Part shown: piece after piece, positions 1-64,000 of the stretch
Layout: the number at the start of each line of letters is the position of its first letter
Position numbering within the stretch: the first letter of the stretch is position 1
NCBI GenBank assembly: GCA_000993405.1
Contig: LBWB01000009.1
Span: forward strand, 13,848-77,847
Source of the DNA: Candidatus Woesebacteria bacterium GW2011_GWB1_39_12
Lineage (GTDB): Bacteria > Patescibacteriota > Microgenomatia > UBA8517
Length of the DNA stretch: 64,000 nt
Direction of reading: 5' to 3'
Notes under the pieces: model-generated
Told to the model about the DNA's origin: nothing
The model's database searches: none
Seen by the model: only the letters and a program-made list of their open reading frames with translations
Position numbers and translations under genes: made by a program

Positions 1-338
1 CTGCGTCTTTTACAATACGCCCGTAGTGCTCAACGTGCGCGGCGGTCGGAACTTTATTGGCAACTTCAACCAAAAAGCTCACTCCGCCAATTTTTTTGAG
101 TACCTTTCTTTTTTTCAGACGTTCTGAAACGGTTAAAACGTCAATCGGAATTCTGTCTTCGTAAAGTTCAAGTGCACACTCGTAAATTTCTCTGTGTCTA
201 TCATCATAAAAATCATCAGACTTTAAAAATTCGGCAACAGCAATTATTGCGTCGCGATCCAATAAAAGCGCACCCAGCACCGACTCCTCTGCTTCAGGTG
301 AATGGGGCGGGATACGAACTTGAAGTTGATCAGCCATA
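1..338 (-). CDS. dnaB: Replicative DNA helicase DnaB, N-terminal part (gene continues beyond window start)
   Basis: Reverse-strand translation from ATG at 338: MADQLQVRIPPHSPEAEESVLGALLLDRDAIIAV... matches the conserved DnaB N-terminal motif (PPHSxEAEQSVLG). Confidence 0.8.
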
Positions 339-466
339 ATAAATTAAACTCTAAATTCTAAGCACAAAATTCGAAACAATATCTAATGTCAAATTTTCAA
401 AATTCAAAAAAGTTTTAATATTGGAACTTTGAGTTTTGAATTTGTTTAGAATTTAGGATTTCGGAT

Positions 467-1117
467 TTAGGATTTCTTTTCTAACACTACCACCTTCATC
501 TCTTCTCCTAATTCATTTTTCTTTATACTTAATTTTTCCAATCTTTCCACAGGTAAGCTGACTTCCCTCAGAAAATCATCAACAGTTGCTAATTCTCCGA
601 AGACCTCCTGATTAATCCCGGAAATTTTATAGTGCATAGGAATCGTAATTCTGGGTTCAATGTCTCGAACAACTTCTCCTGCTTCGCTTGGGCCAATAGT
701 ATATATTCCTCCTACAGGAATCATAAGAACATCAACCTCTCCCAACTCTCCAAGCACATCTTCAGTCAGTCTATGACCCAAATCTCCCAAATGGACAAGC
801 CTCAAATCGTCCATCTCGATAACATAAATTGTATTTTTTCCTCGCTCAACACCCTTTTTTGAGTCATGGTAGGTCCCAAAACCAATTATAGATACACCCG
901 AAATCTCATATTCACCCGGTCCATCAATAACTTTTTTTACATCTGATACCGCTTGAACAAAACCATGGTCATCGTGCGCGTGAGAAACCGTAACTAAATC
1001 CGCCGATATTTTAGGAAACTTTAATCCTACCTTTTTCGAATCAAACGGGTCGGATACAAGACTTAAAGACTTACCCCTAAGTTTGAAAGATGAGTGTCCA
1101 AGATAAGTAATATCCAT
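467..1117 (-). CDS. MBL-fold metal-dependent hydrolase (UPF0173-like)
   Basis: 216 aa; HAHDDH metal-binding motif and overall beta-lactamase-fold signature. Confidence 0.75.
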   Translation of the reverse strand: MDITYLGHSSFKLRGKSLSLVSDPFDSKKVGLKFPKISADLVTVSHAHDDHGFVQAVSDVKKVIDGPGEYEISGVSIIGFGTYHDSKKGVERGKNTIYVIEMDDLRLVHLGDLGHRLTEDVLGELGEVDVLMIPVGGIYTIGPSEAGEVVRDIEPRITIPMHYKISGINQEVFGELATVDDFLREVSLPVERLEKLSIKKNELGEEMKVVVLEKKS

Positions 1118-1298
1118 AGAACTTGTTTCAAAACTCGCCAGGCGGGCTCGTTTTGAGGCCTTATGGCAAGTTATATGAAGTGTTTTGAAACCACTTCATA
1201 ACCCTTTCGTCATCCTACCAAAGAGAGCTTAAGTTGACAAGGGGCTTTATCTCAATTATATTAACGCTGACCGGCCAGAAATTTCTCCTGCCACAATA

Positions 1299-2306
1299 AT
1301 GCGTAAAGAACTCATAATTGCTATAATCGCTGGAATCATAGTGGGACTGACAATCGCCTTTGGCGTCTGGAGAGCAAATTCTGCTTTAAAAAAAGTTAAG
1401 GTTGTAACAAAAGAGCCTACTTCGTTAGATCAAAAAAGGTCGGTCAGTCAAAATGGTTCTTCTAAAATTACTCTTGCCGCGCCTGAGGCAGAGGACGTAA
1501 TAACCCAAAATCCGACCAAGGTATCAGGAATTACATTAAAAGACGCATTAGTCGTAGTTTCATCAGAAGAAGAAGACTATATATTGAAAGCTGACGCTTC
1601 GGGGTCCTTTGAACAGGAAGTCGAGCTTATTGGCGGGATAAATCAGTTAATTGTAGCCTCGTTTGATGAAAGTGAAGGGAAATCTGAACAAGAATTAACG
1701 GTTATCTTTTCGAGGGAATTTAAGGTCAGTGAAGAAGGTTCCGGAAATCCTACTGCAACCGACGAGGGTGACCCTATCCGCGAAAAAGTAAGAGAAAAGC
1801 TTGAGGAGGTTAAGAAAAATCCTAAAGCTTATATCGGAACAATAACAGATAAGCTTGAAACATCTCTTCAGATTAAAAACGCTCTTGGTGAAATTCAATT
1901 AATATCTGTTGACAGCGAAAACGTCGACTTCGTAAAAACAAGTAAGAGTCAAACCACCATTAAATACAATGACTTGGCAATCGGAGACTTTATAATTGCC
2001 ATGGGTTTTGCGACTAACTCGAATGGAGTTTTGGCTGCTCAAAGAATACTGGTTTCTCCCCAACTTGAAGCTCCAAAAAGGGAAATAGTATTTGGTCAGG
2101 CTACAGGTATCGCCAAAAACGTGCTTAGTCTAAAAGACAAACAGGGAAAAGAATGGAAACTTACATTTCCCAAAAAATGGAAGGGTCCTGAAATAAAAGA
2201 AATCAAAGAAGGAGAAAAAGTCGTGGCTATAGTTGAGCAAGAAGAAAATATCTATAATATAAGAACCATAGAAATTACGTCAAAAGTTGAAACTTCCTCA
2301 AATTAA
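1299..2306 (+). CDS. Hypothetical membrane-anchored protein
   Basis: 335 aa ORF with an N-terminal hydrophobic helix (IIAIIAGIIVGLTIAFGVW); no recognisable domain. Confidence 0.5.
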   Translation: MRKELIIAIIAGIIVGLTIAFGVWRANSALKKVKVVTKEPTSLDQKRSVSQNGSSKITLAAPEAEDVITQNPTKVSGITLKDALVVVSSEEEDYILKADASGSFEQEVELIGGINQLIVASFDESEGKSEQELTVIFSREFKVSEEGSGNPTATDEGDPIREKVREKLEEVKKNPKAYIGTITDKLETSLQIKNALGEIQLISVDSENVDFVKTSKSQTTIKYNDLAIGDFIIAMGFATNSNGVLAAQRILVSPQLEAPKREIVFGQATGIAKNVLSLKDKQGKEWKLTFPKKWKGPEIKEIKEGEKVVAIVEQEENIYNIRTIEITSKVETSSN

Positions 2307-2317
2307 TTTTTCTTTAT

Positions 2318-2839
2318 ATGATACGGCTGCTAACGGAAAAGGACGCAAATCAATATCAAAAGATTAGATTACAAAGTTTAAAAACCGATCCGGAGGCATT
2401 TTTGTCTACTTTCGAAAGCGAATCAAAGTTACCTCTAGAATACTTTCAGCATAAAATTCGAAATGCCGAAAAAGATCCAACTTTCGGATATTATGGCCTC
2501 TTCGAAAGCTCAAGACTAATAGCCTACGCTCAAATTTCTGACGGCTACTTAGCTAAAAAAAAGCACGTTGCCTATTTCTATGAAGTGTATGTTGATCCCG
2601 ACTTCAGGAAAAAGGGGTATGCTACCCAACTGATAAATTTTTTAATAGACAAAGTCAGGAAATATAAAGAAATCGAACAGATAGAACTAAAAGTTAATTC
2701 AAGAAATAAAAGCGCCATTGCCTTATACGAGAAACTTGGGTTTAAAAGAATTGCTCAGCTCCCCCACGCTGTCAAAGAACCCGACGGAACTTATCAAGAT
2801 GAATTTATTTACAGTTTTTCTTTAAAAAACTTCCATTGA
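2318..2839 (+). CDS. GNAT family N-acetyltransferase
   Basis: 173 aa; acetyl-CoA binding signature (RKKGYATQLINFL...ALYEKLGF). Confidence 0.8.
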   Translation: MIRLLTEKDANQYQKIRLQSLKTDPEAFLSTFESESKLPLEYFQHKIRNAEKDPTFGYYGLFESSRLIAYAQISDGYLAKKKHVAYFYEVYVDPDFRKKGYATQLINFLIDKVRKYKEIEQIELKVNSRNKSAIALYEKLGFKRIAQLPHAVKEPDGTYQDEFIYSFSLKNFH

Positions 2840-2872
2840 CAAAAAATCTTACACGAAGCATTATTTTACTAA

Positions 2873-3062
2873 ATGAAGATGAGTTTACATAGAATTGTTA
2901 CAAAATCTTTCAGTTATCCTATTTTAAAAGAACTTAGAGAAATCAAAAAAATAATAAGGGAAACTAATAAAATTGCAAACTCCAGATACAAAAATTGATG
3001 AAGAAGTTTATAAACTCTACGGATTAACTCAAAAAGAAATTGAAATTATAGAGAAAGGTTGA
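2873..3062 (+). pseudogene. Decayed 3' remnant of a type II/IIG restriction-modification (N6-adenine MTase/REase) gene
   Basis: Two short frames joined by one frameshift. Frame 2 (2873-2998): MKMSLHRIVTKSFSYPILKELREIKKIIRETNKIANSRYKN*. Frame 0 (2958-3062): GKLIKLQTPDTKIDEEVYKLYGLTQKEIEIIEKG*. The second is the characteristic ...IDEEVYKLYGLTEEEIKIIE C-terminus of Eco57I/MmeI/PglX-type enzymes. No upstream catalytic part is present. Confidence 0.5.
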
Positions 3063-3132
3063 CACGCACATTTTCGTTTATTGCTTGATTAAGTTTTGTG
3101 GTAGTAGTATAAGTAAAGTATAATAACTTTTC

Positions 3133-3384
3133 ATGCCTAAAGCATTGAGGAAATATATCAAAACTGACCCGAAAATTTTAGGAGGGGCTCCTGTTATAGC
3201 AGGAACAAGGATTCCCATTGAAAGAATTTTTCATTTAGTAAGACAGGGTTATACTACAAAAACACTGGAAGAAGAATACCCGCAGTTGGAAGCTCGGAAA
3301 ATACAATACCTCTTATCCTACTTAATGGAAGCCGGCCTCGATGCCTTCAAGAAAACACAAAAGATACAACCTTCTACTCGATGA
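3133..3384 (+). CDS. DUF433 domain protein (antitoxin-like partner of a DUF5615 protein)
   Basis: 83 aa; GGAPVIAGTRIPIERIFHLVRQGYT core typical of DUF433. Confidence 0.7.
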   Translation: MPKALRKYIKTDPKILGGAPVIAGTRIPIERIFHLVRQGYTTKTLEEEYPQLEARKIQYLLSYLMEAGLDAFKKTQKIQPSTR

Positions 3385-3745
3385 GGGATTGCCTCCGAGA
3401 CAAAACTACCATCGACTGAACAATCTTCATGATGTTAAACACATTAAGCATGACTCCAAATTGGGCGGGGCTGCAGATAAAAAAGTGTTGGAGAAAGCCA
3501 AGAAAGAATCGCGTATTCTTGTAACATTTAATATAAAAGACTTTAAATTGCTTATCCATGAAGATACTCCCTCTATTATTGCCTTGTCGCCCAAACTTAC
3601 TAATTTACAGGCAGATCTTAAGATTTGTAAGTTATTAAGAAAGTTAAAAACAGGTGAAAAGAAAGGGTATCTTATTTCCATTTCCAACAGCGGAATAATT
3701 TTAAAAAGAAGATTAATTAACCAAGATAATAAACTTAAAATCTAA
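3341..3745 (+). CDS. DUF5615 (PIN-like, Mut7-C-type) protein; start uncertain, overlaps the upstream DUF433 gene
   Basis: LLLDEGLP...LGHDV-like N-terminus (NLHDVKHI), ...VLEKAKKESRILVTFNIKDF; the ORF-track start overlaps the DUF433 stop by 44 nt. Confidence 0.6.
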   Translation: MPSRKHKRYNLLLDEGLPPRQNYHRLNNLHDVKHIKHDSKLGGAADKKVLEKAKKESRILVTFNIKDFKLLIHEDTPSIIALSPKLTNLQADLKICKLLRKLKTGEKKGYLISISNSGIILKRRLINQDNKLKI

Positions 3746-3835
3746 TTTGTACAAAGTATCTGCCTCCGAGGTGGTAAGTCAAAATCATAAACTAATAAAT
3801 TGTCTAATCAACTTATTATTGCTATCATTTAAAGT

Positions 3836-5086
3836 ATGGACAAGACGAAGTTACAGACCTTAAAAGGTTTTAGGGATTTTTTGCCAAAGGAGGCAAGAAA
3901 AAGGCAGTATCTAATTGACAAACTAAGAAGCATTTTTGAACTCTTCGGTTTTGAACCTTTAGAAACACCAGCTCTGGAATATAAAGAAATATTGTTTGGA
4001 AAATCCGGAAGTGAAACCGACAAGTTAGCCTACTCTTTTAAAGACCAAGGCGGTCGTGAGGTGGCACTTCGCTATGACCAAACAGTTCCAACAGCCCGTG
4101 TTATGGCTATGTATCAAAATTCTCTTCCAATGCCTTTCAGAAGATATCAGATCCAGCCTGCGTGGCGAGCCGAAAATCCTCAATCAGGCCGCTTCCGAGA
4201 ATTCCTGCAGTGTGATGCAGATATTTACGGATCCCAATCCCCCATTTCGGATGCAGAGATAATCTCTCTGACAAATTACATTTTTACAAACTTGGGTTTT
4301 ACGAAATTTAAAATTTTTATAAATGACAGGAAATTACTTTTCGAATTGATGACTTTTGCCTCTATTCCTCCGGAATTACAATTTCAAGCGATAAGCGCTA
4401 TTGATAAATTAGACAGAAAGAGAGAGGACGAAGTGGGCGTCGAACTTAAAACAATAGGGCTTAGCGACGAATCAATAAAACATCTCTTTCATCATCTTGC
4501 AGAGTCTAAACCGAGCGAGAATCTTCTAAGTATCATAAAGTATGCCAAATCCCTTGGTGTTGATGAAGACAAACTCATCTTTCAAGCAAGACTAGCAAGA
4601 GGACTGGATTATTACACGGGAACTATATTTGAAGTAAAAATTGATGAATATAAAGCGGGCTCTGTTCTTGGTGGAGGCCGCTACGACAAACTTATAGAAA
4701 GCCTTTCAGGTATAAATATTCCGGCAGTCGGGTTTGGATTGGGATTTGACAGAACAATTGAGGCAATGGAACAATTTAAACTTTTCCCGGAAGAAGGAAG
4801 AAGATTTGGATCACTAATTGCCGTTTTTAATTCCGAACTCTTGGGGAAATCATTAGAGGTTACGCAAAAATTAAGAGATCAAGGAATTCAAGTTGAAACA
4901 TTTCCGGACGAAACCAAGGATTTAACAAAACAATTAAAATATGCCGACAAAAAAGGGGTCAAGTGGTTTATCGTAATCGGACCCGACGAAGCGGAAAAAG
5001 AAAGTGTAATACTTAAAAACTTGGAAACGGGTCGTCAGGAAGATTTACCTCTCAAAAACTTGATTTCTAAATTAAAAGAAGGTTAA
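3836..5086 (+). CDS. hisS: Histidine--tRNA ligase
   Basis: 416 aa; class II aaRS HisRS motifs (GFRDFLP, ALRYDQTVPTARV, GGGRYD). Confidence 0.95.
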   Translation: MDKTKLQTLKGFRDFLPKEARKRQYLIDKLRSIFELFGFEPLETPALEYKEILFGKSGSETDKLAYSFKDQGGREVALRYDQTVPTARVMAMYQNSLPMPFRRYQIQPAWRAENPQSGRFREFLQCDADIYGSQSPISDAEIISLTNYIFTNLGFTKFKIFINDRKLLFELMTFASIPPELQFQAISAIDKLDRKREDEVGVELKTIGLSDESIKHLFHHLAESKPSENLLSIIKYAKSLGVDEDKLIFQARLARGLDYYTGTIFEVKIDEYKAGSVLGGGRYDKLIESLSGINIPAVGFGLGFDRTIEAMEQFKLFPEEGRRFGSLIAVFNSELLGKSLEVTQKLRDQGIQVETFPDETKDLTKQLKYADKKGVKWFIVIGPDEAEKESVILKNLETGRQEDLPLKNLISKLKEG

Positions 5087-5089
5087 TCC

Positions 5090-5947
5090 ATGGCCCCAAA
5101 AAGAGTTAAAGCATATATCTACTTATTATTGGCAGCTCTTATCTGGGGTATCGCCGGTCCAGTTATTAAATTCACGCTTGATGGAATTGATCCCCTACCA
5201 TTCATTTCTTATAGACTTGCAATATCCGCTGTTATTTCAATCATTTTTTTTATCTTAAAAATTAAAAAAGGTAAAAAATTTAGGCAATTAAGGGTTCATT
5301 TACCTTTGGTTTTTCTTTACGGATTTTTGGCCGTTCCGGCTGCACTTGGACTACTTTTTGCCGGACTTGATAATGGAGCGGCATTCTTCAGCGAGCACAT
5401 AACTAAAAGGGAAAGGATCGGGGTTTCTATCGTGCTTTTGGGTGTTTTACTTAATTCCCTATACCCTATTATTAAAGCCGAGGGAGTCAAGCTTACTGCA
5501 AACATCTTGCTCTTTGCATACCTTTTAGCGGATTCCGGCTCAATTCTTATTGCCAAGAAACTTTCGCGTTTCAAAATTAATTCCGCCAACCTCACAAACC
5601 TGGCATTTATTATTGGTGCTATTACTTTACTTCCTTTAACGCTGGTTTCTTATGGCTGGGAAAATTTTTTTAGTCAAATTGTAAATCTACCTTTAAAATA
5701 TCATCTCGGTGTATGGTATATGGCTATTTTCTCAGGCAGCATAGCTTATTATCTTTTCGTGAGAGCTCATAAATCAATAGAAGTGTCCGAAGCGGTTCTA
5801 TTTAACTATCTCCAGCCGGTAATCACAATTCCCTTGGCAATTTTCTGGCTCCACGAAAGTATATCCCCATCATTTATCACCGGGGCTATTCTTATTACAA
5901 TTGGTCTTATAATTGCCGAATACAAAAAGAAACGCTATAATACTTGA
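5090..5947 (+). CDS. EamA/DMT family transporter
   Basis: 285 aa, ~10 predicted TM helices, two EamA-like halves. Confidence 0.75.
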   Translation: MAPKRVKAYIYLLLAALIWGIAGPVIKFTLDGIDPLPFISYRLAISAVISIIFFILKIKKGKKFRQLRVHLPLVFLYGFLAVPAALGLLFAGLDNGAAFFSEHITKRERIGVSIVLLGVLLNSLYPIIKAEGVKLTANILLFAYLLADSGSILIAKKLSRFKINSANLTNLAFIIGAITLLPLTLVSYGWENFFSQIVNLPLKYHLGVWYMAIFSGSIAYYLFVRAHKSIEVSEAVLFNYLQPVITIPLAIFWLHESISPSFITGAILITIGLIIAEYKKKRYNT

Positions 5948-5950
5948 ATC

Positions 5951-6274
5951 GTGAAAGCAAACATACATCCAGAGTGGTTTCCGGAAGCGCAAGTAACTTG
6001 TGCCTGCGGAAATACATTTAAGGTCGGGAGTACCTTACCCAAAATCGAGGTCGAGGTATGCTATAATTGCCATCCTTTTTATACGGGCCAGATGAAATAT
6101 GTCGATACCGCAGGACGTGTTGACTCTTTTGAGGCAAGACGTAAAATGGCGGTCGAAGAAAGAGTTTCCAAGACCGAGAAAAGAATGTTGAGGCGGGAAA
6201 GAAAGATTCAAAAAGAACTAGAACGACCGGATACATTAGCCGAGCTTCGAAAGATATCTAAGAAAAAAAATTAG
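5951..6274 (+). CDS. rpmE: 50S ribosomal protein L31 (GTG start) with a basic C-terminal extension
   Basis: IHPEW...CxCG...[10 protein letters not shown] zinc-ribbon signature of L31. Confidence 0.85.
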
Positions 6275-6307
6275 CAGTTTCTAACAATTAATAATCACTC
6301 ACCCCGT

Positions 6308-7024
6308 GTGATTTTATTTATGAATAACGATATCCAAAAAGTATACATCGAAATCCGGGGCGCAACTGGTGGAGATGAAGCTAAACTCTGGGGGGGCGAC
6401 CTTCTACGCATGTACATGCGCTATGCTACCAAAAAGGGTTGGCGCTCTTCCCCTATTGACGAAAAAACTCTATTAATTTCCGGCTCTCGTGCGTTTGACT
6501 TGCTAAAAAACGAATCGGGCGTCCACAGGGTCCAGCGAGTTCCAACCACAGAAAAGAGGGGCCGAATTCACACCTCGACTGCAACAGTTGCCGTTTTACC
6601 TGAAATAAAAGAAACTGAAGTACAAGTTAACCCACAAGACCTGGAAATATCTTTTTTCCGATCAGGTGGGCACGGAGGTCAAAACGTAAATAAAGTCTCG
6701 ACCGCTGTGAGGTTGGTACATAAACCGACAAGCATTGTCGTAACCGCTTCCGAAGAGCGATTTCAGGAAGCCAACAGGCAAATTGCCCTTGCCCTTCTCC
6801 GTTCTAAACTTTGGGAAAGGGAGGAAGAAAAAAAGATGACAACAATCGCCGGATACCGCTCTCCCATCGGCCGCGGCATGAGGGCTGAAAAAATCCGCAC
6901 CTACAATTTCCCTCAAGATAGGGTCACCGACCACCGAATCGGCAAATCATTTGGTAACCTTGAGTCCATAGTTGACGGGAATTTGGATAAATTGGTTACT
7001 TATCTTCAAACGGCCAATATATAA
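6308..7024 (+). CDS. prfA: Peptide chain release factor 1, N-terminally truncated (domains 2-4 only)
   Basis: 238 aa; begins at the region equivalent to E. coli RF1 residue ~110 ([23 protein letters not shown]); PTT codon-recognition tripeptide (RF1 PxT), GGQ motif ([11 protein letters not shown]), [16 protein letters not shown]. Confidence 0.8.
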
Positions 7025-7054
7025 AATTCTCCAATAATATTCTACGTACAGATT

Positions 7055-8278
7055 TTATGAATTAAACCCCATACTTAATGTAGCAAGAGCCTCGCGCAAC
7101 CGCATTTCTCTTGGATCCTCGGCAAGAGGAGGTATCATTATCTTTACTTCAGACGGAATATCCTCTGGTGTAATAATTGCAGGTTTAATTTTTTCCGGAG
7201 TTAGACCAATTCTGGGATTAGGTAGAATGACCCCTTCTGGTTCAAACCAATTCCTTCTTCCATACATTTCGTCCCTTATGCTTTTTTTCTGGATTAGTCT
7301 AAACCATTGGGTTTCAAATGTCCGCTCTCCAACCTCATCCTTCCATACACGACGTGATGACAACACATTATCCACTTGGCTGATGAATGGTTCACCAAGC
7401 CGATGAATAAAGTCTTCAAAGCGTGGGAATGACAGAGGAATTGCCCCAATTTCACGACATCTTTTTACAACTAAGTCAAATCTGGGATGGTCCCTCGCAA
7501 TATGAATTCCGAACGGGCGTAGAAGTGAATATTTGTGTAACCAGTGTCTATCAATTTCTTTACTTTTTTTATCAAAACTGCCTGATGGACAGATGTAATC
7601 ACAATAAGGTGAATAAGAAATAAGTGACGTTCTCCAAAAGGTATTTAAGTATGGCGTACTCCCTGCATCAGTAATCTCTTGGTTGGTATCCGCAACTACA
7701 ACCGTAACCATATCTTCGTACCTAATTCCATAAAGCAGTGCCACATCTTCTTCTGTATCAGTTTGAGCATATATATGACCAGGGTGTGGAATTGTATTCC
7801 ATTTTCCATGGAGTAAAAGAACTTTTAAGTTGGGGTTAAATTTTCTCCTTCGTTCTATATCAAGAGCTACTTCTTCCACCGACCCTAAAACTTTATTTCC
7901 AAGTAACTGATTTGCTGGTCCTAAATAGATATCTCTTTCCGATTGGGCTAAATTCTCTCGGGGCATTTTTCCTTGCATGAGAAGAGGGATATCTGATCCC
8001 AATAAAAAGTCGTGGAATATACCATAACTGATAGCATTGAGTTGAAACTGTTTACTGGGGTGATGATGATATCCTTCTTCATCGTAAAAACCATTGCTTG
8101 TCATAAGGAGAAGTGTTCTAATTGCCTTTGGTGAGGCTCTAACCCCAAGATGTAATAGATTGTAATTATCCTCTACTGCCTCACCGAGAGATCCATAGAC
8201 TATATCAAGAGGTAAATAGGCTTCTGGTAAACCTTTTTCAATTGCGTTTTTAAGGTCGGGGTGCACCCTCTCTGTCAC
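7055..8278 (-). CDS. Hypothetical protein (possible nucleotidyltransferase-like HxGH motif)
   Basis: 407 aa; LLLHGKWNTIPHPGH and IHIARDHPRF motifs loosely reminiscent of ATP-sulfurylase/cytidylyltransferase-fold enzymes; no firm assignment. Confidence 0.45.
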   Translation of the reverse strand: MTERVHPDLKNAIEKGLPEAYLPLDIVYGSLGEAVEDNYNLLHLGVRASPKAIRTLLLMTSNGFYDEEGYHHHPSKQFQLNAISYGIFHDFLLGSDIPLLMQGKMPRENLAQSERDIYLGPANQLLGNKVLGSVEEVALDIERRRKFNPNLKVLLLHGKWNTIPHPGHIYAQTDTEEDVALLYGIRYEDMVTVVVADTNQEITDAGSTPYLNTFWRTSLISYSPYCDYICPSGSFDKKSKEIDRHWLHKYSLLRPFGIHIARDHPRFDLVVKRCREIGAIPLSFPRFEDFIHRLGEPFISQVDNVLSSRRVWKDEVGERTFETQWFRLIQKKSIRDEMYGRRNWFEPEGVILPNPRIGLTPEKIKPAIITPEDIPSEVKIMIPPLAEDPREMRLREALATLSMGFNS

Positions 8279-8319
8279 GGTACGTAATTATACACAAGAA
8301 CTGATGAATAAAAACTTCG

Positions 8320-8412
8320 ACTGCAATCAAAGAGGGCTCGAGGCAAATGTAGATGGGAATTTGGATAAAGTAGTCGAACTTCTTCAAGAGAAATTAAAAT
8401 AAAATAACTCTT
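8320..8412 (+). pseudogene. Fossil 3' end of a second release-factor gene
   Basis: Frame-1 translation ...NFDCNQRGLEANVDGNLDKVVELLQEKLK* parallels the C-terminus of the intact prfA at 6960-7024 ([27 protein letters not shown]); no start or upstream domains. Confidence 0.45.
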
Positions 8413-8415
8413 CTC

Positions 8416-9387
8416 TCATTCGACAAAAAGTGACTCATTGTAACCAATACGATTTAAGTCTTTTAAAAAATCACCCTTAAGATACTCAGATATATCCCAT
8501 TTTTGCGATTTCAATCCTGCATTCTCTACCCCAATACTTAATCTTTCTACTCTCGTTGAAATTGACTCAACCGGCAGATCAGGAATTACTCGTAAATTTT
8601 GTCTAACAAAAAGATTGGTAATTTCTTCTATACTCATAGTTCCAGGCGTAAGTTCTTGCACGGCTTCTGTTGTACTTAGTAGAGGATAAGGATGGGTGAT
8701 CCTACAATCTAAATCCTGTTCTCCCCTTGCCAACTTTTCCGTTAGATACGGATCCTTCTCATGAACAAAAAAATATTTAGCACCGGAACCTAAAAACAAC
8801 CCATTATAGTGGTCGTTATCTGGTAAATCCCGAGTATTTCTTGGCAGTACTGTAAGATGAGTTAATGTCCCTTCGTGAACCCACATAGAAAGCCTTAAGG
8901 GAAGTGAAAGAAAAGGCGCCTTGCGGTCCTTCCTTTGCATATATTCATCCTGTTCAAATCCCCAAATTGTCACAGGAACAACACGTGCCATATACTTTGC
9001 CGCATGCACATGACCTTTGTGGCCTTCAGCCCCGGCAACAAATAACATGCCGGTATTTTCATCCCTGTATTTTGTTTCAAGTAAGCTGGATAAATCTTCG
9101 AACTTAACTAATTTATCTCCGGATGACACCAATCCTGTTCCTGATTCTAGCTGAGGTGCTTTTAGCAAATCCTTCCAATAGCCAAACCATTCAGGTGCGA
9201 GCACCTTTCTTCTTGCGAAATTTGGGCCGGGATGAGTAACTAATAATTGTTCAGCCTCCTTAAGCGCAGCAAGTACATTTTGGGGCGCAAAGACAACCTT
9301 TTTATCAAGCATTTCTTGCCAAGTTATTTTGGGTAAAGCTTCGGACTCGAAGTTAATGAAGAACCTCGGTTTGTTTTCCGCCGTCAT
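8416..9387 (-). CDS. Hypothetical protein (possible HxGH nucleotidyltransferase-like motif)
   Basis: 323 aa; FVAGAEGHKGHVHAAKYMA motif; adjacent to and co-oriented with the 407-aa unknown. Confidence 0.45.
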   Translation of the reverse strand: MTAENKPRFFINFESEALPKITWQEMLDKKVVFAPQNVLAALKEAEQLLVTHPGPNFARRKVLAPEWFGYWKDLLKAPQLESGTGLVSSGDKLVKFEDLSSLLETKYRDENTGMLFVAGAEGHKGHVHAAKYMARVVPVTIWGFEQDEYMQRKDRKAPFLSLPLRLSMWVHEGTLTHLTVLPRNTRDLPDNDHYNGLFLGSGAKYFFVHEKDPYLTEKLARGEQDLDCRITHPYPLLSTTEAVQELTPGTMSIEEITNLFVRQNLRVIPDLPVESISTRVERLSIGVENAGLKSQKWDISEYLKGDFLKDLNRIGYNESLFVE

Positions 9388-9432
9388 TTGAGGCGATTAT
9401 ATCACTTGCGAAAAGGTTGAGAGGGTGCTATT

Positions 9433-9792
9433 TTGGCGGAAATGGAAAGAATACTTAGAAAAGGCAAAGAAATAGACCCAAAAAATCAATCTTTTATAAT
9501 AGAATTTGCAGGTACACCTCTTTGGAAACGTGGAGAGAAAATTCAAGTATATGGAGATTATTTAAAACATTCTTTTGGTTTCGATGTAAGATATAACGCA
9601 ATCGACCCGACACAAGAGACAGAACTTATAACTACTGAGGATGTTTTAATACTCGCACTGTCAACAGTAGACCGAGTTGCGAAAAGTTCAAATAAGGGTA
9701 GATACACTGGAGTTTTACTTCCTGGGGGCATTCTGGAAGAATTGACAAAAATATGTTATTACAATATAGAGAAAAAATTGGTTTGGCAATAG
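9433..9792 (+). CDS. Hypothetical protein
   Basis: 119 aa ORF with no recognisable domain; overlaps the next ORF by 40 nt in a different frame (possible split gene). Confidence 0.35.
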   Translation: MAEMERILRKGKEIDPKNQSFIIEFAGTPLWKRGEKIQVYGDYLKHSFGFDVRYNAIDPTQETELITTEDVLILALSTVDRVAKSSNKGRYTGVLLPGGILEELTKICYYNIEKKLVWQ

Positions 9793-10163
9793 TTGTATTG
9801 CTTTCACCCACCACTTCTTTATCTGAAGATACCATTGCTTCTTTGCATTACGAGAAACACGACCAATATGAGTTATTATCCTCGTTAAGTTCTAAACCCA
9901 GAAGAATAATGAACGAAGGAAATTTAATAGAATTAAACGGGTGTTTTGTAGATACAATACGAGAATATGGGGGAGGGTTTAACAAAATTCACACAGTCGA
10001 CTTAAGAGATATTGAGTTACCTTTTCGAGAAGAAAAAATAGGACTCGCATTTGCGGGGGGGATTTGGACAGGACTTTTTACCCTTTACCCGGTTCGTTTC
10101 CGCTTCGCGAATACAAACCTCTTCCTAAAACACCACTTCTTGTACAAAAAACAGACTAATTAA
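9753..10163 (+). CDS. Hypothetical protein
   Basis: 136 aa ORF with no recognisable domain. Confidence 0.35.
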   Translation: MLLQYREKIGLAIVVLLSPTTSLSEDTIASLHYEKHDQYELLSSLSSKPRRIMNEGNLIELNGCFVDTIREYGGGFNKIHTVDLRDIELPFREEKIGLAFAGGIWTGLFTLYPVRFRFANTNLFLKHHFLYKKQTN

Positions 10164-10197
10164 CACCGTGCGCTGATTAGGTTCTAACTTGGGGTAA

Positions 10198-11376
10198 TTA
10201 TTCGCTGAATTCGGAAAGAGTTGCGGAAAGTTGAAGTGTTTCACCATCGCGCCAGACTTCTAGCGTTATTGATTGACCGGCTTTTTTCTTGGAAATTAAA
10301 TCAGCCAGTCCGCCGTCGTCCCCTTTTACTTCTTCGCCGTCGAATTTAGTAATGATATCGTTTGGCTTAATCCCTGCACTTGCGGCAGGAGAATTTTCAA
10401 CCACCTCAACAACATAAGCTCCCTGCGGAACTTTATTTAAAATTGCAGTCTCCTGATCGACCATTTGGTACTGAACACCCAAGAAAGGCTTGGAGGCAAA
10501 CGATCCCGATTTTTTAAACTGATCCAGCGCATCTCTGACCAAATTAATAGGAATTGCAAATCCGATGTTTTCTGCTCCTTGAGCAACGGCAACATTAACC
10601 CCAATTACCTGTCCCGCACTATTTAGAAGCGGCCCACCCGAATTTCCGGGGTTTATGGCCGCGTCTGTTTGGATAACGTCATCTAGTCTTTCGACAAATC
10701 CCTCAAAAGCGCTACCCGCAGTAATTCCCCGACCAAGTCCCGAGATAACTCCGGTCGTAACCGTATGCCTGAATTCTCCCAAAGCAGTTCCAATGGCAAT
10801 CACAAACTGACCAACTTTGAGGTTACCCGACTCACCCAGTTCAACCGGTTGAAGCGCTTGCCCTGAGCCCGCCGAAGGGTCTATCTTTAGTACGGCTAAA
10901 TCATTCGAAGGATCGCGACTGACTTTTTGAACCTCATACTCTTTGCCGTCTTTGGTTATCACCTTATATTTAGAATCCGTATCCGAAACTACATGTTTAT
11001 TCGTTATGATAAGTCCGTCTTCGGAAACGACAAAACCGGACCCTATATCCTGAGGTTGTCCTCCCTCGATGCGAGATCTAAATCCCCCGCCAAAAGGATT
11101 AAACTCCAAAATTCTTCTCTGGGGCGTCTGGATAGAAACGGTTACCACGGATGGGGAAACGCGATCTGCAACATTTATGACAACCGATTCTTCGCTCAAG
11201 ACTTTCTGTTCAATTGTCCCGGTTCTAAAACCGCCTGAGCTATCTCTTGCAACTAAAAGGTCTAATGGCTTAATCACAAAAAATCTGTCAGCTAAAGCAC
11301 CGCCCAAGGCAGATACCAGGACAACAAACCCGACCACAAGACCTATCACTAAACCTTGAAATTTTGATCTATTCAT
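10198..11376 (-). CDS. htrA: Trypsin-like serine protease HtrA/DegP family with C-terminal PDZ domain
   Basis: N-terminal TM anchor; catalytic triad context (ITNKHVV, DLAVLKI, GNSGGPLLN); PDZ domain at C-terminus. Confidence 0.9.
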   Translation of the reverse strand: MNRSKFQGLVIGLVVGFVVLVSALGGALADRFFVIKPLDLLVARDSSGGFRTGTIEQKVLSEESVVINVADRVSPSVVTVSIQTPQRRILEFNPFGGGFRSRIEGGQPQDIGSGFVVSEDGLIITNKHVVSDTDSKYKVITKDGKEYEVQKVSRDPSNDLAVLKIDPSAGSGQALQPVELGESGNLKVGQFVIAIGTALGEFRHTVTTGVISGLGRGITAGSAFEGFVERLDDVIQTDAAINPGNSGGPLLNSAGQVIGVNVAVAQGAENIGFAIPINLVRDALDQFKKSGSFASKPFLGVQYQMVDQETAILNKVPQGAYVVEVVENSPAASAGIKPNDIITKFDGEEVKGDDGGLADLISKKKAGQSITLEVWRDGETLQLSATLSEFSE

Positions 11377-11425
11377 ATACCCACTTTACTATAACTTATC
11401 TATTCTGAGAATTTCCTGAAATTAT

Positions 11426-12697
11426 TTAAGATCCGAGTAATTCAACTGCCTTTTCCAGCTGTTCATCCTCTTCCGTATCCTCTTTATCCTCTATCTCTAT
11501 ATCCGGTTTTAAACCTCCCTCATTCACCCAGAGTCCATTAGGAGTAAGCCACTTGGCAATTGTAATATGAAGTCCTGCTCCGCCGTCAACATCCATAGGC
11601 TCTTGAATAGTTCCCTTGCCGAAAGTCGTTTCGCCTACAAGCTCTGCCCTGTTATTATCTCTTAAAGCTCCTGCCAAAATTTCCGATGCCGAGGCCGACC
11701 CTTCATTAATTAAAACAACCACATCGACCTTTCTCAGTCTTCCAATTTTTTCTACCTTGTATTCGTTTCTGGTTCCGTCTCCTCCCTCTTCGATTACGAC
11801 CGTATCTTTATTTTCCAGAAAATCGGAGGAAAGCTCTACCGCCTTCTCCAAATAGCCTCCCGGATTATTGCGCACGTCAAGAATTACACCTTTCAGGTTA
11901 GTCTTCTTGACTAGTTCTATTACCGCCTTCTCCCATTCGCTGCTCGTTTCTGCTGAAAATTTTAAAACCTTGATATAAGCAATGGAATCACCGTCACCCC
12001 TATATTCGAGAACTATACTTGGCACATTTATACTTTGTCTTACAACTTCAACCTCAAACGGCTCATCCTTGCCTTCCCTTAATAGGGTAAGAGTTACGGA
12101 GGTCCCAGCCGGACCTCTTATCGCTTCAACCGCATCCGTAATTGAAATCCCGTCTGTTCCCTCATTAATTTTTCTGGATTCGTCCTTTATGACAAGTATC
12201 AGGTCTCCCGCTCTAACACCCGCTTTTTCCGCAGGCGTGCCGGGCAAAGGCGCAATCACTGCCAACCGAGTTCCTTTAAAGCCTATTTGAATTCCAACTC
12301 CCTCGAATGTTCCTTGTAGATCCTCCTGAACTACCTTCTTCTCTTGAGGAGGCAAAAAGACTGTATAAGGGTCTCCCAAGGCAGAAACCATTCCGCGTAT
12401 TGCGCCGTAGACCATTTCGGACGGGATTATTTTTGATTTATCGTAGTATTTTGCGCCTAGGGTGTCCCAAACTTTCCAAAAAAGTTCAAAGTCTACATTT
12501 TGATTTTGAGGAATCTCTCTTGAGATTTTTACTTCTGGAAAGCCAAGGCTGGCCTTATAGCCTTTAAAACCTGAGGTATACCCTAATCCAAAAGAAACAG
12601 AAACTATAATAGCGAGAGTCAAGGCGTTTCTAACAAGACGCAGGTTAAACTTGAGAAAATTTATTTTTGACATACCAACCATTTTATACGCTTCCAC
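11426..12697 (-). CDS. ctpA: Carboxyl-terminal processing protease (S41 family) with PDZ domain
   Basis: 423 aa; S41 tail-specific protease core (GVGIQIG, NEGSASASEI). Confidence 0.85.
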   Translation of the reverse strand: MEAYKMVGMSKINFLKFNLRLVRNALTLAIIVSVSFGLGYTSGFKGYKASLGFPEVKISREIPQNQNVDFELFWKVWDTLGAKYYDKSKIIPSEMVYGAIRGMVSALGDPYTVFLPPQEKKVVQEDLQGTFEGVGIQIGFKGTRLAVIAPLPGTPAEKAGVRAGDLILVIKDESRKINEGTDGISITDAVEAIRGPAGTSVTLTLLREGKDEPFEVEVVRQSINVPSIVLEYRGDGDSIAYIKVLKFSAETSSEWEKAVIELVKKTNLKGVILDVRNNPGGYLEKAVELSSDFLENKDTVVIEEGGDGTRNEYKVEKIGRLRKVDVVVLINEGSASASEILAGALRDNNRAELVGETTFGKGTIQEPMDVDGGAGLHITIAKWLTPNGLWVNEGGLKPDIEIEDKEDTEEDEQLEKAVELLGS

Positions 12698-12740
12698 GCT
12701 AGAAAATCTAGCTTAAGTTACGGAAATTACACTCTTTGCC

Positions 12741-12989
12741 TCAAGCCGAGGGTGTAAAGGGAAGTAAACCCAGATAACGCGCCCTTTTAATCGAAAGCGA
12801 TAATATTCTTTGGTGTCGGGCGCATACTCCGCTTCGGTCACGACCTAAAATTTTTCCTCTGTCGGATAAAAACCTCTCTAATCTTTTGTAGTCCTTGTAA
12901 TCGGGAACCAAATGCTCTTCACAAAAGGGACACTTTAAATCTCTTTTAATTTCGCGTGTTTGCCGTTTTTGCTTGTTTTTTTTCAGCAT
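12741..12989 (-). CDS. rpsR: 30S ribosomal protein S18
   Basis: CPFC...DYKDYKRLERFLSDRGKILGRDRSGVCARHQRILSLSIKRARYLGLLPF. Confidence 0.9.
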   Translation of the reverse strand: MLKKNKQKRQTREIKRDLKCPFCEEHLVPDYKDYKRLERFLSDRGKILGRDRSGVCARHQRILSLSIKRARYLGLLPFTPSA

Positions 12990-13004
12990 AATATGAAGAA
13001 GGCT

Positions 13005-13523
13005 CTAAAAGGGGATGTCTTCATCAACTTCTTTTTCATTACTTTCTTCATTCTTAGATTCTTTTTTGTCTGTGGTTTTTTTCTTGGCTGGTTTAACGGA
13101 AGACGGCGTCTCCTCGGTAACCGGTTCGGCAGTCGTTGTCTCCCCAACTTCCTCAGGGACGTCAAAATCCTGTACTTCGTGCGGGCCCATGCGGGAGTCC
13201 AGTATAATCATGTCACTTGCCACAATTTCAGTGGTTGTTCTTTCATTCCCGTCCTGAGCCGTCCAGCGCCTCGTCTGAAGCCTACCCTCGATATAAACTT
13301 TTCTTCCTTTTGCCAAAAGTTGGGCACAAAGTTCGGCTAATTTATTCCAGGCAACAATTCTATGAAATTCAGCGTCTTCTTTCTTCTCACCCGACTCAGT
13401 TGTCCAATATCTATTGGTCGCCAAACCAAACGTACAAACAGCCGTACCCGCCGGTGTATATCGAAGTTCCGGGTCGCGAGTCAGGTTTCCAATTAATTCG
13501 ACTTTATTTAAACTCCTAGCCAC
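13005..13523 (-). CDS. ssb: Single-stranded DNA-binding protein
   Basis: OB-fold SSB core (KVELIGNLTRDPELRYTPAG...FHRIVAWNKLAE) and acidic C-terminal tail ending DEDIPF. Confidence 0.95.
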   Translation of the reverse strand: MARSLNKVELIGNLTRDPELRYTPAGTAVCTFGLATNRYWTTESGEKKEDAEFHRIVAWNKLAELCAQLLAKGRKVYIEGRLQTRRWTAQDGNERTTTEIVASDMIILDSRMGPHEVQDFDVPEEVGETTTAEPVTEETPSSVKPAKKKTTDKKESKNEESNEKEVDEDIPF

Positions 13524-13540
13524 TTTGTCTTACCGTATCC

Positions 13541-13840
13541 TTAAGCGGAGGCGGATAATTCCTTTCTAACTATCAAGTACCTAATTATATCACCTTCCAT
13601 CTTTAACTTTTGGTTCAAGGTTTGAGTAGATTGCGACTCCAATTCTAAATTAAAATGTAAAAACATTCCAGAACTATTCTTGGCAATCTTATGGGATAAC
13701 TCAACTTCTCCCCAATCATCTACCTTAACTACTTTACCTTTTAAGGTCTCTATAATCTTTCCCAACTTTTCCTGAGAAGTTTTTTTCTTGGCAGCCGTTG
13801 CCTTCCCGGGCAATATAACAGTTAATTCATACTTATTCAT
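13541..13840 (-). CDS. rpsF: 30S ribosomal protein S6 (start placed at MNKYELTVIL)
   Basis: S6 signature; classic rpsF-ssb-rpsR arrangement. Confidence 0.85.
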   Translation of the reverse strand: MNKYELTVILPGKATAAKKKTSQEKLGKIIETLKGKVVKVDDWGEVELSHKIAKNSSGMFLHFNLELESQSTQTLNQKLKMEGDIIRYLIVRKELSASA

Positions 13841-13895
13841 AACGCTTGAAAGTATAACATAAATAAATATCAAACTCGATGCGAAACTACGAATA

Positions 13896-14825
13896 CTATT
13901 GTCCTACTTTGAACTCTATAACGTCTTTATCTTGGACAACGTAATCTTTTCCTTCGAGTCCAACCCTACCTTTTTCCTTTGCATCTTTCCAACTACCAAT
14001 ATCAAGAAGGCTTTTAACATTAATCACCTCTGCTTTAATAAATTTTTTTGCAAAATCAGTGTGAACCCGTCCGGCCGCGTCTAACGCGGTTTCTCCCTTT
14101 TTTAAACTCCACGCACTTACCTCTTTCTCACCCTTAATCGTATAAAAAGTTATTAAATCAAGTAGTTTATAAGCTTCAAGGATCAGCCTTTCCAAACCCG
14201 ATCTCTCCCACTGAAGCATCTTAAACATTTCTGCCTTTTCAACATTATCCAAGTCGATCATCTCCTCTTCAAGTTTTCCCGCAATAGCCAAAACTTCTCC
14301 TTTAAACTTTTCCTCGATTAGCTTAGTTAACTGACCAACTTGATTTACTTTTTCCTCATCTACATTGAGCACATATATTGTCGGTTTCTTCTCAATTCCT
14401 CCAAGTTCGAGTTCCAAGTTTACAAGTTCTATATCTTCCAAAATCTGATGCTCGCTTCCCACTGGATGCGAAGTATGCGGATGAGAAACTTTTTCATCGC
14501 TAAATGCGCGAACAACATGGACAATTGCATCAACCTCGCGAATTTTGCCTAAAAACTGATTTCCCAATCCTTCTCCCTTATGCGCGTCCTTAACAAGACC
14601 CGCAATGTCTATAAATGTAACCGTTGCAGGAACACACTTCTCGGGCTTAATAAGATCACAAAGTCTATGGAAATCCTCGTCGTGCACAGGAACAACAGCC
14701 TCATGGGGATCTATTGTCGTAAAAGGACGGGGTGCGGTTTCAGATAACCGACGAGAAGCCAGCGCGTTAAAAAGCGTGCTCTTCCCCGCATTCGCAAGAC
14801 CCACAATTCCAACTGATAAACTCAT
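13896..14825 (-). CDS. ychF: Ribosome-binding ATPase YchF (Obg family GTPase)
   Basis: G1 motif GIVGLANAGKSTLFNAL; FTTIDP; C-terminal TGS-like domain. Confidence 0.9.
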   Translation of the reverse strand: MSLSVGIVGLANAGKSTLFNALASRRLSETAPRPFTTIDPHEAVVPVHDEDFHRLCDLIKPEKCVPATVTFIDIAGLVKDAHKGEGLGNQFLGKIREVDAIVHVVRAFSDEKVSHPHTSHPVGSEHQILEDIELVNLELELGGIEKKPTIYVLNVDEEKVNQVGQLTKLIEEKFKGEVLAIAGKLEEEMIDLDNVEKAEMFKMLQWERSGLERLILEAYKLLDLITFYTIKGEKEVSAWSLKKGETALDAAGRVHTDFAKKFIKAEVINVKSLLDIGSWKDAKEKGRVGLEGKDYVVQDKDVIEFKVGQ

Positions 14826-14884
14826 GAAGCTATTGTACTGCAAACACAAATATATTTCTTATAGTTTCGCTGATTTGAGCATAA

Positions 14885-15685
14885 CTACACTAATTCTCTT
14901 GCAATGCTTTCAGACTTAGTATTGTAAATTATTGGATTTAACCTTCTTCGGATATCACTTGCAATTCGTAATGCAACTTCTCCTTTTGGTGCAGACGCAT
15001 CGATGTTAATCACTTCAGTATTTGGAAAAACTTTTTCAACAACCAAAGGAATTTCCTGGAACGCTTCACTTAGTAAGGTTAAACCTTGGACAGTTTCGTG
15101 TCTGTGTTGCCATAAAGGTTGGCCGGTTGGTTTTACTCGCTCTTCAGCAATACGTCCTTCTATTATTTTATATGCCGTTAAGGGATCGATCTGCATAAAA
15201 TAGATTTGATCATAATCGGGCAGTCTTGATATTTGTTTCATAAAACGCAAACGTTCTTCAATGGTTAATGCAGTTAGTTCCGGAGCGTAAAATTGTGCAT
15301 AGGCTGTAGGATCCGTAAAGTAGTTTCTTCCACTCAAATACAAATCGGGCTTAAATGAATCATTTGATATCCTCCTGACAACCCATCCTTGCATCATCAC
15401 ATTTGCTGTATTAGCTGCTTGAACCAAACGAATATTCGCGTCTCGATCCCCCACCTTGTGTACGTGATTAATAAATCTAAAAAAAGGAACAAAGAGCTTT
15501 CGGGTCATTCTATTACCATCTTTATCTTGCCAGATATACATCGGAGGCCTATCAAGGCGTACTATTCTAAGATCTTCTTCAAACGTTTGAAATAACAAGT
15601 CAAGTACTCCCAGAACTACAGTGTCTTTTCCGGAACCATCAGGTCCTGAAAGTGATGTGTCGAGAGGTTTTAATCGCTCAGCCAT
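14885..15685 (-). CDS. P-loop kinase-like protein (uncharacterised)
   Basis: 266 aa; N-terminal GPDGSGKDT Walker-A-like motif (atypical Asp after Lys). Confidence 0.4.
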   Translation of the reverse strand: MAERLKPLDTSLSGPDGSGKDTVVLGVLDLLFQTFEEDLRIVRLDRPPMYIWQDKDGNRMTRKLFVPFFRFINHVHKVGDRDANIRLVQAANTANVMMQGWVVRRISNDSFKPDLYLSGRNYFTDPTAYAQFYAPELTALTIEERLRFMKQISRLPDYDQIYFMQIDPLTAYKIIEGRIAEERVKPTGQPLWQHRHETVQGLTLLSEAFQEIPLVVEKVFPNTEVINIDASAPKGEVALRIASDIRRRLNPIIYNTKSESIARELV

Positions 15686-15887
15686 AGTAATATCTTAAAT
15701 ATAGAATTTGGATTTGTTATTCTATACGAACCCCAACAAACAATGACATCTTGAGGCAATTTTACTCTGAAAAAGTTTCAAAACAAAATCTGAAAGGTTA
15801 GAAGCTAATCAACCCGACGGGCTAGAACTCACTAGGATACCTACTTGAAAAGTGCCATCAGTTTTTTGTAATCTTAGAAGATCAAAA

Positions 15888-16379
15888 ATGAATAAATTTT
15901 TAGTAGTTGTGTCCGTTCTAGCAGTAATTGGGGTAAGTGTTTTTTATTTTAATAAAAATTCCCAAGTGAATAATTCAACCAATTCATCCTTACCAACCCC
16001 AACAACAATTACGCCAACTCAGGAACCGACACAAGATGTTACAATTACACCCATGCAGGAGGAATTAACAACCGAGGATTTAAAAATAGGAACAGGTGCA
16101 GAAGCTGTTGCCGGAAAAACTGTGACCGTAAATTACAAAGGAACTTTAACAAACGGCACCCAATTTGATAGCTCCTATGACCGTGGTGAACCTTTTAGCT
16201 TCGTCTTAGGTTCAGGTTTTGTAATCAAGGGTTGGGATCAGGGTGTAGCCGGAATGAAGGTTGGTGGAAAAAGAAAGCTTACTATTCCTCCTTCTCTGGG
16301 GTACGGCGCACAAGTTGCCGGAACAATTCCAGCTAACTCGACTCTGATCTTCGAAATAGAACTTCTAAAAGTTGAATAA
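15888..16379 (+). CDS. FKBP-type peptidyl-prolyl cis-trans isomerase, membrane/secretion-anchored
   Basis: FKBP core ([57 protein letters not shown]); the ORF track extends to a GTG at 15852. Confidence 0.85.
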
Positions 16380-16380
16380 A

Positions 16381-16412
16381 CTACCGAGGGTTAAGAGCCC
16401 TCGGTATTCTCG
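16381..16412 (+). terminator. Stem-loop downstream of the FKBP gene (TACCGAGGG-N-CCCTCGGTA)
   Basis: 9-bp inverted repeat seen directly; weak U-tract. Confidence 0.4.
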
Positions 16413-16553
16413 CCCTTTGGGCTCAACAAGTTTGTTTCTTTGCGTTCGCTTCATCCGAGCGTTATAACACTCGTTATTCGCGAATGCTCGAAATAAACAA
16501 AAATCCGATGGATTCGAACTCAATCGACTGTTCTGCTTGATTTCTACAAAATT

Positions 16554-17369
16554 TTGTTCGATTTTGATATAATAATATATATGACCCTGGAGGCGGAAAG
16601 TACTCTATCTGCGTTGGAAATAAGGGGTCTTTCCGTTGATCGTGACCAGCCATTTTCTCCGGCAGTCACTTCCGAAAATCTTCCTGAACTAAACTGGAAA
16701 AGGACAGAGCCTCTAAATGGCGCAAATCTTACTGAAGCAGTAATATCCGCAGGAAACAAAGGTCCTCTTATTGTAGCCCGATACATAAGAAACAACTCTG
16801 GAAGAGAGAGTATGGATATCAGTTTAAGAATTCCGGCAGAAGATGCTACATGTTTTCTCCGGCACGACGCTAACGCAGACCCAGAAGGTTATAAAGATTG
16901 GGAACTTATAAAGACAGTCTCCGGAGTTAATCCAAATGGGGGTAACAAAGTTGAACGGGTTGTTTTCAAGGAAGTGTCAACCGATCCAACTTTTATTCTT
17001 GATGACCCATTAGAGGCTCGCGAGTGGCAAAAAGTTTTAGAGAATACCAGAATTTTATTATCATCACTTCCCAATGATTATCCCGAAAAAGAAATCCTAT
17101 CGGCTGCATGGCAGCAAGTTAGTGTGACAGATGAAGCTACTCACACAGCTTTACTTGAGCAACAAGGAGCCCTAAAGAAACAAAGTGAGCAGGAGGAACA
17201 ACGAAGACAAATGGAAATACTATTTCCTCCAACAAAAAAACAAACTTTCATTCAACGAACTCTCGGACGCATAACTACCTTTCTCCAAGGACCGAATGGT
17301 TACGGAAGCGAGAGATCACAACCGCAAGACCCCGGGTCATTCCACGACAAGCAATATTACAGACGCTAA
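16554..17369 (+). CDS. Hypothetical protein (compositionally GC-richer than neighbours)
   Basis: 271 aa ORF, no recognisable domain. Confidence 0.5.
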   Translation: MFDFDIIIYMTLEAESTLSALEIRGLSVDRDQPFSPAVTSENLPELNWKRTEPLNGANLTEAVISAGNKGPLIVARYIRNNSGRESMDISLRIPAEDATCFLRHDANADPEGYKDWELIKTVSGVNPNGGNKVERVVFKEVSTDPTFILDDPLEAREWQKVLENTRILLSSLPNDYPEKEILSAAWQQVSVTDEATHTALLEQQGALKKQSEQEEQRRQMEILFPPTKKQTFIQRTLGRITTFLQGPNGYGSERSQPQDPGSFHDKQYYRR

Positions 17370-17380
17370 AAATAATCTTT

Positions 17381-17806
17381 TCATTTTTTATATAACGATT
17401 TCTCAAATTTATAGTGCGGCGAATCGGGATAGGTTTTCACTAATTCTAATTTATTTCCTTCGGGATCAAATAGCCAAACATTTTTATTATTATCACGAGT
17501 ATCAAGAATTTCAGAATCAAATACTACCCCCTTTTGTTCCATTTCTTCTTTAGACTTAGCTAAATCGTCAACCGTAAAACTTATATGCCGAACTCCAACA
17601 CTTTTACTATCGTCAAAAGAAGGTTTTTCCTCTCCACCCAAACATAATTCCAAATATTGCCCTTCAGATATATGAAGATAAACTATACGCAAACTTCCGT
17701 CATCATTATTAATTCTAAAAGCTTCCTTAAACCCCATGCCTTTACAATAAAATTCCAACATCTTATCGATATCCTTTACTCTTATTGCAACGTGTCCAAA
17801 TCTCAT
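17381..17806 (-). CDS. VOC family (glyoxalase/bleomycin-resistance fold) protein
   Basis: MRFGHVAIRVKDIDKMLEFY... typical VOC N-terminus. Confidence 0.75.
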   Translation of the reverse strand: MRFGHVAIRVKDIDKMLEFYCKGMGFKEAFRINNDDGSLRIVYLHISEGQYLELCLGGEEKPSFDDSKSVGVRHISFTVDDLAKSKEEMEQKGVVFDSEILDTRDNNKNVWLFDPEGNKLELVKTYPDSPHYKFEKSLYKK

Positions 17807-18048
17807 ATTTTCTCAACTCTTTCTTTAAACTCATCAACCGCTCCCTTCCAACCCCACTTAGTAAGGTAAGGAGGTAGAACTTCTTTAATATCAACCTCTC
17901 CAATAGCAGCTTTCTTATAATCGCCTTTGAAGAACGGGAGTATCTCTTCAATCGGAACATCATAATCCTGCGAGTAAGTCTCACTGAAGTATTTATTTCG
18001 AGGTCGAATCACAACCCCATCTGCATCTAATAATAAAAATTTACTCAT
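17803..18048 (-). CDS. Small protein with HAD motif I (DADGVV); possible truncated HAD hydrolase
   Basis: 81 aa; LLLDADGVV only, later HAD motifs absent. Confidence 0.35.
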   Translation of the reverse strand: MSKFLLLDADGVVIRPRNKYFSETYSQDYDVPIEEILPFFKGDYKKAAIGEVDIKEVLPPYLTKWGWKGAVDEFKERVEKI

Positions 18049-18054
18049 TTATAT

Positions 18055-18645
18055 TTAAGTTAAATACTTTTCTGGAAAGTCTCCAGAATTTTCCATCACA
18101 AATCTATTTCTATTCTCGAAAGCTTTTTTGACTTCTGGTAGAACTATTTTCCTGTTCCAATCTTTTAATGCTTTTCCTTTATTATCTTCCATCAATTCCT
18201 CAAAAGTTTTGTGTGGACTTTCTAACCACCAAAGTGAATAAAATGGACCAACCATATGTGATGCTGCATCTGCTGAAGATGTTATTTGAACCTCGATTGG
18301 AGCTTTTGTTAACTCAAATTCCATTTTGCTTTCAAAAATTCTTAAGTACTGAATAGCTTTATCTGTAAATTCTTGCTCGAATCCAATTTCTTCCATTAAT
18401 TTTGCAGTTACTTCAGTAATCTTTTCCACGCCATCTCGAATGCCAAGAATTTTTCCATAATCATGAATCCAAATAAGAGTTTTAACTAAGTTTCTGTTTG
18501 CATTTTTATATATGTCACAAAGTTCAAGAGCGATTTGTTCAACTATATTTAGGTGATATTTAACAAACCATTTATGATGAATAAAGTCGGGGTTAAAAGA
18601 CGCTTTCGTAACTTTCGCTCTCAATTTGTCGATTAAATGATCCAT
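18055..18645 (-). CDS. HD-domain phosphohydrolase
   Basis: H...HD motif (HHKW...WIHDYGK). Confidence 0.7.
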   Translation of the reverse strand: MDHLIDKLRAKVTKASFNPDFIHHKWFVKYHLNIVEQIALELCDIYKNANRNLVKTLIWIHDYGKILGIRDGVEKITEVTAKLMEEIGFEQEFTDKAIQYLRIFESKMEFELTKAPIEVQITSSADAASHMVGPFYSLWWLESPHKTFEELMEDNKGKALKDWNRKIVLPEVKKAFENRNRFVMENSGDFPEKYLT

Positions 18646-18661
18646 AGTTACAAATGTAAAT

Positions 18662-19036
18662 TTATTTAATTGGGTGGGAGTACATCTTTTCGTTATATGC
18701 TGGTATAGAAATTAGAAGCAGGGTTCCTTTGCCATATATTTCATATTTTGATACACCTTTTAAGTAGACATATTCCTTGTTTCTTAGTACTTGTTCCTCA
18801 AAATTCCCCTTGTCATACAATGTGAACTTAAATTCTCCAGCCACTACAACATATAATGCAGTAAATCCTTCATAGAGTTGTATAATTACTTTCTCGTCTG
18901 ACGGATCCCTTGCATTATCAAGGTCCATATAGGCCAAGGAGTATTCTTTAGATGTGGGATCTGTAATCTCTAGATCAAATCCTTCTCCCTTATGCACCTT
19001 CTTAAAATCGTCTATTTTAATTATTTTATGGCTCAT
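18662..19036 (-). CDS. Hypothetical protein
   Basis: 124 aa ORF. Confidence 0.45.
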   Translation of the reverse strand: MSHKIIKIDDFKKVHKGEGFDLEITDPTSKEYSLAYMDLDNARDPSDEKVIIQLYEGFTALYVVVAGEFKFTLYDKGNFEEQVLRNKEYVYLKGVSKYEIYGKGTLLLISIPAYNEKMYSHPIK

Positions 19037-19045
19037 AAAATGAAA

Positions 19046-19618
19046 TTAATCCAAAATTTCCTCTAACAATTCAGGAAACTTGTGAGATTTCATATCTTCA
19101 TAACAGAAGTGTCCGTAATTATGAAATTCCTTATATTTAAGTCCTTTTACTTTTGCACGAACAATTTCTACTGTCTTTTGAACGCTTTCTTGATCGTTGT
19201 CCGAAGCAAAAATCGTTACCCCTTTTGTTCTCTTTGGAAAATCAGGATCAATCTCAAAATCATCAAAGAAGTCTTTTGTTTTATCGTGATGTGGATCAAG
19301 CCAAGGAGCAACTAATACTACTTTTCCAATTTTTAATTTTGGATGAATACTTAAATATTTAATGAAGTAACCACTGCCTGTGCTATGTCCTACCAATATA
19401 GTTTCAGGTGTAATATCAAAACGTTCTACTTCTTTTGTCCAAACCTTCCAGTTCCTATCGTATGAATTTGGAACTTCTGGTGTTGCTGCTGCAATATCGT
19501 GTTTTAAGAGTTGTCCTTGAAGCCAAGGGATCCAGTGAGCATTGCTCATACTTGGAGCTTCAGGATCGTAATACTCCTTCTTACTCGGACCACCGTGTAA
19601 GATAATTGCGTTTTTCAT
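19046..19618 (-). CDS. Alpha/beta serine hydrolase, YdeN/RBBP9-like
   Basis: GHSTGSG nucleophile elbow; 190 aa. Confidence 0.7.
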   Translation of the reverse strand: MKNAIILHGGPSKKEYYDPEAPSMSNAHWIPWLQGQLLKHDIAAATPEVPNSYDRNWKVWTKEVERFDITPETILVGHSTGSGYFIKYLSIHPKLKIGKVVLVAPWLDPHHDKTKDFFDDFEIDPDFPKRTKGVTIFASDNDQESVQKTVEIVRAKVKGLKYKEFHNYGHFCYEDMKSHKFPELLEEILD

Positions 19619-19685
19619 ATTAAATTTTGTTTTTCTAAGAAACTCCTGACAATTTTAACAATAGGATAGTTCATATAATTTCTTA

Positions 19686-20426
19686 TCAGCCGAGGGTAAT
19701 TAAACTCATACCTCCATCAACAGTCAATATTTCACCGCAAACTGCATCATTTTTTACAAGGTAAACGATACTTTCTGCAATTTCTTCAGGTTGAATCATT
19801 CGTTTGATTAAATGAACTTTTCCTAATTCTTCTTGTTCTTTGTCATCAGGATTACCCCACATTGGAGTTGCAACTCTGCCAGGAGCAATTGCATTAACAA
19901 GTATCTTAGGAGCTAGTTCTTTTGCTAAATTCTTAGTATAACTTTCAAGAGCAGCTTTAAAAGCTGAATAAGCAATTGCTTCTGAACTTCCGTGTCCCAA
20001 TCTACCATGAATCGATGAAACATTTACAATCTTCCCTTCATTCATTAACTCCAAAGCATATTTAGTAACAAGTACACAACTTAAAAAATTATTCTCATAA
20101 ACATTTTCAAATGCTTTAATATTTGTTGGGCTATCATTACTATCAAATATCCCAGCATTATTAACCAAAACATCAAGATGGGTGAATTTATCTTTTATCT
20201 TCTTAAATATTCCTTTTACTTCATTCTCGTTAGTTACATCTGCCTTTATTGTTATATTTCCTTTAGAGTATTTATTACATTCATTTAAAACCTCCTGAGC
20301 TGATTTTAAATCCGATTTGAAGTTAATAACTACAGAACAACCCTCTTTTGCGAAAGCAATTGCAGTTGCTCTTCCTATTCCCTTTGAAGCCCCCGTAACA
20401 AGAACGACTTTATTTTTGAGATTCAT
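19686..20426 (-). CDS. SDR family oxidoreductase (3-oxoacyl-ACP reductase-like)
   Basis: TGASKGIGRATA, NNAG, YxxxK (YSAFKAAL). Confidence 0.9.
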   Translation of the reverse strand: MNLKNKVVLVTGASKGIGRATAIAFAKEGCSVVINFKSDLKSAQEVLNECNKYSKGNITIKADVTNENEVKGIFKKIKDKFTHLDVLVNNAGIFDSNDSPTNIKAFENVYENNFLSCVLVTKYALELMNEGKIVNVSSIHGRLGHGSSEAIAYSAFKAALESYTKNLAKELAPKILVNAIAPGRVATPMWGNPDDKEQEELGKVHLIKRMIQPEEIAESIVYLVKNDAVCGEILTVDGGMSLITLG

Positions 20427-20529
20427 ATAAATCTTAATTTACAAACCCAATTATACTAGAAACATTTCTGGTTGTTTATTGGGAATTATTTGTGAGCTAA
20501 TGGAGGAAATTTGGAGTCGAGCTTCTCGC

Positions 20530-21294
20530 CTACTTTCCGGAATCAAAACCCGTATCCCACACTCTTTGATATGCCTGCATTACTCTTTCAATATCTTCGG
20601 AAGTAACTTCAGCATCTTGTGGTAAACGTAGTACAGCTCTTACAAACCCGGGTACGTCGTTATTTTCAGCATATTCATCCGCTAACGTATTTGTTAATGG
20701 AAAAAGTTGAAGCGTAAGTTTGCCTATATCAAAATATCTTTGATTTTCTACCTGATAATCACCCAAACCTGCAGCGTTCCTTTCCGCCATTCCCTCCTCA
20801 AATAATCTAAAGTATGTCTCTTCTCCTGAATTTAAATGGACTTTAATTGACAACCCATGATATCCGATTATTAAACCGCCACTAAAAAGAAGCGGCTCGG
20901 GTAAAACAGTTTCTTCCTTCGGAACACAAGCATGCGTCATTGCGTGACGAACTATATCATTAGGATCTGTGGCATCCGGAGATATAAATATTTCTCCTGG
21001 TATTGCCATTTCTGTCGTATCCGATGTTAATAATTCCTCCAAATCGTCTGGCAAATCTAATAAAGGCATTACGGTAATATCTTTAATACATTCATATTTA
21101 TCGTGCCACTGCCGAGCACCCTTCTGAATTTCAGCCGAAAATTTCTGACCAAAACCTTTGACTGTAACACCTAATTCTCTGCCGGGGGCGGTGGATGTTA
21201 TTTCAATTGACCTTATTTCTGGAGGCTTTACCACGGAACAACCAGCTAAAAGCGATCCTATTAATATACTATTTAGTCCTTCAACACGTCTCAT
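20530..21294 (-). CDS. Hypothetical lipoprotein
   Basis: Signal peptide with lipobox LLAGC; no known domain. Confidence 0.55.
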   Translation of the reverse strand: MRRVEGLNSILIGSLLAGCSVVKPPEIRSIEITSTAPGRELGVTVKGFGQKFSAEIQKGARQWHDKYECIKDITVMPLLDLPDDLEELLTSDTTEMAIPGEIFISPDATDPNDIVRHAMTHACVPKEETVLPEPLLFSGGLIIGYHGLSIKVHLNSGEETYFRLFEEGMAERNAAGLGDYQVENQRYFDIGKLTLQLFPLTNTLADEYAENNDVPGFVRAVLRLPQDAEVTSEDIERVMQAYQRVWDTGFDSGK

Positions 21295-21373
21295 GTAGGG
21301 GAGATTATAATAACCCGGGAGGTACAAATCAAATTTTCAGTTATTTCTCAGCTTCAGAGGTATAATTTAAATC

Positions 21374-22048
21374 ATGCGGATACTCGTTGTCGAAGATGAA
21401 CATAAGATTGCAAACTCGATTAAAAAAGGAATGGAGCTGGAAGGATTTGCTGTGGACATTACTTACGACGGGATAGAAGGCTACGATATGGCTTCTAGCG
21501 AAGAATATGACGTAATAATATTAGACTTGATGCTCCCCGGAATGGACGGAGTAACTCTTTGTAAAAAACTTCGTGAAGAAAAAAATCACACACCGATTTT
21601 GATGTTAACCGCAAAAGGGCAGGTTCAAGATAAAGTTTTGGGGCTTAACTCGGGCGCCGATGACTATTTAGTAAAACCTTTCGCTTTTGAAGAACTTCTG
21701 GCTCGCGTCAAAGCTCTGACGCGAAGGCCTAAAAACGGTGGCAATATAATACTTAAAACTAAAGACTTAATATTAAATACTGTAACATACGAAGTGAAAA
21801 GATCTGGGGAAAAAATAAGTTTGTCCAGAAAAGAATTCTCACTTCTCGAATATTTAATGCGTAATCCTGACAAAATTATTAGTAAAGACCAAATTATTGG
21901 CCATGTATGGGATTATGATGCAGACATTTTGCCTAATACTGTTGAAGTTTATATTGGATATTTAAGGAAAAAAATAGACTTGGCATTTCCAAATTCCACT
22001 CCCCTAATTCATACGGTGAGAGGATTCGGATATAAGATAGGAGAATAA
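21374..22048 (+). CDS. OmpR/PhoB-family response regulator (receiver + winged helix)
   Basis: VVEDE...DVIILDLMLPGMDG...LTAKG; C-terminal Trans_reg_C. Confidence 0.9.
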   Translation: MRILVVEDEHKIANSIKKGMELEGFAVDITYDGIEGYDMASSEEYDVIILDLMLPGMDGVTLCKKLREEKNHTPILMLTAKGQVQDKVLGLNSGADDYLVKPFAFEELLARVKALTRRPKNGGNIILKTKDLILNTVTYEVKRSGEKISLSRKEFSLLEYLMRNPDKIISKDQIIGHVWDYDADILPNTVEVYIGYLRKKIDLAFPNSTPLIHTVRGFGYKIGE

Positions 22049-22134
22049 ATTGTTAGATAGCTAAATAGCTGATGGTAAGATAACTTTTAGAAATTTAACA
22101 ATATAGCCATATAACCATCTAGCTATTTCTAATC

Positions 22135-23181
22135 ATGTTTCATTCAGCACGCATCAAACTAACTTTCTGGTACTTGGTCATAATCATGTTGGTAAGCGGC
22201 TTTTTCAGCCTTATTGTTTATCGTGGTTTTACAAAAGAACTCGGTCGAGGATTTCGCTTCCAAGCTCTTCACACTGCGCCAGAAAGAAGAGTTGTAGTGC
22301 AGGAACGCAACGGTTTCTTTAGAATTTTGCCTTTTATGATTTATCCTGACGAAATAGCTCCTGAAGAGTTTGTAGAGATTATTAATCTTGCAAAGCGGAG
22401 GTTCGCGCTTCAACTTTTGATTATAAATGGGGGCATTTTATTTTTAGCGGGTACGGCGGGATATTTTTTGGCCGGGAAAACGCTTCAACCTATTGAAGTT
22501 ATGGTTGACGAACAAAAACGCTTTGTTGCAGACGCATCGCACGAACTTCGTACTCCCCTGACTTCGATTAAAACCGAAGTTGAAGTTGCGTTAAGAGACA
22601 AAAAATTAAAATTGGTTGATGCAAAAGAATTGTTAAAAAGTAACTTGACGGAAATAGACAAAATGAAATATTTTTCCGATAATCTTCTGGCCTTAAGTCG
22701 CTATGAAGCAAGTGGACGAGATTTATCAATGGAAGACGTTGATTTAGCTGAAGCAGTAAGACAAGCGATTGAAAGAAATGCACCTCAAGCCAGAGAAAAG
22801 AAAATATCCATAAAGGAGGATTTGTCTGCCGTTACAGTCAAAGGAAATCCCCAAAGCTTAGTAGAACTCATTTCGATACTAATTAATAATGCGATTAAAT
22901 ACAGTCCTGAAGGTAAGGAAGTAAGAGTAAGTGTAAGGATAAAAGGAAAAAAAGCTGTAATCGAAGTTAGGGATCAGGGAATTGGTATATCCGAAAAAGA
23001 AATTCCTCACATTTTCGACCGATTTTATAGGGCAGATAGCTCGCGAAATAAAACCATAGTAGATGGCTATGGTCTTGGCCTTTCTATTGCAAAATCCATT
23101 GTTGATGCGCATAAAGGAGAAATCAAGGTTGAAAGTGAAGTTGGGAAAGGATCCAGATTTATAGTAGTTCTTCCAAGATAA
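22135..23181 (+). CDS. Sensor histidine kinase (2 TM, HisKA + HATPase_c)
   Basis: H-box VADASHELRTPLTSI; N, G1, G2 boxes. Confidence 0.9.
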   Translation: MFHSARIKLTFWYLVIIMLVSGFFSLIVYRGFTKELGRGFRFQALHTAPERRVVVQERNGFFRILPFMIYPDEIAPEEFVEIINLAKRRFALQLLIINGGILFLAGTAGYFLAGKTLQPIEVMVDEQKRFVADASHELRTPLTSIKTEVEVALRDKKLKLVDAKELLKSNLTEIDKMKYFSDNLLALSRYEASGRDLSMEDVDLAEAVRQAIERNAPQAREKKISIKEDLSAVTVKGNPQSLVELISILINNAIKYSPEGKEVRVSVRIKGKKAVIEVRDQGIGISEKEIPHIFDRFYRADSSRNKTIVDGYGLGLSIAKSIVDAHKGEIKVESEVGKGSRFIVVLPR

Positions 23182-23201
23182 CGTTTTTAGAAACTATTCA
23201 A

Positions 23202-23225
23202 AACAGATTAGTAATTCTGTTTTGC
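23202..23225 (+). terminator. Intrinsic terminator after the histidine kinase gene
   Basis: AACAGAttagtaatTCTGTT followed by TTTGC. Confidence 0.5.
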
Positions 23226-23339
23226 ACCTTCGGTGAGTTTACCACGCCTTGTGTGGCCAAGCTTTGCTTATATAACTTGGTTCAAAACTCTTGTTCGTTC
23301 CGTTAAAATACGGAACTCACGGATTTTGAAACAAGTTAT

Positions 23340-23356
23340 AAGCCTTTTCTCAGAAT
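23340..23356 (+). promoter_or_regulatory. Copy 1 of the conserved AGC(C/T)TTTTCTCAGAAT motif upstream of the Spy-like gene
   Basis: agccttttctcagaatg; see copies at 23931, 27438, 27961. Confidence 0.45.
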
Positions 23357-23417
23357 GAAGTAGTAACTTATCAATATCAAGCCCGCCTACGCTAAAAGCT
23401 ATGGCGAGGTAAAGGGG

Positions 23418-23864
23418 GTGAGAAAAATGAGCAAAAAACTTTTAATATCATTACTTACTTTAGGCGCAGTAATTTCTCTGGCTACATATGGTGTAAGTTC
23501 TATTCGAGCAAGCGAAACCGGAACTGCTAATCCGGTAATTTCTCGTCTGGCCGAAAAATTTAATTTAGAAGAAAATGATGTCGAGGCTGTATTTGATGCA
23601 GTTCACGAAGAACGCCAGGAAGAGATGAGAAAGGCAAGAGAAGAACGCTTAAACGAAGCTGTTTCCAATGGCGTGATTACAGAAGCTCAAAAGACGGCTT
23701 TGTTAGATAAGTGGGAAGAAATGCAAAACAAAAGAGAGCAGGAAAGGCTGGAAATGCAAAATTGGTTTGAGCAAGAAGGAATTGACCCAACCAAACTTGC
23801 CCCATACGGAGGTTTTGGTCACCATGAAGGATTTGGCAAAATGGGCATGGGCATGATGCACTAA
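23418..23864 (+). CDS. Secreted Spy/CpxP-like (LTxxQ-type) periplasmic protein with a Met/His-rich C-terminal tail
   Basis: Signal peptide; ITEAQKTALLDKWEEM LTxxQ-like motif; tail GGFGHHEGFGKMGMGMMH; strong RBS AAAGGGGGTGAG. Confidence 0.5.
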   Translation: MRKMSKKLLISLLTLGAVISLATYGVSSIRASETGTANPVISRLAEKFNLEENDVEAVFDAVHEERQEEMRKAREERLNEAVSNGVITEAQKTALLDKWEEMQNKREQERLEMQNWFEQEGIDPTKLAPYGGFGHHEGFGKMGMGMMH

Positions 23865-23886
23865 AATTTCTTCGCTATCGTAGAAA

Positions 23887-23919
23887 CACTCCCGCAGTAA
23901 TATGCGGGGGTGTTTTTTT
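23887..23919 (+). terminator. Rho-independent terminator
   Basis: CACTCCCGCAgtaatatGCGGGGGTG + TTTTTTT. Confidence 0.7.
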
Positions 23920-23930
23920 AGATCAAGTTC

Positions 23931-23950
23931 TTCAGCTTTTTCTCAGAATT
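23931..23950 (+). promoter_or_regulatory. Copy 2 of the conserved motif (TTCAGCTTTTTCTCAGAATT), 20 nt upstream of the adaptor gene
   Basis: Identical 17-mer to the copy at 27961. Confidence 0.5.
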
Positions 23951-23971
23951 CGATTCTACACTTAGGCTTGT

Positions 23972-25186
23972 ATGAATAAAATAAAAGCCATTTTTTCGTG
24001 GTTTTTAAAGGACAAGAAAAGAATTGTCATCGCCGTCATTATTATCGGCGTCTTGATTTTCGGTTACGGAGAAATCTTTGGCAATAAATCCAATCAAACT
24101 CAAATCCAAACCGCAAAAGCAGAAAAAGGAACAATCGTTTCTACTGTTTCCGCATCCGGTAGCGTCATCTCATCAAATATTACCAGCGTTACGACCCAAA
24201 CGAGCGGCCTTGTCAAAAAAGTATACGTAAAAGAGGGCGATAATGTGGCAGTAGGACAAAAATTAGCCGAAATTGAACTTGATTTAGACGGTGCCCAACA
24301 AAATGCATCTGCATATTCAAACTACGTCAGTGCTGTAAATTCTCTTAATTCAGCAAACAATAATCTACGAAGTGCCCAAGCATCTTTGGATGTAGTCTAT
24401 GACGAAATTAAAGGACATGATAATGACGAGTCGCTTACCATTAAAGAGACAAGAACTAAAACTGAAGTTGCGAAAGACAATGCCTACAACTCCATAATAA
24501 ATACTAAGGCAAACCTAACATCTTCTAGTTATAACTTACGCTTAAATTCGCCTGTAATTACCGCACCGACCTCTGGAAAACTAATCAGTTTAACAATTGC
24601 CGAGGGAATGTCTCTAAGCGCACTTACCTCCTCAAGCGGCACAAGAACCGGTCAAAGAGTTGCATCAATTGTTACGGAAGGAAAATCCCTCATTTCGGTC
24701 AATATTTCCGAAATTGACGTTCCGAATGTAGAAATTGGCCAAAAAGCAACCGTAACCTTCGACAGTATTACCGACAAAACTTTTTCCGGCCAGGTGGTTA
24801 CTATCGACAGAGTCGGATCAACAATAAGTAATGTCACTTCCTACCCAGCGATTATCGCTCTCGACACAAATTCCGACCAGATTCTGACTAATATGGCGGT
24901 AACTGTAAATATCATTACCCAGATTAAAAACGATGTACTTCTTATTCCAACATCTGCAGTCCAATTGCAGGGAACCGAGTCTTCCGTCAGGGTTATCAAA
25001 AATGGTGTTCAAGAGAATGTTATTGTCCAAACCGGACTTACCTCTGATTCACAAACTGAAATCACCTCAGGCCTTTTTGAAGGAGATGAAGTGATTACCT
25101 CGACCACAACTTCAACCAGCGGCACTCAAACAAGATCTGTATTTAGTACTGGCGGATTCGGTGGAGCACGATTTATCGGCAGATAA
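23972..25186 (+). CDS. HlyD/MacA-family periplasmic adaptor subunit of an ABC-type efflux pump
   Basis: N-terminal TM; biotin-lipoyl-like and beta-barrel regions (VKKVYVKEGDNVAVGQKLAEIE). Confidence 0.75.
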   Translation: MNKIKAIFSWFLKDKKRIVIAVIIIGVLIFGYGEIFGNKSNQTQIQTAKAEKGTIVSTVSASGSVISSNITSVTTQTSGLVKKVYVKEGDNVAVGQKLAEIELDLDGAQQNASAYSNYVSAVNSLNSANNNLRSAQASLDVVYDEIKGHDNDESLTIKETRTKTEVAKDNAYNSIINTKANLTSSSYNLRLNSPVITAPTSGKLISLTIAEGMSLSALTSSSGTRTGQRVASIVTEGKSLISVNISEIDVPNVEIGQKATVTFDSITDKTFSGQVVTIDRVGSTISNVTSYPAIIALDTNSDQILTNMAVTVNIITQIKNDVLLIPTSAVQLQGTESSVRVIKNGVQENVIVQTGLTSDSQTEITSGLFEGDEVITSTTTSTSGTQTRSVFSTGGFGGARFIGR

Positions 25187-25202
25187 ATCAGGAAGAATTA
25201 AT

Positions 25203-25901
25203 ATGATTGCGGTAAATCATCTATCAAAAATCTACAAAACCGATTCTGTCGAAACAATGGCTCTTTCCGATGTTTCGTTTAATATTAAAAAGGGGGAATT
25301 TGTAGCCATAATGGGCCCTTCTGGTTCGGGCAAATCTACCCTCATGCATATATTAGGAGCCTTGGATTTACCCACAAGCGGATCCTATACTTTGGACGGC
25401 GATAACGTCTCCAATCTTTCTGAAGATGAACTCGCTGATATCAGAAACAAAAAAATTGGCTTTGTTTTCCAAGCTTTTAATTTGCTTCCTCGCACAACCG
25501 CCTTGAAAAATGTCCAGCTACCTATGATCTATGCCGGAATAAAAAAAGAAGACCGCATCAAACTCGCCGAGAAATATTTAACATTGGTTGGCCTTGCCGA
25601 TCGCATGGAACACACGTCAAGCCAGCTCTCCGGTGGTCAACAACAGCGCGTCGCAATTGCCAGATCTTTAGTAATGAATCCCTCAATAATTCTCGCCGAC
25701 GAGCCAACAGGCAATATCGCTACAACCCAAGCCGAAGAAATTATGGAAATCTTCGAGCACCTAAATGACGAGGGGCACACAATTATTATGATTACTCATG
25801 AGCAAGATATTGCCGAACATGCCAAACGCATCATCACCATCCGAGACGGCAAAATTGTTGGAGACATTAAAAACGGCAAAAGAAGAAATTTAAAATCGTA
25901 A
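25203..25901 (+). CDS. ABC transporter ATP-binding protein (MacB/LolD-like)
   Basis: Walker A GPSGSGKST, signature LSGGQQQRVAIARSL, Walker B ILADEPTG. Confidence 0.9.
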   Translation: MIAVNHLSKIYKTDSVETMALSDVSFNIKKGEFVAIMGPSGSGKSTLMHILGALDLPTSGSYTLDGDNVSNLSEDELADIRNKKIGFVFQAFNLLPRTTALKNVQLPMIYAGIKKEDRIKLAEKYLTLVGLADRMEHTSSQLSGGQQQRVAIARSLVMNPSIILADEPTGNIATTQAEEIMEIFEHLNDEGHTIIMITHEQDIAEHAKRIITIRDGKIVGDIKNGKRRNLKS

Positions 25902-25904
25902 ATT

Positions 25905-27128
<1,224 letters not shown>

Positions 27129-27133
27129 GATTA

Positions 27134-27385
27134 TTCTCCTTCTACTCTACGAAATCCTTCAAGAATTTCTGCTTTTTTAGGGGTAAGTCCGAAACTTTTT
27201 AATGCCCCATCACTTCCCCCCAGATTGATTCCTAGTTCTTACATTCTTTGGTTTATTAAAGGGCTATCTTCAGTGTCAAGTTCTCTTCCCAACCCTTCTT
27301 CAATTGCCTTAATAGTATCTCGAAGTAGAATATGATCAGAACCAGTTAGTCCTTGTTTTTTCCAAAAACGATAATCAAAAGACAT
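27134..27385 (-). pseudogene. Small ORF interrupted by an in-frame TAA (possible decayed small gene)
   Basis: MSFDYRFWKKQGLTGSDHILLRDTIKAIEEGLGRELDTEDSPLINQRM*ELGINLGGSDGALKSFGLTPKKAEILEGFRRVEGE*; coding-like on both sides of the stop. Confidence 0.25.
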
Positions 27386-27437
27386 AAGCTATTTGATTCA
27401 AATCTTATTTTATCACTGATTTGTTACAAAAGCTTCA

Positions 27438-27457
27438 TTCAGCTTGTTCTCAGCAAT
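27438..27457 (+). promoter_or_regulatory. Copy 3 of the conserved motif (TTCAGCTTGTTCTCAGCAAT)
   Basis: Upstream of the 27496 gene. Confidence 0.4.
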
Positions 27458-27495
27458 GAAACTTAAAATCTAGGTCAAGAACTGAGGTGATATTT

Positions 27496-27954
27496 ATGAC
27501 AGACGAAGAGAAATCTAAACCAAATAAAAATAGTTTGCTAGTTATATCAGTAGTTGCGTTGGTTGTTGGAGTTGCAGCCTTCCTTGGCGGAATGAAATAT
27601 CAACAAACTAAATCGACAACTCGTTTTTCAGGTTTTAACGGCGAAAAAGGCCAATTTGTGCAAAGAATGGGTGGACCAAGTGGGAATGAAGCAAATTTTC
27701 AACCCATAAACGGCGAAATTATCAGCTCGGACGAGACATCAGTAACAATTAAGTTGCAAGACGGCTCGAGCAAAATTGTTCTTTTGAGTGATTCTACTTC
27801 TATCAATAAAGCGGAATCTGGTTCAAAAGAGGATTTGAAAGAAGGCGAAAAGGTTCTAGTCTTGGGAAATTCTAATTCCGACGGCAGTGTTTCTGCTCAG
27901 TCAATTCAACTCAACCCACCGGATCGAGTGATTTTCAGGCAGGAAAACCAATAA
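27496..27954 (+). CDS. Hypothetical membrane-anchored protein
   Basis: N-terminal TM, Ser/Gly-rich. Confidence 0.5.
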   Translation: MTDEEKSKPNKNSLLVISVVALVVGVAAFLGGMKYQQTKSTTRFSGFNGEKGQFVQRMGGPSGNEANFQPINGEIISSDETSVTIKLQDGSSKIVLLSDSTSINKAESGSKEDLKEGEKVLVLGNSNSDGSVSAQSIQLNPPDRVIFRQENQ

Positions 27955-27960
27955 GAAGCT

Positions 27961-27980
27961 TTCAGCTTTTTCTCAGATTT
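27961..27980 (+). promoter_or_regulatory. Copy 4 of the conserved motif (TTCAGCTTTTTCTCAGATTT), followed by TATAAT
   Basis: Upstream of the S9 peptidase gene. Confidence 0.5.
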
Positions 27981-27994
27981 CTTTTCTATAATTT

Positions 27995-29143
27995 TTGCTT
28001 TCGGTTATAATGGATTTTATGTTTTTGAAAAGCAAATTAATCATTCTTCTTCTTGGAATTTTTCTTATCGTCGCGGGAATCGTTTACCTTTCAAGAGATC
28101 GAAACATACCAAAAGTCATAGATAATCTCACTGATAACCCTAACCTCAATTTAGAAGACGAAGGGGGGTTGGAAAGCTCACAACATCCTCTTTCTATAGA
28201 AGCTTTAAGATCCGGTGAATATCCCGGAAGCGATATCGTAATTGAACAAACTCTTGAACCAGGTTCAAATTATAAAAGATATATTGCTTCATACAAATCC
28301 GAAGGCCTAAAAATTTATGGACTTTTGACCGTTCCTTCGACAGGCTCAGGACCATGGCCCGCCATCGTTTTCAACCACGGCTATATTCCCCCAACCCAAT
28401 ATCAAACAACGGAGCGATATGTAGCTTACGTCGATGGGTTTGCAAGAAACGGATATGTCGTTTTCAAACCCGATTACAGAGGTCATGGTAATTCAGAAGG
28501 AGAGCCAACAGGAGCATACGGATCAAGTGGATATACTATAGATGTTTTAAACGCAGTTTCTTCTCTAAAAAGATTAAAGAACCCCGAAAACCAGACAAGT
28601 TTATCCCGAGCGGAGTCGAGGGACTCAGGACGACTTGTTGACTCAAGTCGCATAGGTATGTGGGGACATTCTTTGGGAGGCTATGTTACTTTAAGAAGCA
28701 TGGTAATTTCCAAAGATATTAAGGCAGGTGTTATTTGGGCCGGAGTTGTCGGATCATACGAAGATCTTTTAAATAACTGGCGAAGAAGAAACACTTCTCC
28801 CCCACCCGGAATTCCAACTGGAGCAAGAAGATGGCGCCAAGAATTACAAGAAAAATTCGGAACGCCCGAACAAAATCCCGAGTTTTGGAATTCTATTTCC
28901 GCAAATTCATATTTGACTGACATTTCGGGTCCGCTACAGCTTCATCACGGAACTGCCGATGCGTCTGTTCCAATCGAATTTTCCCAAAAATTAGAAACAC
29001 AGCTGAAAGAAGCTAAAAAAGTGGTTGAATTTTATTCATATAGCGGAGATAATCATAATCTGTCGAATAATTTCTCTCTGGCAATGAGAAGGTCGGTTGA
29101 ATTTTTTGACAAATACTTGAAAAATGGCCCCGCACCAAGTTAA
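27995..29143 (+). CDS. S9 family peptidase / alpha-beta hydrolase (prolyl oligopeptidase-like), membrane-anchored
   Basis: GMWGHSLGGY nucleophile elbow; C-terminal Asp/His (HHGTADASVP). Confidence 0.7.
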   Translation: MLSVIMDFMFLKSKLIILLLGIFLIVAGIVYLSRDRNIPKVIDNLTDNPNLNLEDEGGLESSQHPLSIEALRSGEYPGSDIVIEQTLEPGSNYKRYIASYKSEGLKIYGLLTVPSTGSGPWPAIVFNHGYIPPTQYQTTERYVAYVDGFARNGYVVFKPDYRGHGNSEGEPTGAYGSSGYTIDVLNAVSSLKRLKNPENQTSLSRAESRDSGRLVDSSRIGMWGHSLGGYVTLRSMVISKDIKAGVIWAGVVGSYEDLLNNWRRRNTSPPPGIPTGARRWRQELQEKFGTPEQNPEFWNSISANSYLTDISGPLQLHHGTADASVPIEFSQKLETQLKEAKKVVEFYSYSGDNHNLSNNFSLAMRRSVEFFDKYLKNGPAPS

Positions 29144-29278
29144 TAGAAAATATTACATTGATTTTGAGTTTGCTTTTAATTTAAATCTAAAGTTTATTGA
29201 AAATATTAAATAATTAATAAACTCATATTTCATATTTTAAAAATCAACTATTAATTTGGTGCGGGGGAGGTGATTAGT

Positions 29279-29791
29279 ATGGAAGAAAATCAAGAAACAC
29301 AAAATAGCGAGATAAAAAATCGAAAACCGATGAACCCAATTCTTCTAGGCGGAATTGCCATTGTCGTACTTTTAGTCGTAGGTGGATTTTTATTTAGCCA
29401 GAGAAGAAATCAACCCGTGAGTGATGTAATGCCGGCGACTGACGAGAATGTGCAAGGAGTGGAAACCGAAGTAGATAATGCGATTGTCAAAGACGCATTG
29501 CCAACGGTCGAAACAGAACAAGTTATAAATATTGAAGCGGGATCGTTTTACTATTCACAAAAAGAAATTCGGGTTAAAAAGGGACAAACCGTAAAAATTG
29601 TGCTAACCGCCAAAGATATGATGCACGACTTTAATATTGACGAATTAGAAGTTGACGGTCCTATTATTAAGGCTGGAGAATCAACTACGATTGAATTTGT
29701 TGCGGACCGGGTTGGTGAGTTTGAATATTATTGCTCAGTCGGCCAGCACCGCGCAAACGGCCAAGTAGGAAAATTAATTATCGAGGAGTAA
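29279..29791 (+). CDS. Cupredoxin-domain (type-1 copper, plastocyanin/CoxII-like) protein with N-terminal TM anchor
   Basis: MHDF...YYCSVGQHRANGQ: His...Cys-x4-His with a Gln axial ligand. Confidence 0.65.
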   Translation: MEENQETQNSEIKNRKPMNPILLGGIAIVVLLVVGGFLFSQRRNQPVSDVMPATDENVQGVETEVDNAIVKDALPTVETEQVINIEAGSFYYSQKEIRVKKGQTVKIVLTAKDMMHDFNIDELEVDGPIIKAGESTTIEFVADRVGEFEYYCSVGQHRANGQVGKLIIEE

Positions 29792-29811
29792 AGTACTCCC
29801 CCCTTTCACCA

Positions 29812-29856
29812 AAAACCCCACCTTAAAGAACAGGTGGGGTTTAATTATTTTTTAAG
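29812..29856. terminator. Bidirectional intrinsic terminator between convergent genes
   Basis: AAAACCCCACCttaaagaacaGGTGGGGTTT, flanked by an A-run upstream and a T-run downstream. Confidence 0.7.
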
Positions 29857-30232
29857 CTCTTACTTGTACTAATTGAAAATAATTTCCGTCAGGATCCTCG
29901 TAAGTTACGATCCAGCCGTAACCTTCAAGGTGATATTTATCCTGAATCTTTTTGACCTTCTTACCGTCTAATTTCTTAACCTCCTTATCAATATCATCAA
30001 CCTCAAAATTAAGTAAAATCCTATTGGGATCTTTTGCCTCACCCTTAACTTTCGAGTGATCCATTATATAAAAGCCACTACTTCCTTTAACCTCAAAAGC
30101 AAAAAGGTTCTCGTTATTCTCACCCATTTCAGCCTCAAGAGTGAGCTTTAAACCTACAACGTCTTTATAAAAACTCGCTAATTTTTTTGCGTTGGCACTT
30201 CCTAATACAACGCTTTCTAATCCCTTAAGCAT
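29852..30232 (-). CDS. VOC/glyoxalase-fold protein
   Basis: MLKGLESVVLGSANAKKLASFYKDVVGL. Confidence 0.65.
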   Translation of the reverse strand: MLKGLESVVLGSANAKKLASFYKDVVGLKLTLEAEMGENNENLFAFEVKGSSGFYIMDHSKVKGEAKDPNRILLNFEVDDIDKEVKKLDGKKVKKIQDKYHLEGYGWIVTYEDPDGNYFQLVQVRA

Positions 30233-30335
30233 CTTTCTCACCCCCTTTCCAATAAAAATTAATAATATCCTAATTGTCAACTCCTTGCAAAACATTCATA
30301 TGGTTGAAAGTTCACCTTCTGATTAATACAATCTA

Positions 30336-30665
30336 ATGATGACTAAATATAAAGAATACGTTGCCAAAATGCTCAAGGAGAACAAGGAAATTTTTGAGAG
30401 TTTTAGAAATCTCCACGACGATTATGCATTAAACCCAGACGGACTCCAAGATAGATTCAATACTGAAGGTAAAAAAGTTTTAGAAATTATCCACGAGTAC
30501 GAAAACAGGCTTTGCGCAAATACGGAACGCGGAATGTACAATAAGTTCTCGCAAGGTTTAGCCGAGAAATTCCAAAACGAAGTTAGAAAAATCTTCCCCA
30601 AAATCGACTATATCGGACTTATTACCACACAAGAATTCGTTCTTAAGAAAATAAACCTCTCTTAA
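30336..30665 (+). CDS. Hypothetical protein
   Basis: 109 aa ORF. Confidence 0.45.
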   Translation: MMTKYKEYVAKMLKENKEIFESFRNLHDDYALNPDGLQDRFNTEGKKVLEIIHEYENRLCANTERGMYNKFSQGLAEKFQNEVRKIFPKIDYIGLITTQEFVLKKINLS

Positions 30666-30679
30666 ATTCTACAACTTAA

Positions 30680-31171
30680 TTATCTTGCAACCGAGATGCT
30701 TTCACCACCTTCTGCTGAACAGGAAGCTACTGTGACAATTCCATTATTTACTCTTAATGTATATTCAGTGTGATCTGTTGTAACTCCTCCCGGATCAGAC
30801 GGTAAAGACGCAAGATATGCCTGATTGGTAACCAATTCTGTTTCAAGGTCAGCACAGTTACCTGTTGCAGCTACTCCACACCCTGCAACAGCATTACACC
30901 CTGTGGTAATTCCTGTATTAACGATCTCGCGCACTGTTCCATCATTAGTCAGTCCACAAGTTGCATAAGTGCCACCATTATCAACCAAACACTCATGTAC
31001 TGCGGTCAAATATTGATTTACATCGTTCCAGCGTCTGGCATTTCTAGTGTCCGCTAGTCTGGTTGCCGGATTAAGAGCGGCAAAGACCACCACCAATAAA
31101 ATTGAAAGAATAGCAACGACTAAAAGAATTTCTATTAAAGTAAAACCTCTTTTTATTTTGGGCAGAATCAT
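30680..31171 (-). CDS. pilA: Type IV pilin (major pilin PilA-like)
   Basis: Prepilin leader MILPKIKRG|FTLIEILLVVAIL; Cys-rich C-terminal region. Confidence 0.8.
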   Translation of the reverse strand: MILPKIKRGFTLIEILLVVAILSILLVVVFAALNPATRLADTRNARRWNDVNQYLTAVHECLVDNGGTYATCGLTNDGTVREIVNTGITTGCNAVAGCGVAATGNCADLETELVTNQAYLASLPSDPGGVTTDHTEYTLRVNNGIVTVASCSAEGGESISVAR

Positions 31172-31226
31172 TCTTTTCACCCCCAATCTGAACACTTCTA
31201 GTATAGACATAAATGAGAGCCTTATG

Positions 31227-32306
31227 TCAATCCCGTTTCTTCCCAACTATCACCACAACGTCATATTCTGAGTCTTCTGCTAAAGTTTCATCTGATTTAA
31301 CGACTTCATAATCAACAAGAGCCTCTTTTATCAACACAAGTACTTGATCATTTATACCCTCTTTCATTTTCACTTGTGTCTCAACATAATCACTTTTATC
31401 AGCATTGCCTGTATCAACCGTGCTAAAACCAATCGGATCGAGAAGCACTTTCACACTGCCCGCTTCTCCCACCACACCCGAACCGTTTTGAACTTGAACT
31501 TTATAGCCGGATACATCTACTTCCTCTTCCGGAGTGGGTTCGACTGTCGGCATCGGTGCCAAGGTTGGTGTCAACGTAACCTGCGGCGTTTCAACACTCT
31601 CTTCCGGCTTTTTGAAAAGAAACATTTTAGCCAAAACTATAAGTCCTATAACGAATAAAATAAGTAAAATTAATGTCGTAAAACTCATTCTGAAAGTAAG
31701 AACTCCTTTTTTTTCCGACTTAGTCTCTTCCTCCTTAGAAACTTCTTGAGTTTCACCTTCGGTTTCGGTCTCGGTAGCCTTCTTCCCATCTTTTAGGGTT
31801 ATGTTTAAAACTTCTTCATCACGCCCTGCAATATCTTCTTTCATTGCAAGGCCGATAATGGGATTGGCGTCGCGCGTTTTGGCCACAACCTCCGGCTCAA
31901 TTGCTTCAACCATAAGTCCTACATTTTCAATGGACGAGGATAAGGTTTTGTAAAAATCGCCAACAAGAGCAAAGACTAAAGCCGATCCTACGCCAACTTC
32001 TTTATAATCCCATTCACCGGCCTCCAAAGACTCCGGAATTTTTTCTTTCAACTGATCGGTAATATAATCCCTCTTGGCTTCGTGAGAAAGATTTTCATCA
32101 ACATCTAACCTGACTGCATACGAAAACTCGTCGGCAACCAAAATCCTAAATTTCTTGGTTTTAAATCTTTTGACAATTTCTGCAAAAGCCAAATCCAGAG
32201 TTTCCGACGTCCAGCCAAATTCGTAAGATTGAAGAATCTTTTCCTTTGCGCCCGGATTAATTTCGGCGGTAATAATTTTATCTTTGGCAATCGCAATTAT
32301 TATCAT
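31227..32306 (-). CDS. PilM/PilN-like pilus assembly protein with C-terminal LytR_C-like domain
   Basis: N-terminal degenerate PilM-like segment, central TM helix, Pro/Thr/Glu linker, C-terminal YKVQVQNGSGVVGEAGSVKVLLDPIGFSTVDTGNADKSDYVETQV (LytR_C pattern). Confidence 0.5.
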   Translation of the reverse strand: MIIIAIAKDKIITAEINPGAKEKILQSYEFGWTSETLDLAFAEIVKRFKTKKFRILVADEFSYAVRLDVDENLSHEAKRDYITDQLKEKIPESLEAGEWDYKEVGVGSALVFALVGDFYKTLSSSIENVGLMVEAIEPEVVAKTRDANPIIGLAMKEDIAGRDEEVLNITLKDGKKATETETEGETQEVSKEEETKSEKKGVLTFRMSFTTLILLILFVIGLIVLAKMFLFKKPEESVETPQVTLTPTLAPMPTVEPTPEEEVDVSGYKVQVQNGSGVVGEAGSVKVLLDPIGFSTVDTGNADKSDYVETQVKMKEGINDQVLVLIKEALVDYEVVKSDETLAEDSEYDVVVIVGKKRD

Positions 32307-32308
32307 AG

Positions 32309-32680
32309 TTATGGAGCCTCCTTCCAGCTTGTTATAGATACTGTTGACGTTCGAGAGGCCGTTACCCTTATCTTTTTAGTATACCCTTCATTTGCAGCCT
32401 CTACAGTAAAGTCCCAATTATCACCTACCTGCGAACTCGTAACCGTACATGTTTTACCGGCAATAGTTATTGAACCGGGAATAAAATTTTCTTCATTCAG
32501 TCTTAACAGTGCGTCTTCTACACACGCTTCGACCAAGTTTAACGTTTCTTCGTTTCGCATCGCGGCAAATGAAGACTGCAGATCGTTTATCGATAAGGCA
32601 GATACCGAAATTCCGATAAGAATTACAAGTGCCGTGACAACAATCAAGCTGGTTAGGGCGATATATCCTTTTTGGTTCAT
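32309..32680 (-). CDS. PilX-like minor pilin
   Basis: MNQKGYIALTSLIVVTALVILIGISVSAL resembles the PilX N-terminal domain. Confidence 0.55.
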   Translation of the reverse strand: MNQKGYIALTSLIVVTALVILIGISVSALSINDLQSSFAAMRNEETLNLVEACVEDALLRLNEENFIPGSITIAGKTCTVTSSQVGDNWDFTVEAANEGYTKKIRVTASRTSTVSITSWKEAP

Positions 32681-32689
32681 ACAATTATT

Positions 32690-32715
32690 GTCATCCTGAA
32701 TTTATTTCAGGATCT
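32690..32715. repeat. Palindromic element GTCATCCTGAAtttaTTTCAGGATCT immediately upstream of the PilX-like gene start (second copy at 62732)
   Basis: 8-bp perfect inverted repeat ATCCTGAA/TTCAGGAT; 24/26 nt identical to 62732-62757. Confidence 0.6.
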
Positions 32716-32768
32716 AAGATTTCGAAACTAGTTCGGAATGACTATTCCATAGTCCATTGTCCACTTTT

Positions 32769-33290
32769 TCACTGTGATCGTAATTCAACCGATGTTTCAT
32801 AAGTTTCACTTTTCTGAAACTCCTGTCTGTCACCTGTTGCTTCAATAGTTATCGAAAACCTGACGTTGGTTGAGCCGGCAGTAGAAAAGTCGGTAAAATT
32901 TAAGGCTGTAACAGTTACTTTGTTGCTTGTCAAAAAATACTGGTTACCCCCATATCCGATCCTCAGGCGTCCGCTCGAAACATCTCTATCTATAACAGTT
33001 GGATTTCGACCAGCATCGGTTGACGCCAAAGAAATTGATGATGCCGAGACAGAATTAACTCCCGAAGCATTTCTGATCTCATACATTATTATTTTTACGG
33101 CGAGTCTCATGTTTTGGTTAACTTCCTGATGCACCTGCGATCTGACTCTTCCGTAAACTATATCCGAAGTAAAATAAATTACTCCGGTCATAAACATCGT
33201 CACAATGGCGATATATAAAATAAGCTCAACCAAAGTAAAGCCTCTTGAGAATTTGGAATTTGGAACTTGGAATTTGGAATTATTCATCAT
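32769..33290 (-). CDS. Prepilin-type minor pilin (start ATG overlaps the upstream stop as ATGA)
   Basis: Leader MMNNSKFQVPNSKFSRG|FTLVELILYIAIV; ORF track extends to a TTG at 33302. Confidence 0.75.
   Translation of the reverse strand: MMNNSKFQVPNSKFSRGFTLVELILYIAIVTMFMTGVIYFTSDIVYGRVRSQVHQEVNQNMRLAVKIIMYEIRNASGVNSVSASSISLASTDAGRNPTVIDRDVSSGRLRIGYGGNQYFLTSNKVTVTALNFTDFSTAGSTNVRFSITIEATGDRQEFQKSETYETSVELRSQ
33248..33280. repeat. Heptanucleotide tandem repeat (GAATTTG)x4.7 inside the prepilin leader coding region
   Basis: gaatttg gaatttg gaacttg gaatttg gaatt; period 7 is not a multiple of 3. Confidence 0.8.
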
Positions 33291-35125
33291 GGATTTCTCC
33301 AATAACCAAAATAAAATGGACTGGTAGTGCTTTGGACTAGATTAGCTTCCAAAGTCGTTCCATCTGCATACGTCGGATTGGTCCAAGTAAATACACCGGC
33401 GCTGTCCATTTCGAGCCGTTTGGCAAATAAATCATTCACAGAGTTAGATACAAGAAACATCAATTTATCTTTATTTTTTGGATCTGTCTGGATGTCGTAC
33501 CATCTCGGAGTTCCAAACAACGGAGTTGGCGTAAACCAAGGAGTACTATCAGTTCCCTGCCTGACAAAGGTGCTGCCATTCCATACAAATCCATGAATTC
33601 TTTGTGATTGAGTACTACTATTATCAAAAACCACAATTCCACGGGTAGTAGCACCATTAATCAACCATCCGGTTGCTACAAAACTTGCACCAGCTACAGG
33701 AGTCAGGGCAGAAGTATCAAGATCATTTGTTCCCGTCCAAGCCGAACCAGACCAGCGTGCGGCTTGCAAATCGCTTCCTCCATCGCCAATTGATGCAAAT
33801 AGAATTTCGTCAGAGTTTGGATTTGATGAGATATCAAGTGACGTTGCATCATTTGCCATACTTGTAATTGCCGTTCTACTTGCATTCCACGTACATGAAG
33901 GGGGGGATCCACCGTCGCACTTGTTATACCACGCACCATTTGCCGTACCAGATCCTCCAGATCCCCAAACGACCATCAAATGCCCAGATAATGACTCAAA
34001 ATCAATATCGAAACTATCTCCATTTGGAATAGTGGGAGAAGAAGTACAATTTCCTCTACATTCAAGTGTAGTCTCCAGAGCAGACGTCCTTTGAGTCCAA
34101 GAAGAACCGCTCCAAATAGCTGCTTGCAGATCTCTATTCATATCAGCCCAGGCTGCAGCTATGACATCTGAACTAGCTCGGCTGTCTGCTGATAACTTTA
34201 CCCACGTCACCACTCCGTTTGTTCCCGGAGAGTCAAAAGCCGTCTGATCTACCCAATTGGCGCTCCCGCACCCTAAAGAACCAGATTTAGTTTGATAGTC
34301 AAGCTCGCCAGTACCAGCATCTGTAGAATAAAGCACTATCGCATCCCCCGACTGATATTCATAGGCTATATCAAATCTTCTGGTAGTACCGGTTCCCCCG
34401 ACTGTCACACTCCACTCATTCGTCCAGGTTGTTCCGTCAAAGCATAAAATCCGTAAAGTGCTAGAATCAACATAAGCAGCGATTGCTTCCTGTTTTGTCG
34501 GCGAAGTCTTGATAACAAAGTTTCTTCCAGGTGCACCAGCCACCGTATCGCTGTTTGCACTAAATGTATTACTGGCATTGCTATAAACGTTAAATCGCGG
34601 AATGGAACTTCCTGTTCGACCATACACCAAAAGTGCGTCTCCGGCTGAAGAAATTGCTTTTCTGAAATTAGTTAAATATGTCGCAAGAGTAATACTTCTT
34701 GCTCGGACGTCGGAAAAATCCCAGTCAACTGTGGCGTCAATTTTTTTAGCGTCAGGGTCAGGAGTCCCACCTGAGGCCACAATATTTCCGCCCACATCTC
34801 TTTGCACGTCAGAAATTACAATAGTTCTTAAAAACTTTCCAACATTATCTGGTCCTGCATCAAAACTCCAGACGTTTCCGGTCGTGTCTAAACCATATGT
34901 ACCCGCGGTTAAATTCCCCCACGACTGATTTTTAATCGACCTAACTCCTTCGATTCCCTCTTGGGCAATAAGTGTAGCCTGTGTTTCTTCCTCGGCTTGT
35001 CTATTAACCGAAAAGCTGTGTATTACAGTCGCAACTCCTGTCGCCGCTATGATTATAAACATAAAAACGGCGAGTATCACTTCGACTACTGAAAACCCTT
35101 TTTTAACAGTTTTTCTTTTAAACAT
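33287..35125 (-). CDS. Large pilin-like protein (prepilin N-terminus; putative pilus tip/adhesin), GC-rich
   Basis: MFKRKTVKKG|FSVVEVILAVFMFIIIAA; 612 aa Gly/Thr/Ser/Trp-rich; local GC ~55-58% versus ~40% surroundings. Confidence 0.65.
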   Translation of the reverse strand: MFKRKTVKKGFSVVEVILAVFMFIIIAATGVATVIHSFSVNRQAEEETQATLIAQEGIEGVRSIKNQSWGNLTAGTYGLDTTGNVWSFDAGPDNVGKFLRTIVISDVQRDVGGNIVASGGTPDPDAKKIDATVDWDFSDVRARSITLATYLTNFRKAISSAGDALLVYGRTGSSIPRFNVYSNASNTFSANSDTVAGAPGRNFVIKTSPTKQEAIAAYVDSSTLRILCFDGTTWTNEWSVTVGGTGTTRRFDIAYEYQSGDAIVLYSTDAGTGELDYQTKSGSLGCGSANWVDQTAFDSPGTNGVVTWVKLSADSRASSDVIAAAWADMNRDLQAAIWSGSSWTQRTSALETTLECRGNCTSSPTIPNGDSFDIDFESLSGHLMVVWGSGGSGTANGAWYNKCDGGSPPSCTWNASRTAITSMANDATSLDISSNPNSDEILFASIGDGGSDLQAARWSGSAWTGTNDLDTSALTPVAGASFVATGWLINGATTRGIVVFDNSSTQSQRIHGFVWNGSTFVRQGTDSTPWFTPTPLFGTPRWYDIQTDPKNKDKLMFLVSNSVNDLFAKRLEMDSAGVFTWTNPTYADGTTLEANLVQSTTSPFYFGYWRNP

Positions 35126-35134
35126 AGTCCACGA

Positions 35135-36028
35135 TTAATTTATATCCAATCCCCCTGCTGCATTTAAACCAACTGTAGTAGATCCCAAATCGTTACTTAT
35201 GGTGATATTTAAAACACTTGAAGGCTCTCCCCTCTGACCCGAAGTACCCGAAAAAGTTGTCTCGCTTAGTCCCGATACACTGACACCAGTCAAGTCGTAA
35301 TCTTCACTGTAAGTAGGACTTGCACACGAACCGCTGAATAAACGTAAATTAGCCCCGCTCATGCAAACTCCCCAAGTAGTGTTGCCTTTACCATCCATTG
35401 CATAGCTTTGGGCCTTACGAATTGCGCTTATTACTTTATCGCTTCCTACCTCCAAATTGTTTGTAATAAGAAGCCGCGTTAAAGAAGGGCCGGCTGAAGC
35501 AGCTAGAATGGCAACTATCGCGATTACCAAAAGAAGCTCGATTAGGGTAAAAGCCGCTGATAAACTCCGATGAGAACGCAGATTAACGCTTTTATTTATT
35601 AGTGTTTTTCTCTGTTCTCGAGAATACTTACTTCTTACAGTGTCATATACTCTACGAATAATATCCAATTTTTCCTCTCCAAAGTTAATCAAGAAGCCCA
35701 ACTTGTAAGGAGTACCTCTCAGATAGTTCCAAAATTGTTTCTTATCTGATGCTGTTATAAAGGGTTTAGATTTCAGCTCAATTATTATCCTTTCATTTAC
35801 GACAAAATCGGGGGTATATATTCCAACCGTGACATTCTTATATGCAACTGTGATTCTTTTCTGGGTTTCAACTTGTAACTTACGATCCTCTAATTCTTTT
35901 TTCAAAGCTCGTTCTACTATCTTTTCTTTATGAACACCAGCAAAGGCTTTCCATACTTCAAAACATGCTCCTCTTATAGAATATGATTCTTGTTCATATA
36001 AAAAATTATCGACTCTTTTTTTTGGCAT
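35135..36028 (-). CDS. Fusion protein: N-terminal GxxExxY (PD-(D/E)XK-like) domain + C-terminal prepilin-type pilin
   Basis: Residues 1-~140 match the GxxExxY family (LYEQESYSIRGACFEVWKAFAGVHKEKIVERAL...GFLINFGEEKLDIIRRV); residues ~155-297 are a pilin (SAAFTLIELLLVIAIVAILAA...). Confidence 0.55.
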   Translation of the reverse strand: MPKKRVDNFLYEQESYSIRGACFEVWKAFAGVHKEKIVERALKKELEDRKLQVETQKRITVAYKNVTVGIYTPDFVVNERIIIELKSKPFITASDKKQFWNYLRGTPYKLGFLINFGEEKLDIIRRVYDTVRSKYSREQRKTLINKSVNLRSHRSLSAAFTLIELLLVIAIVAILAASAGPSLTRLLITNNLEVGSDKVISAIRKAQSYAMDGKGNTTWGVCMSGANLRLFSGSCASPTYSEDYDLTGVSVSGLSETTFSGTSGQRGEPSSVLNITISNDLGSTTVGLNAAGGLDIN

Positions 36029-36099
36029 ATGGACATTTTCAGCGTTTCTCGGCGTTATTTATCTGCATTCAGCGTACTCATCAGCATTGATCAGCGTTA

Positions 36100-37173
36100 T
36101 TATCTGCGAATTGACCCAGTCAATTGGTAGATCGGTGAGATTATCGACAAAGCCACAAACCCCACAACTAACCCTATCACAATAAGGAGAGCCGGCTCTA
36201 AAATAGTGGATAGATTGCGACTTATGTCATCGACTTCGTCTTCAAAAAAATCTCCCAAATATAAGAGCGTTTCGTCGAGTTTTCCTGTTTTTTCACCAAC
36301 AGAAATCATTCTTCCTACAAGTGGTGGAAATTCTGAGTAACCTTTACGCATTGACTCCCCGATGTTTTTTCCCTTTGTTAAAGACTTTGAAAGAGTTAAA
36401 ACGTCACCTCTAAAACGCAGGTTTGAAAGAGTATTTGCCGTTACTTCAAGACTTTTTGTTATCGGAACTCCGCTTGTTATAAGGGTTCCAAGATTTCGGG
36501 TAAAACGTGCGAGTTGGCCGTATGCAATAAGTTTTCCCATTACCGGAGTTTTCAGTAGGGCGGCATGCCAGAGCGGTTTAACTTTAGGAAGCTGTGATAC
36601 TATTCGAAAGAGTACAACAAAAATGACGATTCCTACAGCAATTAGCGACCCATAATTTTTCATCATCTCCGCAAAAAAGATCAGAATTCTTGTGGTTAAA
36701 GGAAGTTCAATATCAAACGACTTAAAAAAATCAACAAGTTGTGGAAGTATATAAAACGAAATAAAACTTCCCATTATTACTGTTGCGAAAAGTACTATTG
36801 CCGGATAAGTCATCGCGCCTTGAACTTTCTTTCGGAGTGAATAGTCTTTACCAAGTTGTTTTGCCAAAAAATCAAGGTTCTCCCCCAAAGTACCCGAACT
36901 CTCCCCGACTTCAATAAGACTTACGTAAAACTGGTCAAACACTTTAGGGTGTTTTCTAAAAGAATCAGCCAAGTTTTTACCGTTTTTGACGTCTTCCAAA
37001 ACTTGAGCGAGAACTTTCCTGAAGTATGCATTTTTACTCTGATCAACCAAAGTCTCCAAGGCCTCGGTAATTGATATTCCGGCCTTCATCATTGTAGCCA
37101 GATGCTTGGTAAATAAAAGCCGCTCCTGAATGCCCACTCTTTTCAAAAATGTAACTTGGGTAGTAAATATCAT
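36100..37173 (-). CDS. pilC: Type IV pilus assembly platform protein PilC (GspF family)
   Basis: T2SSF domain repeats, 3 TM helices. Confidence 0.85.
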   Translation of the reverse strand: MIFTTQVTFLKRVGIQERLLFTKHLATMMKAGISITEALETLVDQSKNAYFRKVLAQVLEDVKNGKNLADSFRKHPKVFDQFYVSLIEVGESSGTLGENLDFLAKQLGKDYSLRKKVQGAMTYPAIVLFATVIMGSFISFYILPQLVDFFKSFDIELPLTTRILIFFAEMMKNYGSLIAVGIVIFVVLFRIVSQLPKVKPLWHAALLKTPVMGKLIAYGQLARFTRNLGTLITSGVPITKSLEVTANTLSNLRFRGDVLTLSKSLTKGKNIGESMRKGYSEFPPLVGRMISVGEKTGKLDETLLYLGDFFEDEVDDISRNLSTILEPALLIVIGLVVGFVALSIISPIYQLTGSIRR

Positions 37174-37242
37174 ATGTTTATACTCGACACGAATTTAAAT
37201 ATTCGCATAATTCGCATGAATTCGTATATTAGCATCGCTTAT

Positions 37243-38919
37243 TTATTCTTTCGTCACCCTAATTATCTCATCAATGGTTGTTATGCCTTGTTTTACCTTT
37301 CCGATGCCATCCTCCAACATGGTTGTCATTCCATTTTTAACTGCAATTTTTTTAATTTCAGATGACTCTTTTTTGGCAACAATTGCAGTCTTCATTTCGT
37401 CGTCGACTAAAAGTACCTCAAAAATTCCCACGCGACCAACGTAGCCTGTCCCGTGGCACAAATCACAACCCTTACCCTTATATACTCTCAGATTTTTTTC
37501 ATTTGGAAAATACTTTTGCATAATACTTTCCGAAATTTCGTTAATTAAAATGCCGCTAACTTCTTCTGAAACGCGACACTTAAGGCAAATTTTTCTTACC
37601 AAACGCTGGGCAATTACCACATTAACGGTCGTTGCAATAAGAAAAGGTTCAACCCCAAAATCAAGAAGTCTCGGGAAGGCTGTTGCAGCGTCGTTCGTGT
37701 GCAGGGTCGATAAAACCAAGTGTCCTGTCATAGCGGCGTTTATAGAAATGTCTGCGGTTTCTTCGTCACGAATCTCCCCGACCAGAATTATATCGGGGTC
37801 TTGCCTAACTATGGACTTCAAGCCTGCCGCAAAAGTTAAGTTCGTATTCGGATTTACCTGAATTTGATTAACCCCTTCCATGTCGTATTCAACAGGATCT
37901 TCTATTGTCATTATATTCACATTCCTTTTGTTCAAGAGTTTCAAAACCGCATAAAGGGTCGTGGTTTTACCGCTTCCGGTGGGCCCTGTTGACAAAATCA
38001 TCCCGTGAGGCTTGTTGTAAGCGCTTACGACCTTTTTCAGATCGCTTTCGGAAAAACCAAGATCCTGAAGTGAAAATTGGCGACTTCTCTCGGATAAAAG
38101 CCGCATGACAACTTTTTCACCGTTAGTCACTGGAACAATGGAGATCCTGATATCCAAGTTTTCCTCGGCGAGCTCGACACTTATCTTCCCGTCCTGGGCT
38201 GATTGATGTTCGTCTGTTCTTAAGCGGGCCATAACTTTTACCCTGGTCACTATCTGCGGATGTATCACGGAAGGCAAATTTATAATGTCGTGAAGCATTC
38301 CGTCTATTCTGAAACGTACGGTCGAACCGTCATCCGTTGGCTCAATATGAATATCAGATGAGCGGTTTTGGTAAGCATAGGTGATAATTGTATCTACGAT
38401 TTTAATAATTGAAGGTTCGGCAACCTTGGTACCCTTAGCCTCTTTGACACTTTCCGCAATAATTTCATCAAAGACTTTTGCAATATCTTTTGCATAAAGA
38501 TTGAGGGCATCCTTTATACTTCTTTTGGATGCATAATAGGTTTTTACCGGAATCCCGATCTTCTTGCCTATAAAATCCGGCACTTGTTTGTCAGATGGGT
38601 CATTTAAAACAATGTGCAGTCCTTCCTTATCTCTCTTAAATGCAACGACCATCTGCTTTTTTGCATAAACCTCCGGAATTGTATTTAATACACCCTCATC
38701 TATTGCCGTTTCGGAAAGATTAACAAAAGGATAATTAATAAGATCCGCAATAATCTTGCCGATATTAGTGTCTGAAATTAAATCCTTTTGGACAAGTAAT
38801 TCTTCTAAAGAGATTTTTTTAAGACTCGCTTCCTCAAAGGATTCCTTTAATTTGTCCAAGGGAATGACGTCCAATTCTTTTAAAGTATCAAAAAGTTCCT
38901 GCTCGCTAAAAAGCCTCAT
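37243..38919 (-). CDS. pilB: Type IV pilus assembly ATPase PilB (GspE family)
   Basis: Walker A GPTGSGKTTT, Asp/His boxes, C-terminal CxxC...CxxC zinc site. Confidence 0.9.
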   Translation of the reverse strand: MRLFSEQELFDTLKELDVIPLDKLKESFEEASLKKISLEELLVQKDLISDTNIGKIIADLINYPFVNLSETAIDEGVLNTIPEVYAKKQMVVAFKRDKEGLHIVLNDPSDKQVPDFIGKKIGIPVKTYYASKRSIKDALNLYAKDIAKVFDEIIAESVKEAKGTKVAEPSIIKIVDTIITYAYQNRSSDIHIEPTDDGSTVRFRIDGMLHDIINLPSVIHPQIVTRVKVMARLRTDEHQSAQDGKISVELAEENLDIRISIVPVTNGEKVVMRLLSERSRQFSLQDLGFSESDLKKVVSAYNKPHGMILSTGPTGSGKTTTLYAVLKLLNKRNVNIMTIEDPVEYDMEGVNQIQVNPNTNLTFAAGLKSIVRQDPDIILVGEIRDEETADISINAAMTGHLVLSTLHTNDAATAFPRLLDFGVEPFLIATTVNVVIAQRLVRKICLKCRVSEEVSGILINEISESIMQKYFPNEKNLRVYKGKGCDLCHGTGYVGRVGIFEVLLVDDEMKTAIVAKKESSEIKKIAVKNGMTTMLEDGIGKVKQGITTIDEIIRVTKE

Positions 38920-38978
38920 ACTTCCATATTACCAAGCCCGAAGAGGTTTGACTAGAGACCCGAAGGAGGAAGTGGGTT

Positions 38979-39851
38979 GTGATGGAATTGTGGGTCATAG
39001 AAAATGGACATATAAAGTGTTATATTTCGGTTGTGCCAAAAGAATATCCAATACTTGACTACATCGACGACCCAAACATTTGGAAATACTGGTTAATGGA
39101 AGGAATTCCCAAACCTCACGTTGCAGCAGCCCTTTTAACTAATTGGCTCTCGCAATTTGAAACCGGCACACCTGAACATAACACAGGCTTTTGGACCCAA
39201 AGAGCTGCGATGTTTTATACTTCTGTTAGATGGATTAACTACAATATACGAGGAGAATGGGGTGAGAGAGCGGAAATTGTTAACTGGAATGATTTTCTCT
39301 CAAAGATTTCAGCAATTCCAAAAGATACTGGATTCATATTTTTTCCCGGAAAATTTAGAACACTTCCGACACTCAACCAAGTAGAAACCGTCTATTTTGG
39401 TCTGGAAAACTTAAAAACTAAGAAAATTGTTAGTGCTTTAATTTATGAACCTCGTGAGAACGTATCAACAATTGAAGGTGAGAAAATTGTACTTGATGAC
39501 CAAATAAGGAAATGGGCTTATTCACAATTACCCGTTAACGCAGTTACCAGTTTTCCCATTATTAAAGAAGGAGAAAACGTTACTCAGTTTTACACCGATA
39601 GATACAAAGAAATACGAAATGCTAAAAGAGGTTATGTTGGGGTTGCGGTGGGAGCTAGCATTCACAGAAATGAGATAATTAGACTAAGTCAACAATACGA
39701 CATAGAGGTTGTGGATACATCAATAGGAGTAGACGATAGTTTTAAACCTATCTCTTCACTTGATACAACCGACTTCGACAATCTTTCATCTAAATCAGAC
39801 TTAGCCAATGAGCTAATACTCAAATATCTGCAACATATGGGACAGATTTAG
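38979..39851 (+). CDS. Hypothetical protein
   Basis: 290 aa ORF, no recognisable domain. Confidence 0.45.
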   Translation: MMELWVIENGHIKCYISVVPKEYPILDYIDDPNIWKYWLMEGIPKPHVAAALLTNWLSQFETGTPEHNTGFWTQRAAMFYTSVRWINYNIRGEWGERAEIVNWNDFLSKISAIPKDTGFIFFPGKFRTLPTLNQVETVYFGLENLKTKKIVSALIYEPRENVSTIEGEKIVLDDQIRKWAYSQLPVNAVTSFPIIKEGENVTQFYTDRYKEIRNAKRGYVGVAVGASIHRNEIIRLSQQYDIEVVDTSIGVDDSFKPISSLDTTDFDNLSSKSDLANELILKYLQHMGQI

Positions 39852-39875
39852 CTCATCTATAAGTAGATTGGCCAC

Positions 39876-39891
39876 GAAGGAAATGGGTTCT
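39876..39891. repeat. Family-Y element GAAGGAAATGGGTTCT at the 3' end of the methyltransferase gene
   Basis: One of five copies of GGAGGAAATGGGTTC (39876, 40657, 42404, 42736, 43325; loose copy 20502). Confidence 0.6.
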
Positions 39892-40614
39892 CTATTGTTT
39901 AACTCCAATTAATAATCCTCTTTCCTTCATAAGTCCATTTTTAAAATATTTTGAATCTAATCCCTCTTGCTTCATCAACTCTAAAGTTCTATCTATTTCA
40001 AACATCCCAAGTTCGTGTCTGTCAGAAAAATGGATAACACCTTTACCTTTCTCTGCAACCAAATAATGCATATCCATCACTGATAAGTTTCCATCAGCAG
40101 AAGACACATTTAATCTTGCTATTTTGATATCGGGAGCGTCATAAGTTGTCATATGAGGTGCACCAACTTTATAGGTCTTTTTTGTAAACCAGGGTTCAAT
40201 TATAACTACACCGCCCCTTCTTAAATGCCTAGCAAAGTTTTTTAACGTCCTTTGTAAATTTTCATAAGTTTTAACATATCCTATTGAACTAAATAAACAA
40301 GTAATTATGTCAAACTGTTTACCTAATTCCATATTAATCATGTCTGCTTGCCTAAAATCGATATTTTTTAGCCGCTGTCTTGCCATTTTTAACATACCGT
40401 CATTTATATCTACTCCTACACATTTAAATTCTTTCTTTAAATGTTCTAGATGTTTACCAGTTCCACAAGCAACTTCTAATAGCTCGTTTCTACTGGATTT
40501 CTTAAACCGTCCGATTAGCTTTTTAACTTTTAAAGCCTCTTCCCGATAATCTTTAAAAGAATATATAAGGTCGTAGTATTTGGCTGAATTTTTATATAAG
40601 AGTTGTTTTTTCAT
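39892..40614 (-). CDS. Class I SAM-dependent methyltransferase
   Basis: Motif I LEVACGTGKH; 240 aa. Confidence 0.8.
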   Translation of the reverse strand: MKKQLLYKNSAKYYDLIYSFKDYREEALKVKKLIGRFKKSSRNELLEVACGTGKHLEHLKKEFKCVGVDINDGMLKMARQRLKNIDFRQADMINMELGKQFDIITCLFSSIGYVKTYENLQRTLKNFARHLRRGGVVIIEPWFTKKTYKVGAPHMTTYDAPDIKIARLNVSSADGNLSVMDMHYLVAEKGKGVIHFSDRHELGMFEIDRTLELMKQEGLDSKYFKNGLMKERGLLIGVKQ

Positions 40615-40656
40615 TAACTGAAGTATATCAAATTTACAGAATTATCAAGAAGCCGT

Positions 40657-40670
40657 GGAGGAAATGGGTT
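40657..40670. repeat. Family-Y element GGAGGAAATGGGTT
   Basis: Downstream of the ZIP gene stop. Confidence 0.6.
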
Positions 40671-40684
40671 ATCAACTTCAATTA

Positions 40685-41506
40685 TTAACCCAGAGCAACG
40701 TCTAAAATCATCATTATTGTAAAACCCAGCATTGCGCCGATTGTGGCAACGTCGGTTGAATTTTTCTGTGATTCGGGAATGATTTCTTCAACCGATACAT
40801 AAATCATTGCTCCTGCTGCAAATGCAAGCGCATAAGGCAAAAGCGGGCGCATAGCCAAAATACCGACTACTCCGATAACCGCAGCAATAGGCTCAACAAT
40901 CGCCGATCCCTGACCAAAGAGAAAACTCTTTAATTTCCCTACACCCACACGCCTGAAGGGCATTGAAACCGCAAAGCCTTCTGGAAAATTCTGGATTCCG
41001 ATGCCTATGGCCAGAGCAATTGCACTAGCAATAGTTGCTCCGGGAATACCGGCCGCCGCTGCGCCAAATGCAACCCCCACCGCTAGCCCTTCGGGAAAAT
41101 TATGAAATGTTATTGCCAGAAACAGAAGAACGGTAGTATGCCAGCCTGTGGGTAAACCCTCAGGACGCGATCGCGATTTAACAATATTCAGGTGCGGCAG
41201 AATTTTATCCACAATCCATAAAAAAGCCCCTCCTGTTAGAAAACCTATTGCAGGAGGCACCCATTTTATTACACCCAATTGCCCACTGAGAACTATGGAC
41301 GGAGCCAGGAGAGACCAAAAACTGGCAGCGATCATAACGCCGGCCGCAAACCCAAGCATCGCGTCAAGCAACTTTTGTGTAACAGTGCGAAAGACAAATA
41401 CCCCTCCCGCACCGAGTGCCGTCATTCCCCAAGCAAAGAGACCTGCAATAAGTGCAGCAAATATTGGATGGTTGACTAGTACTGTTTGATCCATTAAATT
41501 GAACAT
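40685..41506 (-). CDS. ZIP family metal transporter (ZupT-like)
   Basis: HNFPEGLAVGVAF signature, 8 TM helices. Confidence 0.85.
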   Translation of the reverse strand: MFNLMDQTVLVNHPIFAALIAGLFAWGMTALGAGGVFVFRTVTQKLLDAMLGFAAGVMIAASFWSLLAPSIVLSGQLGVIKWVPPAIGFLTGGAFLWIVDKILPHLNIVKSRSRPEGLPTGWHTTVLLFLAITFHNFPEGLAVGVAFGAAAAGIPGATIASAIALAIGIGIQNFPEGFAVSMPFRRVGVGKLKSFLFGQGSAIVEPIAAVIGVVGILAMRPLLPYALAFAAGAMIYVSVEEIIPESQKNSTDVATIGAMLGFTIMMILDVALG

Positions 41507-41624
41507 ATTTTACTCTAAGAACTTATATTTACTATACTAGTTCCAAATGAAGATATCACAGGTTAAAACCCATGATATCTTCTCGCTAAATATTGATTTT
41601 TGCTTCATCCCCTAGTTGTGGTAT

Positions 41625-42317
41625 TTAATATTCTTCTACTACTCTGGGTCTATCTATATACAGGAGGGTTTTACTATTTACGATTTCAATAACCTCGTCC
41701 ACTGTTGCAAAAACATTTTTTAATTTTCTATATTCTTTCTCACTCATCCAAATGTTTCTACCTTCAGGAACAAGCTTCTTTAATTTTCCTTTAACATTAT
41801 CCACCCTATAAACCCAGAAGTATTTATCCTCCAAAAGTCTACCGTCTTTATGGAAATGGTGGTAATGGATAATTCCTTTCAATTCGAATTTTCCTGTCAA
41901 ACCGGTTTCTTCAAGAAACTCTCTCTTGGCACAATCTTGTGGATTTTCTCCCCATCTTATTTTTCCGCTATGGCTGCCGTACCAGCCGTAAAAAGGTTCT
42001 TTCAATCTTTGGTGCACAAGATACTCTGTAATTCCTTTATGTTCTCTTACTGCATGAAGAGCAACGGCCAGTTTTGCTTGCCTTTCGAGTTTCAAAGCAT
42101 CGGTGTCCATTCTATTAGCAAACTCCTTGCCGTCATCCGTAAGAGAATACCTTCCGTTTGTTTTTACCACTAAACCTTCTTTTAATAAGTGTTTAAGGTG
42201 GAAAGTAAAATGGTCGTTTGTTATGTCAACCTTTTTGAGGTCTCTAAATCTTGCGTTGGGTTTAAAAAGAAGTTCCCGTAAAATTGAAATTTGAAATTCG
42301 TGAATTTTGATTTCCAT
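41625..42317 (-). CDS. NUDIX hydrolase with N-terminal winged-helix DNA-binding domain
   Basis: HTH-like N-terminus; Nudix box GKIRWGENPQDCAKREFLEETGL. Confidence 0.65.
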   Translation of the reverse strand: MEIKIHEFQISILRELLFKPNARFRDLKKVDITNDHFTFHLKHLLKEGLVVKTNGRYSLTDDGKEFANRMDTDALKLERQAKLAVALHAVREHKGITEYLVHQRLKEPFYGWYGSHSGKIRWGENPQDCAKREFLEETGLTGKFELKGIIHYHHFHKDGRLLEDKYFWVYRVDNVKGKLKKLVPEGRNIWMSEKEYRKLKNVFATVDEVIEIVNSKTLLYIDRPRVVEEY

Positions 42318-42403
42318 GTTTACCGCTATTATTTACCACAAAATTCCAGAAGTCTAGTATAGTCAACTTAACCAAATGGATATTATCTAGTTTTCTAAGG
42401 CTG

Positions 42404-42418
42404 GAGGGGAAATGAAGT
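42404..42418. repeat. Family-Y element variant GGAGGGGAAATGAAG
   Basis: Immediately 3' of the 42420 gene stop. Confidence 0.45.
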
Positions 42419-42419
42419 A

Positions 42420-42719
42420 TTATGCAGTAGGGTGAATTTGAACTTTCTTCTCAACCTTTTCCATTCTTGGTTCAAGGTCATCATAAACCTTACTCGTCAA
42501 TACAATCTGTTCTTCTCTCATCGTTTTCAGCTCGGTCATTATCTCATCCATTTTGCTAAAGAAGTCTTCCTTAGACGGAAAATGCTTTAGTTTTTCATTA
42601 AGTTTCTCTTCCAATTCTTCATCAATAGTAATTTTCATCAAATCTTTAATTGCGTTTAAATCCTTATCTGTAAGTGCCATATTGCTATTTAAGTATATAA
42701 AAGAAAATCTGTCAATCAT
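42420..42719 (-). CDS. Hypothetical coiled-coil protein
   Basis: 99 aa charged/helical ORF. Confidence 0.45.
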   Translation of the reverse strand: MIDRFSFIYLNSNMALTDKDLNAIKDLMKITIDEELEEKLNEKLKHFPSKEDFFSKMDEIMTELKTMREEQIVLTSKVYDDLEPRMEKVEKKVQIHPTA

Positions 42720-42735
42720 TTAAAATCACATCTCT

Positions 42736-42750
42736 GGAGGAAATGGGTTC
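42736..42750. repeat. Family-Y element GGAGGAAATGGGTTC overlapping the stop of the NUDIX gene
   Basis: Seen in sequence. Confidence 0.6.
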
Positions 42751-43275
42751 TTATCCATTCTTGTCTACTCTCTGATTGAGAGATTTTACCAGTTGTGAGT
42801 TTTTCCATTGGATGTTTGTGTACAAAATACCTGGTTTGTCGTTAAGTACGTGGTCAAAATAATATTTCGCTGGCGGAAAAACGTTATCCATAACAAGTAG
42901 TTCTTCAAGTGGTATCCATTTGGCATTTCCTTCCAGATCTTCTTTTTTTTCCTTTTGGTTTTTCTTGATGGTTGCCAGAAAGACAAAAGATACCCAGACT
43001 TCTTTCCTATCCATGTGGTGATGAAGAGCTATACCCTTCAATTTTATGTCGTCTAAATCAACTTTAACTCCAGCCTCTTCGTCTATTTCTCTTACAGCTG
43101 CCAAAAGAGCATCTTCATCATGATCGATATGGCCACCCGGTCCAATCCAAAAACCCGGAAATTTACTGGCAGTGTCGCTTCTTTTGAACATCAATACTTT
43201 GCCATCTTTGATTACATAGCACTCCGACGCAAGCATTATCTGGCCTAGCTCGTCTAAATGCTTTGATTCATTCAT
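42751..43275 (-). CDS. NUDIX hydrolase
   Basis: Nudix box GPGGHIDHDEDALLAAVREIDEEAGV. Confidence 0.8.
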   Translation of the reverse strand: MNESKHLDELGQIMLASECYVIKDGKVLMFKRSDTASKFPGFWIGPGGHIDHDEDALLAAVREIDEEAGVKVDLDDIKLKGIALHHHMDRKEVWVSFVFLATIKKNQKEKKEDLEGNAKWIPLEELLVMDNVFPPAKYYFDHVLNDKPGILYTNIQWKNSQLVKSLNQRVDKNG

Positions 43276-43324
43276 ACAGAATTAATTATATAATACTTTA
43301 GGCAATATAATGCGAAAATGCTGC

Positions 43325-43339
43325 GGGGGAAATGGGTTC
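43325..43339. repeat. Family-Y element GGGGGAAATGGGTTC overlapping the EamA gene stop
   Basis: Seen in sequence. Confidence 0.6.
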
Positions 43340-44221
43340 TTAAGTTCTTCTATATAAAACAGCATTTATATTTGGAAGTATTGCGGCTGAAATTATTAAT
43401 AAACCACCAAGATATGTCGCAGGTTGAGGATACTCCTTGAAAACAAAATAGGAAAATAGTGTTGCGAATATAATCTCGACCGGTAGAATAATGCTTCCTA
43501 CCTGGGCTTCGATATTTTTAAACCCGTAAACTATCAGGCCGACATTTACTGTTTGGACAAGTGCATAGACAAATATCCAAAACCATTTAACTGAAGAGGA
43601 TTCCATTGGCAGTTTTTCTTTAAAAAGCATGGATCCAATAAGTGCAGCAATTACCCCCCCCGCCGCATCCATCATAACTATTTGGTTATTAGAATAATGA
43701 TCAGAGAACTTCTTCGAAATCGTATTCCAAACACCTGTCATAAATCCGGATGTAAAAGCCAGAATAACATAAATGACTTCGTTTGAGCTAATACTAAATC
43801 TGTAAATTATTACAAGTCCCAGAAAGCAAAGCACCAAAGACGCAGTTTTTGAAATATTTAACTTCTCTTTAAAAAATATCTTCCCGGAAATGAATCCTGC
43901 AGCAATCATCGACGAATAAATTATCAAATATGTCGTTCCGATTTGGAGATTGTTAAATGCAATAAATGTTAAAACCGTCACCCAAGATCCGGATAAAAGC
44001 CATAAAATAATCCATTTCAGATCTTCCTTTCGAATTGCCAGAAGCTTGGTCTTTCTTATGACTATCACGCCAGCAATTAATGCGAGAACAATCAGGTTTC
44101 TTACCCAGTTTTGACTAAAACTTCCAAAAGAAGTTCCAATTAATCTTGAAAATATCCCATAAAGTCCATAAAATCCCGCAGCAGTAAAAAGTGAAATTGC
44201 ACCAAACTTCTGATTCTTCAT
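43340..44221 (-). CDS. EamA/DMT family transporter
   Basis: 293 aa, ~10 TM helices. Confidence 0.7.
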   Translation of the reverse strand: MKNQKFGAISLFTAAGFYGLYGIFSRLIGTSFGSFSQNWVRNLIVLALIAGVIVIRKTKLLAIRKEDLKWIILWLLSGSWVTVLTFIAFNNLQIGTTYLIIYSSMIAAGFISGKIFFKEKLNISKTASLVLCFLGLVIIYRFSISSNEVIYVILAFTSGFMTGVWNTISKKFSDHYSNNQIVMMDAAGGVIAALIGSMLFKEKLPMESSSVKWFWIFVYALVQTVNVGLIVYGFKNIEAQVGSIILPVEIIFATLFSYFVFKEYPQPATYLGGLLIISAAILPNINAVLYRRT

Positions 44222-44241
44222 TACAAATTAAATTTTATCAC

Positions 44242-44313
44242 GATCCTGAGTGAAATCGAAGGATTATAATCCTGAGTTCATCGAAGGACTCCGGAGTTAA
44301 TTTGAAGACAAAT
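44242..44313. repeat. Extended family-X element (72 nt): direct repeats ATCCTGAGT..TCGAAGGA x2, palindrome AGGATTATAATCCT, CTCCGGAG, AATTTGAAGACAAAT
   Basis: ~95% identical to 46013-46083; contains a TATAAT hexamer inside the palindrome. Confidence 0.7.
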
Positions 44314-44819
44314 TATTTATTGATTTTATACCTGTTAAATGCCTCCACAAATCCCGGTGGAAAATCTTTTGGGTTATCTTCCATCATTTTTTCCACAGTA
44401 GCCAAACTAAACCATCGCCCGCCACTCAGCTCATTCTGGTCCAACATTATCGCTCCGTCAAAAATAGTTGTGTAAAGAGTACTAAATTCTTTTAGTAACT
44501 GTCCCTTAAAATCTTGCTCTTTGTAAAATTTTGTAATCCTATCCAGTGTCGAGGTGCTAATCCCCAATTCTTCTCTCAACTCACGCATTGCAGCTTCATC
44601 GTAAGTTTCACCCTCATCAACATGTCCGCCCGCTGATTGATCCCATGTGTCAGGGTAAGTTGTCATACTAGCACTCCTCCTTTGAAGGTACATCTCACCC
44701 TTACTGTTAAATACAAATATTCTAACAATTCTTCTTATTAAACCATTTTTAAATGCAGTCTCTTTATCCTCCGAGCCAACGACATTATCATTCTTATCAA
44801 CAATTACCACTTTCGACAT
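44313..44819 (-). CDS. NUDIX hydrolase (IPP-isomerase-like fold)
   Basis: Nudix box SAGGHVDEGETYDEAAMRELREELGI. Confidence 0.75.
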   Translation of the reverse strand: MSKVVIVDKNDNVVGSEDKETAFKNGLIRRIVRIFVFNSKGEMYLQRRSASMTTYPDTWDQSAGGHVDEGETYDEAAMRELREELGISTSTLDRITKFYKEQDFKGQLLKEFSTLYTTIFDGAIMLDQNELSGGRWFSLATVEKMMEDNPKDFPPGFVEAFNRYKINK

Positions 44820-44841
44820 AATGAAATTATATCATTTTCTT

Positions 44842-44864
44842 CTGGAGTCAATTTGAAGACAAAT
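44842..44864. repeat. Family-X core CTGGAGTCAATTTGAAGACAAAT
   Basis: Between the DUF5615 stop and the NUDIX start. Confidence 0.6.
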
Positions 44865-44880
44865 ATTCTTTCCTGAAATT

Positions 44881-45258
44881 TTAACTAACTATCCTAAAAC
44901 CTGTTTCCTTGACTACAGTTAGTTTATTGTTTAAGTTTATTGAGGGTTTTGGATTCTCAATAAACCTTCTGAGAATTTCATTGACGTTCTCGGGTGTTTG
45001 ATTTTTTGTTCGTACATGTATTATTCCAATCTTGCCCTTCTCACGGAAATACCATAGATCCGCAAAATCACGGTCAAAGGTAATAATAATTCTTGCTTCC
45101 CTTTTAGCTTTCTTCACTACCTCTTCATCAGACAAATAATGAAGCTTTTGCTCAAGAATTGAGGTAGCATCAAAATTAAGATTTCTCAAAAATTCTGCAG
45201 TAAGTGGAGAAAGATTTGCATCCAAAAGAAATTTAGGCAAAGTTGTAGTTTTCCTCAC
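44881..45258 (-). CDS. DUF5615 (PIN-like) protein, second copy
   Basis: KFLLDANLSP...ARIIITFDRDF. Confidence 0.65.
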   Translation of the reverse strand: MRKTTTLPKFLLDANLSPLTAEFLRNLNFDATSILEQKLHYLSDEEVVKKAKREARIIITFDRDFADLWYFREKGKIGIIHVRTKNQTPENVNEILRRFIENPKPSINLNNKLTVVKETGFRIVS

Positions 45259-45460
45259 GATTTAACTTCTCTGCTGCAAATGCGAGCGCTGCCTCAATTT
45301 GCTTTCTGGTAATAGGTGGGTAAGCTTTCGCTATTTTTTCAAAAGTGTATCCATTTGCAAGAAGGTTAAGGATAGTTCCCACAGGAATCCTAGTGCCTTT
45401 TATGACGGGCTTACCAACCATCACCTTCGGATTGATTTCAATATACTTATCGTATTTCAT
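45233..45460 (-). CDS. DUF433 protein, second copy (overlaps DUF5615 gene by 26 nt)
   Basis: VMVGKPVIKGTRIPVGTILNLLANGYT. Confidence 0.7.
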   Translation of the reverse strand: MKYDKYIEINPKVMVGKPVIKGTRIPVGTILNLLANGYTFEKIAKAYPPITRKQIEAALAFAAEKLNREENYNFA

Positions 45461-45516
45461 ACCCGTTATTGTAGCACTTCAATCAAGACGTAGTAAGTGC
45501 AGAACTTCCACAAAAC

Positions 45517-45541
45517 CTCCGGAGCTAATTTGAAGACAAAT
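45517..45541. repeat. Family-X core CTCCGGAGCTAATTTGAAGACAAAT abutting the HIT gene stop
   Basis: Seen in sequence. Confidence 0.6.
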
Positions 45542-45996
45542 TATAAATTTTCCTTTAATTCTTTAATGATCTTTATTAGAACGTCTTCGGGTTGTAAAAA
45601 GATTCTATCTTGCCCTCGAGCATAATGTGAGCCAAATTCAGGATCTTTAAAGGTAAGTCCTGCAAACTTCACGTCTCTTTCATATCTTGGCCTTACATGC
45701 CAATGAATATGCGGATTAGCCGTTTTTTCTTTAAAAGCATTATTCATTAAACAGGACCAATTGATGAGTTTCGCATCAAAAGTTCTTTTAAAACAACTTT
45801 CAAGTTTTCTTACTAATTCAGAAAAATCTAACCATTCGTCTTTTGTTAATTCAGAAAGACTTCCGCAATGCCTTTTTAAAGAAACAAAAGAACGTCCTAA
45901 ATATTCCTGATTTTCATTGATATCAACTTTCCAAAATTTAGTTTGAGTAATCGTTCTACCGAAATTATTCAGAAAAGGGCAAACATCGCAGTTCAT
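45541..45996 (-). CDS. HIT family hydrolase
   Basis: HIHWHVRP histidine triad; N-terminal CxxC. Confidence 0.7.
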   Translation of the reverse strand: MNCDVCPFLNNFGRTITQTKFWKVDINENQEYLGRSFVSLKRHCGSLSELTKDEWLDFSELVRKLESCFKRTFDAKLINWSCLMNNAFKEKTANPHIHWHVRPRYERDVKFAGLTFKDPEFGSHYARGQDRIFLQPEDVLIKIIKELKENL

Positions 45997-46012
45997 GAGC
46001 CAATTTTACCAT

Positions 46013-46083
46013 GATCCTGAGTCAAATCGAAGGATTATAATCCTGAGTTTACCGAAGGACTCCGGAGCTAATTTGAAGACAAA
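46013..46083. repeat. Extended family-X element, second copy, in the divergent region between the HIT and SGNH genes
   Basis: ~95% identity to 44242-44313. Confidence 0.7.
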
Positions 46084-46113
46084 TGATTATTTCAGATACG
46101 ATACAATGGTTGG

Positions 46114-46971
46114 ATGGATATTCAAAAAAAGGATGTTTTCATACGATTGTTATCTCTTTCTGTTCTTTTTCTTATTTTCGTCGCCTCCTTATCAAATGTT
46201 CAAAGACCTCAGAAAGTTAATCCTGCGCGGGGATTCAACCCGACATACACGCCCACTCCTATCCCTTTTAATCCTTTTCCTTACAAAATTCCAACCATTC
46301 CTTATTCCCGTGCGTATCGAACGATGCTCGTCGGAGATTCAATAGTCGGCTCTCTCGGGCCAAACGCAGACCGCCTGCGCCAACACCTGATAGTTTTTTA
46401 CCCGAGTCATGAATTTGTTAACTATAATTACGGTTTCGGCGCAACCAGTATAGAAACGTTACCAGAGAGACTCGCTGAAAATACTGTTTATAGAGGTCAA
46501 AGTTATCAGCCGATTTTATCCCAGGGCTTTGATCTTATCATTGTAGAATCATTTGGCTACAATCCCCTCTCGCAGTTAAATGAAGGGGAAGGCCTTGCAA
46601 AACACATGCAAATTTTGGACGAAAACATAAAGAAAATTATCATAGAAAAACCCCACTCAGTAGTTGCAATAATGACCCCAATTGCTCCGAATAAAAGTTA
46701 TTTTGCGAAGGGCGTCTATGACCTTTCCTCAGAGGAAAGAATTAAGTGGGCAAATGAGCGGATTTCATATATCGAAGCCGTAATTGTCTATGCGAAGGAT
46801 AACGAAATTCCTCTCATTAATGTTTATGAGAAATCTTTGACCGCCCAAGACGACGGCAATCTAGCCTACATCAATCCGGATGATTATGTTCACCCCTCAG
46901 CCGAGGGTATTGAACTTATTAGTAGAACTATTGCGGAATTCATCTTTAGCGCTAAAATCTTCCCGGAGTAG
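46114..46971 (+). CDS. SGNH/GDSL-type hydrolase, secreted
   Basis: Block I LVGDSIVGS; block V DDYVHPS; N-terminal signal anchor. Confidence 0.65.
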   Translation: MDIQKKDVFIRLLSLSVLFLIFVASLSNVQRPQKVNPARGFNPTYTPTPIPFNPFPYKIPTIPYSRAYRTMLVGDSIVGSLGPNADRLRQHLIVFYPSHEFVNYNYGFGATSIETLPERLAENTVYRGQSYQPILSQGFDLIIVESFGYNPLSQLNEGEGLAKHMQILDENIKKIIIEKPHSVVAIMTPIAPNKSYFAKGVYDLSSEERIKWANERISYIEAVIVYAKDNEIPLINVYEKSLTAQDDGNLAYINPDDYVHPSAEGIELISRTIAEFIFSAKIFPE

Positions 46972-46975
46972 ACAA

Positions 46976-47539
46976 TTACTTAAACATAACCACCCATTTA
47001 TAATCTGGAAGAATCAGAAGCGGAAGTTTTTCCTTGTAAGAAGCTAGTTTTTTGATTATCTTTATATCCCCTTGCTTATAATGACAATACGACTTTATAT
47101 CTAGAATTCCCAAACCTCTCTCAATTTTCTGAACTTCGTTTCCGTAATAATACTTAGCCAGACAATTTACTCCAGCAGACGAACCTCCAACAACCTTACC
47201 CTCAAGTAACTTACCAAGATTTTTTGTTACCGCAAGTTTCTTGATCAACTTATCTGTTGCAAAACCACCCGCAAGATAGATAAGATCAGCCCATTTCACC
47301 TGCTCAGGGAAGTTATTAACTTCTGCTAATTTAAACTCGACATTTTTACCCTTAGCAAAATACCTGAATGTCTCGCTGTGCCGTTTAAATTTATCTTCAA
47401 CTTTATTCTCGTCGCTTGCAAAATAAGTCATAAGAAGATTGAGGTTTTCTTTATTTCCGATAGTCATTTCTTTAAAGAAACCGTAGTTGTCTTGATTTTT
47501 GTCGCCAAGATTCCCGCCGTGCAAAACAAATTTAATCAT
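46976..47539 (-). CDS. Peptidase S51 (dipeptidase E/cyanophycinase-like) family protein
   Basis: GGSSAG nucleophile motif. Confidence 0.6.
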   Translation of the reverse strand: MIKFVLHGGNLGDKNQDNYGFFKEMTIGNKENLNLLMTYFASDENKVEDKFKRHSETFRYFAKGKNVEFKLAEVNNFPEQVKWADLIYLAGGFATDKLIKKLAVTKNLGKLLEGKVVGGSSAGVNCLAKYYYGNEVQKIERGLGILDIKSYCHYKQGDIKIIKKLASYKEKLPLLILPDYKWVVMFK

Positions 47540-47561
47540 TAGCGAATTATATCAAATTTCT

Positions 47562-47583
47562 CGAAGCTAATTTGAAGACAAAT
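47562..47583. repeat. Family-X core CGAAGCTAATTTGAAGACAAAT
   Basis: Between the receiver gene stop and the S51 gene start. Confidence 0.6.
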
Positions 47584-47602
47584 CTTAATATGGAGATTGC
47601 AT

Positions 47603-47977
47603 TCATTGGGCTGGGCCGATGAGGGATTGGAGCTTGGCGACCAAACCCGTTATTGCAAAATCAGTTTTGACAATGTAGTCTTTAGCTCCCAAGCCCATTG
47701 CTTTCTCTATATCTTCTTTTTGACCTAAGTTAGAGGCAACAATAACAGGAATATTTTTCCACTCGTCATTTTTCTTCATCTCGGAAAGAACCGAGAAACC
47801 GTCCTTTTTTGGCATTACCAAGTCCAATATAATAAGATCGAATTTGCCCTTTTGAAGCGCCGCAAGTGTTTCCTCACCGTCTGCAACCAAAGTTACGTCG
47901 TATGAAGCTTTAGTAAGTTTTACTCTATAGGCATTTGCTAAAAATTTATCATCTTCGGCAACAAGTATTTTCTTCAT
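47603..47977 (-). CDS. Single-domain response regulator (CheY-like receiver) 3
   Basis: ILVAEDD...DLIILDLVMPKKDG...K; 124 aa. Confidence 0.85.
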   Translation of the reverse strand: MKKILVAEDDKFLANAYRVKLTKASYDVTLVADGEETLAALQKGKFDLIILDLVMPKKDGFSVLSEMKKNDEWKNIPVIVASNLGQKEDIEKAMGLGAKDYIVKTDFAITGLVAKLQSLIGPAQ

Positions 47978-48357
47978 GAATTCTTAAGTGTCTCGCGAAC
48001 CTTGGCAACAACTTCATCTAACTTCCAATCAGTCTTTACTAGATAGGAGTTGACTCCTTTATCTTTGCTTTCTTCAATGGTTGATGCATCGCTTAAGTTT
48101 GAAAGAATTATTACGGGAACATTTTTCCCCCACTCATCTTCCCGAAGTCTATCAAGAAGCGTAACCCCGTCCATAACCGGAAGAACGATGTCTAAAAGTA
48201 CCAGATTGGGATGTTTCTCTAAAGCTGCCGCCAAACCTTCTCCACCATCAAAAGCCTCCAAAACTTCAAACCCTCCTTTTTCCAGCTTTCTTTTTATCGC
48301 CTTAGAAAGAAGCCTCTCATCTTCTACTAATAATACGATTGTCTTTTTATCACTCAT
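47974..48357 (-). CDS. Single-domain response regulator (CheY-like receiver) 2
   Basis: 127 aa receiver domain; ATGA overlap with the next gene. Confidence 0.85.
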   Translation of the reverse strand: MSDKKTIVLLVEDERLLSKAIKRKLEKGGFEVLEAFDGGEGLAAALEKHPNLVLLDIVLPVMDGVTLLDRLREDEWGKNVPVIILSNLSDASTIEESKDKGVNSYLVKTDWKLDEVVAKVRETLKNS

Positions 48358-48389
48358 ACTACTTGCTCTTAGCCATTATAGTTTTACAC

Positions 48390-48776
48390 TCAGTTCTTTT
48401 CAACGGTTTCCCGAAGTATTTCTATAATGTCCTCAAGTCTATATTGCGCTTTTAATAAATACTGTTTTACTCCAAGTTCGAGCATCGAATTTTTCTTTTC
48501 GTCGCTGGCTGAATTACTGACTACAACAACAGGTATTTTTGCCCAGGCTTCTTTTTTCTTCAATTCCCGCATAAACTCCAATCCGTTCATGTCCTCAAGA
48601 TAGTAATCGAGCCAAATAACGTCCGGAAATTCTGTTATATTAGTTAAATAATCTATCGCTTGCTTGGCCGAAGTACACGTAATAGGTTCAAAACCCTTGC
48701 TTGTTAATTTTTTGGAAATAGCCTGAAGAAGCAGCTCTTCATCTTCAATTACCATCACTTTTATCGTTTTTTCCAT
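48390..48776 (-). CDS. Single-domain response regulator (CheY-like receiver) 1
   Basis: 128 aa receiver domain. Confidence 0.85.
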   Translation of the reverse strand: MEKTIKVMVIEDEELLLQAISKKLTSKGFEPITCTSAKQAIDYLTNITEFPDVIWLDYYLEDMNGLEFMRELKKKEAWAKIPVVVVSNSASDEKKNSMLELGVKQYLLKAQYRLEDIIEILRETVEKN

Positions 48777-48796
48777 TTCTTTTATTATATATTATC

Positions 48797-50452
48797 CTAT
48801 ATATCTATTGTAACCTCTCCTTCTTTTTGAACACTACCCGAAAGCGGTACGGCAAACCAAAACGTAGTACCCTTACCCTCATCGCTTTCAAACCAGATTC
48901 TCCCTCCTGATGATTCGACAATGGCTTTAGTCAAATATAGACCCAAGCCGGTTCCTTCGGTTTCGATCTTGATCACGTTTTCTGCTCTGAAGAATTTTTT
49001 GAAAACCTGCTCGTGCTGGCGCCTCGGAATACCGTATCCACTGTCTGAAACTTGAGAGACAACCTCGCCATTCTTTACAGATATAATAATAACGATTTCA
49101 CCCCCATCCGGCGTATATTTTATCGCATTTGTCAGAAGATTCATGTAGACGTGCCTAATGAGTCTGGGATCGATATTCACCAAAGGAAGATTCTTATGGA
49201 TGGAAATTGCTAAATGCTGTTTCTTTTTATCAAATCTTGGTCTAACTTCAAGAATCACTTCGTCAAGAAGTTTTCTTAAATCAGTCGGCTTGGGATCAAT
49301 TATAATCCTCCCTGATTCAATTCGTGAAATATTCAAAAGTGTATTCACCAGTTGAATCATGCGCTCATTAGATTGATATATATTTGTAAGAAGTTCTTCT
49401 TGCTCCTTATTCAGGTCTCCCGCGTCGCGATCTAAAAGAATTTCACAAAACCACTTCATTGCAGAAAGAGGAGTTCTGAGTTGGTGTGAAGCAAGCGAAA
49501 TAAACTCAGTCTTCATTCTATCTATTTCCTTTTCTTTGGTGATGTCTCGAAATACATCGACTCCTCCGATAACTCTGTCAAAGACTATTACGGGTGTTGC
49601 AGTTATAGAAACCGGAAATTTACTGCCGTCGCGTCTAACAAAAAAATAGTTGGTGCTCTCGATTTTTTTCTTTAGAAAAAGGGCATTTCTGATGGGACGT
49701 TCATTTACGCTTACCTCTTTATCGTCTTTGTCAAACATTTTTATCGAATACCAAATTGGTTTTCCGATGAGTTCATCTTGCTTTAGACCAGTCATGTATT
49801 CAACTTGTTGATTTGTAAAGATTATTTCCCCTCTATCGTTTATTCCAACCACGCCGTCTCCAATATTCGCAAGCATTGCGTCATCCATCGCTTTTTCCTC
49901 GGCAAGTTCTCTATTCTTACTAACAAGCTCTTCCTGAATTTTTTTCTGTTCAAGGGAAATCTGATAGGTTAACGAACTCCTCAAAAATTCCACATCTACC
50001 CAGGTAGATAAGTCTTTTAAGGTTGAGACTTCTAAGTCAGAAAATTTCCTAGGCAAGCGGTCTGCCAAAAAAAGACTCCCGACGACCGAGAGGTCCGAAG
50101 CTCTTATGGGTACGCCCGCAAAAAATCGTATTTTAGGTCCATCGGTAACATAAGGATTACTCTTAAATTCCTCATTTTGAAGAGTATCCTCAATAATAAC
50201 CATCTCTTCTTTTAAAACGACGGCGTTAGAAAAAGAAGTGCTTCGATCTTCCGTCAAGTGGTCAAGTCCCTGTATAGACTTAAACCATACCTTTTGAGCG
50301 TCAACCAAAGAAATTCCGGCGACGGGAACGGCAAAAATTTTTGAAGCAAGACGCGTAATTATTTCAAATCTCTCTTCTTTCGGAGTATTAAGAAGGTTCA
50401 AACTCGTTAGGGCTATTAATCTTTTCCTTTCTTTTTCTTTCTCAGGATCCAT
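48797..50452 (-). CDS. Cytoplasmic sensor histidine kinase (GAF-PAS-HisKA-HATPase_c)
   Basis: No TM helix; GAF N-terminus, PAS, H-box SLASHQLRTPLSAM, ATP-binding N/G boxes. Confidence 0.9.
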   Translation of the reverse strand: MDPEKEKERKRLIALTSLNLLNTPKEERFEIITRLASKIFAVPVAGISLVDAQKVWFKSIQGLDHLTEDRSTSFSNAVVLKEEMVIIEDTLQNEEFKSNPYVTDGPKIRFFAGVPIRASDLSVVGSLFLADRLPRKFSDLEVSTLKDLSTWVDVEFLRSSLTYQISLEQKKIQEELVSKNRELAEEKAMDDAMLANIGDGVVGINDRGEIIFTNQQVEYMTGLKQDELIGKPIWYSIKMFDKDDKEVSVNERPIRNALFLKKKIESTNYFFVRRDGSKFPVSITATPVIVFDRVIGGVDVFRDITKEKEIDRMKTEFISLASHQLRTPLSAMKWFCEILLDRDAGDLNKEQEELLTNIYQSNERMIQLVNTLLNISRIESGRIIIDPKPTDLRKLLDEVILEVRPRFDKKKQHLAISIHKNLPLVNIDPRLIRHVYMNLLTNAIKYTPDGGEIVIIISVKNGEVVSQVSDSGYGIPRRQHEQVFKKFFRAENVIKIETEGTGLGLYLTKAIVESSGGRIWFESDEGKGTTFWFAVPLSGSVQKEGEVTIDI

Positions 50453-50512
50453 ATATAGAGTATATCGTTGAAACTTTAAACAAAAAAGTGGATTTTGAAA
50501 ATACCGGTAATT

Positions 50513-51889
50513 CTAGCGAGGGATGAGTTCAAATATGGCTGCTGAATTTGTCTGGAAAAATTGTTCTGTCGTCCAACTTAGACTATTTGTTGAGACTTCA
50601 GTTTCAATTGTCTGTCCCAAAAAATTAGATCTTCTGAATGTAAAATTTTTGAAAGGCAAATTATTAAATGTTATGGGAACACTTTCTGAATGACTTAAAT
50701 ATGGATCATAGTTAACTACCAAAATCTTTACCACATTTCCAGAAGCACTCTTGGTAGCAATCGCTTTTACCCATGTCCCCGATCCTTCCACTGGATAGTA
50801 TTTCCAGTCTAAGTTATTTAAAAAGTCTATTGCCTTATATCTTGGTTTTTCCTCCGGATCACCGAAACTTTCGTTTGTAAGTATTCCCCATCTTCCCCAA
50901 TTTTTGGTTTGACCTCTGCCGTCTTTTATTTCAAAAAGAAATACTATTGGAAGTTTTTGAAATGTGGCAGCATACATGGCCAGTGTTTGAATTGCACTAA
51001 AGTTAGTATCGTAACCCTCGTCAATCTCAGAATTATGGCCACTCTCGCTTATTATAAACTGTGTATTCATATACTTAGGATATCGGGTTATCCACAGGTT
51101 TACATTCTCTATATCATTTTCAAAATCATCAACCTCTTTTGAATATCTATGCCAGGAGTAAAAATCAACCCTTAAATCATTTTTAAGAGCATAATCAAAA
51201 AAATCCTGGAACCAACCCCCAAAGGCAAAAGGCAATACGTCTTGGGCGTCCTTAGCACCTTTTTCAGCATACTCATAAAGAGTTAAATAATTCTTTGGCC
51301 CTGACAATTTAAATCCGCCAAAAAGATCGGGCTCATTCCAGACTTCGTAATATACCCCCGCAATTGCCAATCCCCTATTTCCACTTACGTGCTCAATCGT
51401 CCTTTGGACAACAGTTTTCCATTCATCCCAAGAATAAGGTAAGTCGGTTTCTGTCCGTTGCGACAAAGCTTTCGGCATGTAGGAAAGCGATAAAAACGGC
51501 CTTGCTCCCATTGCCTGTATAATTTTTATCTGGATGTCCAACCTTCCCCAATCGAAACTTAAGTTTCCGCCTGTATCTTTGGAAATGGGATCATAAAAAT
51601 CATAAATATGATCAATCCGGATATAATAAGGTTCAATCTTTTTGACTTTTTGTATTACAGGTGTCAGCATATCATTCTTATCCTCACCGCCCTGAGCCAA
51701 ATATTTCCAGTGGGGAACAAAAGAGTATGATCTTGATAAATCTACAACTAAATTTGCTTCCCTTCCTGAAAAATTAAAATAGGCTTTTTCAAAAAATGAA
51801 GTCTTTCTATTCAACAAAAAAATCGTGACCGGCAAGCTCAAGGTTATGACAAAAATTGCAAAATACCTAAAATTACGTCTTTTTCGCAT
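50513..51889 (-). CDS. Glycoside hydrolase, clan GH-A (GH39/GH5-like), membrane-anchored
   Basis: VYYEVWNEPD (NEP acid/base), ISESGH (nucleophile Glu); N-terminal TM. Confidence 0.6.
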   Translation of the reverse strand: MRKRRNFRYFAIFVITLSLPVTIFLLNRKTSFFEKAYFNFSGREANLVVDLSRSYSFVPHWKYLAQGGEDKNDMLTPVIQKVKKIEPYYIRIDHIYDFYDPISKDTGGNLSFDWGRLDIQIKIIQAMGARPFLSLSYMPKALSQRTETDLPYSWDEWKTVVQRTIEHVSGNRGLAIAGVYYEVWNEPDLFGGFKLSGPKNYLTLYEYAEKGAKDAQDVLPFAFGGWFQDFFDYALKNDLRVDFYSWHRYSKEVDDFENDIENVNLWITRYPKYMNTQFIISESGHNSEIDEGYDTNFSAIQTLAMYAATFQKLPIVFLFEIKDGRGQTKNWGRWGILTNESFGDPEEKPRYKAIDFLNNLDWKYYPVEGSGTWVKAIATKSASGNVVKILVVNYDPYLSHSESVPITFNNLPFKNFTFRRSNFLGQTIETEVSTNSLSWTTEQFFQTNSAAIFELIPR

Positions 51890-51890
51890 G

Positions 51891-52535
51891 CTACTCTTCA
51901 GTTATTATTTTCAGTTTTCCAGATTCGTAAACTGCCGTGTCGGCGGTTAGGGTCTTTGCCTGAACAATATAGTGATTATACCCTTCCCACAAAGATACTT
52001 TTCCGGATGAAACAAAAACTGAAGTCTGACTTGTGGTTTCAATTTGACTACCCCCAACTCCGATAAAATGGGTCGTATCGTATATTCTAAAAAAGGCTTT
52101 ACCATTAGCGTTCAACAATTTTATATTCGCCTCAAAATAGACTTCCAGAAGGCCTGGGAAATCGTTTTTGCTTAAATAAAAATCGGTACCGGAAAGATTA
52201 GTCCAATCTGTCGCCAACGTGCTTCCCGATCCCGGAATCGGAACGTAGTATGTACGGCGAGATTTCTTCGTTGGAACTAATCTTGGAGTCGGAGTTGACG
52301 AGATGACTTCTTTCGTATCCAAGGTTAACTCAGAAACTTTAAGCTCTATGTAGCGCTTACATTCCTCCCCACATTCATCTTTTGACTCTTCATTTTGGGA
52401 AGAAATCTCCTGAAGTCGTTCTATATTAGAATCTTCATCTGTCAACTTAAACTCATTCTTGTATATCAAAAAACCAAGAAGTGCATTTATAAGAATTAAG
52501 TCGATCGCCACAAAAACTTTGAGTAGATTTTTCAT
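51891..52535 (-). CDS. Hypothetical membrane-anchored protein
   Basis: N-terminal TM. Confidence 0.45.
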   Translation of the reverse strand: MKNLLKVFVAIDLILINALLGFLIYKNEFKLTDEDSNIERLQEISSQNEESKDECGEECKRYIELKVSELTLDTKEVISSTPTPRLVPTKKSRRTYYVPIPGSGSTLATDWTNLSGTDFYLSKNDFPGLLEVYFEANIKLLNANGKAFFRIYDTTHFIGVGGSQIETTSQTSVFVSSGKVSLWEGYNHYIVQAKTLTADTAVYESGKLKIITEE

Positions 52536-53146
52536 TTAAAACTCACGTTGTAATCTAGGTTTGGGGGTATAAGCTTATCTTCGCGAAGGTTGCTTCCCGA
52601 GATTTCTCTCTCAAGGACATTTATGTCTTCTTCGAGTTGCAAGATTTCGGGATCATTCGCATAGACTGATGGTTTATAGGGTTGATACAATGCCGGGGTT
52701 GGACTTACTTCATTTCTGGGTACCTTCACCTCACCATCCTCCTGTAAAAGTCTGAAAAGTCTTATGCCTATAAAGACCAAGATCATCAAAAAAACCAAAA
52801 TGAGAAAGGTCCTTACGAGTCTTTTAATGAATTTATTTTCAAATGCTCCTTTTACAGAAGAGGTTAATACAGAACCGGTCGCCAAACCCTTGGAAGTGAG
52901 AGGCTTAGATGAAGTAGAAACTTTAGTGATACTTTTTCTAACAAAAGTTTTAAATTTTTGGACGTCTTGCTTAACGCTGTCTTCTTCGGGTGGAACCTGT
53001 TGCGAAGAAGTGTTTGGTTGTGAAGTCTCTTTTGAAACCGGAGATTTACCCGTAAGCGAACGAATCCAACCAGTAAGTCCACCCATGCCGCTAAAAATAC
53101 CCTTTACTCCTTCTTTATTTTCTGTTTGATTTTGTATCGTTCCCAT
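52532..53146 (-). CDS. Hypothetical single-pass membrane protein
   Basis: Central TM (LVRTFLILVFLMILVFIGI). Confidence 0.45.
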   Translation of the reverse strand: MGTIQNQTENKEGVKGIFSGMGGLTGWIRSLTGKSPVSKETSQPNTSSQQVPPEEDSVKQDVQKFKTFVRKSITKVSTSSKPLTSKGLATGSVLTSSVKGAFENKFIKRLVRTFLILVFLMILVFIGIRLFRLLQEDGEVKVPRNEVSPTPALYQPYKPSVYANDPEILQLEEDINVLEREISGSNLREDKLIPPNLDYNVSFK

Positions 53147-53148
53147 TT

Positions 53149-54024
53149 TTAATCCTCTGCCGTTTTGACTTCCCGTATTACCTCTTTCAAAAAGGTGTTT
53201 GCTTCTTTCAAGAAAAGCTGAGATTCGCCCAAAACGCCAATCATATTGTTAAAGTATTTGAGAACATCTTTTCTCTGTTTGACAATAAGAACGAGCATAT
53301 TATCAACCTCGACCTGTTTTTCTTTGCTTCTTACAATCTTCTCTTCCGTCTCAAAAATCCAGCGGTCCAAAACTTCAAACTTTTCATTGCTAAATTTATA
53401 CTCGTCTCTATCTTCCTTGCTAATAATTTCAAGTTTATTTTTAACGGCAGTTAGTGCTCCTTCAGATCTCACGGTAAAATCGGATATCTTCCCGTAAGCG
53501 GTTGTGCCTAAAATTTCGTAAACAAGGGGCTCTACTCCCTCCCACCGTTTCTTTGCAAGATCTGAATCTTTTACAAGATCTTCCAGTGTTCCTGCAGAGG
53601 GAACGGTATCTTTGTGATCGGTAAACCAACCTACTTCTTCATTTACTCTCAAGGTAAGAGCTTCTTTTCTGACTTCATGAACTCCAATTCCTTCAGAGAG
53701 TCTCGCTAAAAGAGTGGTTAAGTAGGTAATTACTACTTCATCTCTAGCCTGAAGCATTTTTACCGTGGCTTCTTGGGCATCTTGCCTACTTTTCAGGGAC
53801 TGGAAACGAAGATATTGAGACCTTCTTAAAATATATTCTTCATGAACCTTTTGATAATCTTGAAGTTTTAAAATGTATTCTTGATATGCCTGATCAAAAC
53901 CTTTTTCTTCTTCTTTAATCTCGGATGATTGTGTTGCCTCGGGAGATTGCGAAAAAACTTGTTGAACTGAAATTAAACTCAAGGCGACAAAAAAAATAGT
54001 GGGCAGAATCAAAACTTTCCTCAT
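53149..54024 (-). CDS. Hypothetical secreted coiled-coil protein
   Basis: Signal peptide from MRKVLILPTIFFVALSLISV. Confidence 0.45.
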   Translation of the reverse strand: MRKVLILPTIFFVALSLISVQQVFSQSPEATQSSEIKEEEKGFDQAYQEYILKLQDYQKVHEEYILRRSQYLRFQSLKSRQDAQEATVKMLQARDEVVITYLTTLLARLSEGIGVHEVRKEALTLRVNEEVGWFTDHKDTVPSAGTLEDLVKDSDLAKKRWEGVEPLVYEILGTTAYGKISDFTVRSEGALTAVKNKLEIISKEDRDEYKFSNEKFEVLDRWIFETEEKIVRSKEKQVEVDNMLVLIVKQRKDVLKYFNNMIGVLGESQLFLKEANTFLKEVIREVKTAED

Positions 54025-54084
54025 GTATTTTAAATTTACACTTTTACCTTCAGGACTACAACTTTTTTTGTGTATCAAGTAAAA

Positions 54085-55524
54085 TTAGGGGCCTTGAGAT
54101 TTTATCTTTGGCCCTTCTGACGTATCCTCAACCTTAAGTCCTTTCTTTTCTATATTTTTCCTTATCTCATCAGCCTCTTTAAATTTACCTTCTTTTCTCA
54201 ACTCTTCTCTTTCCTCAATTAATCCTTTTAATTCTTTTGATACCTTTGGTACTTTTGATACTTCTGATACCTCTCCAAGTTTTAATCCTAACACCTCGTC
54301 AAATGAAAGTGCTAAATCATATTTATCTTCGGAAGGGATATTGCTTTTCATAGCTTCCCAAAAAACCGCAAGAGCCTGGGGCGTATTTAAGTCATCCGTT
54401 ACTGCTTCACTAAAGCGCTTACTGTAATCATCAACTTTCTTGCTTTTCTCGCTGGATAAAGAGGTTCTCGAACTTTGAATTTTTGCAGCTAAAACTTGTT
54501 CACGCAGATTATTTAAAGCTTTCTGGGCACTAGCCAAAGAATTCCAAGTAAAATTTAAGGAATCTCGATAATGCGCAGTTAAATAAAGATATCTTAGAGA
54601 AAGCGGACCGAAACCTTTTTTTACAACATCATGCAAAGTATACGCATTCCCTAACGATTTCCCCATCCGACCGCCATCAACTTTTAAAAACTCCCCATGC
54701 AACCAATATTTTGCGAGAGGCTTACCCGTAGCACCCTCGCTTTGGGCAATCTCATTGGTATGATGTAATGCTACGTGATCAATTCCACCGGTATGGATAT
54801 CAAAGCTCTCACCCAAATATTTCATTGACATGGCAGAACACTCCAAATGCCAACCAGGAAAACCCCTTCCCCAAGGAGAATCCCATTCCATATGTCTTTT
54901 TTCATCAGGCTTAGAAAATTTCCAGAGAGCAAAATCAAAAGTATTTCTTTTCTCTTTATCTTCTTTCAACTCTTCCCTGCTGGCTTTCCTTTTATCAATC
55001 AATTTCTGTCCACCCAGTTTTCCATAATCAGGAAATTTTGAAATATCAAAGTAAACCCCCATTTTTGTTATGTAAGTCAGACCTTTTTCTTCAAGTCTTT
55101 TAATAAGACTAATTTGCTCACTTATATGATCTGTTGCTCGGACAAAATAAGTGGGGGCAAGAATATTAAACTTATCACGGCTTTCGATAAAATCTTTTAT
55201 GTAAAAATCAGCAATTTCCCAAGCGGTTTTGTTTTCCTTTCGCGCTTCTTTCTCCATTCTGTCTTCGCCCAAATCCGCATCCCCAATGTTATCTCCCGTC
55301 AAATGTCCAACATCCGTAATGTTCATAACATGTTTCACTAGATATCCGTTATAAACCAATACTCTCCTTAAAATGTCTTCAAAAACGAAAGTTCGCCAGT
55401 TGCCAATTTGCGGGTAAAAATACACTGTCGGACCACAGGTGTACATTCCTACATTTGGAGGATCAATCGGAATAAACTTCTCCTTTTTACGAGTGAGTGA
55501 ATTTGTAAGATAAAGATCTGACAT
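54085..55524 (-). CDS. cysS: Cysteine--tRNA ligase
   Basis: MYTCGPTVY (HIGH region), KMSKS-type RMGKSLGN; 479 aa. Confidence 0.95.
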   Translation of the reverse strand: MSDLYLTNSLTRKKEKFIPIDPPNVGMYTCGPTVYFYPQIGNWRTFVFEDILRRVLVYNGYLVKHVMNITDVGHLTGDNIGDADLGEDRMEKEARKENKTAWEIADFYIKDFIESRDKFNILAPTYFVRATDHISEQISLIKRLEEKGLTYITKMGVYFDISKFPDYGKLGGQKLIDKRKASREELKEDKEKRNTFDFALWKFSKPDEKRHMEWDSPWGRGFPGWHLECSAMSMKYLGESFDIHTGGIDHVALHHTNEIAQSEGATGKPLAKYWLHGEFLKVDGGRMGKSLGNAYTLHDVVKKGFGPLSLRYLYLTAHYRDSLNFTWNSLASAQKALNNLREQVLAAKIQSSRTSLSSEKSKKVDDYSKRFSEAVTDDLNTPQALAVFWEAMKSNIPSEDKYDLALSFDEVLGLKLGEVSEVSKVPKVSKELKGLIEEREELRKEGKFKEADEIRKNIEKKGLKVEDTSEGPKIKSQGP

Positions 55525-55528
55525 ATAT

Positions 55529-55981
55529 TTATCCTGAAATCTGTTTTCCCATTTCCTTAGTTCCTTGTTTCTTCTTCAGAAATCCCATAAATCCGCGTCT
55601 GGGCTTTGTCGTTGGCTCAATAAAAGGTTGATGGGATCCAACACTATCTTGAGTAGTACCCATCTTCTGCTGTTGTAACTGCGACCATTCCTCCTCTTTT
55701 TTCTCTCTCTCATGTCGAATCCTTTTCAACTCTTCTTCCAATTCCTCTATCCGCTTTCTTTTTTTTGCCTCAATTTCGACTTTTTGAGTCTCCGAAATTT
55801 CTCCCGATTCTCCATTGCCGCTTACCATCTCTTGAACCAGGCGAGAAGTATCGCTTTCTTGTCTCAATACTTGAGATTTGGACGTCTTTAAAAGTTCGAT
55901 CGGTTCTCGAGCAATTTGCTTAGCAACTTTCCTTGCAGCATCGGACGCAGATATTTTAGTTTGTTTAACGAAACTATCCAT
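55529..55981 (-). CDS. Hypothetical basic coiled-coil protein
   Basis: 150 aa. Confidence 0.45.
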   Translation of the reverse strand: MDSFVKQTKISASDAARKVAKQIAREPIELLKTSKSQVLRQESDTSRLVQEMVSGNGESGEISETQKVEIEAKKRKRIEELEEELKRIRHEREKKEEEWSQLQQQKMGTTQDSVGSHQPFIEPTTKPRRGFMGFLKKKQGTKEMGKQISG

Positions 55982-56611
55982 CTACATTTCCCTTCTTCCT
56001 TCGATTGCTTCTCTTAATGTTGTTTCATCCGCATACTCTAAATCGGCTCCGGTCGGAATTCCCATTCCCAGCCTTGTAACTTTCAATTCTTTTCCATTTA
56101 AAAATCTTTCTCTTAACTTTTTAGCTAAATACATTGCGGTTGCGTCACCTTCCATTGTGGGATTTGTTGCAATAATTATTTCCTTTATTTCATAATTCTT
56201 GCCTCTTCTATCTAACTCTAACCTTTTGAAAAGATCTTCTATAAAAAGTTCGTCTGGTCCTATATTCTCCAGCGGATTTATTGCTCCATGGAGAACATGA
56301 TAAGTTCCATCATACTTTCCTGTTTTTTCAAATGCCAGAACTTCGAGAGGTTCTTCAACAATCATTACTTGACTTTTGTCTCTTTTAAAATCGGAGCAGA
56401 TTGGACATGGGTCTTCCTCGCTAACGTTCTTGCAGATCGAACAGATAATCGTGTTTTTCTTCAAGTTCGATAGAGATTCTGCAAAATATTCGAGTTCGGT
56501 CTGAGGAACGTGCAAAAGATAATAAGTTAACCTTTGGGCTGTTTTCGGCCCGATTCCCGGAAGTTTTTGAAAAGACTCAATTAAATTATTTAAAGCCTTA
56601 GGTATTCTCAC
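55982..56611 (-). CDS. recR: Recombination protein RecR
   Basis: HhH (LPGIGPKTAQRL), C4 zinc finger, Toprim. Confidence 0.9.
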   Translation of the reverse strand: MRIPKALNNLIESFQKLPGIGPKTAQRLTYYLLHVPQTELEYFAESLSNLKKNTIICSICKNVSEEDPCPICSDFKRDKSQVMIVEEPLEVLAFEKTGKYDGTYHVLHGAINPLENIGPDELFIEDLFKRLELDRRGKNYEIKEIIIATNPTMEGDATAMYLAKKLRERFLNGKELKVTRLGMGIPTGADLEYADETTLREAIEGRREM

Positions 56612-56671
56612 AGCTTCATTTTATCAGAACAACAGCCTAATGTCATTGAAGTAATCTTTGAAGTTTAAATT

Positions 56672-56956
56672 CTAACTCATTCCACCAAGAAGTCCTGAAA
56701 GTCCACCGCCCATTTCCATCATTTTTTTGGCTGCTTTTTTCTGGACCTCCTTCATTGCGCGATTTAGAAGATCAATTATTTCCGTCTTGTCTTCACCACC
56801 GATTTCCAAAGCAACAATATTTTGCGTTCCGTCCACGGTTACCTTCATACCGTCCCTTTCTTCGGTATGCCTTATGTCTTTTAATTCGTCCTGAAGCTTT
56901 TTAGCCTGCTGACGAAGCTTAATTAATTCCTTTGCTTGTTGTAATTTGTCAAACAT
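56672..56956 (-). CDS. ybaB: Nucleoid-associated protein YbaB/EbfC
   Basis: 94 aa YbaB signature. Confidence 0.9.
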   Translation of the reverse strand: MFDKLQQAKELIKLRQQAKKLQDELKDIRHTEERDGMKVTVDGTQNIVALEIGGEDKTEIIDLLNRAMKEVQKKAAKKMMEMGGGLSGLLGGMS

Positions 56957-56959
56957 ATT

Positions 56960-58594
56960 CTAACTCCCAAATATCTCTTTGGCCACCTTAATTATATCCT
57001 CATCTTCTCCTTCAGTCAAAACCGCGTCGGAAGCGGCTGGGGCCGAGTGAGACGCGGCTGGGGCCGAGTCCGACTCGGTCAAAACGACATTTGATTCATT
57101 GTTAGATTGAACTCCTCCAATAATCTTTCCGTCCTTTGGACGAAAAGGGGGTTCTGTTAATGTACAAACAATCCTAACCCTATTACCAAGAACTCCCTCT
57201 ACGACTTCCTCAAGTATATCTCTGTGGGGATTTGCCTCGAGTCTCTCTTTATGAAATCTATAATAAACGCCCAACGTTAAAACGCTTCCGTCTAAACCCA
57301 ATGGCCTTGCCGCCCTAAGAAGTGCCTCTGTTGAAGAATTTTTTGGCTTAATTTGGGTTAATATTTGTCCCCAAGTCTCATCACTAAAACCATTGACATG
57401 AACACTTTCTGAATTTGTATGCTTAGAAACACCAACTTTTGTATGTTCTTTCTTAGTTCTACCAATTTCCGTCACCTCTGTCTTATTTTCGTCATCGAGA
57501 AAATCGTTATTGTTGTCATCTTTGATATTTGATTTTTCATTTTTAATATTTACTTCTCCCCACTCTACAACCACAAGTTCTAGTGGAATCTGCTCCAAAT
57601 AAGAATCCGATATATCGCTATATGCCTGCGAGAATAGTTTAATTAAACGAACGATTTCTTCCTTATTAAAATACTTTAGATCTTCACCTTCTATGCCTAT
57701 TTTATTCATTAAAGCACTCCGTAATCTTGTAATAATCTGTTCTGTAATATTTTTTAGTGATATCCCTAAACTAGCAGCGGATTCGATTGCTAAAAGATTT
57801 TTCTTAACGTCTTTTTTTGATAAAACCAGGAGGAATTCTTCAACATCAAATGCTTTTTTATTGAAAAGGTAGTCTTCAATTTCTTTTCTTTCCAATTTTT
57901 GGACCTCTATTACCACAGTTTCCAAAAGTTTGGTAGCATCTCGAAAAGAGCCGTCCGAGTACTTCGCAATTAGTTCAAGGACTTCCTTCCCGGTCTTTAT
58001 TTTTTCCTCTCTGGAAACTCTTTCCAACGACCTTACAACTTCGACTAAATTCGCCTTCTTAAAAATTACATTTGTACACCTCGACCGAATAGTTTCTATC
58101 AACTTTTCAGGATTTGTGGTTGCCAAAATAAACATAACGTGCTCTGGAGGTTCTTCCAAAGTTTTAAGAAGTGCGTTCGAGGCTTCAGTTGTCAACATGT
58201 GTGCCTCATCAATGATATAAACTTTTTTTCTGGAGTTGGCGGGTGCAAGTTTGACGGCATCTCTTAAAGTTCTTACATCGTCGATTCCCCTGTGAGACGC
58301 AGCATCAAGTTCGATTACGTCTACATTCGTTCCTTTTGATATGGAAATACACTGCCCACACTGATTACATGGCTCAAATTTCCCTGGTCCTCGAAGTGCT
58401 GGCGTTGTGGACTCACAATTTACTATCTTGGCCAAAATCCTGGCCGCAGAAGTCTTTCCAATTCCTTTTGGGCCCGAAAAAAGAAAGGCGTGTGGAATAT
58501 TTCCTGACGAAACAATCTTTTTTAAAGTTTCTCGCGCACCTTCAGAATCCAGCTCGTCTAGAGTTTGGGGGCGGTATTTTAGATATAATGTCAT
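56960..58594 (-). CDS. dnaX: DNA polymerase III subunit gamma/tau
   Basis: AAA+ motifs (FSGPKGIGKTSAARI, DEAHML); contains an in-frame 21-nt tandem duplication at 57033-57069. Confidence 0.9.
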   Translation of the reverse strand: MTLYLKYRPQTLDELDSEGARETLKKIVSSGNIPHAFLFSGPKGIGKTSAARILAKIVNCESTTPALRGPGKFEPCNQCGQCISISKGTNVDVIELDAASHRGIDDVRTLRDAVKLAPANSRKKVYIIDEAHMLTTEASNALLKTLEEPPEHVMFILATTNPEKLIETIRSRCTNVIFKKANLVEVVRSLERVSREEKIKTGKEVLELIAKYSDGSFRDATKLLETVVIEVQKLERKEIEDYLFNKKAFDVEEFLLVLSKKDVKKNLLAIESAASLGISLKNITEQIITRLRSALMNKIGIEGEDLKYFNKEEIVRLIKLFSQAYSDISDSYLEQIPLELVVVEWGEVNIKNEKSNIKDDNNNDFLDDENKTEVTEIGRTKKEHTKVGVSKHTNSESVHVNGFSDETWGQILTQIKPKNSSTEALLRAARPLGLDGSVLTLGVYYRFHKERLEANPHRDILEEVVEGVLGNRVRIVCTLTEPPFRPKDGKIIGGVQSNNESNVVLTESDSAPAASHSAPAASDAVLTEGEDEDIIKVAKEIFGS

Positions 58595-58597
58595 TCG

Positions 58598-58678
58598 TTA
58601 GTGAATAGTGAATAGTGGATAGTGAATAGTGGATTTCTAATTCTGTATTACCAACCACCAATCACTAATCACCAAACA
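58598..58678. repeat. Two heptanucleotide arrays in inverted orientation filling the ybeY-dnaX intergenic region
   Basis: Left: AGTGAAT AGTGAAT AGTGGAT AGTGAAT AGTGGAT. Right: CACCAAT CACTAAT CACCAAA CACTAAT (approximate reverse complement). 16-nt spacer. Confidence 0.7.
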
Positions 58679-59065
58679 CTAATTATGGTGCTTTCCCATC
58701 AAATGTAGCGCACCGTGCTCGACTAATTCAAGTACCTTTTCGTCTATCAGCTTACCCTCGCTTTCTGCTTCCTTGACGACTTTGGGGTAACAAATGACAA
58801 TGTCTCCCAAGTGAATAGTCTCATCTGGCGGCTCGATAAAAGCCTGGTCACCTTCGAGGTAAGGGAATGTCAAAACGTCATGAACCTCTCTTTCCCTTAA
58901 ATACTTTATGGCAAGATTAAGCATATGTTTTTGGCTAACAAAACTAACGCTTACATCTGCCTTCGAAACAATTCCCTCCTTTGTCAAAACTTCCTTCAAA
59001 ATTTTTTTGACTTTTGGAGCACTAACCGGGCAGTTTGTAAGTTTTTTGACATAAACCTGTATCAT
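58679..59065 (-). CDS. ybeY: rRNA maturation endoribonuclease YbeY
   Basis: HGALHLMGKHH zinc-binding motif. Confidence 0.85.
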   Translation of the reverse strand: MIQVYVKKLTNCPVSAPKVKKILKEVLTKEGIVSKADVSVSFVSQKHMLNLAIKYLREREVHDVLTFPYLEGDQAFIEPPDETIHLGDIVICYPKVVKEAESEGKLIDEKVLELVEHGALHLMGKHHN

Positions 59066-59505
59066 GGCTCGAGCTTCTTTTTTACCAATGCTGAAACTTT
59101 ACTACCTTCTGCTTTTCCTCCTGCTTTTTTCATTACATCGCCTATTACTCTCCCCATATCTTGCATTGTTTTTGCTCCCAAGTGCTTTATAGATTCACTG
59201 ATTAACTCATTTAATTCTCCCTCAGGCATCTCGGCCGGTAAAAATTCTTTTAAAATCTCCTGTTCTTTTTTCTCTCTTTCTGCCCGATCTTTCGCATCAA
59301 CTTTTTCATAAGCCTCAATTGCATCTTGGCGCTTTTTGGCTTCCCGGCGAACAACGACTATTTCTTCATCGCCGGAAAGATCGTGTTGTTTAGCGATCTT
59401 TTCATAATTTAAAGCCGACGATAGCATCCTTAAAGTCGATAATCTTACCTCGTCTCTAGCCTTCAGGGCTTGTGAAATTTTTTGATTAATTGTATCTGTA
59501 ATCAT
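59062..59505 (-). CDS. GatB/YqeY domain protein
   Basis: 147 aa YqeY signature. Confidence 0.8.
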   Translation of the reverse strand: MITDTINQKISQALKARDEVRLSTLRMLSSALNYEKIAKQHDLSGDEEIVVVRREAKKRQDAIEAYEKVDAKDRAEREKKEQEILKEFLPAEMPEGELNELISESIKHLGAKTMQDMGRVIGDVMKKAGGKAEGSKVSALVKKKLEP

Positions 59506-59556
59506 ATCTATTATATTGCACCTTAGAGGTGAAATGGCTTCACACCTTTGGTATTT

Positions 59557-59976
59557 TCAAACTCTTTCTCTGATTTTTCCAGAAATTTCTTTCATCTCTT
59601 CCTCACTTATTTGTTTTTTGGGAATTTCAGGCGGAATAATATCCAGTTCCCCTCTCACATTACTCGTGCCTACTTCAGTCATGCGAGGCAGAATATGGAT
59701 ATGAGCGTGAGGAACCGCTCCATACGTGTAGTAATTCACATAAACTGGGTTTAGTGTTTTTTGCATAGCTCTGGTTATTTTTAATACTCTCATCCAATAC
59801 TCATCAAATTTCGGCACGTCATATATCCAGCGATAATGCTTTTTAGGAATTAGTAACGTGTGTCCTTTTACAGCTGGAGCTGTATCCAAGAATGCCATAT
59901 ATTCCTCATCTTCATAGACTTTGTAGCAAGGAATTTCGCCTCTGACTATTTTGCAAAATACGCAAAGTGATTTCAT
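59557..59976 (-). CDS. HIT family protein
   Basis: HAHIHILPR histidine triad. Confidence 0.8.
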   Translation of the reverse strand: MKSLCVFCKIVRGEIPCYKVYEDEEYMAFLDTAPAVKGHTLLIPKKHYRWIYDVPKFDEYWMRVLKITRAMQKTLNPVYVNYYTYGAVPHAHIHILPRMTEVGTSNVRGELDIIPPEIPKKQISEEEMKEISGKIRERV

Positions 59977-60293
59977 GCTGCTCGTTCTGGTGTAATATCG
60001 GCCAAGAAGTGAATCTGCATGTGCGGAATCGAGGCAGCGTCTCCTGAATTATGAATCAAACGAAATCCTTTTGCGCTTCTATCTCGTGCAATTAAGACCG
60101 CTACATCTTTTATTTCCTTCCAAACTTTATCATCAACTTCACCCAAATCCTTAATGTGTTTTTTGGGAACAATGAGAAGATGGATTGCGGCTTGAGGATT
60201 TATGTCGCGAAAAACTACAAGATTATCAGTCTCTTTTTCAAGCTTAGTGTCCGTTTTTCCTTGTACAATCTGACAAAATACGCAATCTTCCAT
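59973..60293 (-). CDS. HIT-like protein (Hint-type)
   Basis: CVFCQI...HLLIVPKKH...HMQIHFL. Confidence 0.7.
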   Translation of the reverse strand: MEDCVFCQIVQGKTDTKLEKETDNLVVFRDINPQAAIHLLIVPKKHIKDLGEVDDKVWKEIKDVAVLIARDRSAKGFRLIHNSGDAASIPHMQIHFLADITPERAA

Positions 60294-60373
60294 AGTTCTT
60301 TCTCCTTTCTCCTTTTATCCTTCACCCTTTACCTTTAATTAAATATACCAATTTGTGAAAATTCTTACAAGAC

Positions 60374-61363
60374 CTAAAGAAGAGAAATTATGGCTTTGGC
60401 TAATATTTCCGGGTCGTGGCGAACGAGACTCCGAGTGAGCTTATCAGCACTATGTTTTTTATAAATTTCCGAATAGACAAAATTATCTCTTATAACTTTT
60501 ACTCCTTTTAGGCTCTTCAAATCATCCTCTACCGGTTCAGCATTCGTCTTCTTATACCATTTAAGGGCTTTAGCCGGAATCTTTCCGTCATTCACCAAAA
60601 GATAATCAATGGCATCTTTCCCAAGATATTTTTGCATTTCGGCCAAGAAATCTGATGTTTTAAATCCATTTGTTTGGCCAAAACGCGTCATAAGGTTAAC
60701 TATATAAGCAACTTTTCCTTTCGACGACTTTACGGCTTCTTTTATTCCGGAAACAACAATATTAGGCAAAATACTCGTGTAAAGATCTCCGGGGCCTAAT
60801 ACTATTAAATCTGCCTCCTTAATTTTCTTTACTGCTTTTTTATTTGCAGAAGCTTCCGGAAAAACCGAAAGTTCAACAATTCTCCTTTTACTCAAATCCT
60901 CATCAGGCTCATCAATTGCATGTTCTCCTAAAATCTGTCTTCCGTTATCGTAAACAGCAACAAGATTCGTATTATCATAGGTAATCGGAATAATTTCCCC
61001 TTTTACATCCAGAAATTCGCAGGTCTTTTCGATTGCTTTTTCCTGTGATCCGTAAATATCTGTAAGTGCAGCCATAAAAAGATTTCCGAAAGTCATGCCC
61101 GTAATTCCGGTTCCGGCGTTGTAACGGTAAGTGAAAAGTTTCCTTAAAATATCCCTGGGTCTTTCTTCAGAGAGTGCAACGATACACTGACGAATATCAG
61201 AAGTCGGAAGAAGTCCGAACTCGTCTCTTATCACACGATTGCTTCCTCCCGAATCCATCATTGAAACGATAACAGAAAGATCAACCGGATATTTTTTTAG
61301 ACCAATTAAAACTGTATAGGTTCCCGTACCTCCACCAACAACAACGATCTTCTTCCTTTTCAT
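60374..61363 (-). CDS. YvcK/CofD-like (UPF0052, gluconeogenesis factor family) protein
   Basis: VVVGGGTGTYTVLIGLKKY N-terminus. Confidence 0.8.
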   Translation of the reverse strand: MKRKKIVVVGGGTGTYTVLIGLKKYPVDLSVIVSMMDSGGSNRVIRDEFGLLPTSDIRQCIVALSEERPRDILRKLFTYRYNAGTGITGMTFGNLFMAALTDIYGSQEKAIEKTCEFLDVKGEIIPITYDNTNLVAVYDNGRQILGEHAIDEPDEDLSKRRIVELSVFPEASANKKAVKKIKEADLIVLGPGDLYTSILPNIVVSGIKEAVKSSKGKVAYIVNLMTRFGQTNGFKTSDFLAEMQKYLGKDAIDYLLVNDGKIPAKALKWYKKTNAEPVEDDLKSLKGVKVIRDNFVYSEIYKKHSADKLTRSLVRHDPEILAKAIISLL

Positions 61364-61445
61364 TTAGAAAGTTTTTTTACATCTCATTTCAAAACCTTGA
61401 AATGAGATGCTATAAGCTGTCGCCAAAGGCGACTCAAAACCGAGC

Positions 61446-62726
61446 CTACAGACGAGATTTTGTAATAGCTTCTATCACTTGATCGATTGTGAGAAGCTCG
61501 GTTTTTTCGGAAGCCCTGCTTTTCCACTCAATTTTATCTTTAGTTTTTTCTGAAGTTACCAATCTCACAGGAATACCTATAAGATCCGCATCTGCGAACT
61601 TCTCTCCGGCTCCAACATTTCTATCATCCCACAGAGCTTCAATACCCGAATCCTCTAATTTCTGGTAAATCTCCTTTGCTCTTTGGCCTTTGTCGTTTGT
61701 CCTGATGTCCAATAAATGGACATCAAAAGGAGCAATGGTCTTATTCCATATTATTCCCCGCTCATCATGGCTAACCTCAACCCATGTACCCATTACCCTT
61801 GTTGAGCCAATGCCGTAAGAACCAAACCAGACAGGTTTTCTCATTCCCTTTTCATCGGTATAGTAAACCCTCATTCTCTCAGAATAATATGTTCCGAAAG
61901 GGAAAATATTACCTACTTCAATCGATTTGGATTGCCTGATCGAACCTTTCTTACAAACCGGGCACGTAATTACCCCTCCGGGCCCGAGGCCCTCCGGGCC
62001 GGGGGCTTTAAAAATTTCTTGATTTTGTGCAAAGTCGCATTTTTCGCAATAGTAAATTGTGTCTTCTCCTCCTTCTGCTAAAACTTGGAACTCATGAGTA
62101 TTATTGTCCGTAAATACGCCCCCTGCTGCCTCTGTAATTTTGAAATCAAAACCTAATCGCTTAAATACCCGGCAGTAAGCTTTCTTTACTTCCTCGTAAT
62201 ATTTCCAAAAATCCTCTTCTCCCGCGTGAATAGAATATAAATCCTTCATCATAAATTCCCGTCCCCTTAAGATTCCAGACCGAGCTCTTGGCTCATTCCT
62301 GAACTTCGTTGAAAAATGATAAAGTGCCAAAGGCAAATCCTGATAGCTTGTTATGTGTTTTCTTACCAAATCCAAAACTATTTCCTCATGAGTGAAACCT
62401 AGTCCCAAGTCCTTATTCCGACTGTCTTTAAGTTGATACATTATTTCGCGAGCGGTGTCCCATCTTCCGGTTTCTTGCCAAACTTCTTTGGGATGCATCA
62501 AAGGCATTAATATCTCCTGAGCTCCGGTTGAATTCATCTCTTCTCTTATAATTTGATTTATTTTATTAACCACTCGCCATCCCATTGGAAGAAGAGTCCA
62601 GCTCCCGGCCATCAGTTGATCGATAAATCCTGCGCGGACCAGAAGTTTATGATTAATGCTTTCCGCGTCTTTAGGAGCTTCTTTTTTTGTTTTTGGAAAA
62701 AGTGACGATTGTCTCATAAGCGTCAT
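61446..62726 (-). CDS. proS: Proline--tRNA ligase (bacterial type lacking the editing insertion)
   Basis: Class II motifs, zinc-binding CPVCKKG; 426 aa; GC-rich low-complexity insert at 61982-62015. Confidence 0.9.
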   Translation of the reverse strand: MTLMRQSSLFPKTKKEAPKDAESINHKLLVRAGFIDQLMAGSWTLLPMGWRVVNKINQIIREEMNSTGAQEILMPLMHPKEVWQETGRWDTAREIMYQLKDSRNKDLGLGFTHEEIVLDLVRKHITSYQDLPLALYHFSTKFRNEPRARSGILRGREFMMKDLYSIHAGEEDFWKYYEEVKKAYCRVFKRLGFDFKITEAAGGVFTDNNTHEFQVLAEGGEDTIYYCEKCDFAQNQEIFKAPGPEGLGPGGVITCPVCKKGSIRQSKSIEVGNIFPFGTYYSERMRVYYTDEKGMRKPVWFGSYGIGSTRVMGTWVEVSHDERGIIWNKTIAPFDVHLLDIRTNDKGQRAKEIYQKLEDSGIEALWDDRNVGAGEKFADADLIGIPVRLVTSEKTKDKIEWKSRASEKTELLTIDQVIEAITKSRL

Positions 62727-62731
62727 CCTGA

Positions 62732-62757
62732 ATTCATTTCAGGATCTCTGGATATAA
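62732..62757. repeat. Second copy of palindromic element GTCATCCTGAAttcaTTTCAGGATCT, spanning the GIY-YIG stop and the proS upstream region
   Basis: 24/26 identical to 32690-32715; followed by a second hairpin ATAAATCCctgaatccAGGATTTAT (62762-62788). Confidence 0.6.
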
Positions 62758-63024
62758 ATCCCTGAATCCAGGATTTATTGATTTTACCAAATTTAACTTC
62801 CACTCTCTATGCCAATTTTTCATTTGCTTCTCCCTCTTAATTGCCTCACTTGGAGTATCGAATATTTCATAAAACAACAGTTTATGAATTTTGTATTTCT
62901 TTGTAAATCCTTCAACAAAACCGTTTTTATGCTGATAAACTCGTTTTACTAAATTTGAAGTTGTCCCAATATAAAGCGTAAGTCTGTTGCTACCCAAAAT
63001 GTAGACAAAATATTTTTTCTCCAC
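62734..63024 (-). CDS. GIY-YIG nuclease superfamily protein (stand-alone)
   Basis: KYFVYILGSNRLTLYIGTTSNLVKRVYQHK. Confidence 0.8.
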   Translation of the reverse strand: MEKKYFVYILGSNRLTLYIGTTSNLVKRVYQHKNGFVEGFTKKYKIHKLLFYEIFDTPSEAIKREKQMKNWHREWKLNLVKSINPGFRDLYPEILK

Positions 63025-63064
63025 TTTAAGATGCTGAAACTAGTTCAGCATGACAAAATGAGTA

Positions 63065-64000
63065 TTATTTAAAAACCGATTCGATATAGCCCGAAATTCC
63101 TCCGCCTAAAATAAGCTTTTGAATATCGCTTGCCGTTATCGCAAGTATTAGTAAAATTAGAATTATCATTCCAACCGTATGAATTGTAGCTTCAACTTTT
63201 GGAACAATTCTCTTGCCAAAAAAGGATTCAATCACAACAAAAAGAAGTCTTCCTCCATCCAGTGCCGGAAAAGGAATCACATTTAGAATCGCCAAATTAA
63301 CCGACAGAATTCCTATAAAATTAATTAAAGGCAAAATGCCAAATTTTGCCGCCTCGCTGGTTAGTGCAAAAATTCCAACCGGTCCTGCAATGTCTTTGGG
63401 AACGACGCCTCCGAAAAGATCTCTAAAAAGCTTTATAAATCCTCCAATAACAATCCCTGACCAAAAAATGCTTTCCTTAAAACCGTAGTAAATTCCAATA
63501 AAAGGCCTCTGCCATATCGGCGGAAAATAAATTTCCGTTGTCGAGATTAAAACTCCCAGTGCTCCCTCCCCTTCCGGAGGATTTTCGCGGGGAATCACCT
63601 TTGTCTCAAATATTTTATCGCCTCTTTGGACATCTAAGGTAATCTCTCTTCCCTTATTTGCATCAACAGTTTGTATCAAGACGGCATTTGAAGTAATTTC
63701 GACTCCGTCGATTTTTCTTACTATATCATCTATCGTTAAACCCGAAGAAGCTGCAGGAGAATCCTCTCTAATCTCAACTACTTTTACATTCTCTGTTTCT
63801 TTTGGAATTCCGGTAAAAGAATAAACAAGCGAAAATGCCGTTATTGCTAAAATAAAATTCATTACAACACCTGCTAAAATTATTACCGCCCTTACCCGTT
63901 TATTTTTATTAAGAAATGCCTTTGAGGTGTCAGTTACCGTATCTTCCGTGGTTTCTCCGTGAAGTTTGACAAATCCCCCAAAAGGTAACAGGTTAAGGGA
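63065..64000 (-). CDS. rseP: Site-2 protease RseP (M50 zinc metalloprotease), C-terminal part; gene continues past window end
   Basis: PDZ region and PALDGGRL motif; upstream translation continues (LPFGGFVKLHGE). Confidence 0.8.
   Translation of the reverse strand, partial: SLNLLPFGGFVKLHGETTEDTVTDTSKAFLNKNKRVRAVIILAGVVMNFILAITAFSLVYSFTGIPKETENVKVVEIREDSPAASSGLTIDDIVRKIDGVEITSNAVLIQTVDANKGREITLDVQRGDKIFETKVIPRENPPEGEGALGVLISTTEIYFPPIWQRPFIGIYYGFKESIFWSGIVIGGFIKLFRDLFGGVVPKDIAGPVGIFALTSEAAKFGILPLINFIGILSVNLAILNVIPFPALDGGRLLFVVIESFFGKRIVPKVEATIHTVGMIILILLILAITASDIQKLILGGGISGYIESVFK

Follow-up and report, generated by a model that had tools for sequence, protein, structure and literature searches.

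The rpmE–prfA locus

The window analysed here is a 64-kb stretch of DNA from Candidatus Woesebacteria bacterium GW2011_GWB1_39_12, an uncultivated groundwater organism. The genes around the release factor gene prfA are arranged in the order hisS–EamA–rpmE–prfA. rpmE (5951–6274, + strand) encodes ribosomal protein bL31; its product of 107 aa is matched by the NCBIfam L31 model and by Pfam Ribosomal_L31 (residues 1–63) and carries a charged C-terminal tail of ~40 aa. The TAG stop codon of rpmE lies in the prfA frame. prfA, encoding RF1, occupies 6320–7024 of the + strand within a maximal open reading frame that begins at GTG 6308; we chose ATG 6320 as the likely start, giving a protein of 234 aa, because the RF1s of relatives begin with MNNDIQK. 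It had been predicted from the DNA alone that prfA starts right after rpmE and leaves no space for domain 1, and indeed only 45 nt separate the end of rpmE at 6274 from the ATG.

Downstream of prfA are two minus-strand genes, the ORFan p407 (7055–8278, 407 aa) and p323 (8416–9387). A fossil prfA 3′ end (8286–8402, + strand) lies between them, about 1.3 kb downstream of prfA. Positions 5374–9744 are 100% identical across four independent assemblies, and the locus is therefore not an assembly chimera.

A release factor 1 without domain 1

The original prediction described an RF1 that lacks domain 1 and retains intact PTT and GGQ motifs, a description borne out by Pfam, NCBIfam and PDB sequence alignments. 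PF03462 (PCRF, 2.8e-33) matches the window RF1 only at profile positions 95–194 of 194, whereas PF00472 (RF-1, 1.8e-35) is complete, at positions 2–116 of 116. The NCBIfam prfA model TIGR00019 is covered from position 108 to 349 of 361. In a PDB sequence search, residues 4–227 align with residues 107–342 of Escherichia coli RF1 and 106–342 of Thermus thermophilus RF1. Domain 1, about 105 residues, is thus missing entirely, and a loop in domain 2 carries a 10-residue deletion relative to canonical RF1. The stop-codon-reading tripeptide PTT, an intact RF1-type PxT, is encoded at 6542–6550, and the catalytic GGQ, likewise intact, at 6674–6682. An AF2 model of the protein (pLDDT 78.6) matches the closed RF1 structure 1rq0 from Thermotoga maritima with a Foldseek TMq of 0.77.

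The two prfA models score the window RF1 at 312.8 bits (NF001859, equivalog cut-off 400) and 304.9 bits (TIGR00019, cut-off 423.25), below threshold because one-third of the model has no counterpart in the protein; both are ~100 bits above the score of the prfB model (209.4 bits). Full and half domain-1 profiles match nothing anywhere in the 64-kb window, including the L31 tail and the rpmE–prfA spacer, and we therefore rejected the idea that domain 1 has been captured by rpmE or is separately encoded within these 64 kb. A read-through fusion of L31 and RF1 was also rejected as a conserved feature, since the two genes are in the same frame at only 32 of 81 loci. TAG is the rpmE stop codon in 24 of 64 loci, a possible bias. 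The 64-kb window contains no second full-length prfA, prfB, prfC or rplK, and none of its open reading frames of 100 aa or more encodes RF2, RF3, PrmC or L11.

Stop codons and the probable role of the short RF1

Stop codons of the 75 non-overlapping open reading frames of at least 100 aa in the window are TAA (43), TAG (17) and TGA (15). TGA accordingly remains a stop codon, as had been proposed; it ends the GNAT and DUF433 genes that were offered as examples, and Pfam scans of the window identified no GIY-YIG gene, the third example. RF1 activity is required because TAG ends 17 of the 75 frames.

Domain 1 is a helical bundle that in E. coli contacts the L11 stalk and recruits RF3. As summarised in PMC1586002, Mora et al. 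(2003) found domain 1 to be dispensable for peptide release and needed for RF3: engineered E. coli RF1 and RF2 lacking the N-terminal domain kept stop recognition and release and lost stimulation by RF3, and the truncated RF1 was functional in vivo. The window RF1, with its decoding (PTT), catalytic (GGQ) and C-terminal domains, is probably the working RF1 of the organism. It would read UAA and UAG, release the peptide and leave the ribosome without RF3, a scheme that fits the dispensability of domain 1 for release. On that published summary, the engineered proteins share the architecture of the window RF1, but they were made in the laboratory and act in cells that possess RF3, whereas the Woesebacterial truncation is natural, fixed in its lineage and under strong purifying selection.

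RF1 length in related lineages

The length of RF1 in relatives, a check proposed together with the original prediction, marks the short form as lineage-wide. The 120 best homologues of the window RF1 (75–100% identity) are all 230–264 aa long, complete metagenomic frames have a median of 233 aa (n = 70) and the RF1s at Woesebacterial GTDB loci are 231–243 aa. At the GTDB loci of Levyibacteria, Curtissbacteria and similar groups RF1 is 298–315 aa and includes only the second half of domain 1, with N-termini corresponding to domain-1 profile positions about 50–95 of 103. Other Microgenomates likewise retain half of it, at ~300 aa. In the non-CPR bacteria among these loci it is 350–365 aa and domain 1 is complete. 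A few short RF1 clusters appear among 50%-identity cluster representatives, most of which are 340–370 aa. The deeper relative L056 has the same hisS–EamA–rpmE–prfA order with an RF1 of 358 aa, and the ~300-aa forms are positional orthologues of the window prfA as well. The rpmE–prfA spacer in short-RF1 loci ranges from −14 to 163 nt (81 loci).

As judged from these sequences, the loss of domain 1 is strongly conserved throughout the Woesebacteria, where it has become fixed; it is neither an accident of this one locus nor gene decay. It most probably occurred in place, and the domain-1-less RF1 would stand at the end of a stepwise shortening that runs through Microgenomates and other CPR groups.

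The downstream prfA fossil

The fossil frame, which reads RGLEANVDGNLDKVVELLQEKLK up to its stop codon, ends at 8402. In a tblastn search of the window with RF1 it is the best non-self match (E 0.048; next 1.3), and with a profile of relatives' RF1 C-termini it is the only extra match (domain E 0.0024, score 7.1); with this profile, 100 shuffled windows yielded no score above 1.0. Against the true RF1 tail of the relative P0100 (ending VDGNLDKVVDLLQEKLK) the fossil gives an E-value of about 1e-7, with 16 of 17 residues matching. The concern, raised along with the original prediction, that the similarity might be insignificant is dispelled by the shuffles and by the P0100 alignment.

Read in frame back to 8286, the fossil spells NYTQELMNKNFDCNQRGLEANVDGNLDKVVELLQEKLK before its stop, 38 codons versus 39 in RF1, and corresponds to RF1 residues about 196–234 followed by a stop codon at the position homologous to that of RF1. 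The core (8337–8402) is well preserved, and the upstream portion (8286–8336) is degraded and retains frame and length. Together with the resident functional tail (6905–7024, the ...LQTANI tail), the fossil (8286–8402) forms a direct repeat of the prfA end that flanks the insert. The fossil core is identical to the functional prfA tail of a sister lineage, L001, at 55 of 66 nt (83%) and to the resident prfA tail at 42 of 66 nt (64%); the resident and L001 tails share 38 of 66 nt.

The fossil stop codon lies 13 bp from that of p323. Homologues of p323 (54–69% identity) are found directly downstream of prfA, in convergent orientation, in at least seven related loci (L100/L118, L155, L164, L093, L097/L098, L132 and L136), and p323 is in all likelihood the ancestral downstream neighbour of prfA. 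We found no known RNAs, promoters or terminators in the fossil region and no further release-factor-like sequence upstream of the fossil. Among 172 loci there is no second release factor gene near prfA, and only two analogous prfA fossils occur besides that of the window.

Because it adjoins p323 and most resembles the functional L001 tail, the fossil is best identified as the native 3′ end of this prfA, not the remnant of a second release factor gene. The original prediction was thus correct in recognizing a genuine release factor 3′ remnant ~1.3 kb downstream and a rearranged locus; its attribution of the remnant to a second gene does not survive the 83% identity to the L001 prfA tail and the position beside p323.

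The p407 gene and evidence for recombination

The p407 product carries an HPGH motif and has no match in Pfam, NCBIfam or PHROGs. Its family comprises only 4 clusters among 5.8 billion proteins, and a scan of GTDB genomes found no relatives. An AF2 model from a four-sequence alignment has a pLDDT of 43, and relatedness between p407 and p323 is not detectable. One family member, p409 (74% identity), occupies the same position in L005, a distant Woesebacterial lineage (hisS 64%) that has a longer fossil of its own (E 2e-5). Two other family members are not near prfA; they lie in unrelated chromosomal contexts without release factor fragments.

In L001 (hisS 87.5% aa identity to the window) neither p407 nor the fossil is present. 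At four-fold sites the window prfA is identical to that of L001 in 14 of 18 cases over codons 1–60 and in 21 of 59 over codons 61–234, and the upstream genes in 141 of 271; the contrasts involving prfA give Fisher values of 0.0025 and 0.03 on small site counts. Codons about 1–60 of prfA thus resemble the sister lineage, and the remainder looks imported. Nearest-neighbour ranks of prfA segments only weakly suggest a mosaic. Relative to L005, p407 is identical at 60 of 118 four-fold sites (51%) versus 73 of 252 (29%) in flanking genes (p = 7e-5). The 3′ part of prfA, at about 31% of synonymous sites, is no closer to L005 than is the genome background. A third locus, L147, has an independent fossil without cargo; its two tails are only about 60 bp apart, and the fossil is consensus-like while the functional tail is deviant. 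The fossils of the window, L005 and L147 all start near an NYPQD motif.

These observations can be accommodated by a model in which the locus recombined with foreign Woesebacterial DNA that brought in the ORFan p407 and a diverged version of the prfA 3′ portion. On the left, the crossover would lie within the conserved prfA core. The right join, about the NYPQD motif, may have been an illegitimate join or a crossover with a fossil that the donor already had. The imported 3′ part would now complete prfA, and the native tail would have been pushed 1.3 kb downstream, where it is decaying beside p323. The presence of the cassette in both the window and L005 could reflect one event followed by transfer, or two events. 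Natural competence is documented in CPR (PMC10633639). We hold with considerable confidence that the locus combines a minimal working RF1 without domain 1 and a native prfA tail displaced by recombination.

Alternative explanations

The scores below the NCBIfam equivalog cut-offs would be expected if the short prfA were a pseudogene, or had arisen from a wrongly called start or an assembly error, and a full-length RF1 encoded outside the 64 kb examined did the work. This is very improbable given more than 100 independent short homologues at 75–87% aa identity, many on contigs of 0.5–0.95 Mb; moreover, the locus is identical in four assemblies, the space upstream of prfA is insufficient in 81 loci, the gene is a positional orthologue of the full-length L056 RF1 and intermediate ~300-aa forms exist. 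As for the downstream similarity, its clearly preserved part is short (about 22 codons) and the tblastn E-value by itself is 0.048, but the shuffling result, the stop codon at the homologous position, the homologous fossils in L005 and L147 and the 83% of nucleotides shared with a functional prfA tail leave chance a negligible probability. The fossil is a genuine release-factor-family C-terminus with its own stop codon, as would also be true of the remains of a second gene, prfB or a prfA paralogue, once at the locus. We give that reading hardly any weight, since the fossil matches the P0100 RF1 tail and the sister lineage's prfA DNA so closely and sits exactly where prfA ends in relatives, beside p323, with no more release-factor-like sequence upstream or in the 172 loci apart from the two analogous prfA fossils.

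Two further schemes concern how the repeat arose. A local tandem duplication of the prfA 3′ end might have come first; p407 would then have entered between the two copies, and the functional one would have diverged. A direct repeat of a gene end around an insert is indeed the outcome of a staggered-break or duplication–insertion event, and the close spacing of the L147 tails is in keeping with it. It would require, however, that the supposedly neutral copy resemble the functional L001 tail more closely (55/66) than does the copy under selection (38/66), and the same inversion, a consensus-like fossil and a deviant functional tail, is seen in L147. In addition, synonymous identity to L001 falls from codon about 60, far upstream of the duplicated part, and p407 has a transfer signal; we regard duplication as unlikely. 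Displaced gene ends are known after integration of the e14 prophage in icd and of elements in tRNA 3′ ends, and homology-facilitated illegitimate recombination occurs in transformable bacteria. In all of these, as at the window locus, incoming DNA supplies a gene 3′ end followed by an insert and the orphaned original end as a diverged direct repeat. The window differs in that the insert is one ORFan with no recombinase or element backbone, and in L147 the scar has no insert. A site-specific integrative element that integrated at an attachment site in the prfA 3′ end, brought a substitute for that end and later decayed until only p407 was left would explain why one cargo and one architecture recur at this gene end in two distant lineages, as well as the shared fossil start near NYPQD and the prfA-end direct repeat around the insert. 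The insert, however, has no integrase, transposase or phage-like gene, p407 matches nothing in Pfam or PHROGs, its other two relatives lie in unrelated contexts without release factor fragments, and the L147 fossil lacks any element; either two separate decays to that one gene, or a decay that preceded a later transfer, would also be needed. We regard such an element as unlikely, too.

Relation to known release factor families

Canonical bacterial RF1 (TIGR00019; PF03462 plus PF00472) is by far the best family match, with domains 2, 3 and 4, PTT, GGQ and the rpmE–prfA neighbourhood in common; the window RF1 differs in the absence of domain 1, the domain-2 loop deletion and its scores below the NCBIfam equivalog cut-offs. 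PrfH (RFH) is a natural release factor homologue without domain 1 that keeps GGQ; its decoding region is different, and an rtcB-like gene invariably accompanies it. The window RF1 resembles PrfH (TIGR03072) in lacking domain 1 and having GGQ, but a PrfH identity was rejected, as the model gives 65 bits (cut-off 166.65) with a match confined to the GGQ domain, and the upstream gene is rpmE with no adjacent rtcB. The rescue factors ArfB and ICT1 consist of a GGQ domain and a basic C-terminal tail with no codon-reading domain. An ArfB identity was likewise rejected (50.7 bits against a cut-off of 100, over residues 103–138 only), the window RF1 having a decoding domain.

Implications

On the basis of engineered truncations, domain 1 has been described as an accessory part of class-I release factors. 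A lineage without domain 1 in its only visible RF1, with intermediates in sister groups, is a natural experiment that bears on the purpose of the domain, on RF3 recycling and on the L11 contact. We found no description of a Woesebacterial domain-1-less RF1 in the literature searched. A wider reading, which we advance tentatively and rate at somewhat less than an even chance, is that CPR have dismantled stepwise the RF1 domain that contacts RF3 and the L11 stalk: it is full in some groups, half present in many Microgenomates, Parcubacteria and Saccharibacteria and gone in Woesebacteria. The latter would terminate at UAA and UAG through domains 2–4, needing neither RF3 nor stalk contact, in co-evolution with a reduced ribosome. 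In the same reading, the prfA core would serve as a recombination anchor that swaps ORFan genes between lineages and leaves stacked tail fossils.

The compact RF1 may be useful for structural and in vitro study of termination by reduced CPR ribosomes. The fossil is of narrower interest, as a clean, datable scar of inter-lineage recombination in unculturable organisms, and it marks the prfA flank as a site of gene turnover. For annotation, RF1s of this short form score under the NCBIfam equivalog thresholds and may be labelled partial.

A short RF1 conserved in Woesebacteria

The RF1 encoded at 6308–7024 was identified in a database homologue search by 100% identity to a Candidatus Woesebacteria bacterium GW2011_GWB1_39_12 protein (Microgenomates, Candidate Phyla Radiation, CPR). 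Its gene, prfA (6308/6320–7024), follows hisS (3836–5086), which is first in the local gene order, an EamA transporter gene (5090–5947) and rpmE (5951–6274), which encodes a 107-aa bL31. The likely prfA start is ATG 6320, because the RF1s of relatives begin MNNDIQK, and only 45 nt then separate it from the rpmE stop at 6274. There is thus no room for domain 1 at this position, as the original prediction stated. Profiles of full and half domain 1 from related RF1s find no match to the domain in the 64-kb window, including the L31 tail.

Domain assignments agree with the predicted absence of domain 1. In Pfam, the RF-1 (GGQ) domain is complete and the PCRF profile is matched only at positions 95–194 of 194. 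With the NCBIfam prfA models, the alignment begins at profile position 100–108; the scores exceed that of prfB by about 100 bits yet miss the equivalog cut-offs, since one third of the model is unmatched. A search of solved structures aligns residues 4–227 with residues 107–342 of E. coli RF1 and 106–342 of T. thermophilus RF1. The AlphaFold model (pLDDT 78.6), in which the first beta strand begins at residue 9, can be superposed on T. maritima RF1 in its closed form with a TM score of 0.77 over 234 columns. The decoding motif PTT (6542–6550) and the catalytic motif GGQ (6674–6682) are both intact.

The short form extends to relatives: each of the 120 best database homologues (75–100% identity) has 230–264 aa, many of them on contigs of 0.5–0.95 Mb, and the median for 70 complete ORFs on metagenome contigs is 233 aa. 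Among species-representative genomes, RF1 measures 231–243 aa in Woesebacteria, 298–315 aa in other Microgenomates (Levyibacteria, Curtissbacteria and similar), 276–329 aa in several Parcubacteria and Saccharibacteria and 350–365 aa outside the CPR. The N-termini of the ~300-aa proteins fall at about positions 50–95 of the 103-position domain-1 profile. Where rpmE lies upstream (81 loci), the rpmE–prfA spacer is −14 to 163 nt. One locus (L056) has the same hisS–EamA–rpmE–prfA order but a 358-aa RF1, which makes the short gene the positional orthologue of a full-length prfA. Judged by these comparisons, the short RF1 is a lineage trait and not a product of decay. This fixed, conserved reduction of a core translation factor is apparently undescribed, as the literature searched makes no mention of a shortened RF1 in CPR bacteria, and it should be of moderate interest to specialists in termination and in the CPR. 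Many relatives carry low-complexity N-termini of 10–30 aa; the RF1 of the sister lineage (L001, 6001–6795) has a 30-aa N/Q-rich N-terminal tail, and around the catalytic residues it reads RASTQGGQ instead of the RSGGHGGQ shared by the window and a distant Woesebacterium (L005).

All three stop codons are in use in the window (75 ORFs: TAA 43, TAG 17, TGA 15), so UAG termination, and hence RF1, is required; TGA remains a stop, as had been proposed. In the account of Mora et al. 2003 given in PMC1586002, domain 1 is dispensable for codon recognition and peptide release, RF1 without it is functional in vivo and it is required to stimulate RF3; many small genomes lack prfC. Because domain 1 is dispensable for release and needed for RF3 in that work, the window RF1 would be expected to decode UAA and UAG and hydrolyse peptidyl-tRNA normally, and to leave the ribosome without RF3. 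None of prfB, prfC, prmC or rplK lies within the 64-kb window.

A displaced prfA 3′ end

Downstream of prfA are two minus-strand genes, p407 (7055–8278, 407 aa) and p323 (8416–9387, 323 aa), separated by a 137-bp spacer that contains the release-factor remnant ('fossil', 8286–8402, plus strand). In a tblastn search of the window with RF1, the frame that ends at 8402 is the top non-self match (E 0.048; runner-up 1.3). It is also the sole additional match in the window to a profile made from the RF1 C-termini of relatives (E 0.0024), a score that 0/100 shuffled windows came near. Read in frame from 8286, it gives NYTQELMNKNFDCNQRGLEANVDGNLDKVVELLQEKLK and a stop (38 codons versus 39). Its tail, VDGNLDKVVELLQEKLK, is identical at 16/17 positions to the genuine RF1 tail of a relative (P0100), with the stop at the same position. 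The arrangement is not an assembly chimera, since 5374–9744 is 100% identical across four independent assemblies from other samples.

The remnant predicted here is thus real, as are the short RF1 and the use of TGA as a stop, but no second release-factor gene has to be invoked to explain it. In the nearest sampled genomes (L001/L002; amino acid identity 87.5% for hisS, 83% for rpmE and 78% for EamA), p407 and the fossil are both absent and prfA ends ...LLQEKLK. The fossil matches that functional tail at 55/66 nucleotides, versus 42/66 for the resident tail of the window. Homologues of p323 (54–69% identity) lie directly 3′ of prfA, in convergent orientation, at L100/L118, L155, L164, L093, L097/098, L132 and L136, and the fossil stop is 13 bp from the p323 stop in the window. 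Because the fossil is nearer the sister-lineage tail and adjoins the neighbor of prfA in relatives, it is, to judge from sequence and context, the native 3′ end of prfA still at its original position, the displaced tail of the same gene left as a recombination scar. Apart from two analogous prfA fossils, nothing else resembling a release factor occurs in the 172 loci compared.

Origin of the rearrangement

The p407 family comprises only four clusters among 5.8 billion proteins. Two members have unrelated genomic contexts and a third (74% identity) lies directly after prfA in L005, which is distant from the window (hisS 64%, EamA 40–45%). There too a fossil follows the p407 homologue, longer and differently damaged (IKTDNYPQDRVADYRIVKSV, stop, NSYEVVELLQEKFN, stop), and the functional prfA tail is of the same unusual ...LQSANI type as in the window. 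Between L005 and the window, p407 agrees at 51% of four-fold degenerate sites, versus 29%, or saturation, for the flanking genes (p = 7e-5), so p407 has moved between lineages. Within prfA, the window and L001 are identical at 14/18 four-fold sites in codons 1–60 (sister-like) but at 21/59 afterwards, versus 141/271 in the upstream genes (p = 0.0025 and 0.03). These tens of sites point to a mosaic prfA with a breakpoint, and per-segment nearest-neighbor ranks are suggestive of one.

The simplest reading is import of the prfA 3′ part and p407 by recombination. Incoming DNA from a putative donor, carrying a divergent prfA 3′ part and p407, would have recombined into the locus, with the left crossover inside the conserved prfA core and the right join near the NYPQD motif, the latter either illegitimate or made with a fossil that the donor already carried. 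Members of the CPR have been documented to be naturally competent (PMC10633639). A model of an integrative element at the prfA end is weakened by the lack of any recombinase in the insert (Pfam, PHROGs). Simple tandem duplication of the prfA 3′ end is argued against by a third lineage, L147, where the fossil is the consensus-like copy and the functional tail is the deviant one, which favors allele replacement. The L147 fossil (4744–4846; QNRVIDHRINKSF / GNLDSIINGDLDKLIQKLQKDN, stop) is independent, has one frameshift and lies 60 bp after the functional prfA stop, directly adjoining, without an inserted gene, a homologue of the 320-aa gene of L001. L005 may contain a second, older RF1 fossil at ~7930–7985, between its p407 homologue, p409, and the clearer fossil (RAYYYPKYRITKYRLNK versus RTYNFPQNRVTDHRINK; E 0.008 in a 457-bp search); if true, this would suggest that replacement events were repeated.

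Neighboring genes

The gene 3′ of prfA varies even among close relatives (p323-type, 320-aa, p407-type and 599-aa in the window, L001, L005, L100 and L147), and none of these genes has a Pfam match; the region beside prfA thus resembles a hot spot for the turnover of ORFans. An HxGH motif reminiscent of nucleotidyltransferases occurs in p407 (HPGH, residues 164–167, after a predicted beta strand) and p323 (HKGH, 123–126), which have no detectable similarity to each other.

The bL31 protein (5951–6274) ends in a K/E/R-rich tail of ~40 aa with no similarity to RF1 domain 1. Its length is 101–117 aa at nearly all Woesebacteria loci, 95–106 aa in other Microgenomates and 67 aa at non-CPR loci. In one assembly (L012), 41 bases of the tail (window 6131–6171) are replaced by 10 others, giving a 69-aa L31 with a TGA stop, which reflects strain variation or else an artefact of assembly. 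The window rpmE ends in the RF1-specific TAG, 45 nt upstream of prfA and in its frame; this frame sharing is unconserved (32/81 loci). TAG ends rpmE at 24/64 unique loci versus 14/81 for hisS and EamA (Fisher 0.008, uncorrected for phylogeny), and the stop of prfA itself is TAA in 67/74, a pattern that might hint at coupling dependent on RF1.

Other assemblies of the same population (L009, L010) have ~59 extra bases at 5374 and at 9744, so that EamA has 305 aa there versus 285 aa in the window, and the overlapping ORFs 9433–9792 and 9753–10163 form a single 260-aa gene; the differences probably reflect gaps in the assembly or genuine indels in the record of the window. Elsewhere in the window are an overlapping DUF433/DUF5615 (PIN-like) gene pair at 3133–3745, another DUF5615 gene at 44881–45258 and, at 47603–50452, a GAF-PAS histidine kinase gene beside three tandem response-regulator genes.

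Follow-up and report, generated by a model that had tools for sequence, protein, structure and literature searches.

Tandem half-sites of 7 bp that recur every 11 bp and enclose an A/T spacer typify the binding of OmpR/PhoB winged-helix dimers. In E. coli, PhoB activates as a tandem dimer from the pho box, in which two direct repeats of 7 bp, separated by an A/T spacer of 4 bp, take the place of the -35 element 10 bp before the -10 hexamer; the CusR box is an inverted repeat, unlike the direct TCAG repeat described here. Of the other OmpR-family systems in Gram-negative bacteria, Cpx induces a protease (degP), Bae induces efflux pumps and Cus metal efflux, and in Firmicutes the BceRS system, with its minimal kinase outer loop, adjoins and induces the FtsX-family ABC exporter BceAB. 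In S. pneumoniae and other streptococci, CiaR activates from a direct hexamer repeat, NTTAAG-N5-TTTAAG, whose T, A and G do not vary and which is positioned exactly 10 nt before the -10 (PMC3091779), and a further report gives htrA as a CiaR target in its title (PMC10197876). MprA of C. glutamicum binds TKTTAAGAAM at mprA, htrA and sigE (PMC12113857).

The DNA analysed here, a stretch of 64 kb referred to as the window, stems from an uncultivated groundwater bacterium, Candidatus Woesebacteria. It harbors a two-component system which resembles CiaRH in its OmpR-family regulator, in a direct repeat of 11-bp period located 10 nt from the -10, in the invariant T.AG of each half, in the repeat at its own promoter and in an htrA gene within the putative regulon; some genomes of the group even use TTTTAAGCTACTTTTAAG (L079). 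However, the usual half-site in this group is TCAG and not TAAG, the kinase loop is short and unconserved, the core targets are a MacAB-type pump and a protein denoted p145, and conserved small-RNA targets are not seen in the group. The likeness is one of box geometry and htrA target; HMM scores place the regulator nearest to CopR/CusR-type families.

With MprAB of Mycobacterium and Corynebacterium the system would share the role in envelope stress, positive autoregulation and an HtrA-family protease as target. The motif TKTTAAGAAM of C. glutamicum MprA is also similar to the TTTTAAGC half-site found here (PMC12113857). MprA, however, drives sigE and sigB, neither of which is seen in the present regulon, and the motif published for it is a single, loose 10-mer, whereas the present box is a strict tandem repeat. 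Repeat architecture and -35 replacement are as in the pho box, from which half-site sequence and regulon differ. In contrast to the Cpx, Bae and Cus systems, the locus is devoid of a CpxP/Spy homologue or an outer-membrane component. Judged from sequence comparison, the box very probably serves the neighbouring two-component system as its operator, namely as a positively autoregulated OmpR/PhoB-type activator site controlling a cell-envelope regulon.

Regulator, kinase and associated genes

The genes and terminators under discussion are:

21374-22048, +, OmpR/PhoB-family response regulator, 224 aa (Pfam Response_reg and Trans_reg_C)
22135-23181, +, sensor histidine kinase, 348 aa (HisKA and HATPase_c, two membrane helices)
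23427-23864, +, p145, all-helical secreted or membrane-anchored protein of 145 aa with a Gly/Met/His-rich tail, from a family without a name
about 23891-23919, intrinsic terminator after p145
23972-27128, +, export-pump operon, with adaptor, ATPase and permease in this order
23972-25186, +, MacA/HlyD-like adaptor (Pfam HlyD_D23)
25203-25901, +, ABC ATPase (Pfam ABC_tran)
25905-27128, +, MacB-type permease (Pfam MacB_PCD and FtsX)
27496-27954, +, membrane-anchored DUF5666-domain protein, 152 aa (weak Pfam match of 20.7 bits, an orthologue being above the cut-off)
28010-29143, +, membrane-anchored alpha/beta hydrolase, S9/S15/S33-like (Pfam Peptidase_S9, Hydrolase_4 and Peptidase_S15), starting at ATG 28010 or 28019
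29279-29791, +, membrane-anchored cupredoxin (Pfam Cupredoxin_1 and Copper-bind)
29813-29852, terminator after the cupredoxin gene
10198-11376, -, HtrA/DegP-family serine protease with PDZ domain, 392 aa (Trypsin_2 and PDZ; NCBIfam degP_htrA_DO, 278 bits; NCBI name 'Protease Do')

The assignments of regulator, kinase, MacA-like adaptor, ABC ATPase, MacB-type permease, S9-like hydrolase and cupredoxin made in the earlier note are upheld. The regulator is the sole winged-helix regulator found in the window. Its closest solved structure is DrrD (1kgs), its nearest NCBIfam families are CopR/CusR and RppA, both below their cut-offs, and by HMM score copper/silver-type regulators are nearest to it, ahead of any named envelope-stress regulator. 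The curated NCBIfam cut-offs for BaeR/BaeS, CpxA and CusR/CusS are missed by wide margins. In the kinase, TM1 and TM2 are conserved and enclose an unconserved outer loop of 35-65 aa; neither a HAMP domain nor a recognisable sensor domain was found in it.

A Spy/CpxP-like LTxxQ protein had been proposed for p145, which finds no counterpart in Pfam, in NCBIfam or in sequence and profile searches of the PDB, nor in a Foldseek search with its AF2 model (pLDDT 66). Its Met/His tail is confined to close relatives and missing from most orthologues. The nearest solved structures to the pump are MacB (5gko, 5lil, 5nik), S. pneumoniae 5xu1 and MacA 4dk1. Its former designation as tripartite does not hold, as an outer-membrane partner was not found in the locus; these bacteria are not known to possess an outer membrane.

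Sites and promoter geometry

Six copies of the box are present within the 64-kb window, each fronting a transcription unit, situated in an intergenic gap and oriented like the gene that follows. The consensus TTYT(C/A)AGC-N4-TTYTCAG comprises two 7-bp half-sites with a 4-bp A/T spacer and an 11-bp period. The scores below refer to a weight matrix trained exclusively on regulator-upstream sites of other genomes and then run over the window.

21336-21354, +, box 1, autoregulatory: TTCAGTTATTTCTCAGCTT, TCAG half-sites at 21337 and 21348, 27.7 bits; 20 nt to the response-regulator ATG 21374
21361-21366, +, -10 TATAAT of the regulator promoter, 9 nt from box 1, the geometry being the same in most orthologous loci
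23338-23356, +, box 2: ATAAGCCTTTTCTCAGAAT, first half TAAG, second half TCAG, 14.6 bits; -10-like TAACTT at 23364-23369, 10 nt downstream
23931-23949, +, box 3: TTCAGCTTTTTCTCAGAAT, 24.7 bits; -10 TACACT at 23957-23962, 10 nt downstream, followed after 9 nt by the ATG
27438-27456, +, box 4: TTCAGCTTGTTCTCAGCAA, 21.5 bits; -10 TAAAAT at 27464-27469, 10 nt downstream
27961-27979, +, box 5: TTCAGCTTTTTCTCAGATT, 26.0 bits; -10 TATAAT at 27987-27992, 10 nt downstream
11402-11420, -, box 6, upstream of htrA: TTCAGGAAATTCTCAGAAT, 19.4 bits; inside the 49-nt gap before htrA, 10 kb away; -10 TATAGT at 11393-11388, 11 nt downstream

Four of these copies had been reported earlier, at 23340, 23931, 27438 and 27961, and all are found on the + strand at these positions. 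As claimed, they lie shortly upstream of start codons, with 22-70 nt to ATG 23427, 23972, 27496 and 28010 or 28019, the copies at 23931 and 27961 share an identical 17-mer (TTCAGCTTTTTCTCAGA), and the TCAG half-sites, described as ~11 bp apart, are spaced by exactly 11 bp. The copies at 21336-21354 (+) and 11420-11402 (-) are new. With up to 3 mismatches allowed, the window contains 4 matches versus 0.11 expected from shuffles, and none of 100 shuffles reached 4. The foreign matrix scores the six copies at 14.6-27.7 bits and yields 7 matches of at least 14 bits versus 0.26 expected per 64 kb; the seventh, at 26358 (-) and antisense within the permease gene, lacks a -10 and probably arose by chance.

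At all six copies the box is separated by 9-11 nt from a downstream TAnnnT -10 hexamer, while a -35 hexamer is absent, none scoring as TTGACA-type at the box promoters of the window. The same geometry is observed outside the present genome, where TAnnnT is positioned exactly 10 nt 3' of the second half-site in 64 of 79 foreign target sites. As the ATG of the regulator follows only 7 nt past the -10, its mRNA is effectively leaderless. The TAAG first half of box 2 is a conserved feature, 13 of 14 orthologous promoters reading TTTTAAGCCTTTTCTCAG.

Conservation in related genomes

Cross-species counts refer to 80 species of Microgenomates-group bacteria and to sites of at least 15 bits within 220 nt upstream, the scans having covered about 20 kb of each related genome and 64 kb of the present one. 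T[CA]AG-N7-T[CA]AG precedes the regulator gene in 75 of 80 orthologous loci, with a TATAAT-like hexamer 8-11 nt away in 71 of these 75. Under the matrix criterion the box is found upstream of 76 of 79 regulator orthologues, 36 of 45 adaptor orthologues (43 at a threshold of at least 12 bits) and 14 of 26 p145 homologues (25 at the same lower threshold), as well as 5 of 7 genes for FMN_bind proteins. Peripheral targets carry it in a minority of relatives, namely the hydrolase in 7/19, DUF5666 proteins in 5/32 and htrA in 6/23. The six htrA sites score at least 18 bits, lie 14-67 nt before the start and are the sole matches of at least 15 bits in the 455 kb scanned for htrA relatives. The envelope-stress theme of the earlier note is thus strengthened by the HtrA/DegP protease as a recurrent target.

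The operon-internal controls, by contrast, lack an upstream box in all 190 cases. The kinase is therefore regarded as co-transcribed with the regulator (0/81 homologues with a box), and ATPase and permease as operon-internal (0/67 and 0/42, respectively). Among 81 regulator orthologues the recognition helix NTVEVYIGYLRxKID hardly varies, and the same 81 genomes retain the box, which also accompanies the regulator gene into MAGs labelled Actinomycetota. Since about 80 related species carry the box at the same promoters, the neighbouring regulator very probably binds to it. The earlier proposal of a regulon of the adjacent OmpR-type system is strongly supported, the recurrence in ~80 species being joined by the fixed -10 distance, the site at the regulator gene itself and the box-free operon-internal genes; its copper/metal, Spy/CpxP and tripartite elements are not.

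Alternative explanations

The copper/metal element corresponds to a CopRS/CusRS-type system, in which the kinase would sense Cu or Ag and the regulon, by way of the Met/His-tailed protein, the efflux pump and the cupredoxin, would detoxify metal in the envelope. It is consistent with the CopR/CusR/SilR subfamily (236 bits) and RppA heading the NCBIfam matches of the regulator, with HHEGFGKMGMGMMH at the end of p145 in the present clade, with weak CusB-domain matches in the adaptor, and with the cupredoxin gene that is next in line, homologues of which carry the box in 2 of 7 cases elsewhere. Nevertheless, such a system is unlikely. Regulator and kinase remain below the CopR/CusR and CopS cut-offs (regulator 236 versus 279, CusR equivalog 198 versus 420, kinase 168 versus 293), and, in contrast to a periplasmic metal-sensor domain, the short kinase loop is without conserved His, Met or Cys residues. 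Moreover, most p145 orthologues are devoid of the Met/His tail, the cupredoxin gene of the window has no box of its own (0 matrix matches of at least 8 bits upstream), the pump is of MacB type and neither a metal RND pump nor a P-type ATPase, and a metal link is not evident for htrA, the hydrolase or DUF5666. Even less probable is a Pho regulon with PhoR/PhoB as the system and the box as pho box. Although its geometry is identical to that of the pho box and PhoB (199 bits), PhoR (194 bits) and PnpS (200 bits) rank among the higher NCBIfam matches, these scores are far under the curated cut-offs of 296, 334 and 400, and the genes preceded by a box in the 80 loci include none for phosphate transport or a phosphatase; this reading is considered very improbable.

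Bce-type detoxification would retain box and regulator, but its main role would be to induce the ABC exporter as a defence, directed at antimicrobial peptides or toxic compounds, with the transporter or p145 as co-sensor for a kinase unable to sense alone. The pump operon, second only to the regulator in target consistency (43/45 at the lower threshold), directly follows the kinase gene on its 3' side in about 40 species, conserved membrane helices with an unconserved outer domain are reminiscent of intramembrane-sensing kinases, and 5xu1, among the permease matches, is a structure from a single-membrane bacterium. The permease, however, has the 4 helices and the periplasmic core domain of the MacB type and is accompanied by a MacA-like adaptor, whereas BceB has 10 helices, and the presence of htrA and of several secreted proteins among the targets suggests a broader envelope response, so that this explanation appears possible though somewhat doubtful. 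Finally, the repeat might be read by a protein encoded elsewhere, for instance an alternative sigma factor or a different transcription factor, in accordance with the first half-site taking the -35 position. This is quite unlikely, given that the -10 is the canonical TATAAT/TAnnnT housekeeping hexamer and that two direct half-sites of 7 bp, repeated after 11 bp and parted by an A/T spacer, are characteristic of an OmpR/PhoB dimer and not of a sigma -35. The box at the regulator gene in 76/79 species, its movement with this gene into Actinomycetota-labelled MAGs and the lack of a further winged-helix regulator in the window argue against it as well.

Proposed mode of action

While sites, geometry, conservation and gene associations were observed directly, it is adjacency, autoregulatory position and family-typical architecture which point to the regulator as the protein binding the box. 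In the scheme we infer for activation and for the nature of the signal, the membrane kinase (22135-23181) would sense a disturbance at or in the membrane and phosphorylate the regulator (21374-22048), a head-to-tail dimer of which would occupy the two half-sites. Occupying the -35 region 10 nt before the TAnnnT -10, at promoters without a -35 hexamer, the bound regulator would recruit RNA polymerase, similar to PhoB at pho boxes and CiaR at its direct repeat. Its own operon (positive autoregulation), p145 and the MacA/MacB-type ABC export pump would thereby be induced, as would the HtrA/DegP protease, the DUF5666 protein, the alpha/beta hydrolase and possibly the downstream cupredoxin gene. 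The regulon is best read as the response of a single-membrane bacterium to envelope stress, be it in secretion, at the membrane or from toxic compounds. Such a mechanism is nothing unusual, whereas both the organism group and the regulon are new. The cupredoxin gene may be transcribed by read-through from the hydrolase gene.

Box copies and promoter geometry

The earlier note had ascribed a repeated motif to the regulon of the adjacent OmpR-type two-component system, and the sites, their geometry, their conservation and the genes behind them, all directly observable, strongly suggest that this core idea is right. The motif, hereafter the box, is a tandem repeat TTYT(C/A)AGC-N4-TTYTCAG. Its four claimed copies are present on the plus strand at 23338, 23931, 27438 and 27961. 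Checking the window also confirmed that two copies share a 17-mer and that the TCAG half-sites are spaced by 11 bp. A search allowing at most three mismatches returns exactly four copies, against 0.11 expected from dinucleotide-preserving shuffles. Searching for TCAG-N7-TCAG yields a fifth copy at 21336-21354, which precedes the start codon of the regulator gene itself by 20 nt. The sixth, at 11420-11402 (-), was found by a weight-matrix scan and occupies the 49-nt gap between the genes of an S41 protease and an HtrA/DegP-family protease. The genes concerned are the following.

10198-11376 (-), htrA, HtrA/DegP-family protease
11426-12697 (-), S41 C-terminal processing protease
20530-21295 (-), 254-aa lipoprotein
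21374-22048 (+), OmpR/PhoB-type response regulator
22135-23181 (+), sensor histidine kinase
23427-23864 (+), 145-aa protein (p145)
23972-27128 (+), export-pump operon: MacA/HlyD-like adaptor, MacB-type ATPase, permease
27496-27954 (+), DUF5666 protein
28010-29143 (+), hydrolase
29279-29791 (+), cupredoxin

All six copies are followed, 9-11 nt after the second half-site, by a -10-like hexamer, and at none of these six promoters is a TTGACA-like -35 hexamer found.

Table. -10 hexamers at the box copies of the window.
Box (strand); -10 hexamer
11420 (-); TATAGT
21336 (+); TATAAT
23338 (+); TAACTT
23931 (+); TACACT
27438 (+); TAAAAT
27961 (+); TATAAT

The ATG lies only 7 nt past the -10 hexamer in the regulator gene (21361-21374) and 9 nt past it in the adaptor gene (23957-23972), so that both mRNAs are predicted to be essentially leaderless. 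Spacings of 6-12 nt are also seen in most orthologous regulator genes and in about half of the adaptor genes. Since the box at 11420 (-) sits between the S41 protease gene and htrA, the latter is predicted to have its own inducible promoter.

With a 22-nt weight matrix derived from 71 foreign sites, the window being left out, the six copies reach 14.6-27.7 bits; the number of matches of at least 14 bits expected per 64 kb is 0.26. A further match of 16.8 bits at 26337-26358 (-), antisense within the permease gene, has no -10 hexamer, is not conserved and is probably due to chance.

Upstream of the regulator, the divergent lipoprotein gene (lipobox LLAGC, no Pfam family) possesses a TTGATT-17-TATAAT promoter of its own which abuts the regulator box. 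It was rejected as a conserved co-target, since none of the other 80 loci has a homologue of it next to the regulator gene. The gap of about 300 nt between the pump operon and the fourth box (27129-27437) contains only a 48-aa antisense ORF at 27239-27385 (-); the segment 27127-27387 looks like a gene remnant, as the longer reading has six stops. Rfam and tRNA scans of the window returned nothing.

Regulator and sensor kinase

The window is part of a 144-kb contig from groundwater, assigned to Candidatus Woesebacteria bacterium GW2011_GWA1_39_12 / GWB1_39_12 of the Candidate Phyla Radiation; G+C is about 39%. The regulator, the kinase and HtrA are identical to NCBI entries KKQ98544, KKQ98545 and KKQ98528, respectively. 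The regulator consists of a receiver domain (PF00072, 107 bits) and a winged-helix Trans_reg_C domain (PF00486, 92 bits), both above cut-off, and finds full-length matches among PDB sequences in DrrD, PhoP, PrrA and MtrA. Its recognition helix, NTVEVYIGYLRxKID, is almost invariant in 81 genomes. No further winged-helix regulator is encoded in the 64-kb window.

The kinase is a 348-aa HisKA/HATPase protein. Conservation extends over its catalytic core, the two membrane helices and a stub at the N-terminus. It has neither a HAMP nor a sensor domain, and the outer loop of 35-65 residues is unconserved across 76 orthologues. Because a conserved outer domain is missing, sensing within the membrane or via a partner, namely the pump or p145, appears plausible.

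A second signalling cluster at 47621-50452 (-) encodes a cytoplasmic GAF-PAS histidine kinase (551 aa) and three stand-alone receiver-domain proteins (105-117 aa) devoid of DNA-binding output.

Products of the box-preceded genes

The pump had been described as a tripartite MacA-MacB-like efflux system. Its assignment as a MacAB-type exporter holds according to Pfam, NCBIfam and PDB matches. Calling it tripartite is not warranted, as the locus has no outer-membrane component: no TolC-like gene occurs among the box-preceded or neighbouring annotated genes in the 21-30 kb region. The 407-aa permease is composed of an N-terminal periplasmic core domain (MacB_PCD, 161 bits) and one FtsX domain (74.5 bits). 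ATPase and permease, separate polypeptides here, correspond to the two halves of the E. coli MacB model. PDB matches of the pump are 5gko, 5lil and 5nik at E values of about 1e-60, and MacA (4dk1) for the adaptor at 1e-16. The box-preceded set further includes the membrane-anchored DUF5666 protein and the hydrolase, an S9-like alpha/beta hydrolase (Pfam, NCBIfam).

The claim that p145 is a Spy/CpxP-like LTxxQ protein could not be upheld. No Pfam or NCBIfam family is found at E of 0.01 or below, and a profile of ten homologues searched against all PDB sequences finds nothing better than unrelated proteins at an E value of 0.9. AF2 predicts an all-helical structure with only moderate confidence (pLDDT 65.8), and a Foldseek search with this model against the PDB gave nothing with E<1. 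The single (I/L)TxxQK motif together with the Met/His tail is suggestive at most; conservation of the tail was rejected, since it is present in close relatives only.

HtrA comprises a trypsin-like serine protease domain (Trypsin_2, 119 bits) followed by a PDZ domain (PDZ_2, 72 bits). The S41 protease encoded directly 5' of htrA is CtpA/CtpB-like and carries a PDZ domain as well.

Conservation of the box in related genomes

One genome per species was scanned, giving 80 loci with regulators 66-87% identical to that of the window; about 20 kb were covered per related genome, which together with the window amounts to about 1.3 Mb. The records are labelled Woese-, Gottesman-, Shapiro-, Levy-, Roizman-, Ames- and Woykebacteria and WWE3, besides a few MAGs labelled Aquicultor, Actinomycetota or Anaerolineae. 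Labels of at least eight candidate phyla are represented, with the operator unchanged. Many GTDB-representative records with this Microgenomates-type locus are titled 'uncultured Gammaproteobacteria bacterium', an implausible title that, judging by gene content and G+C, looks like a placeholder or mislabel.

In 75 of the 80 loci the last 90 nt before the regulator ATG contain the pattern T[CA]AG-N7-T[CA]AG, and 71 of these sites lie 8-11 nt from a TATAAT-like hexamer, with the ATG usually 6-12 nt past the -10. These 71 sites trained the matrix, and their T, A and G are invariant by construction, being fixed by the extraction pattern. At a threshold of 15 bits, 185 matches are obtained in the 80 loci and the window, and the clustered downstream ORFs fall into a handful of families (Table). 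The operon-internal genes for kinase, ATPase and permease are not preceded by a box in any homologue at this threshold.

Table. Gene families with the box in front. Loci: number of loci with a match of at least 15 bits in front, from clustered downstream ORFs of the 80 loci and the window. Homologues: reverse count, homologues with a site of at least 15 bits no more than 220 nt upstream.
Family; loci; homologues
Regulator; 77; 76/79
MacA-like adaptor; 41; 36/45 (43/45 at 12 bits or more)
p145; 14; 14/26 (25/26 at 12 bits or more)
Hydrolase; 8; 7/19
DUF5666 protein; 7; 5/32
FMN_bind-domain protein, absent from the window; 5; 5/7
Cupredoxin; 2; 2/7
93-aa membrane protein; 2; -
Kinase (operon-internal); -; 0/81
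ATPase (operon-internal); -; 0/67
Permease (operon-internal); -; 0/42

TAnnnT is positioned exactly 10 nt past the second half-site in 64 of 79 foreign target sites. The variable half-site position is dominated by C; A is found in 35/79 first and 5/79 second half-sites. The promoters of p145 read TTTTAAGCCTTTTCTCAG, with TAAG as first half-site, in 13 of 14 orthologues, and hence the seemingly degenerate copy at 23338 is considered genuine. A perfect TTTTAAG-N4-TTTTAAG exists in some genomes (e.g. L079). Covariation between recognition helix and half-site type was uninformative, as the helix is nearly invariant and TCAG and TAAG co-occur within single genomes.

Relatives of HtrA were collected in a separate metagenome scan, comprising 23 loci of at least 47% identity with upstream DNA within 455 kb that also included about 50 distant HtrA loci of other phyla. 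A site of at least 18 bits is located 14-67 nt upstream of the htrA start in six of the 23 relatives, in every case followed at a distance of 10 nt by a -10-like hexamer, and these six sites are the only matches of at least 15 bits in all 455 kb.

The FMN_bind-domain protein (about 150 aa, extracytoplasmic) has the box in front in L025 (7201), L054 (17349), L060 (11691), L072 (7228) and L080 (7221). Its presence, like that of the cupredoxin, hints that part of the regulon may serve extracellular redox reactions. Three MAGs of higher G+C (0.47-0.51) with labels outside the Candidate Phyla Radiation (Actinomycetota, Anaerolineae and Candidatus Aquicultor; L037, L038 and L062) contain the module of regulator (about 70% identity), box, p145 and adaptor. 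In these MAGs the regulator gene is preceded by three half-sites that are in phase. The module could have got there by horizontal transfer, or its presence could reflect deep conservation or mis-binning.

Proposed mechanism and relation to known systems

Pho boxes are bound by an OmpR/PhoB-type activator as a head-to-tail dimer, and activation by OmpR-family regulators from tandem-repeat operators is a textbook mechanism. The kinase-paired regulator would bind the box in the same manner and thereby activate transcription. This reading is based on the two 7-bp direct half-sites with their 4-bp A/T spacer and 11-bp period, on the position of the box, which covers the -35 region at a fixed distance of 10 nt from a housekeeping-type -10, on the lack of a -35 hexamer, and on the copy that precedes the operon of the regulator itself. 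The period agrees with the roughly 10-11 bp usual for direct-repeat operators of this family, and the box would take the place of the -35 hexamer.

The gene set had been likened to Cpx/Bae/Cus-type envelope- and copper-stress regulons. Whereas the envelope part is retained, the copper part is weak. The best curated NCBIfam matches of the regulator are indeed the CopR/CusR/SilR subfamily and RppA, but both stay below cut-off, and its scores fall far short for all named equivalogs (PhoB, CusR, MtrA, BaeR, OmpR and others). The regulator reaches 236 bits for TIGR01387 (cut-off 279) and 198 for the CusR equivalog (420), the kinase 168 for TIGR01386 (293) and 155 for the CusS equivalog (423). Moreover, the kinase offers no metal-sensor domain, its short outer loop being unconserved, the pump is of the MacB type, and the cupredoxin of the window has no box. 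A Bce-type module differs as well, in that a BceB permease is built of 10 membrane helices, the seventh and eighth being separated by a large loop, in contrast to the 407-aa MacB type found here.

Among documented systems, the streptococcal CiaR box comes closest, a direct hexamer repeat with an N5 spacer, 10 nt upstream of the -10 and with invariant T, A and G (PMC3091779). The present box can be written TYT(C/A)AG-N5-TYT(C/A)AG with the same 10-nt spacing, its T, A and G being fixed by the site-extraction pattern, and the difference from the CiaR half-site TTTAAG would be confined to the fourth position, where C prevails here and A is less frequent. Between the recognition helix TVEVYIGYLRKKI and VVEVYVSKVRKKL of CiaR, 7 of 13 positions agree, too few to discriminate. 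According to PMC10197876, htrA is a CiaR target; here likewise the box precedes htrA in the window and in the six relatives. The envelope-stress regulator MprA of C. glutamicum binds TKTTAAGAAM at its own promoter, htrA and sigE (PMC12113857). On account of the likeness to the CiaR box, htrA as a CiaR target and the MprA sites at htrA, the system is read as a positively autoregulated envelope-stress circuit, envelope stress being the presumed signal. Its core output would be the MacAB-type exporter and the 145-aa secreted protein, with HtrA, hydrolase, DUF5666, FMN-binding and cupredoxin proteins as a putative variable periphery. A more speculative extension, which we regard as rather unlikely, is that nearly all bacteria of the Microgenomates branch of the Candidate Phyla Radiation use this circuit as their main response to envelope stress, and that the kinase, lacking a sensor domain of its own, reads the state of the co-regulated pump or p145. 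Both the htrA target and the T(T/C)T(A/C)AG box would then go back to an ancestral single-membrane stress system from which streptococcal CiaRH and actinobacterial MprAB also descend.

Bacteria of the Candidate Phyla Radiation are almost all uncultivated; their genomes measure about 1 Mb and encode very few regulators. In the literature searched, the coverage of which is incomplete, neither a regulon nor an operator was found described for Patescibacteria or the Candidate Phyla Radiation. What is new is the group of organisms, how widely the box is conserved, its copies at htrA and at the regulator gene, and the regulon reconstructed from them. The box provides a testable cis-element and a regulator to pair with it, along with a conserved target list (own operon, MacAB-type pump, 145-aa protein, HtrA, FMN-binding, DUF5666, hydrolase and cupredoxin proteins). 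Possible uses are the prediction of inducible promoters, the assignment of an envelope role to several uncharacterised proteins and culture-free experiments.

Small-RNA targets as known for CiaR were looked for among the box matches without a downstream ORF, which are mostly isolated cases or p145 genes cut off by the end of a contig. A single one, in L061 (18029-18110) and itself a lone case, resembles a short terminated transcript: a 19.4-bit box and a -10 are followed by a hairpin of about 45 nt and a T-run without an ORF. It could be an attenuator or, in the manner of the CiaR-dependent small RNAs, a short RNA under control of the box.

Follow-up and report, generated by a model that had tools for sequence, protein, structure and literature searches.

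The minor pilin gene and its operon

The stretch of DNA analysed here (the window; 64,000 nt, GC content about 39%) encodes a type IV pilus cluster on its minus strand. Within this cluster, a minor pilin gene carries, shortly after its start codon, a tandem repeat with a unit of seven nucleotides that lies entirely within the part coding for the prepilin leader. The features of the cluster that bear on this repeat are listed below.

32769–33290, minus strand: minor pilin gene, 173 aa (translation, Pfam N_methyl, homologue search)
33240–33290, minus strand: pilin leader, 51 nt (translation, N_methyl, gap-free leader alignment of eight alleles)
33249–33281, minus strand: heptanucleotide array, codons 4–14 of the leader (TRF and sequence)
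33287–33290, minus strand: ATGA overlap of the pilin start with the TGA that ends the 612-aa gene (sequence)
33297–33300, minus strand: Shine-Dalgarno motif GGAG, 6 nt before the pilin ATG (sequence)
33287–35125, minus strand: 612-aa pilin-like gene, with the start MFKRKTVKKG/FSVVE (ORF list)
35135–36028, minus strand: GxxExxY-pilin fusion (type IV pilus cluster)
36100–37173, minus strand: T2SSF platform protein (type IV pilus cluster)
37243–38919, minus strand: T2SSE ATPase (type IV pilus cluster)

Further genes of the cluster on the same strand encode a 123-aa PilX-like protein, a 359-aa LytR_C protein and a 188-aa pilin. The minor pilin is encoded beside the assembly machinery, with the ATPase, the platform protein and three further pilin-like genes in the same cluster; a gene for peptidase A24 was not seen among the ORFs scanned. 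Bacteria of the Candidate Phyla Radiation (CPR) are thought to rely on type IV pili for host attachment and DNA uptake.

The 173-aa pilin has a 100% identical counterpart in Candidatus Woesebacteria GW2011_GWB1_39_12, matches the Pfam N_methyl family with 25.1 bits (cut-off, 21.2) and shows a weak, sub-threshold likeness to minor pilins of the ComGF, HpsC and PpdC types. The 612-aa pilin-like protein has no match in Pfam and a weak ComGE-like match at its N-terminus. The N-terminus of the 173-aa pilin consists of MMNNSKFQVPNSKFSRG followed by FTLVE, with F at +1 and E at +5 past the cleavage site. This leader of 17 aa has a net charge of +3 and terminates in Gly, in agreement with the description of class III signal peptide leaders as hydrophilic stretches of about 6–26 aa with Gly-1 at the end (PMC4471445). 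The n-region of such signal peptides has minimal needs and is cleaved off by the prepilin peptidase (PMC4471445). The segment that follows the predicted cleavage site, FTLVELILYIAIVTMFMTGVIYF, contains about 21 hydrophobic residues along with the Glu at +5 and so conforms to the pilin pattern.

The minor pilin gene begins in an ATGA overlap with the stop codon of the 612-aa gene, as had been described in the sequence-only reading of this locus that the present analysis follows up, and the same overlap occurs in the orthologs L013, L136, L015 and L080. The Shine-Dalgarno motif GGAG is embedded in the conserved ...YWRNP(stop) tail of the upstream gene, and the sequence TGGAGRAAYCC is kept in the ortholog alignment. 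From the overlap, that reading concluded that the two genes are translationally coupled. The overlap itself stands, and its recurrence in several orthologs, together with the embedded Shine-Dalgarno motif, supports coupling, so that the 612-aa gene and the minor pilin are probably, to judge from these conserved sequences, translated in a coupled fashion.

A hairpin in which the UCCAA repeats would sequester the Shine-Dalgarno sequence UUGGAG can be rejected because the region folds worse than shuffled sequences (RNA, z = +1.06; DNA, z = +1.75, where 199 of 200 shuffles fold equally well or better). It is possible that the translation-initiation region at the array is unstructured. No promoter or terminator was found within the pilin tract.

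Structure and alleles of the leader array

The repeat of about 4.7 heptanucleotide copies noticed at the beginning of the pilin gene is real. TRF identifies, at 33249–33281, an array of period 7 with 4.7 copies, 92% matches and a score of 59, with the unit GAATTTG on the plus strand. In the sense orientation, the gene starts with ATG ATG AAT and continues with five heptads, namely AATTCCA, AATTCCA, AGTTCCA, AATTCCA and AATTC(TC), after which comes AAGAGGC; the array proper spans 33 nt and corresponds to nucleotides 10–42 of the coding sequence, that is, it is located just after the start codon, as originally stated. The tract is imperfect, given that one unit carries an A>G substitution and the last unit (AATTCTC) has diverged; no perfect stretch exceeds 17 nt, or about 2.4 units. 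Among 100 dinucleotide-preserving shuffles of the window, none contains a period-7 array with a score of 59 or higher, and the 21-mer made of the unit has 3 overlapping matches with up to 3 mismatches versus 0.02 expected.

The array lies within the reading frame, and its unit length is not divisible by 3, which is the arrangement that phase variation by frameshift calls for. The frame arithmetic behind the original proposal holds: in simulation, adding or removing one or two units leads to a stop codon after 16–34 aa, and a change of three units in either direction keeps the frame.

Homology searches yielded 100 homologues, almost all from metagenomes of Microgenomates and other CPR bacteria, and DNA was fetched for 140 loci. 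The leader is the most variable part of the protein among the homologues, and several leaders read as translated heptads. In eight alleles, with mature proteins 63–100% identical, the leaders align without gaps over 51 nt, and each consists of ATG, 6 nt, five heptads and 7 nt. The heptads themselves are of different types, AATTCCA in the window, AATTCAA in L137, AACTTAA in L013, L143 and L139, AAATTTA in L140, AAGTCAA in L136 and AAGTTAA in L015. The identity between units is 0.72 within alleles versus 0.57 between alleles at the same position, a likeness within alleles that was reached in none of 5000 permutations. The pilin-leader array shows concerted evolution at constant length.

The copy number of the tract does not differ between the strains compared. 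In addition to the five units found in all eight divergent alleles, 11 near-identical contigs contain the same tract with the same copy number, although these contigs, at 99.9–100% identity over 3.5 kb, are in essence a single clonal population of one aquifer, so that their invariance says little about minority variants. The proposal of phase variation had named two observations that would speak against it, invariant copy number across deep read pile-ups and strains and conservation of the leader repeat at the protein level in relatives. By and large, both are seen: the comparison of strains yields no variation, and in relatives, an architecture of 2 x 7 aa (x-S/V/L-K-hydrophobic...) is kept.

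Unit-wise change does occur in the lineage, because the degenerate array located just 3' of the pilin stop (32746–32765) has exactly one heptad more in L012 and L013 than in the window.

Heptad arrays also form leaders in more distant orthologs, with the units ATCCCAC (x4.4, L017), AGTCAAA (L023, L042), ATTTCTC (x5.1, L077) and AAATTTC (x4.7, perfect, L051). In many orthologs, the leader is short and plain (MKKG, for example), and the median leader length is 17 codons with an array versus 12 without. Around the pilin orthologs (99 distinct loci, 276 kb), there are 38 unique arrays: 14 fall in the leader zone, 16 follow closely on the 3' side of the stop codon and 8 are found elsewhere, and the sequence coding for the mature protein contains none. 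The arrays 3' of the stop, along with several of those elsewhere, encode in-frame leaders of the next pilin genes, for example, MKNFNWKLEIGNWKFRRQADG followed by YVALSS (L024) and MENSKLKTKSSKLDKG followed by YVALSS (L017), and a third pilin, in L018, has the leader VNRIKNKESRIKG followed by FTLIELLV. Thus, at least three pilin families in these operons have leaders built from heptad arrays. Prepilin leaders of this lineage, then, appear to be assembled from micro-satellite arrays and to be the fastest-changing part of the gene. In one homologue, P0102, a mature protein that is 97% identical is preceded by an unrelated leader of 11 aa.

Two apparent variants among the homologues turn out to be spurious. 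The 172-aa protein P0104, which could be taken for a 3-nt start variant, is encoded by identical DNA in which the gene caller took the second ATG, and the seeming truncation of the upstream gene in L141 is a scaffold gap filled with Ns.

An in-frame start is absent in a single ortholog locus, L011, that is, in one of 96 distinct loci, or one of about 17 array-bearing loci. This strain is 99% identical to the window over 2.9 kb. Its 74-nt leader is a mosaic that consists of ATGAAGAAA, three units of the L136 type, AT, five units of the window type and AAGAGGC, and the ATG is therefore out of frame; the gene caller began within FTLVE. The change is a 23-nt out-of-register mosaic and not a slip by one unit. 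The junction reads CGTCAAAT / AATTCC, and the parental types share only about 4 nt there, which makes a chimera of de Bruijn (k-mer) assembly unlikely. The gene is otherwise intact in L011, which represents a natural out-of-frame allele, an observation that counts against the explanation of the tract that we favour below. Frameshifted pilins in CPR assemblies, such as this one, need not be annotation errors.

Period-7 arrays in the window and in related genomes

The leader array is one of a class. The window contains six arrays of period 7 that reach 4 copies or more versus 0.01 expected, and the comparison with shuffles reveals no enrichment of any period other than 7. The arrays of period 7 beyond the pilin leader, all of which except the degenerate one at 32746–32765 count among the six, are as follows.

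445–475, minus strand: heptad array AAATCCT/AAATTCT x4.4 spanning the stop of a metallo-beta-lactamase-fold gene (TRF)
32746–32765, minus strand: degenerate array AGTGGAC AATGGAC TATGGA, just 3' of the pilin stop (sequence, strain comparison)
57521–57551, minus strand: TATCAAA-like array x4.4, frame kept, within the dnaX linker that separates the AAA+ and DnaX_C domains (TRF)
58599–58683, minus strand: two heptad arrays (58599–58634 and 58650–58683) in the ybeY-dnaX spacer (TRF)
61672–61703, minus strand: weaker period-7 array (72% matches) in the inter-domain region of proS (TRF)

Only the array at 445–475 has a unit that resembles the one in the pilin leader. The two arrays of the ybeY-dnaX spacer are, in the mRNA order, TTRGTGA x4.9 and ATYCACT x4.7, which are roughly reverse-complementary to each other, and the second one stops 5 nt short of the dnaX ATG.

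The same pattern extends to related genomes. In 347 kb of related CPR loci, period 7 accounts for 47 of the 66 arrays with at least 4 copies, and the distribution of copy numbers is bimodal, with a chance class at 2–2.5 copies and a peak at 4–5 copies. The arrays have a median length of 32 nt (IQR 30–35), and their sense-strand units are mostly A-rich and G-poor. The unit varies from array to array (AAATTCC, TATCAAA, ATTCACT, TTRGTGA, AAATCCT and others), that is, the class does not consist of one conserved heptamer dispersed over the genome. The arrays lie for the most part outside constrained coding sequence: they occupy spacers and cleaved leaders, run across stop codons or fall in linkers between domains. 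At gene boundaries, period-7 arrays with a characteristic size are a lineage-wide feature, and the existence of same-size arrays within dnaX, proS and intergenic DNA implies that the mere presence of the tract in the pilin gene is not evidence of a switch.

Heptameric simple sequence repeats (SSRs) are over-represented in other bacteria as well, as in the case of the cyanobacterial STRR, GGGAATC in Xanthomonas and GGGGA(T/C)T in Nostoc, and this over-representation has been tentatively put down to polymerase slippage (PMC4692102). Repeats of the STRR type share with the arrays described here the enrichment of period 7, the mostly intergenic location and the variation of length and sequence between close relatives. 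However, those repeats involve one conserved unit per genome that is often G-rich and G4-forming, unlike the Woesebacteria arrays, in which the units are array-specific, A-rich and G-poor, the size is confined to about 32 nt and some arrays reach into coding leaders.

Origin and role of the leader array

We consider it fairly probable that the tract in the minor pilin gene is a tolerated heptanucleotide array of a class typical of this lineage, which was born by slippage and co-opted as a leader, and which represents a potential, though rare, frameshift site. Under this scenario, such arrays would be absorbed into the n-region of class III signal peptide leaders within type IV pilus operons. 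The n-region, which is removed by the prepilin peptidase, would need only to be short, hydrophilic, positively charged and Gly-ending, and A-rich, stop-free heptads would produce, in all three frames, peptides rich in K, N, S and Q that are suited to a leader. The array would be tolerated and co-opted because the needs of the n-region are minimal, the n-region is cleaved off, and the heptads provide suitable peptides in every frame. Slipped-strand mispairing or intra-array conversion would have made the array and would keep its units homogeneous, and selection would keep it at five units and in frame. With one or two units more or fewer, the pilin would be lost, which would make the tract a potential but rare frameshift site. 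Slippage is thus the presumed generating process, the leader is probably tolerant of the array, and the switching rate of the tract would seem, from the sequences compared, to be low. The comparison of strains argues against a fast on/off switch at the tract.

Under the first of the alternatives, which we regard as unlikely, the tract is a true contingency locus, in which replication slippage would reversibly switch the minor pilin and so alter the pilus tip complex. The original proposal of a phase-variation candidate is partly supported: the repeat, its position and the effect of frameshifts stand, and the constant copy number and the similar arrays in dnaX and proS weigh against it. The closest mechanistic analogue of the pilin tract appears to be neuO of E. 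coli K1 (CUS-3 prophage), which contains an AAGACTC repeat in the 5' coding region, with 3–53 units, 20 being the commonest number, and which is OFF in 65.6% of the genomes (PMC13001214). In both cases, a stop-free heptanucleotide right after the start is read in three frames, and the full-length protein is made only if the unit number fits, so that neuO demonstrates that heptanucleotides in a 5' coding sequence can switch (PMC13001214). The units of neuO, however, are perfect and vary in number both between and within strains, whereas the pilin has five imperfect units that are invariant in eight alleles and encode a peptide that is cleaved off. Heptanucleotide tracts at surface-protein genes of H. 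influenzae (the hmw1A/hmw2A promoters and genes for TonB-dependent receptors) are likewise phase-variation candidates; the hmw tracts listed have 13–38 copies, and shorter tracts are also treated as candidates (PMC2651432). These tracts differ from the pilin array in that they typically consist of 8–38 perfect copies, vary clearly between strains and are, in many cases, located in promoters. In general, the established heptanucleotide switches are usually far longer than the pilin tract, with its 2.4 perfect units, and are visibly polymorphic (PMC2651432, PMC13001214).

Additional observations bear on a contingency locus in both directions. A 7-nt unit in the 5' coding sequence that, on gaining or losing one or two copies, leads to early stops, the homogenisation of units within alleles and the one-heptad difference in the neighbouring intergenic array all speak for such a locus, and L011, being out of frame, would be restored by one extra unit. 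Nevertheless, L011 derives from out-of-register recombination, all of the roughly 25 other array-bearing pilin leaders examined are in frame, and the 90% protein cluster (drawn from some 15 billion sequences) comprises five members, among which L011 is the only truncated call. Furthermore, dnaX and proS, in which a switch would be lethal, contain arrays of the same size. The recurrence of arrays in leaders of three or more pilin families resembles, by analogy, the clustering of contingency loci in genes for surface structures. In Neisseria, pilC has a poly-G tract in the region that codes for the signal peptide and undergoes documented high-frequency phase variation. As in the gene studied here, a simple repeat lies where a pilus-associated gene codes for its signal or leader peptide, and a frameshift abolishes the protein with the mature part intact; the difference is that the tract is a mononucleotide one, the organism is a host-adapted pathogen, and the signal peptide is of the Sec type as opposed to class III. 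If a repeat-driven switch of the minor pilin did exist, it would provide CPR organisms, with their tiny genomes, with population-level surface variation.

A broader alternative, which appears quite unlikely, is that heptad arrays of set size (4–5 units, about 32 nt) and free sequence comprise an actively homogenised class of elements in Microgenomates that build the leaders of several pilin families and act either as contingency switches, via slippage or recombination, or as a periodic cis-element recognised by some factor. The narrow size range and the homogenisation at constant length are not expected from simple neutral slippage, which counts against the explanation favoured above, and they point tentatively to an active process or to selection acting on the array; the homogenisation could also be the trace of repeated cycles of loss and gain (OFF/ON). 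In the literature searched, we found nothing on phase variation by simple repeats, or on heptad arrays, in CPR bacteria, and if the arrays were such an active class, they would make up the first simple-repeat phasome described in this radiation. Heptanucleotide repeats in 5' coding sequence are already known; the arrays that form pilin leaders across the lineage are the more interesting lead.

That the tract is primarily a cis-acting RNA element, with an A-rich, G-poor sequence that would keep the initiation region unstructured or would bind a protein similar to S1, Csp or CsrA, leader coding being secondary, seems very unlikely to us. The RNA and the DNA of the array do fold less well than shuffles, arrays adjoin starts (5 nt upstream in dnaX, 9 nt downstream in the pilin gene, and in many orthologs), and array-bearing starts in L042, L051 and L116 lack a Shine-Dalgarno sequence. 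The concerted evolution and the fixed length of about 32 nt are also suggestive of selection on periodicity. A parallel is found in the TAACTGA direct repeats of marine Beggiatoaceae, Cyanobacteria and Bacteroidetes, for which a translational role has been proposed as possible (PMC4679880): they occur as 2–6 heptamer copies a few nucleotides from start codons, in some cases within ORFs, and also beside essential genes. Those repeats, however, represent one fixed, stop-containing heptamer, mostly upstream of the start and not translated, in another lineage. The unit sequence varies among the arrays of Woesebacteria and their relatives, so that no single sequence-specific binder fits; arrays also occur in coding linkers remote from any start, and the pilin array has no match to an Rfam family. 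The possibility that arrays stand in for an absent Shine-Dalgarno sequence can be dismissed because the two are not associated (5 of 11 versus 23 of 77, p = 0.32).

A function at the protein level, whereby a duplicated 7-aa motif of Lys and hydrophobic residues would serve recognition by the prepilin peptidase or membrane targeting and the periodicity of the DNA would be a by-product, is highly improbable. The leader length of 17 aa and the K-hydrophobic pattern are kept in eight alleles, but selection for a 7-aa repeat predicts a periodicity of 21 nt rather than 7 nt, and the three frames of one heptad yield unrelated residues. Moreover, P0102 works with its unrelated 11-aa leader, and the leaders of most orthologs are short and plain. 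Finally, that the tract is a chance low-complexity match or an assembly artefact is virtually excluded, for nothing other than the AT-richness of the genome favours this reading, the shuffles contain no comparable array, and the independent JGI, ENA, NCBI and Logan assemblies contain the same sequence.

The unit in the window, A AAT TCC, does not fit the X XXY YYZ pattern of a programmed -1 frameshift heptamer. Only the AAATTTC unit of L051 does.

Mosaic structure and apparent insertions at the 5' ends of pilin genes

Two strain loci related to the studied 173-aa minor pilin, L012 and L013, are mosaics relative to positions 32681..33300 of the window. Compared with this segment, L012 contains a mature pilin gene that is 98% identical but is preceded by an unrelated leader and a different end of the upstream gene. 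In L013, the pilin itself is only 87% identical to that of the window, and the downstream spacer is exactly the same as in L012. These mosaic patterns point to recombination breakpoints at the pilin leader and at the stop codon.

The 5' ends of pilin genes also look like insertion hot spots. The window includes an in-frame domain fusion:

35135..36028, minus strand: 297-aa fusion ORF, GxxExxY / PD-(D/E)XK (PDDEXK_3) domain plus pilin N-terminal methylation domain in one reading frame

No Met separates the GxxExxY/PDDEXK_3 and pilin domains of this ORF, and the residue at position -1 is Ala. Among the orthologs of the studied pilin, the one in L018 is preceded in frame by a GxxExxY-like tail, and the one in L023 by a putative four-helix-bundle (23S rRNA IVS-type) protein, as read by eye.

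In the leader regions of five loci (L080, L024, L031, L090 and L018), there are in-frame inserts of short GC-rich palindromes, for example, CCGTCAGCTGACGG and CCGCCGGCAGGCGG, which adjoin the heptad (7-nt) arrays or sit within them. The L080 leader looks like the array of L051 broken up by one such palindrome.

Small indels among relatives

The 612-aa pilin-like gene located directly upstream of the studied pilin is split into two ORFs in L003 by a homopolymer difference, A7 to A6, at position ~45 of that locus, which comes from one 96-kb assembly; the difference may be either genuine or an artefact of assembly. The 123-aa PilX-like gene (window 32309..32680) carries an in-frame 21-nt deletion at position ~1225 of L008 and L014, in one population. 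This deletion is flanked by short direct repeats (CGAA) and removes 7 aa from the protein.

Tandem repeats beyond the pilin leaders

Heptad arrays are present both within and in front of dnaX:

58599..58683, minus strand: two heptad arrays in the ybeY-dnaX spacer, TTRGTGA x4.9 followed by ATYCACT x4.7 (mRNA order)
57521..57551, minus strand: heptad array in the dnaX linker, in frame, between the AAA+ and DnaX_C domains

The two spacer arrays, which fill the ybeY-dnaX spacer, are roughly reverse-complementary, which would allow them to pair with one another as a long imperfect hairpin. The second array ends 5 nt upstream of the dnaX ATG, for which there is no obvious Shine-Dalgarno sequence. 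Speculatively, a one-unit slip in the linker array would result in a truncated, gamma-like product.

Additional short repeats are found near gene starts and in the pilB-pilC spacer:

42280..42298: CAAATTT x2.7, codons 7-13 of a NUDIX-domain gene
60298..60335: CTTTCTC x2.6 (alternatively, period 14), ending 5 nt 5' of the start of a HIT-family gene
37201..37228: 9-nt repeat ATTCGCATA x3, pilB-pilC spacer

Either of the two period-7 tracts could be due to chance. The long upstream extension of the L018 pilin ortholog translates an ATTCGCA-type motif, as in the 9-nt repeat of the pilB-pilC spacer.
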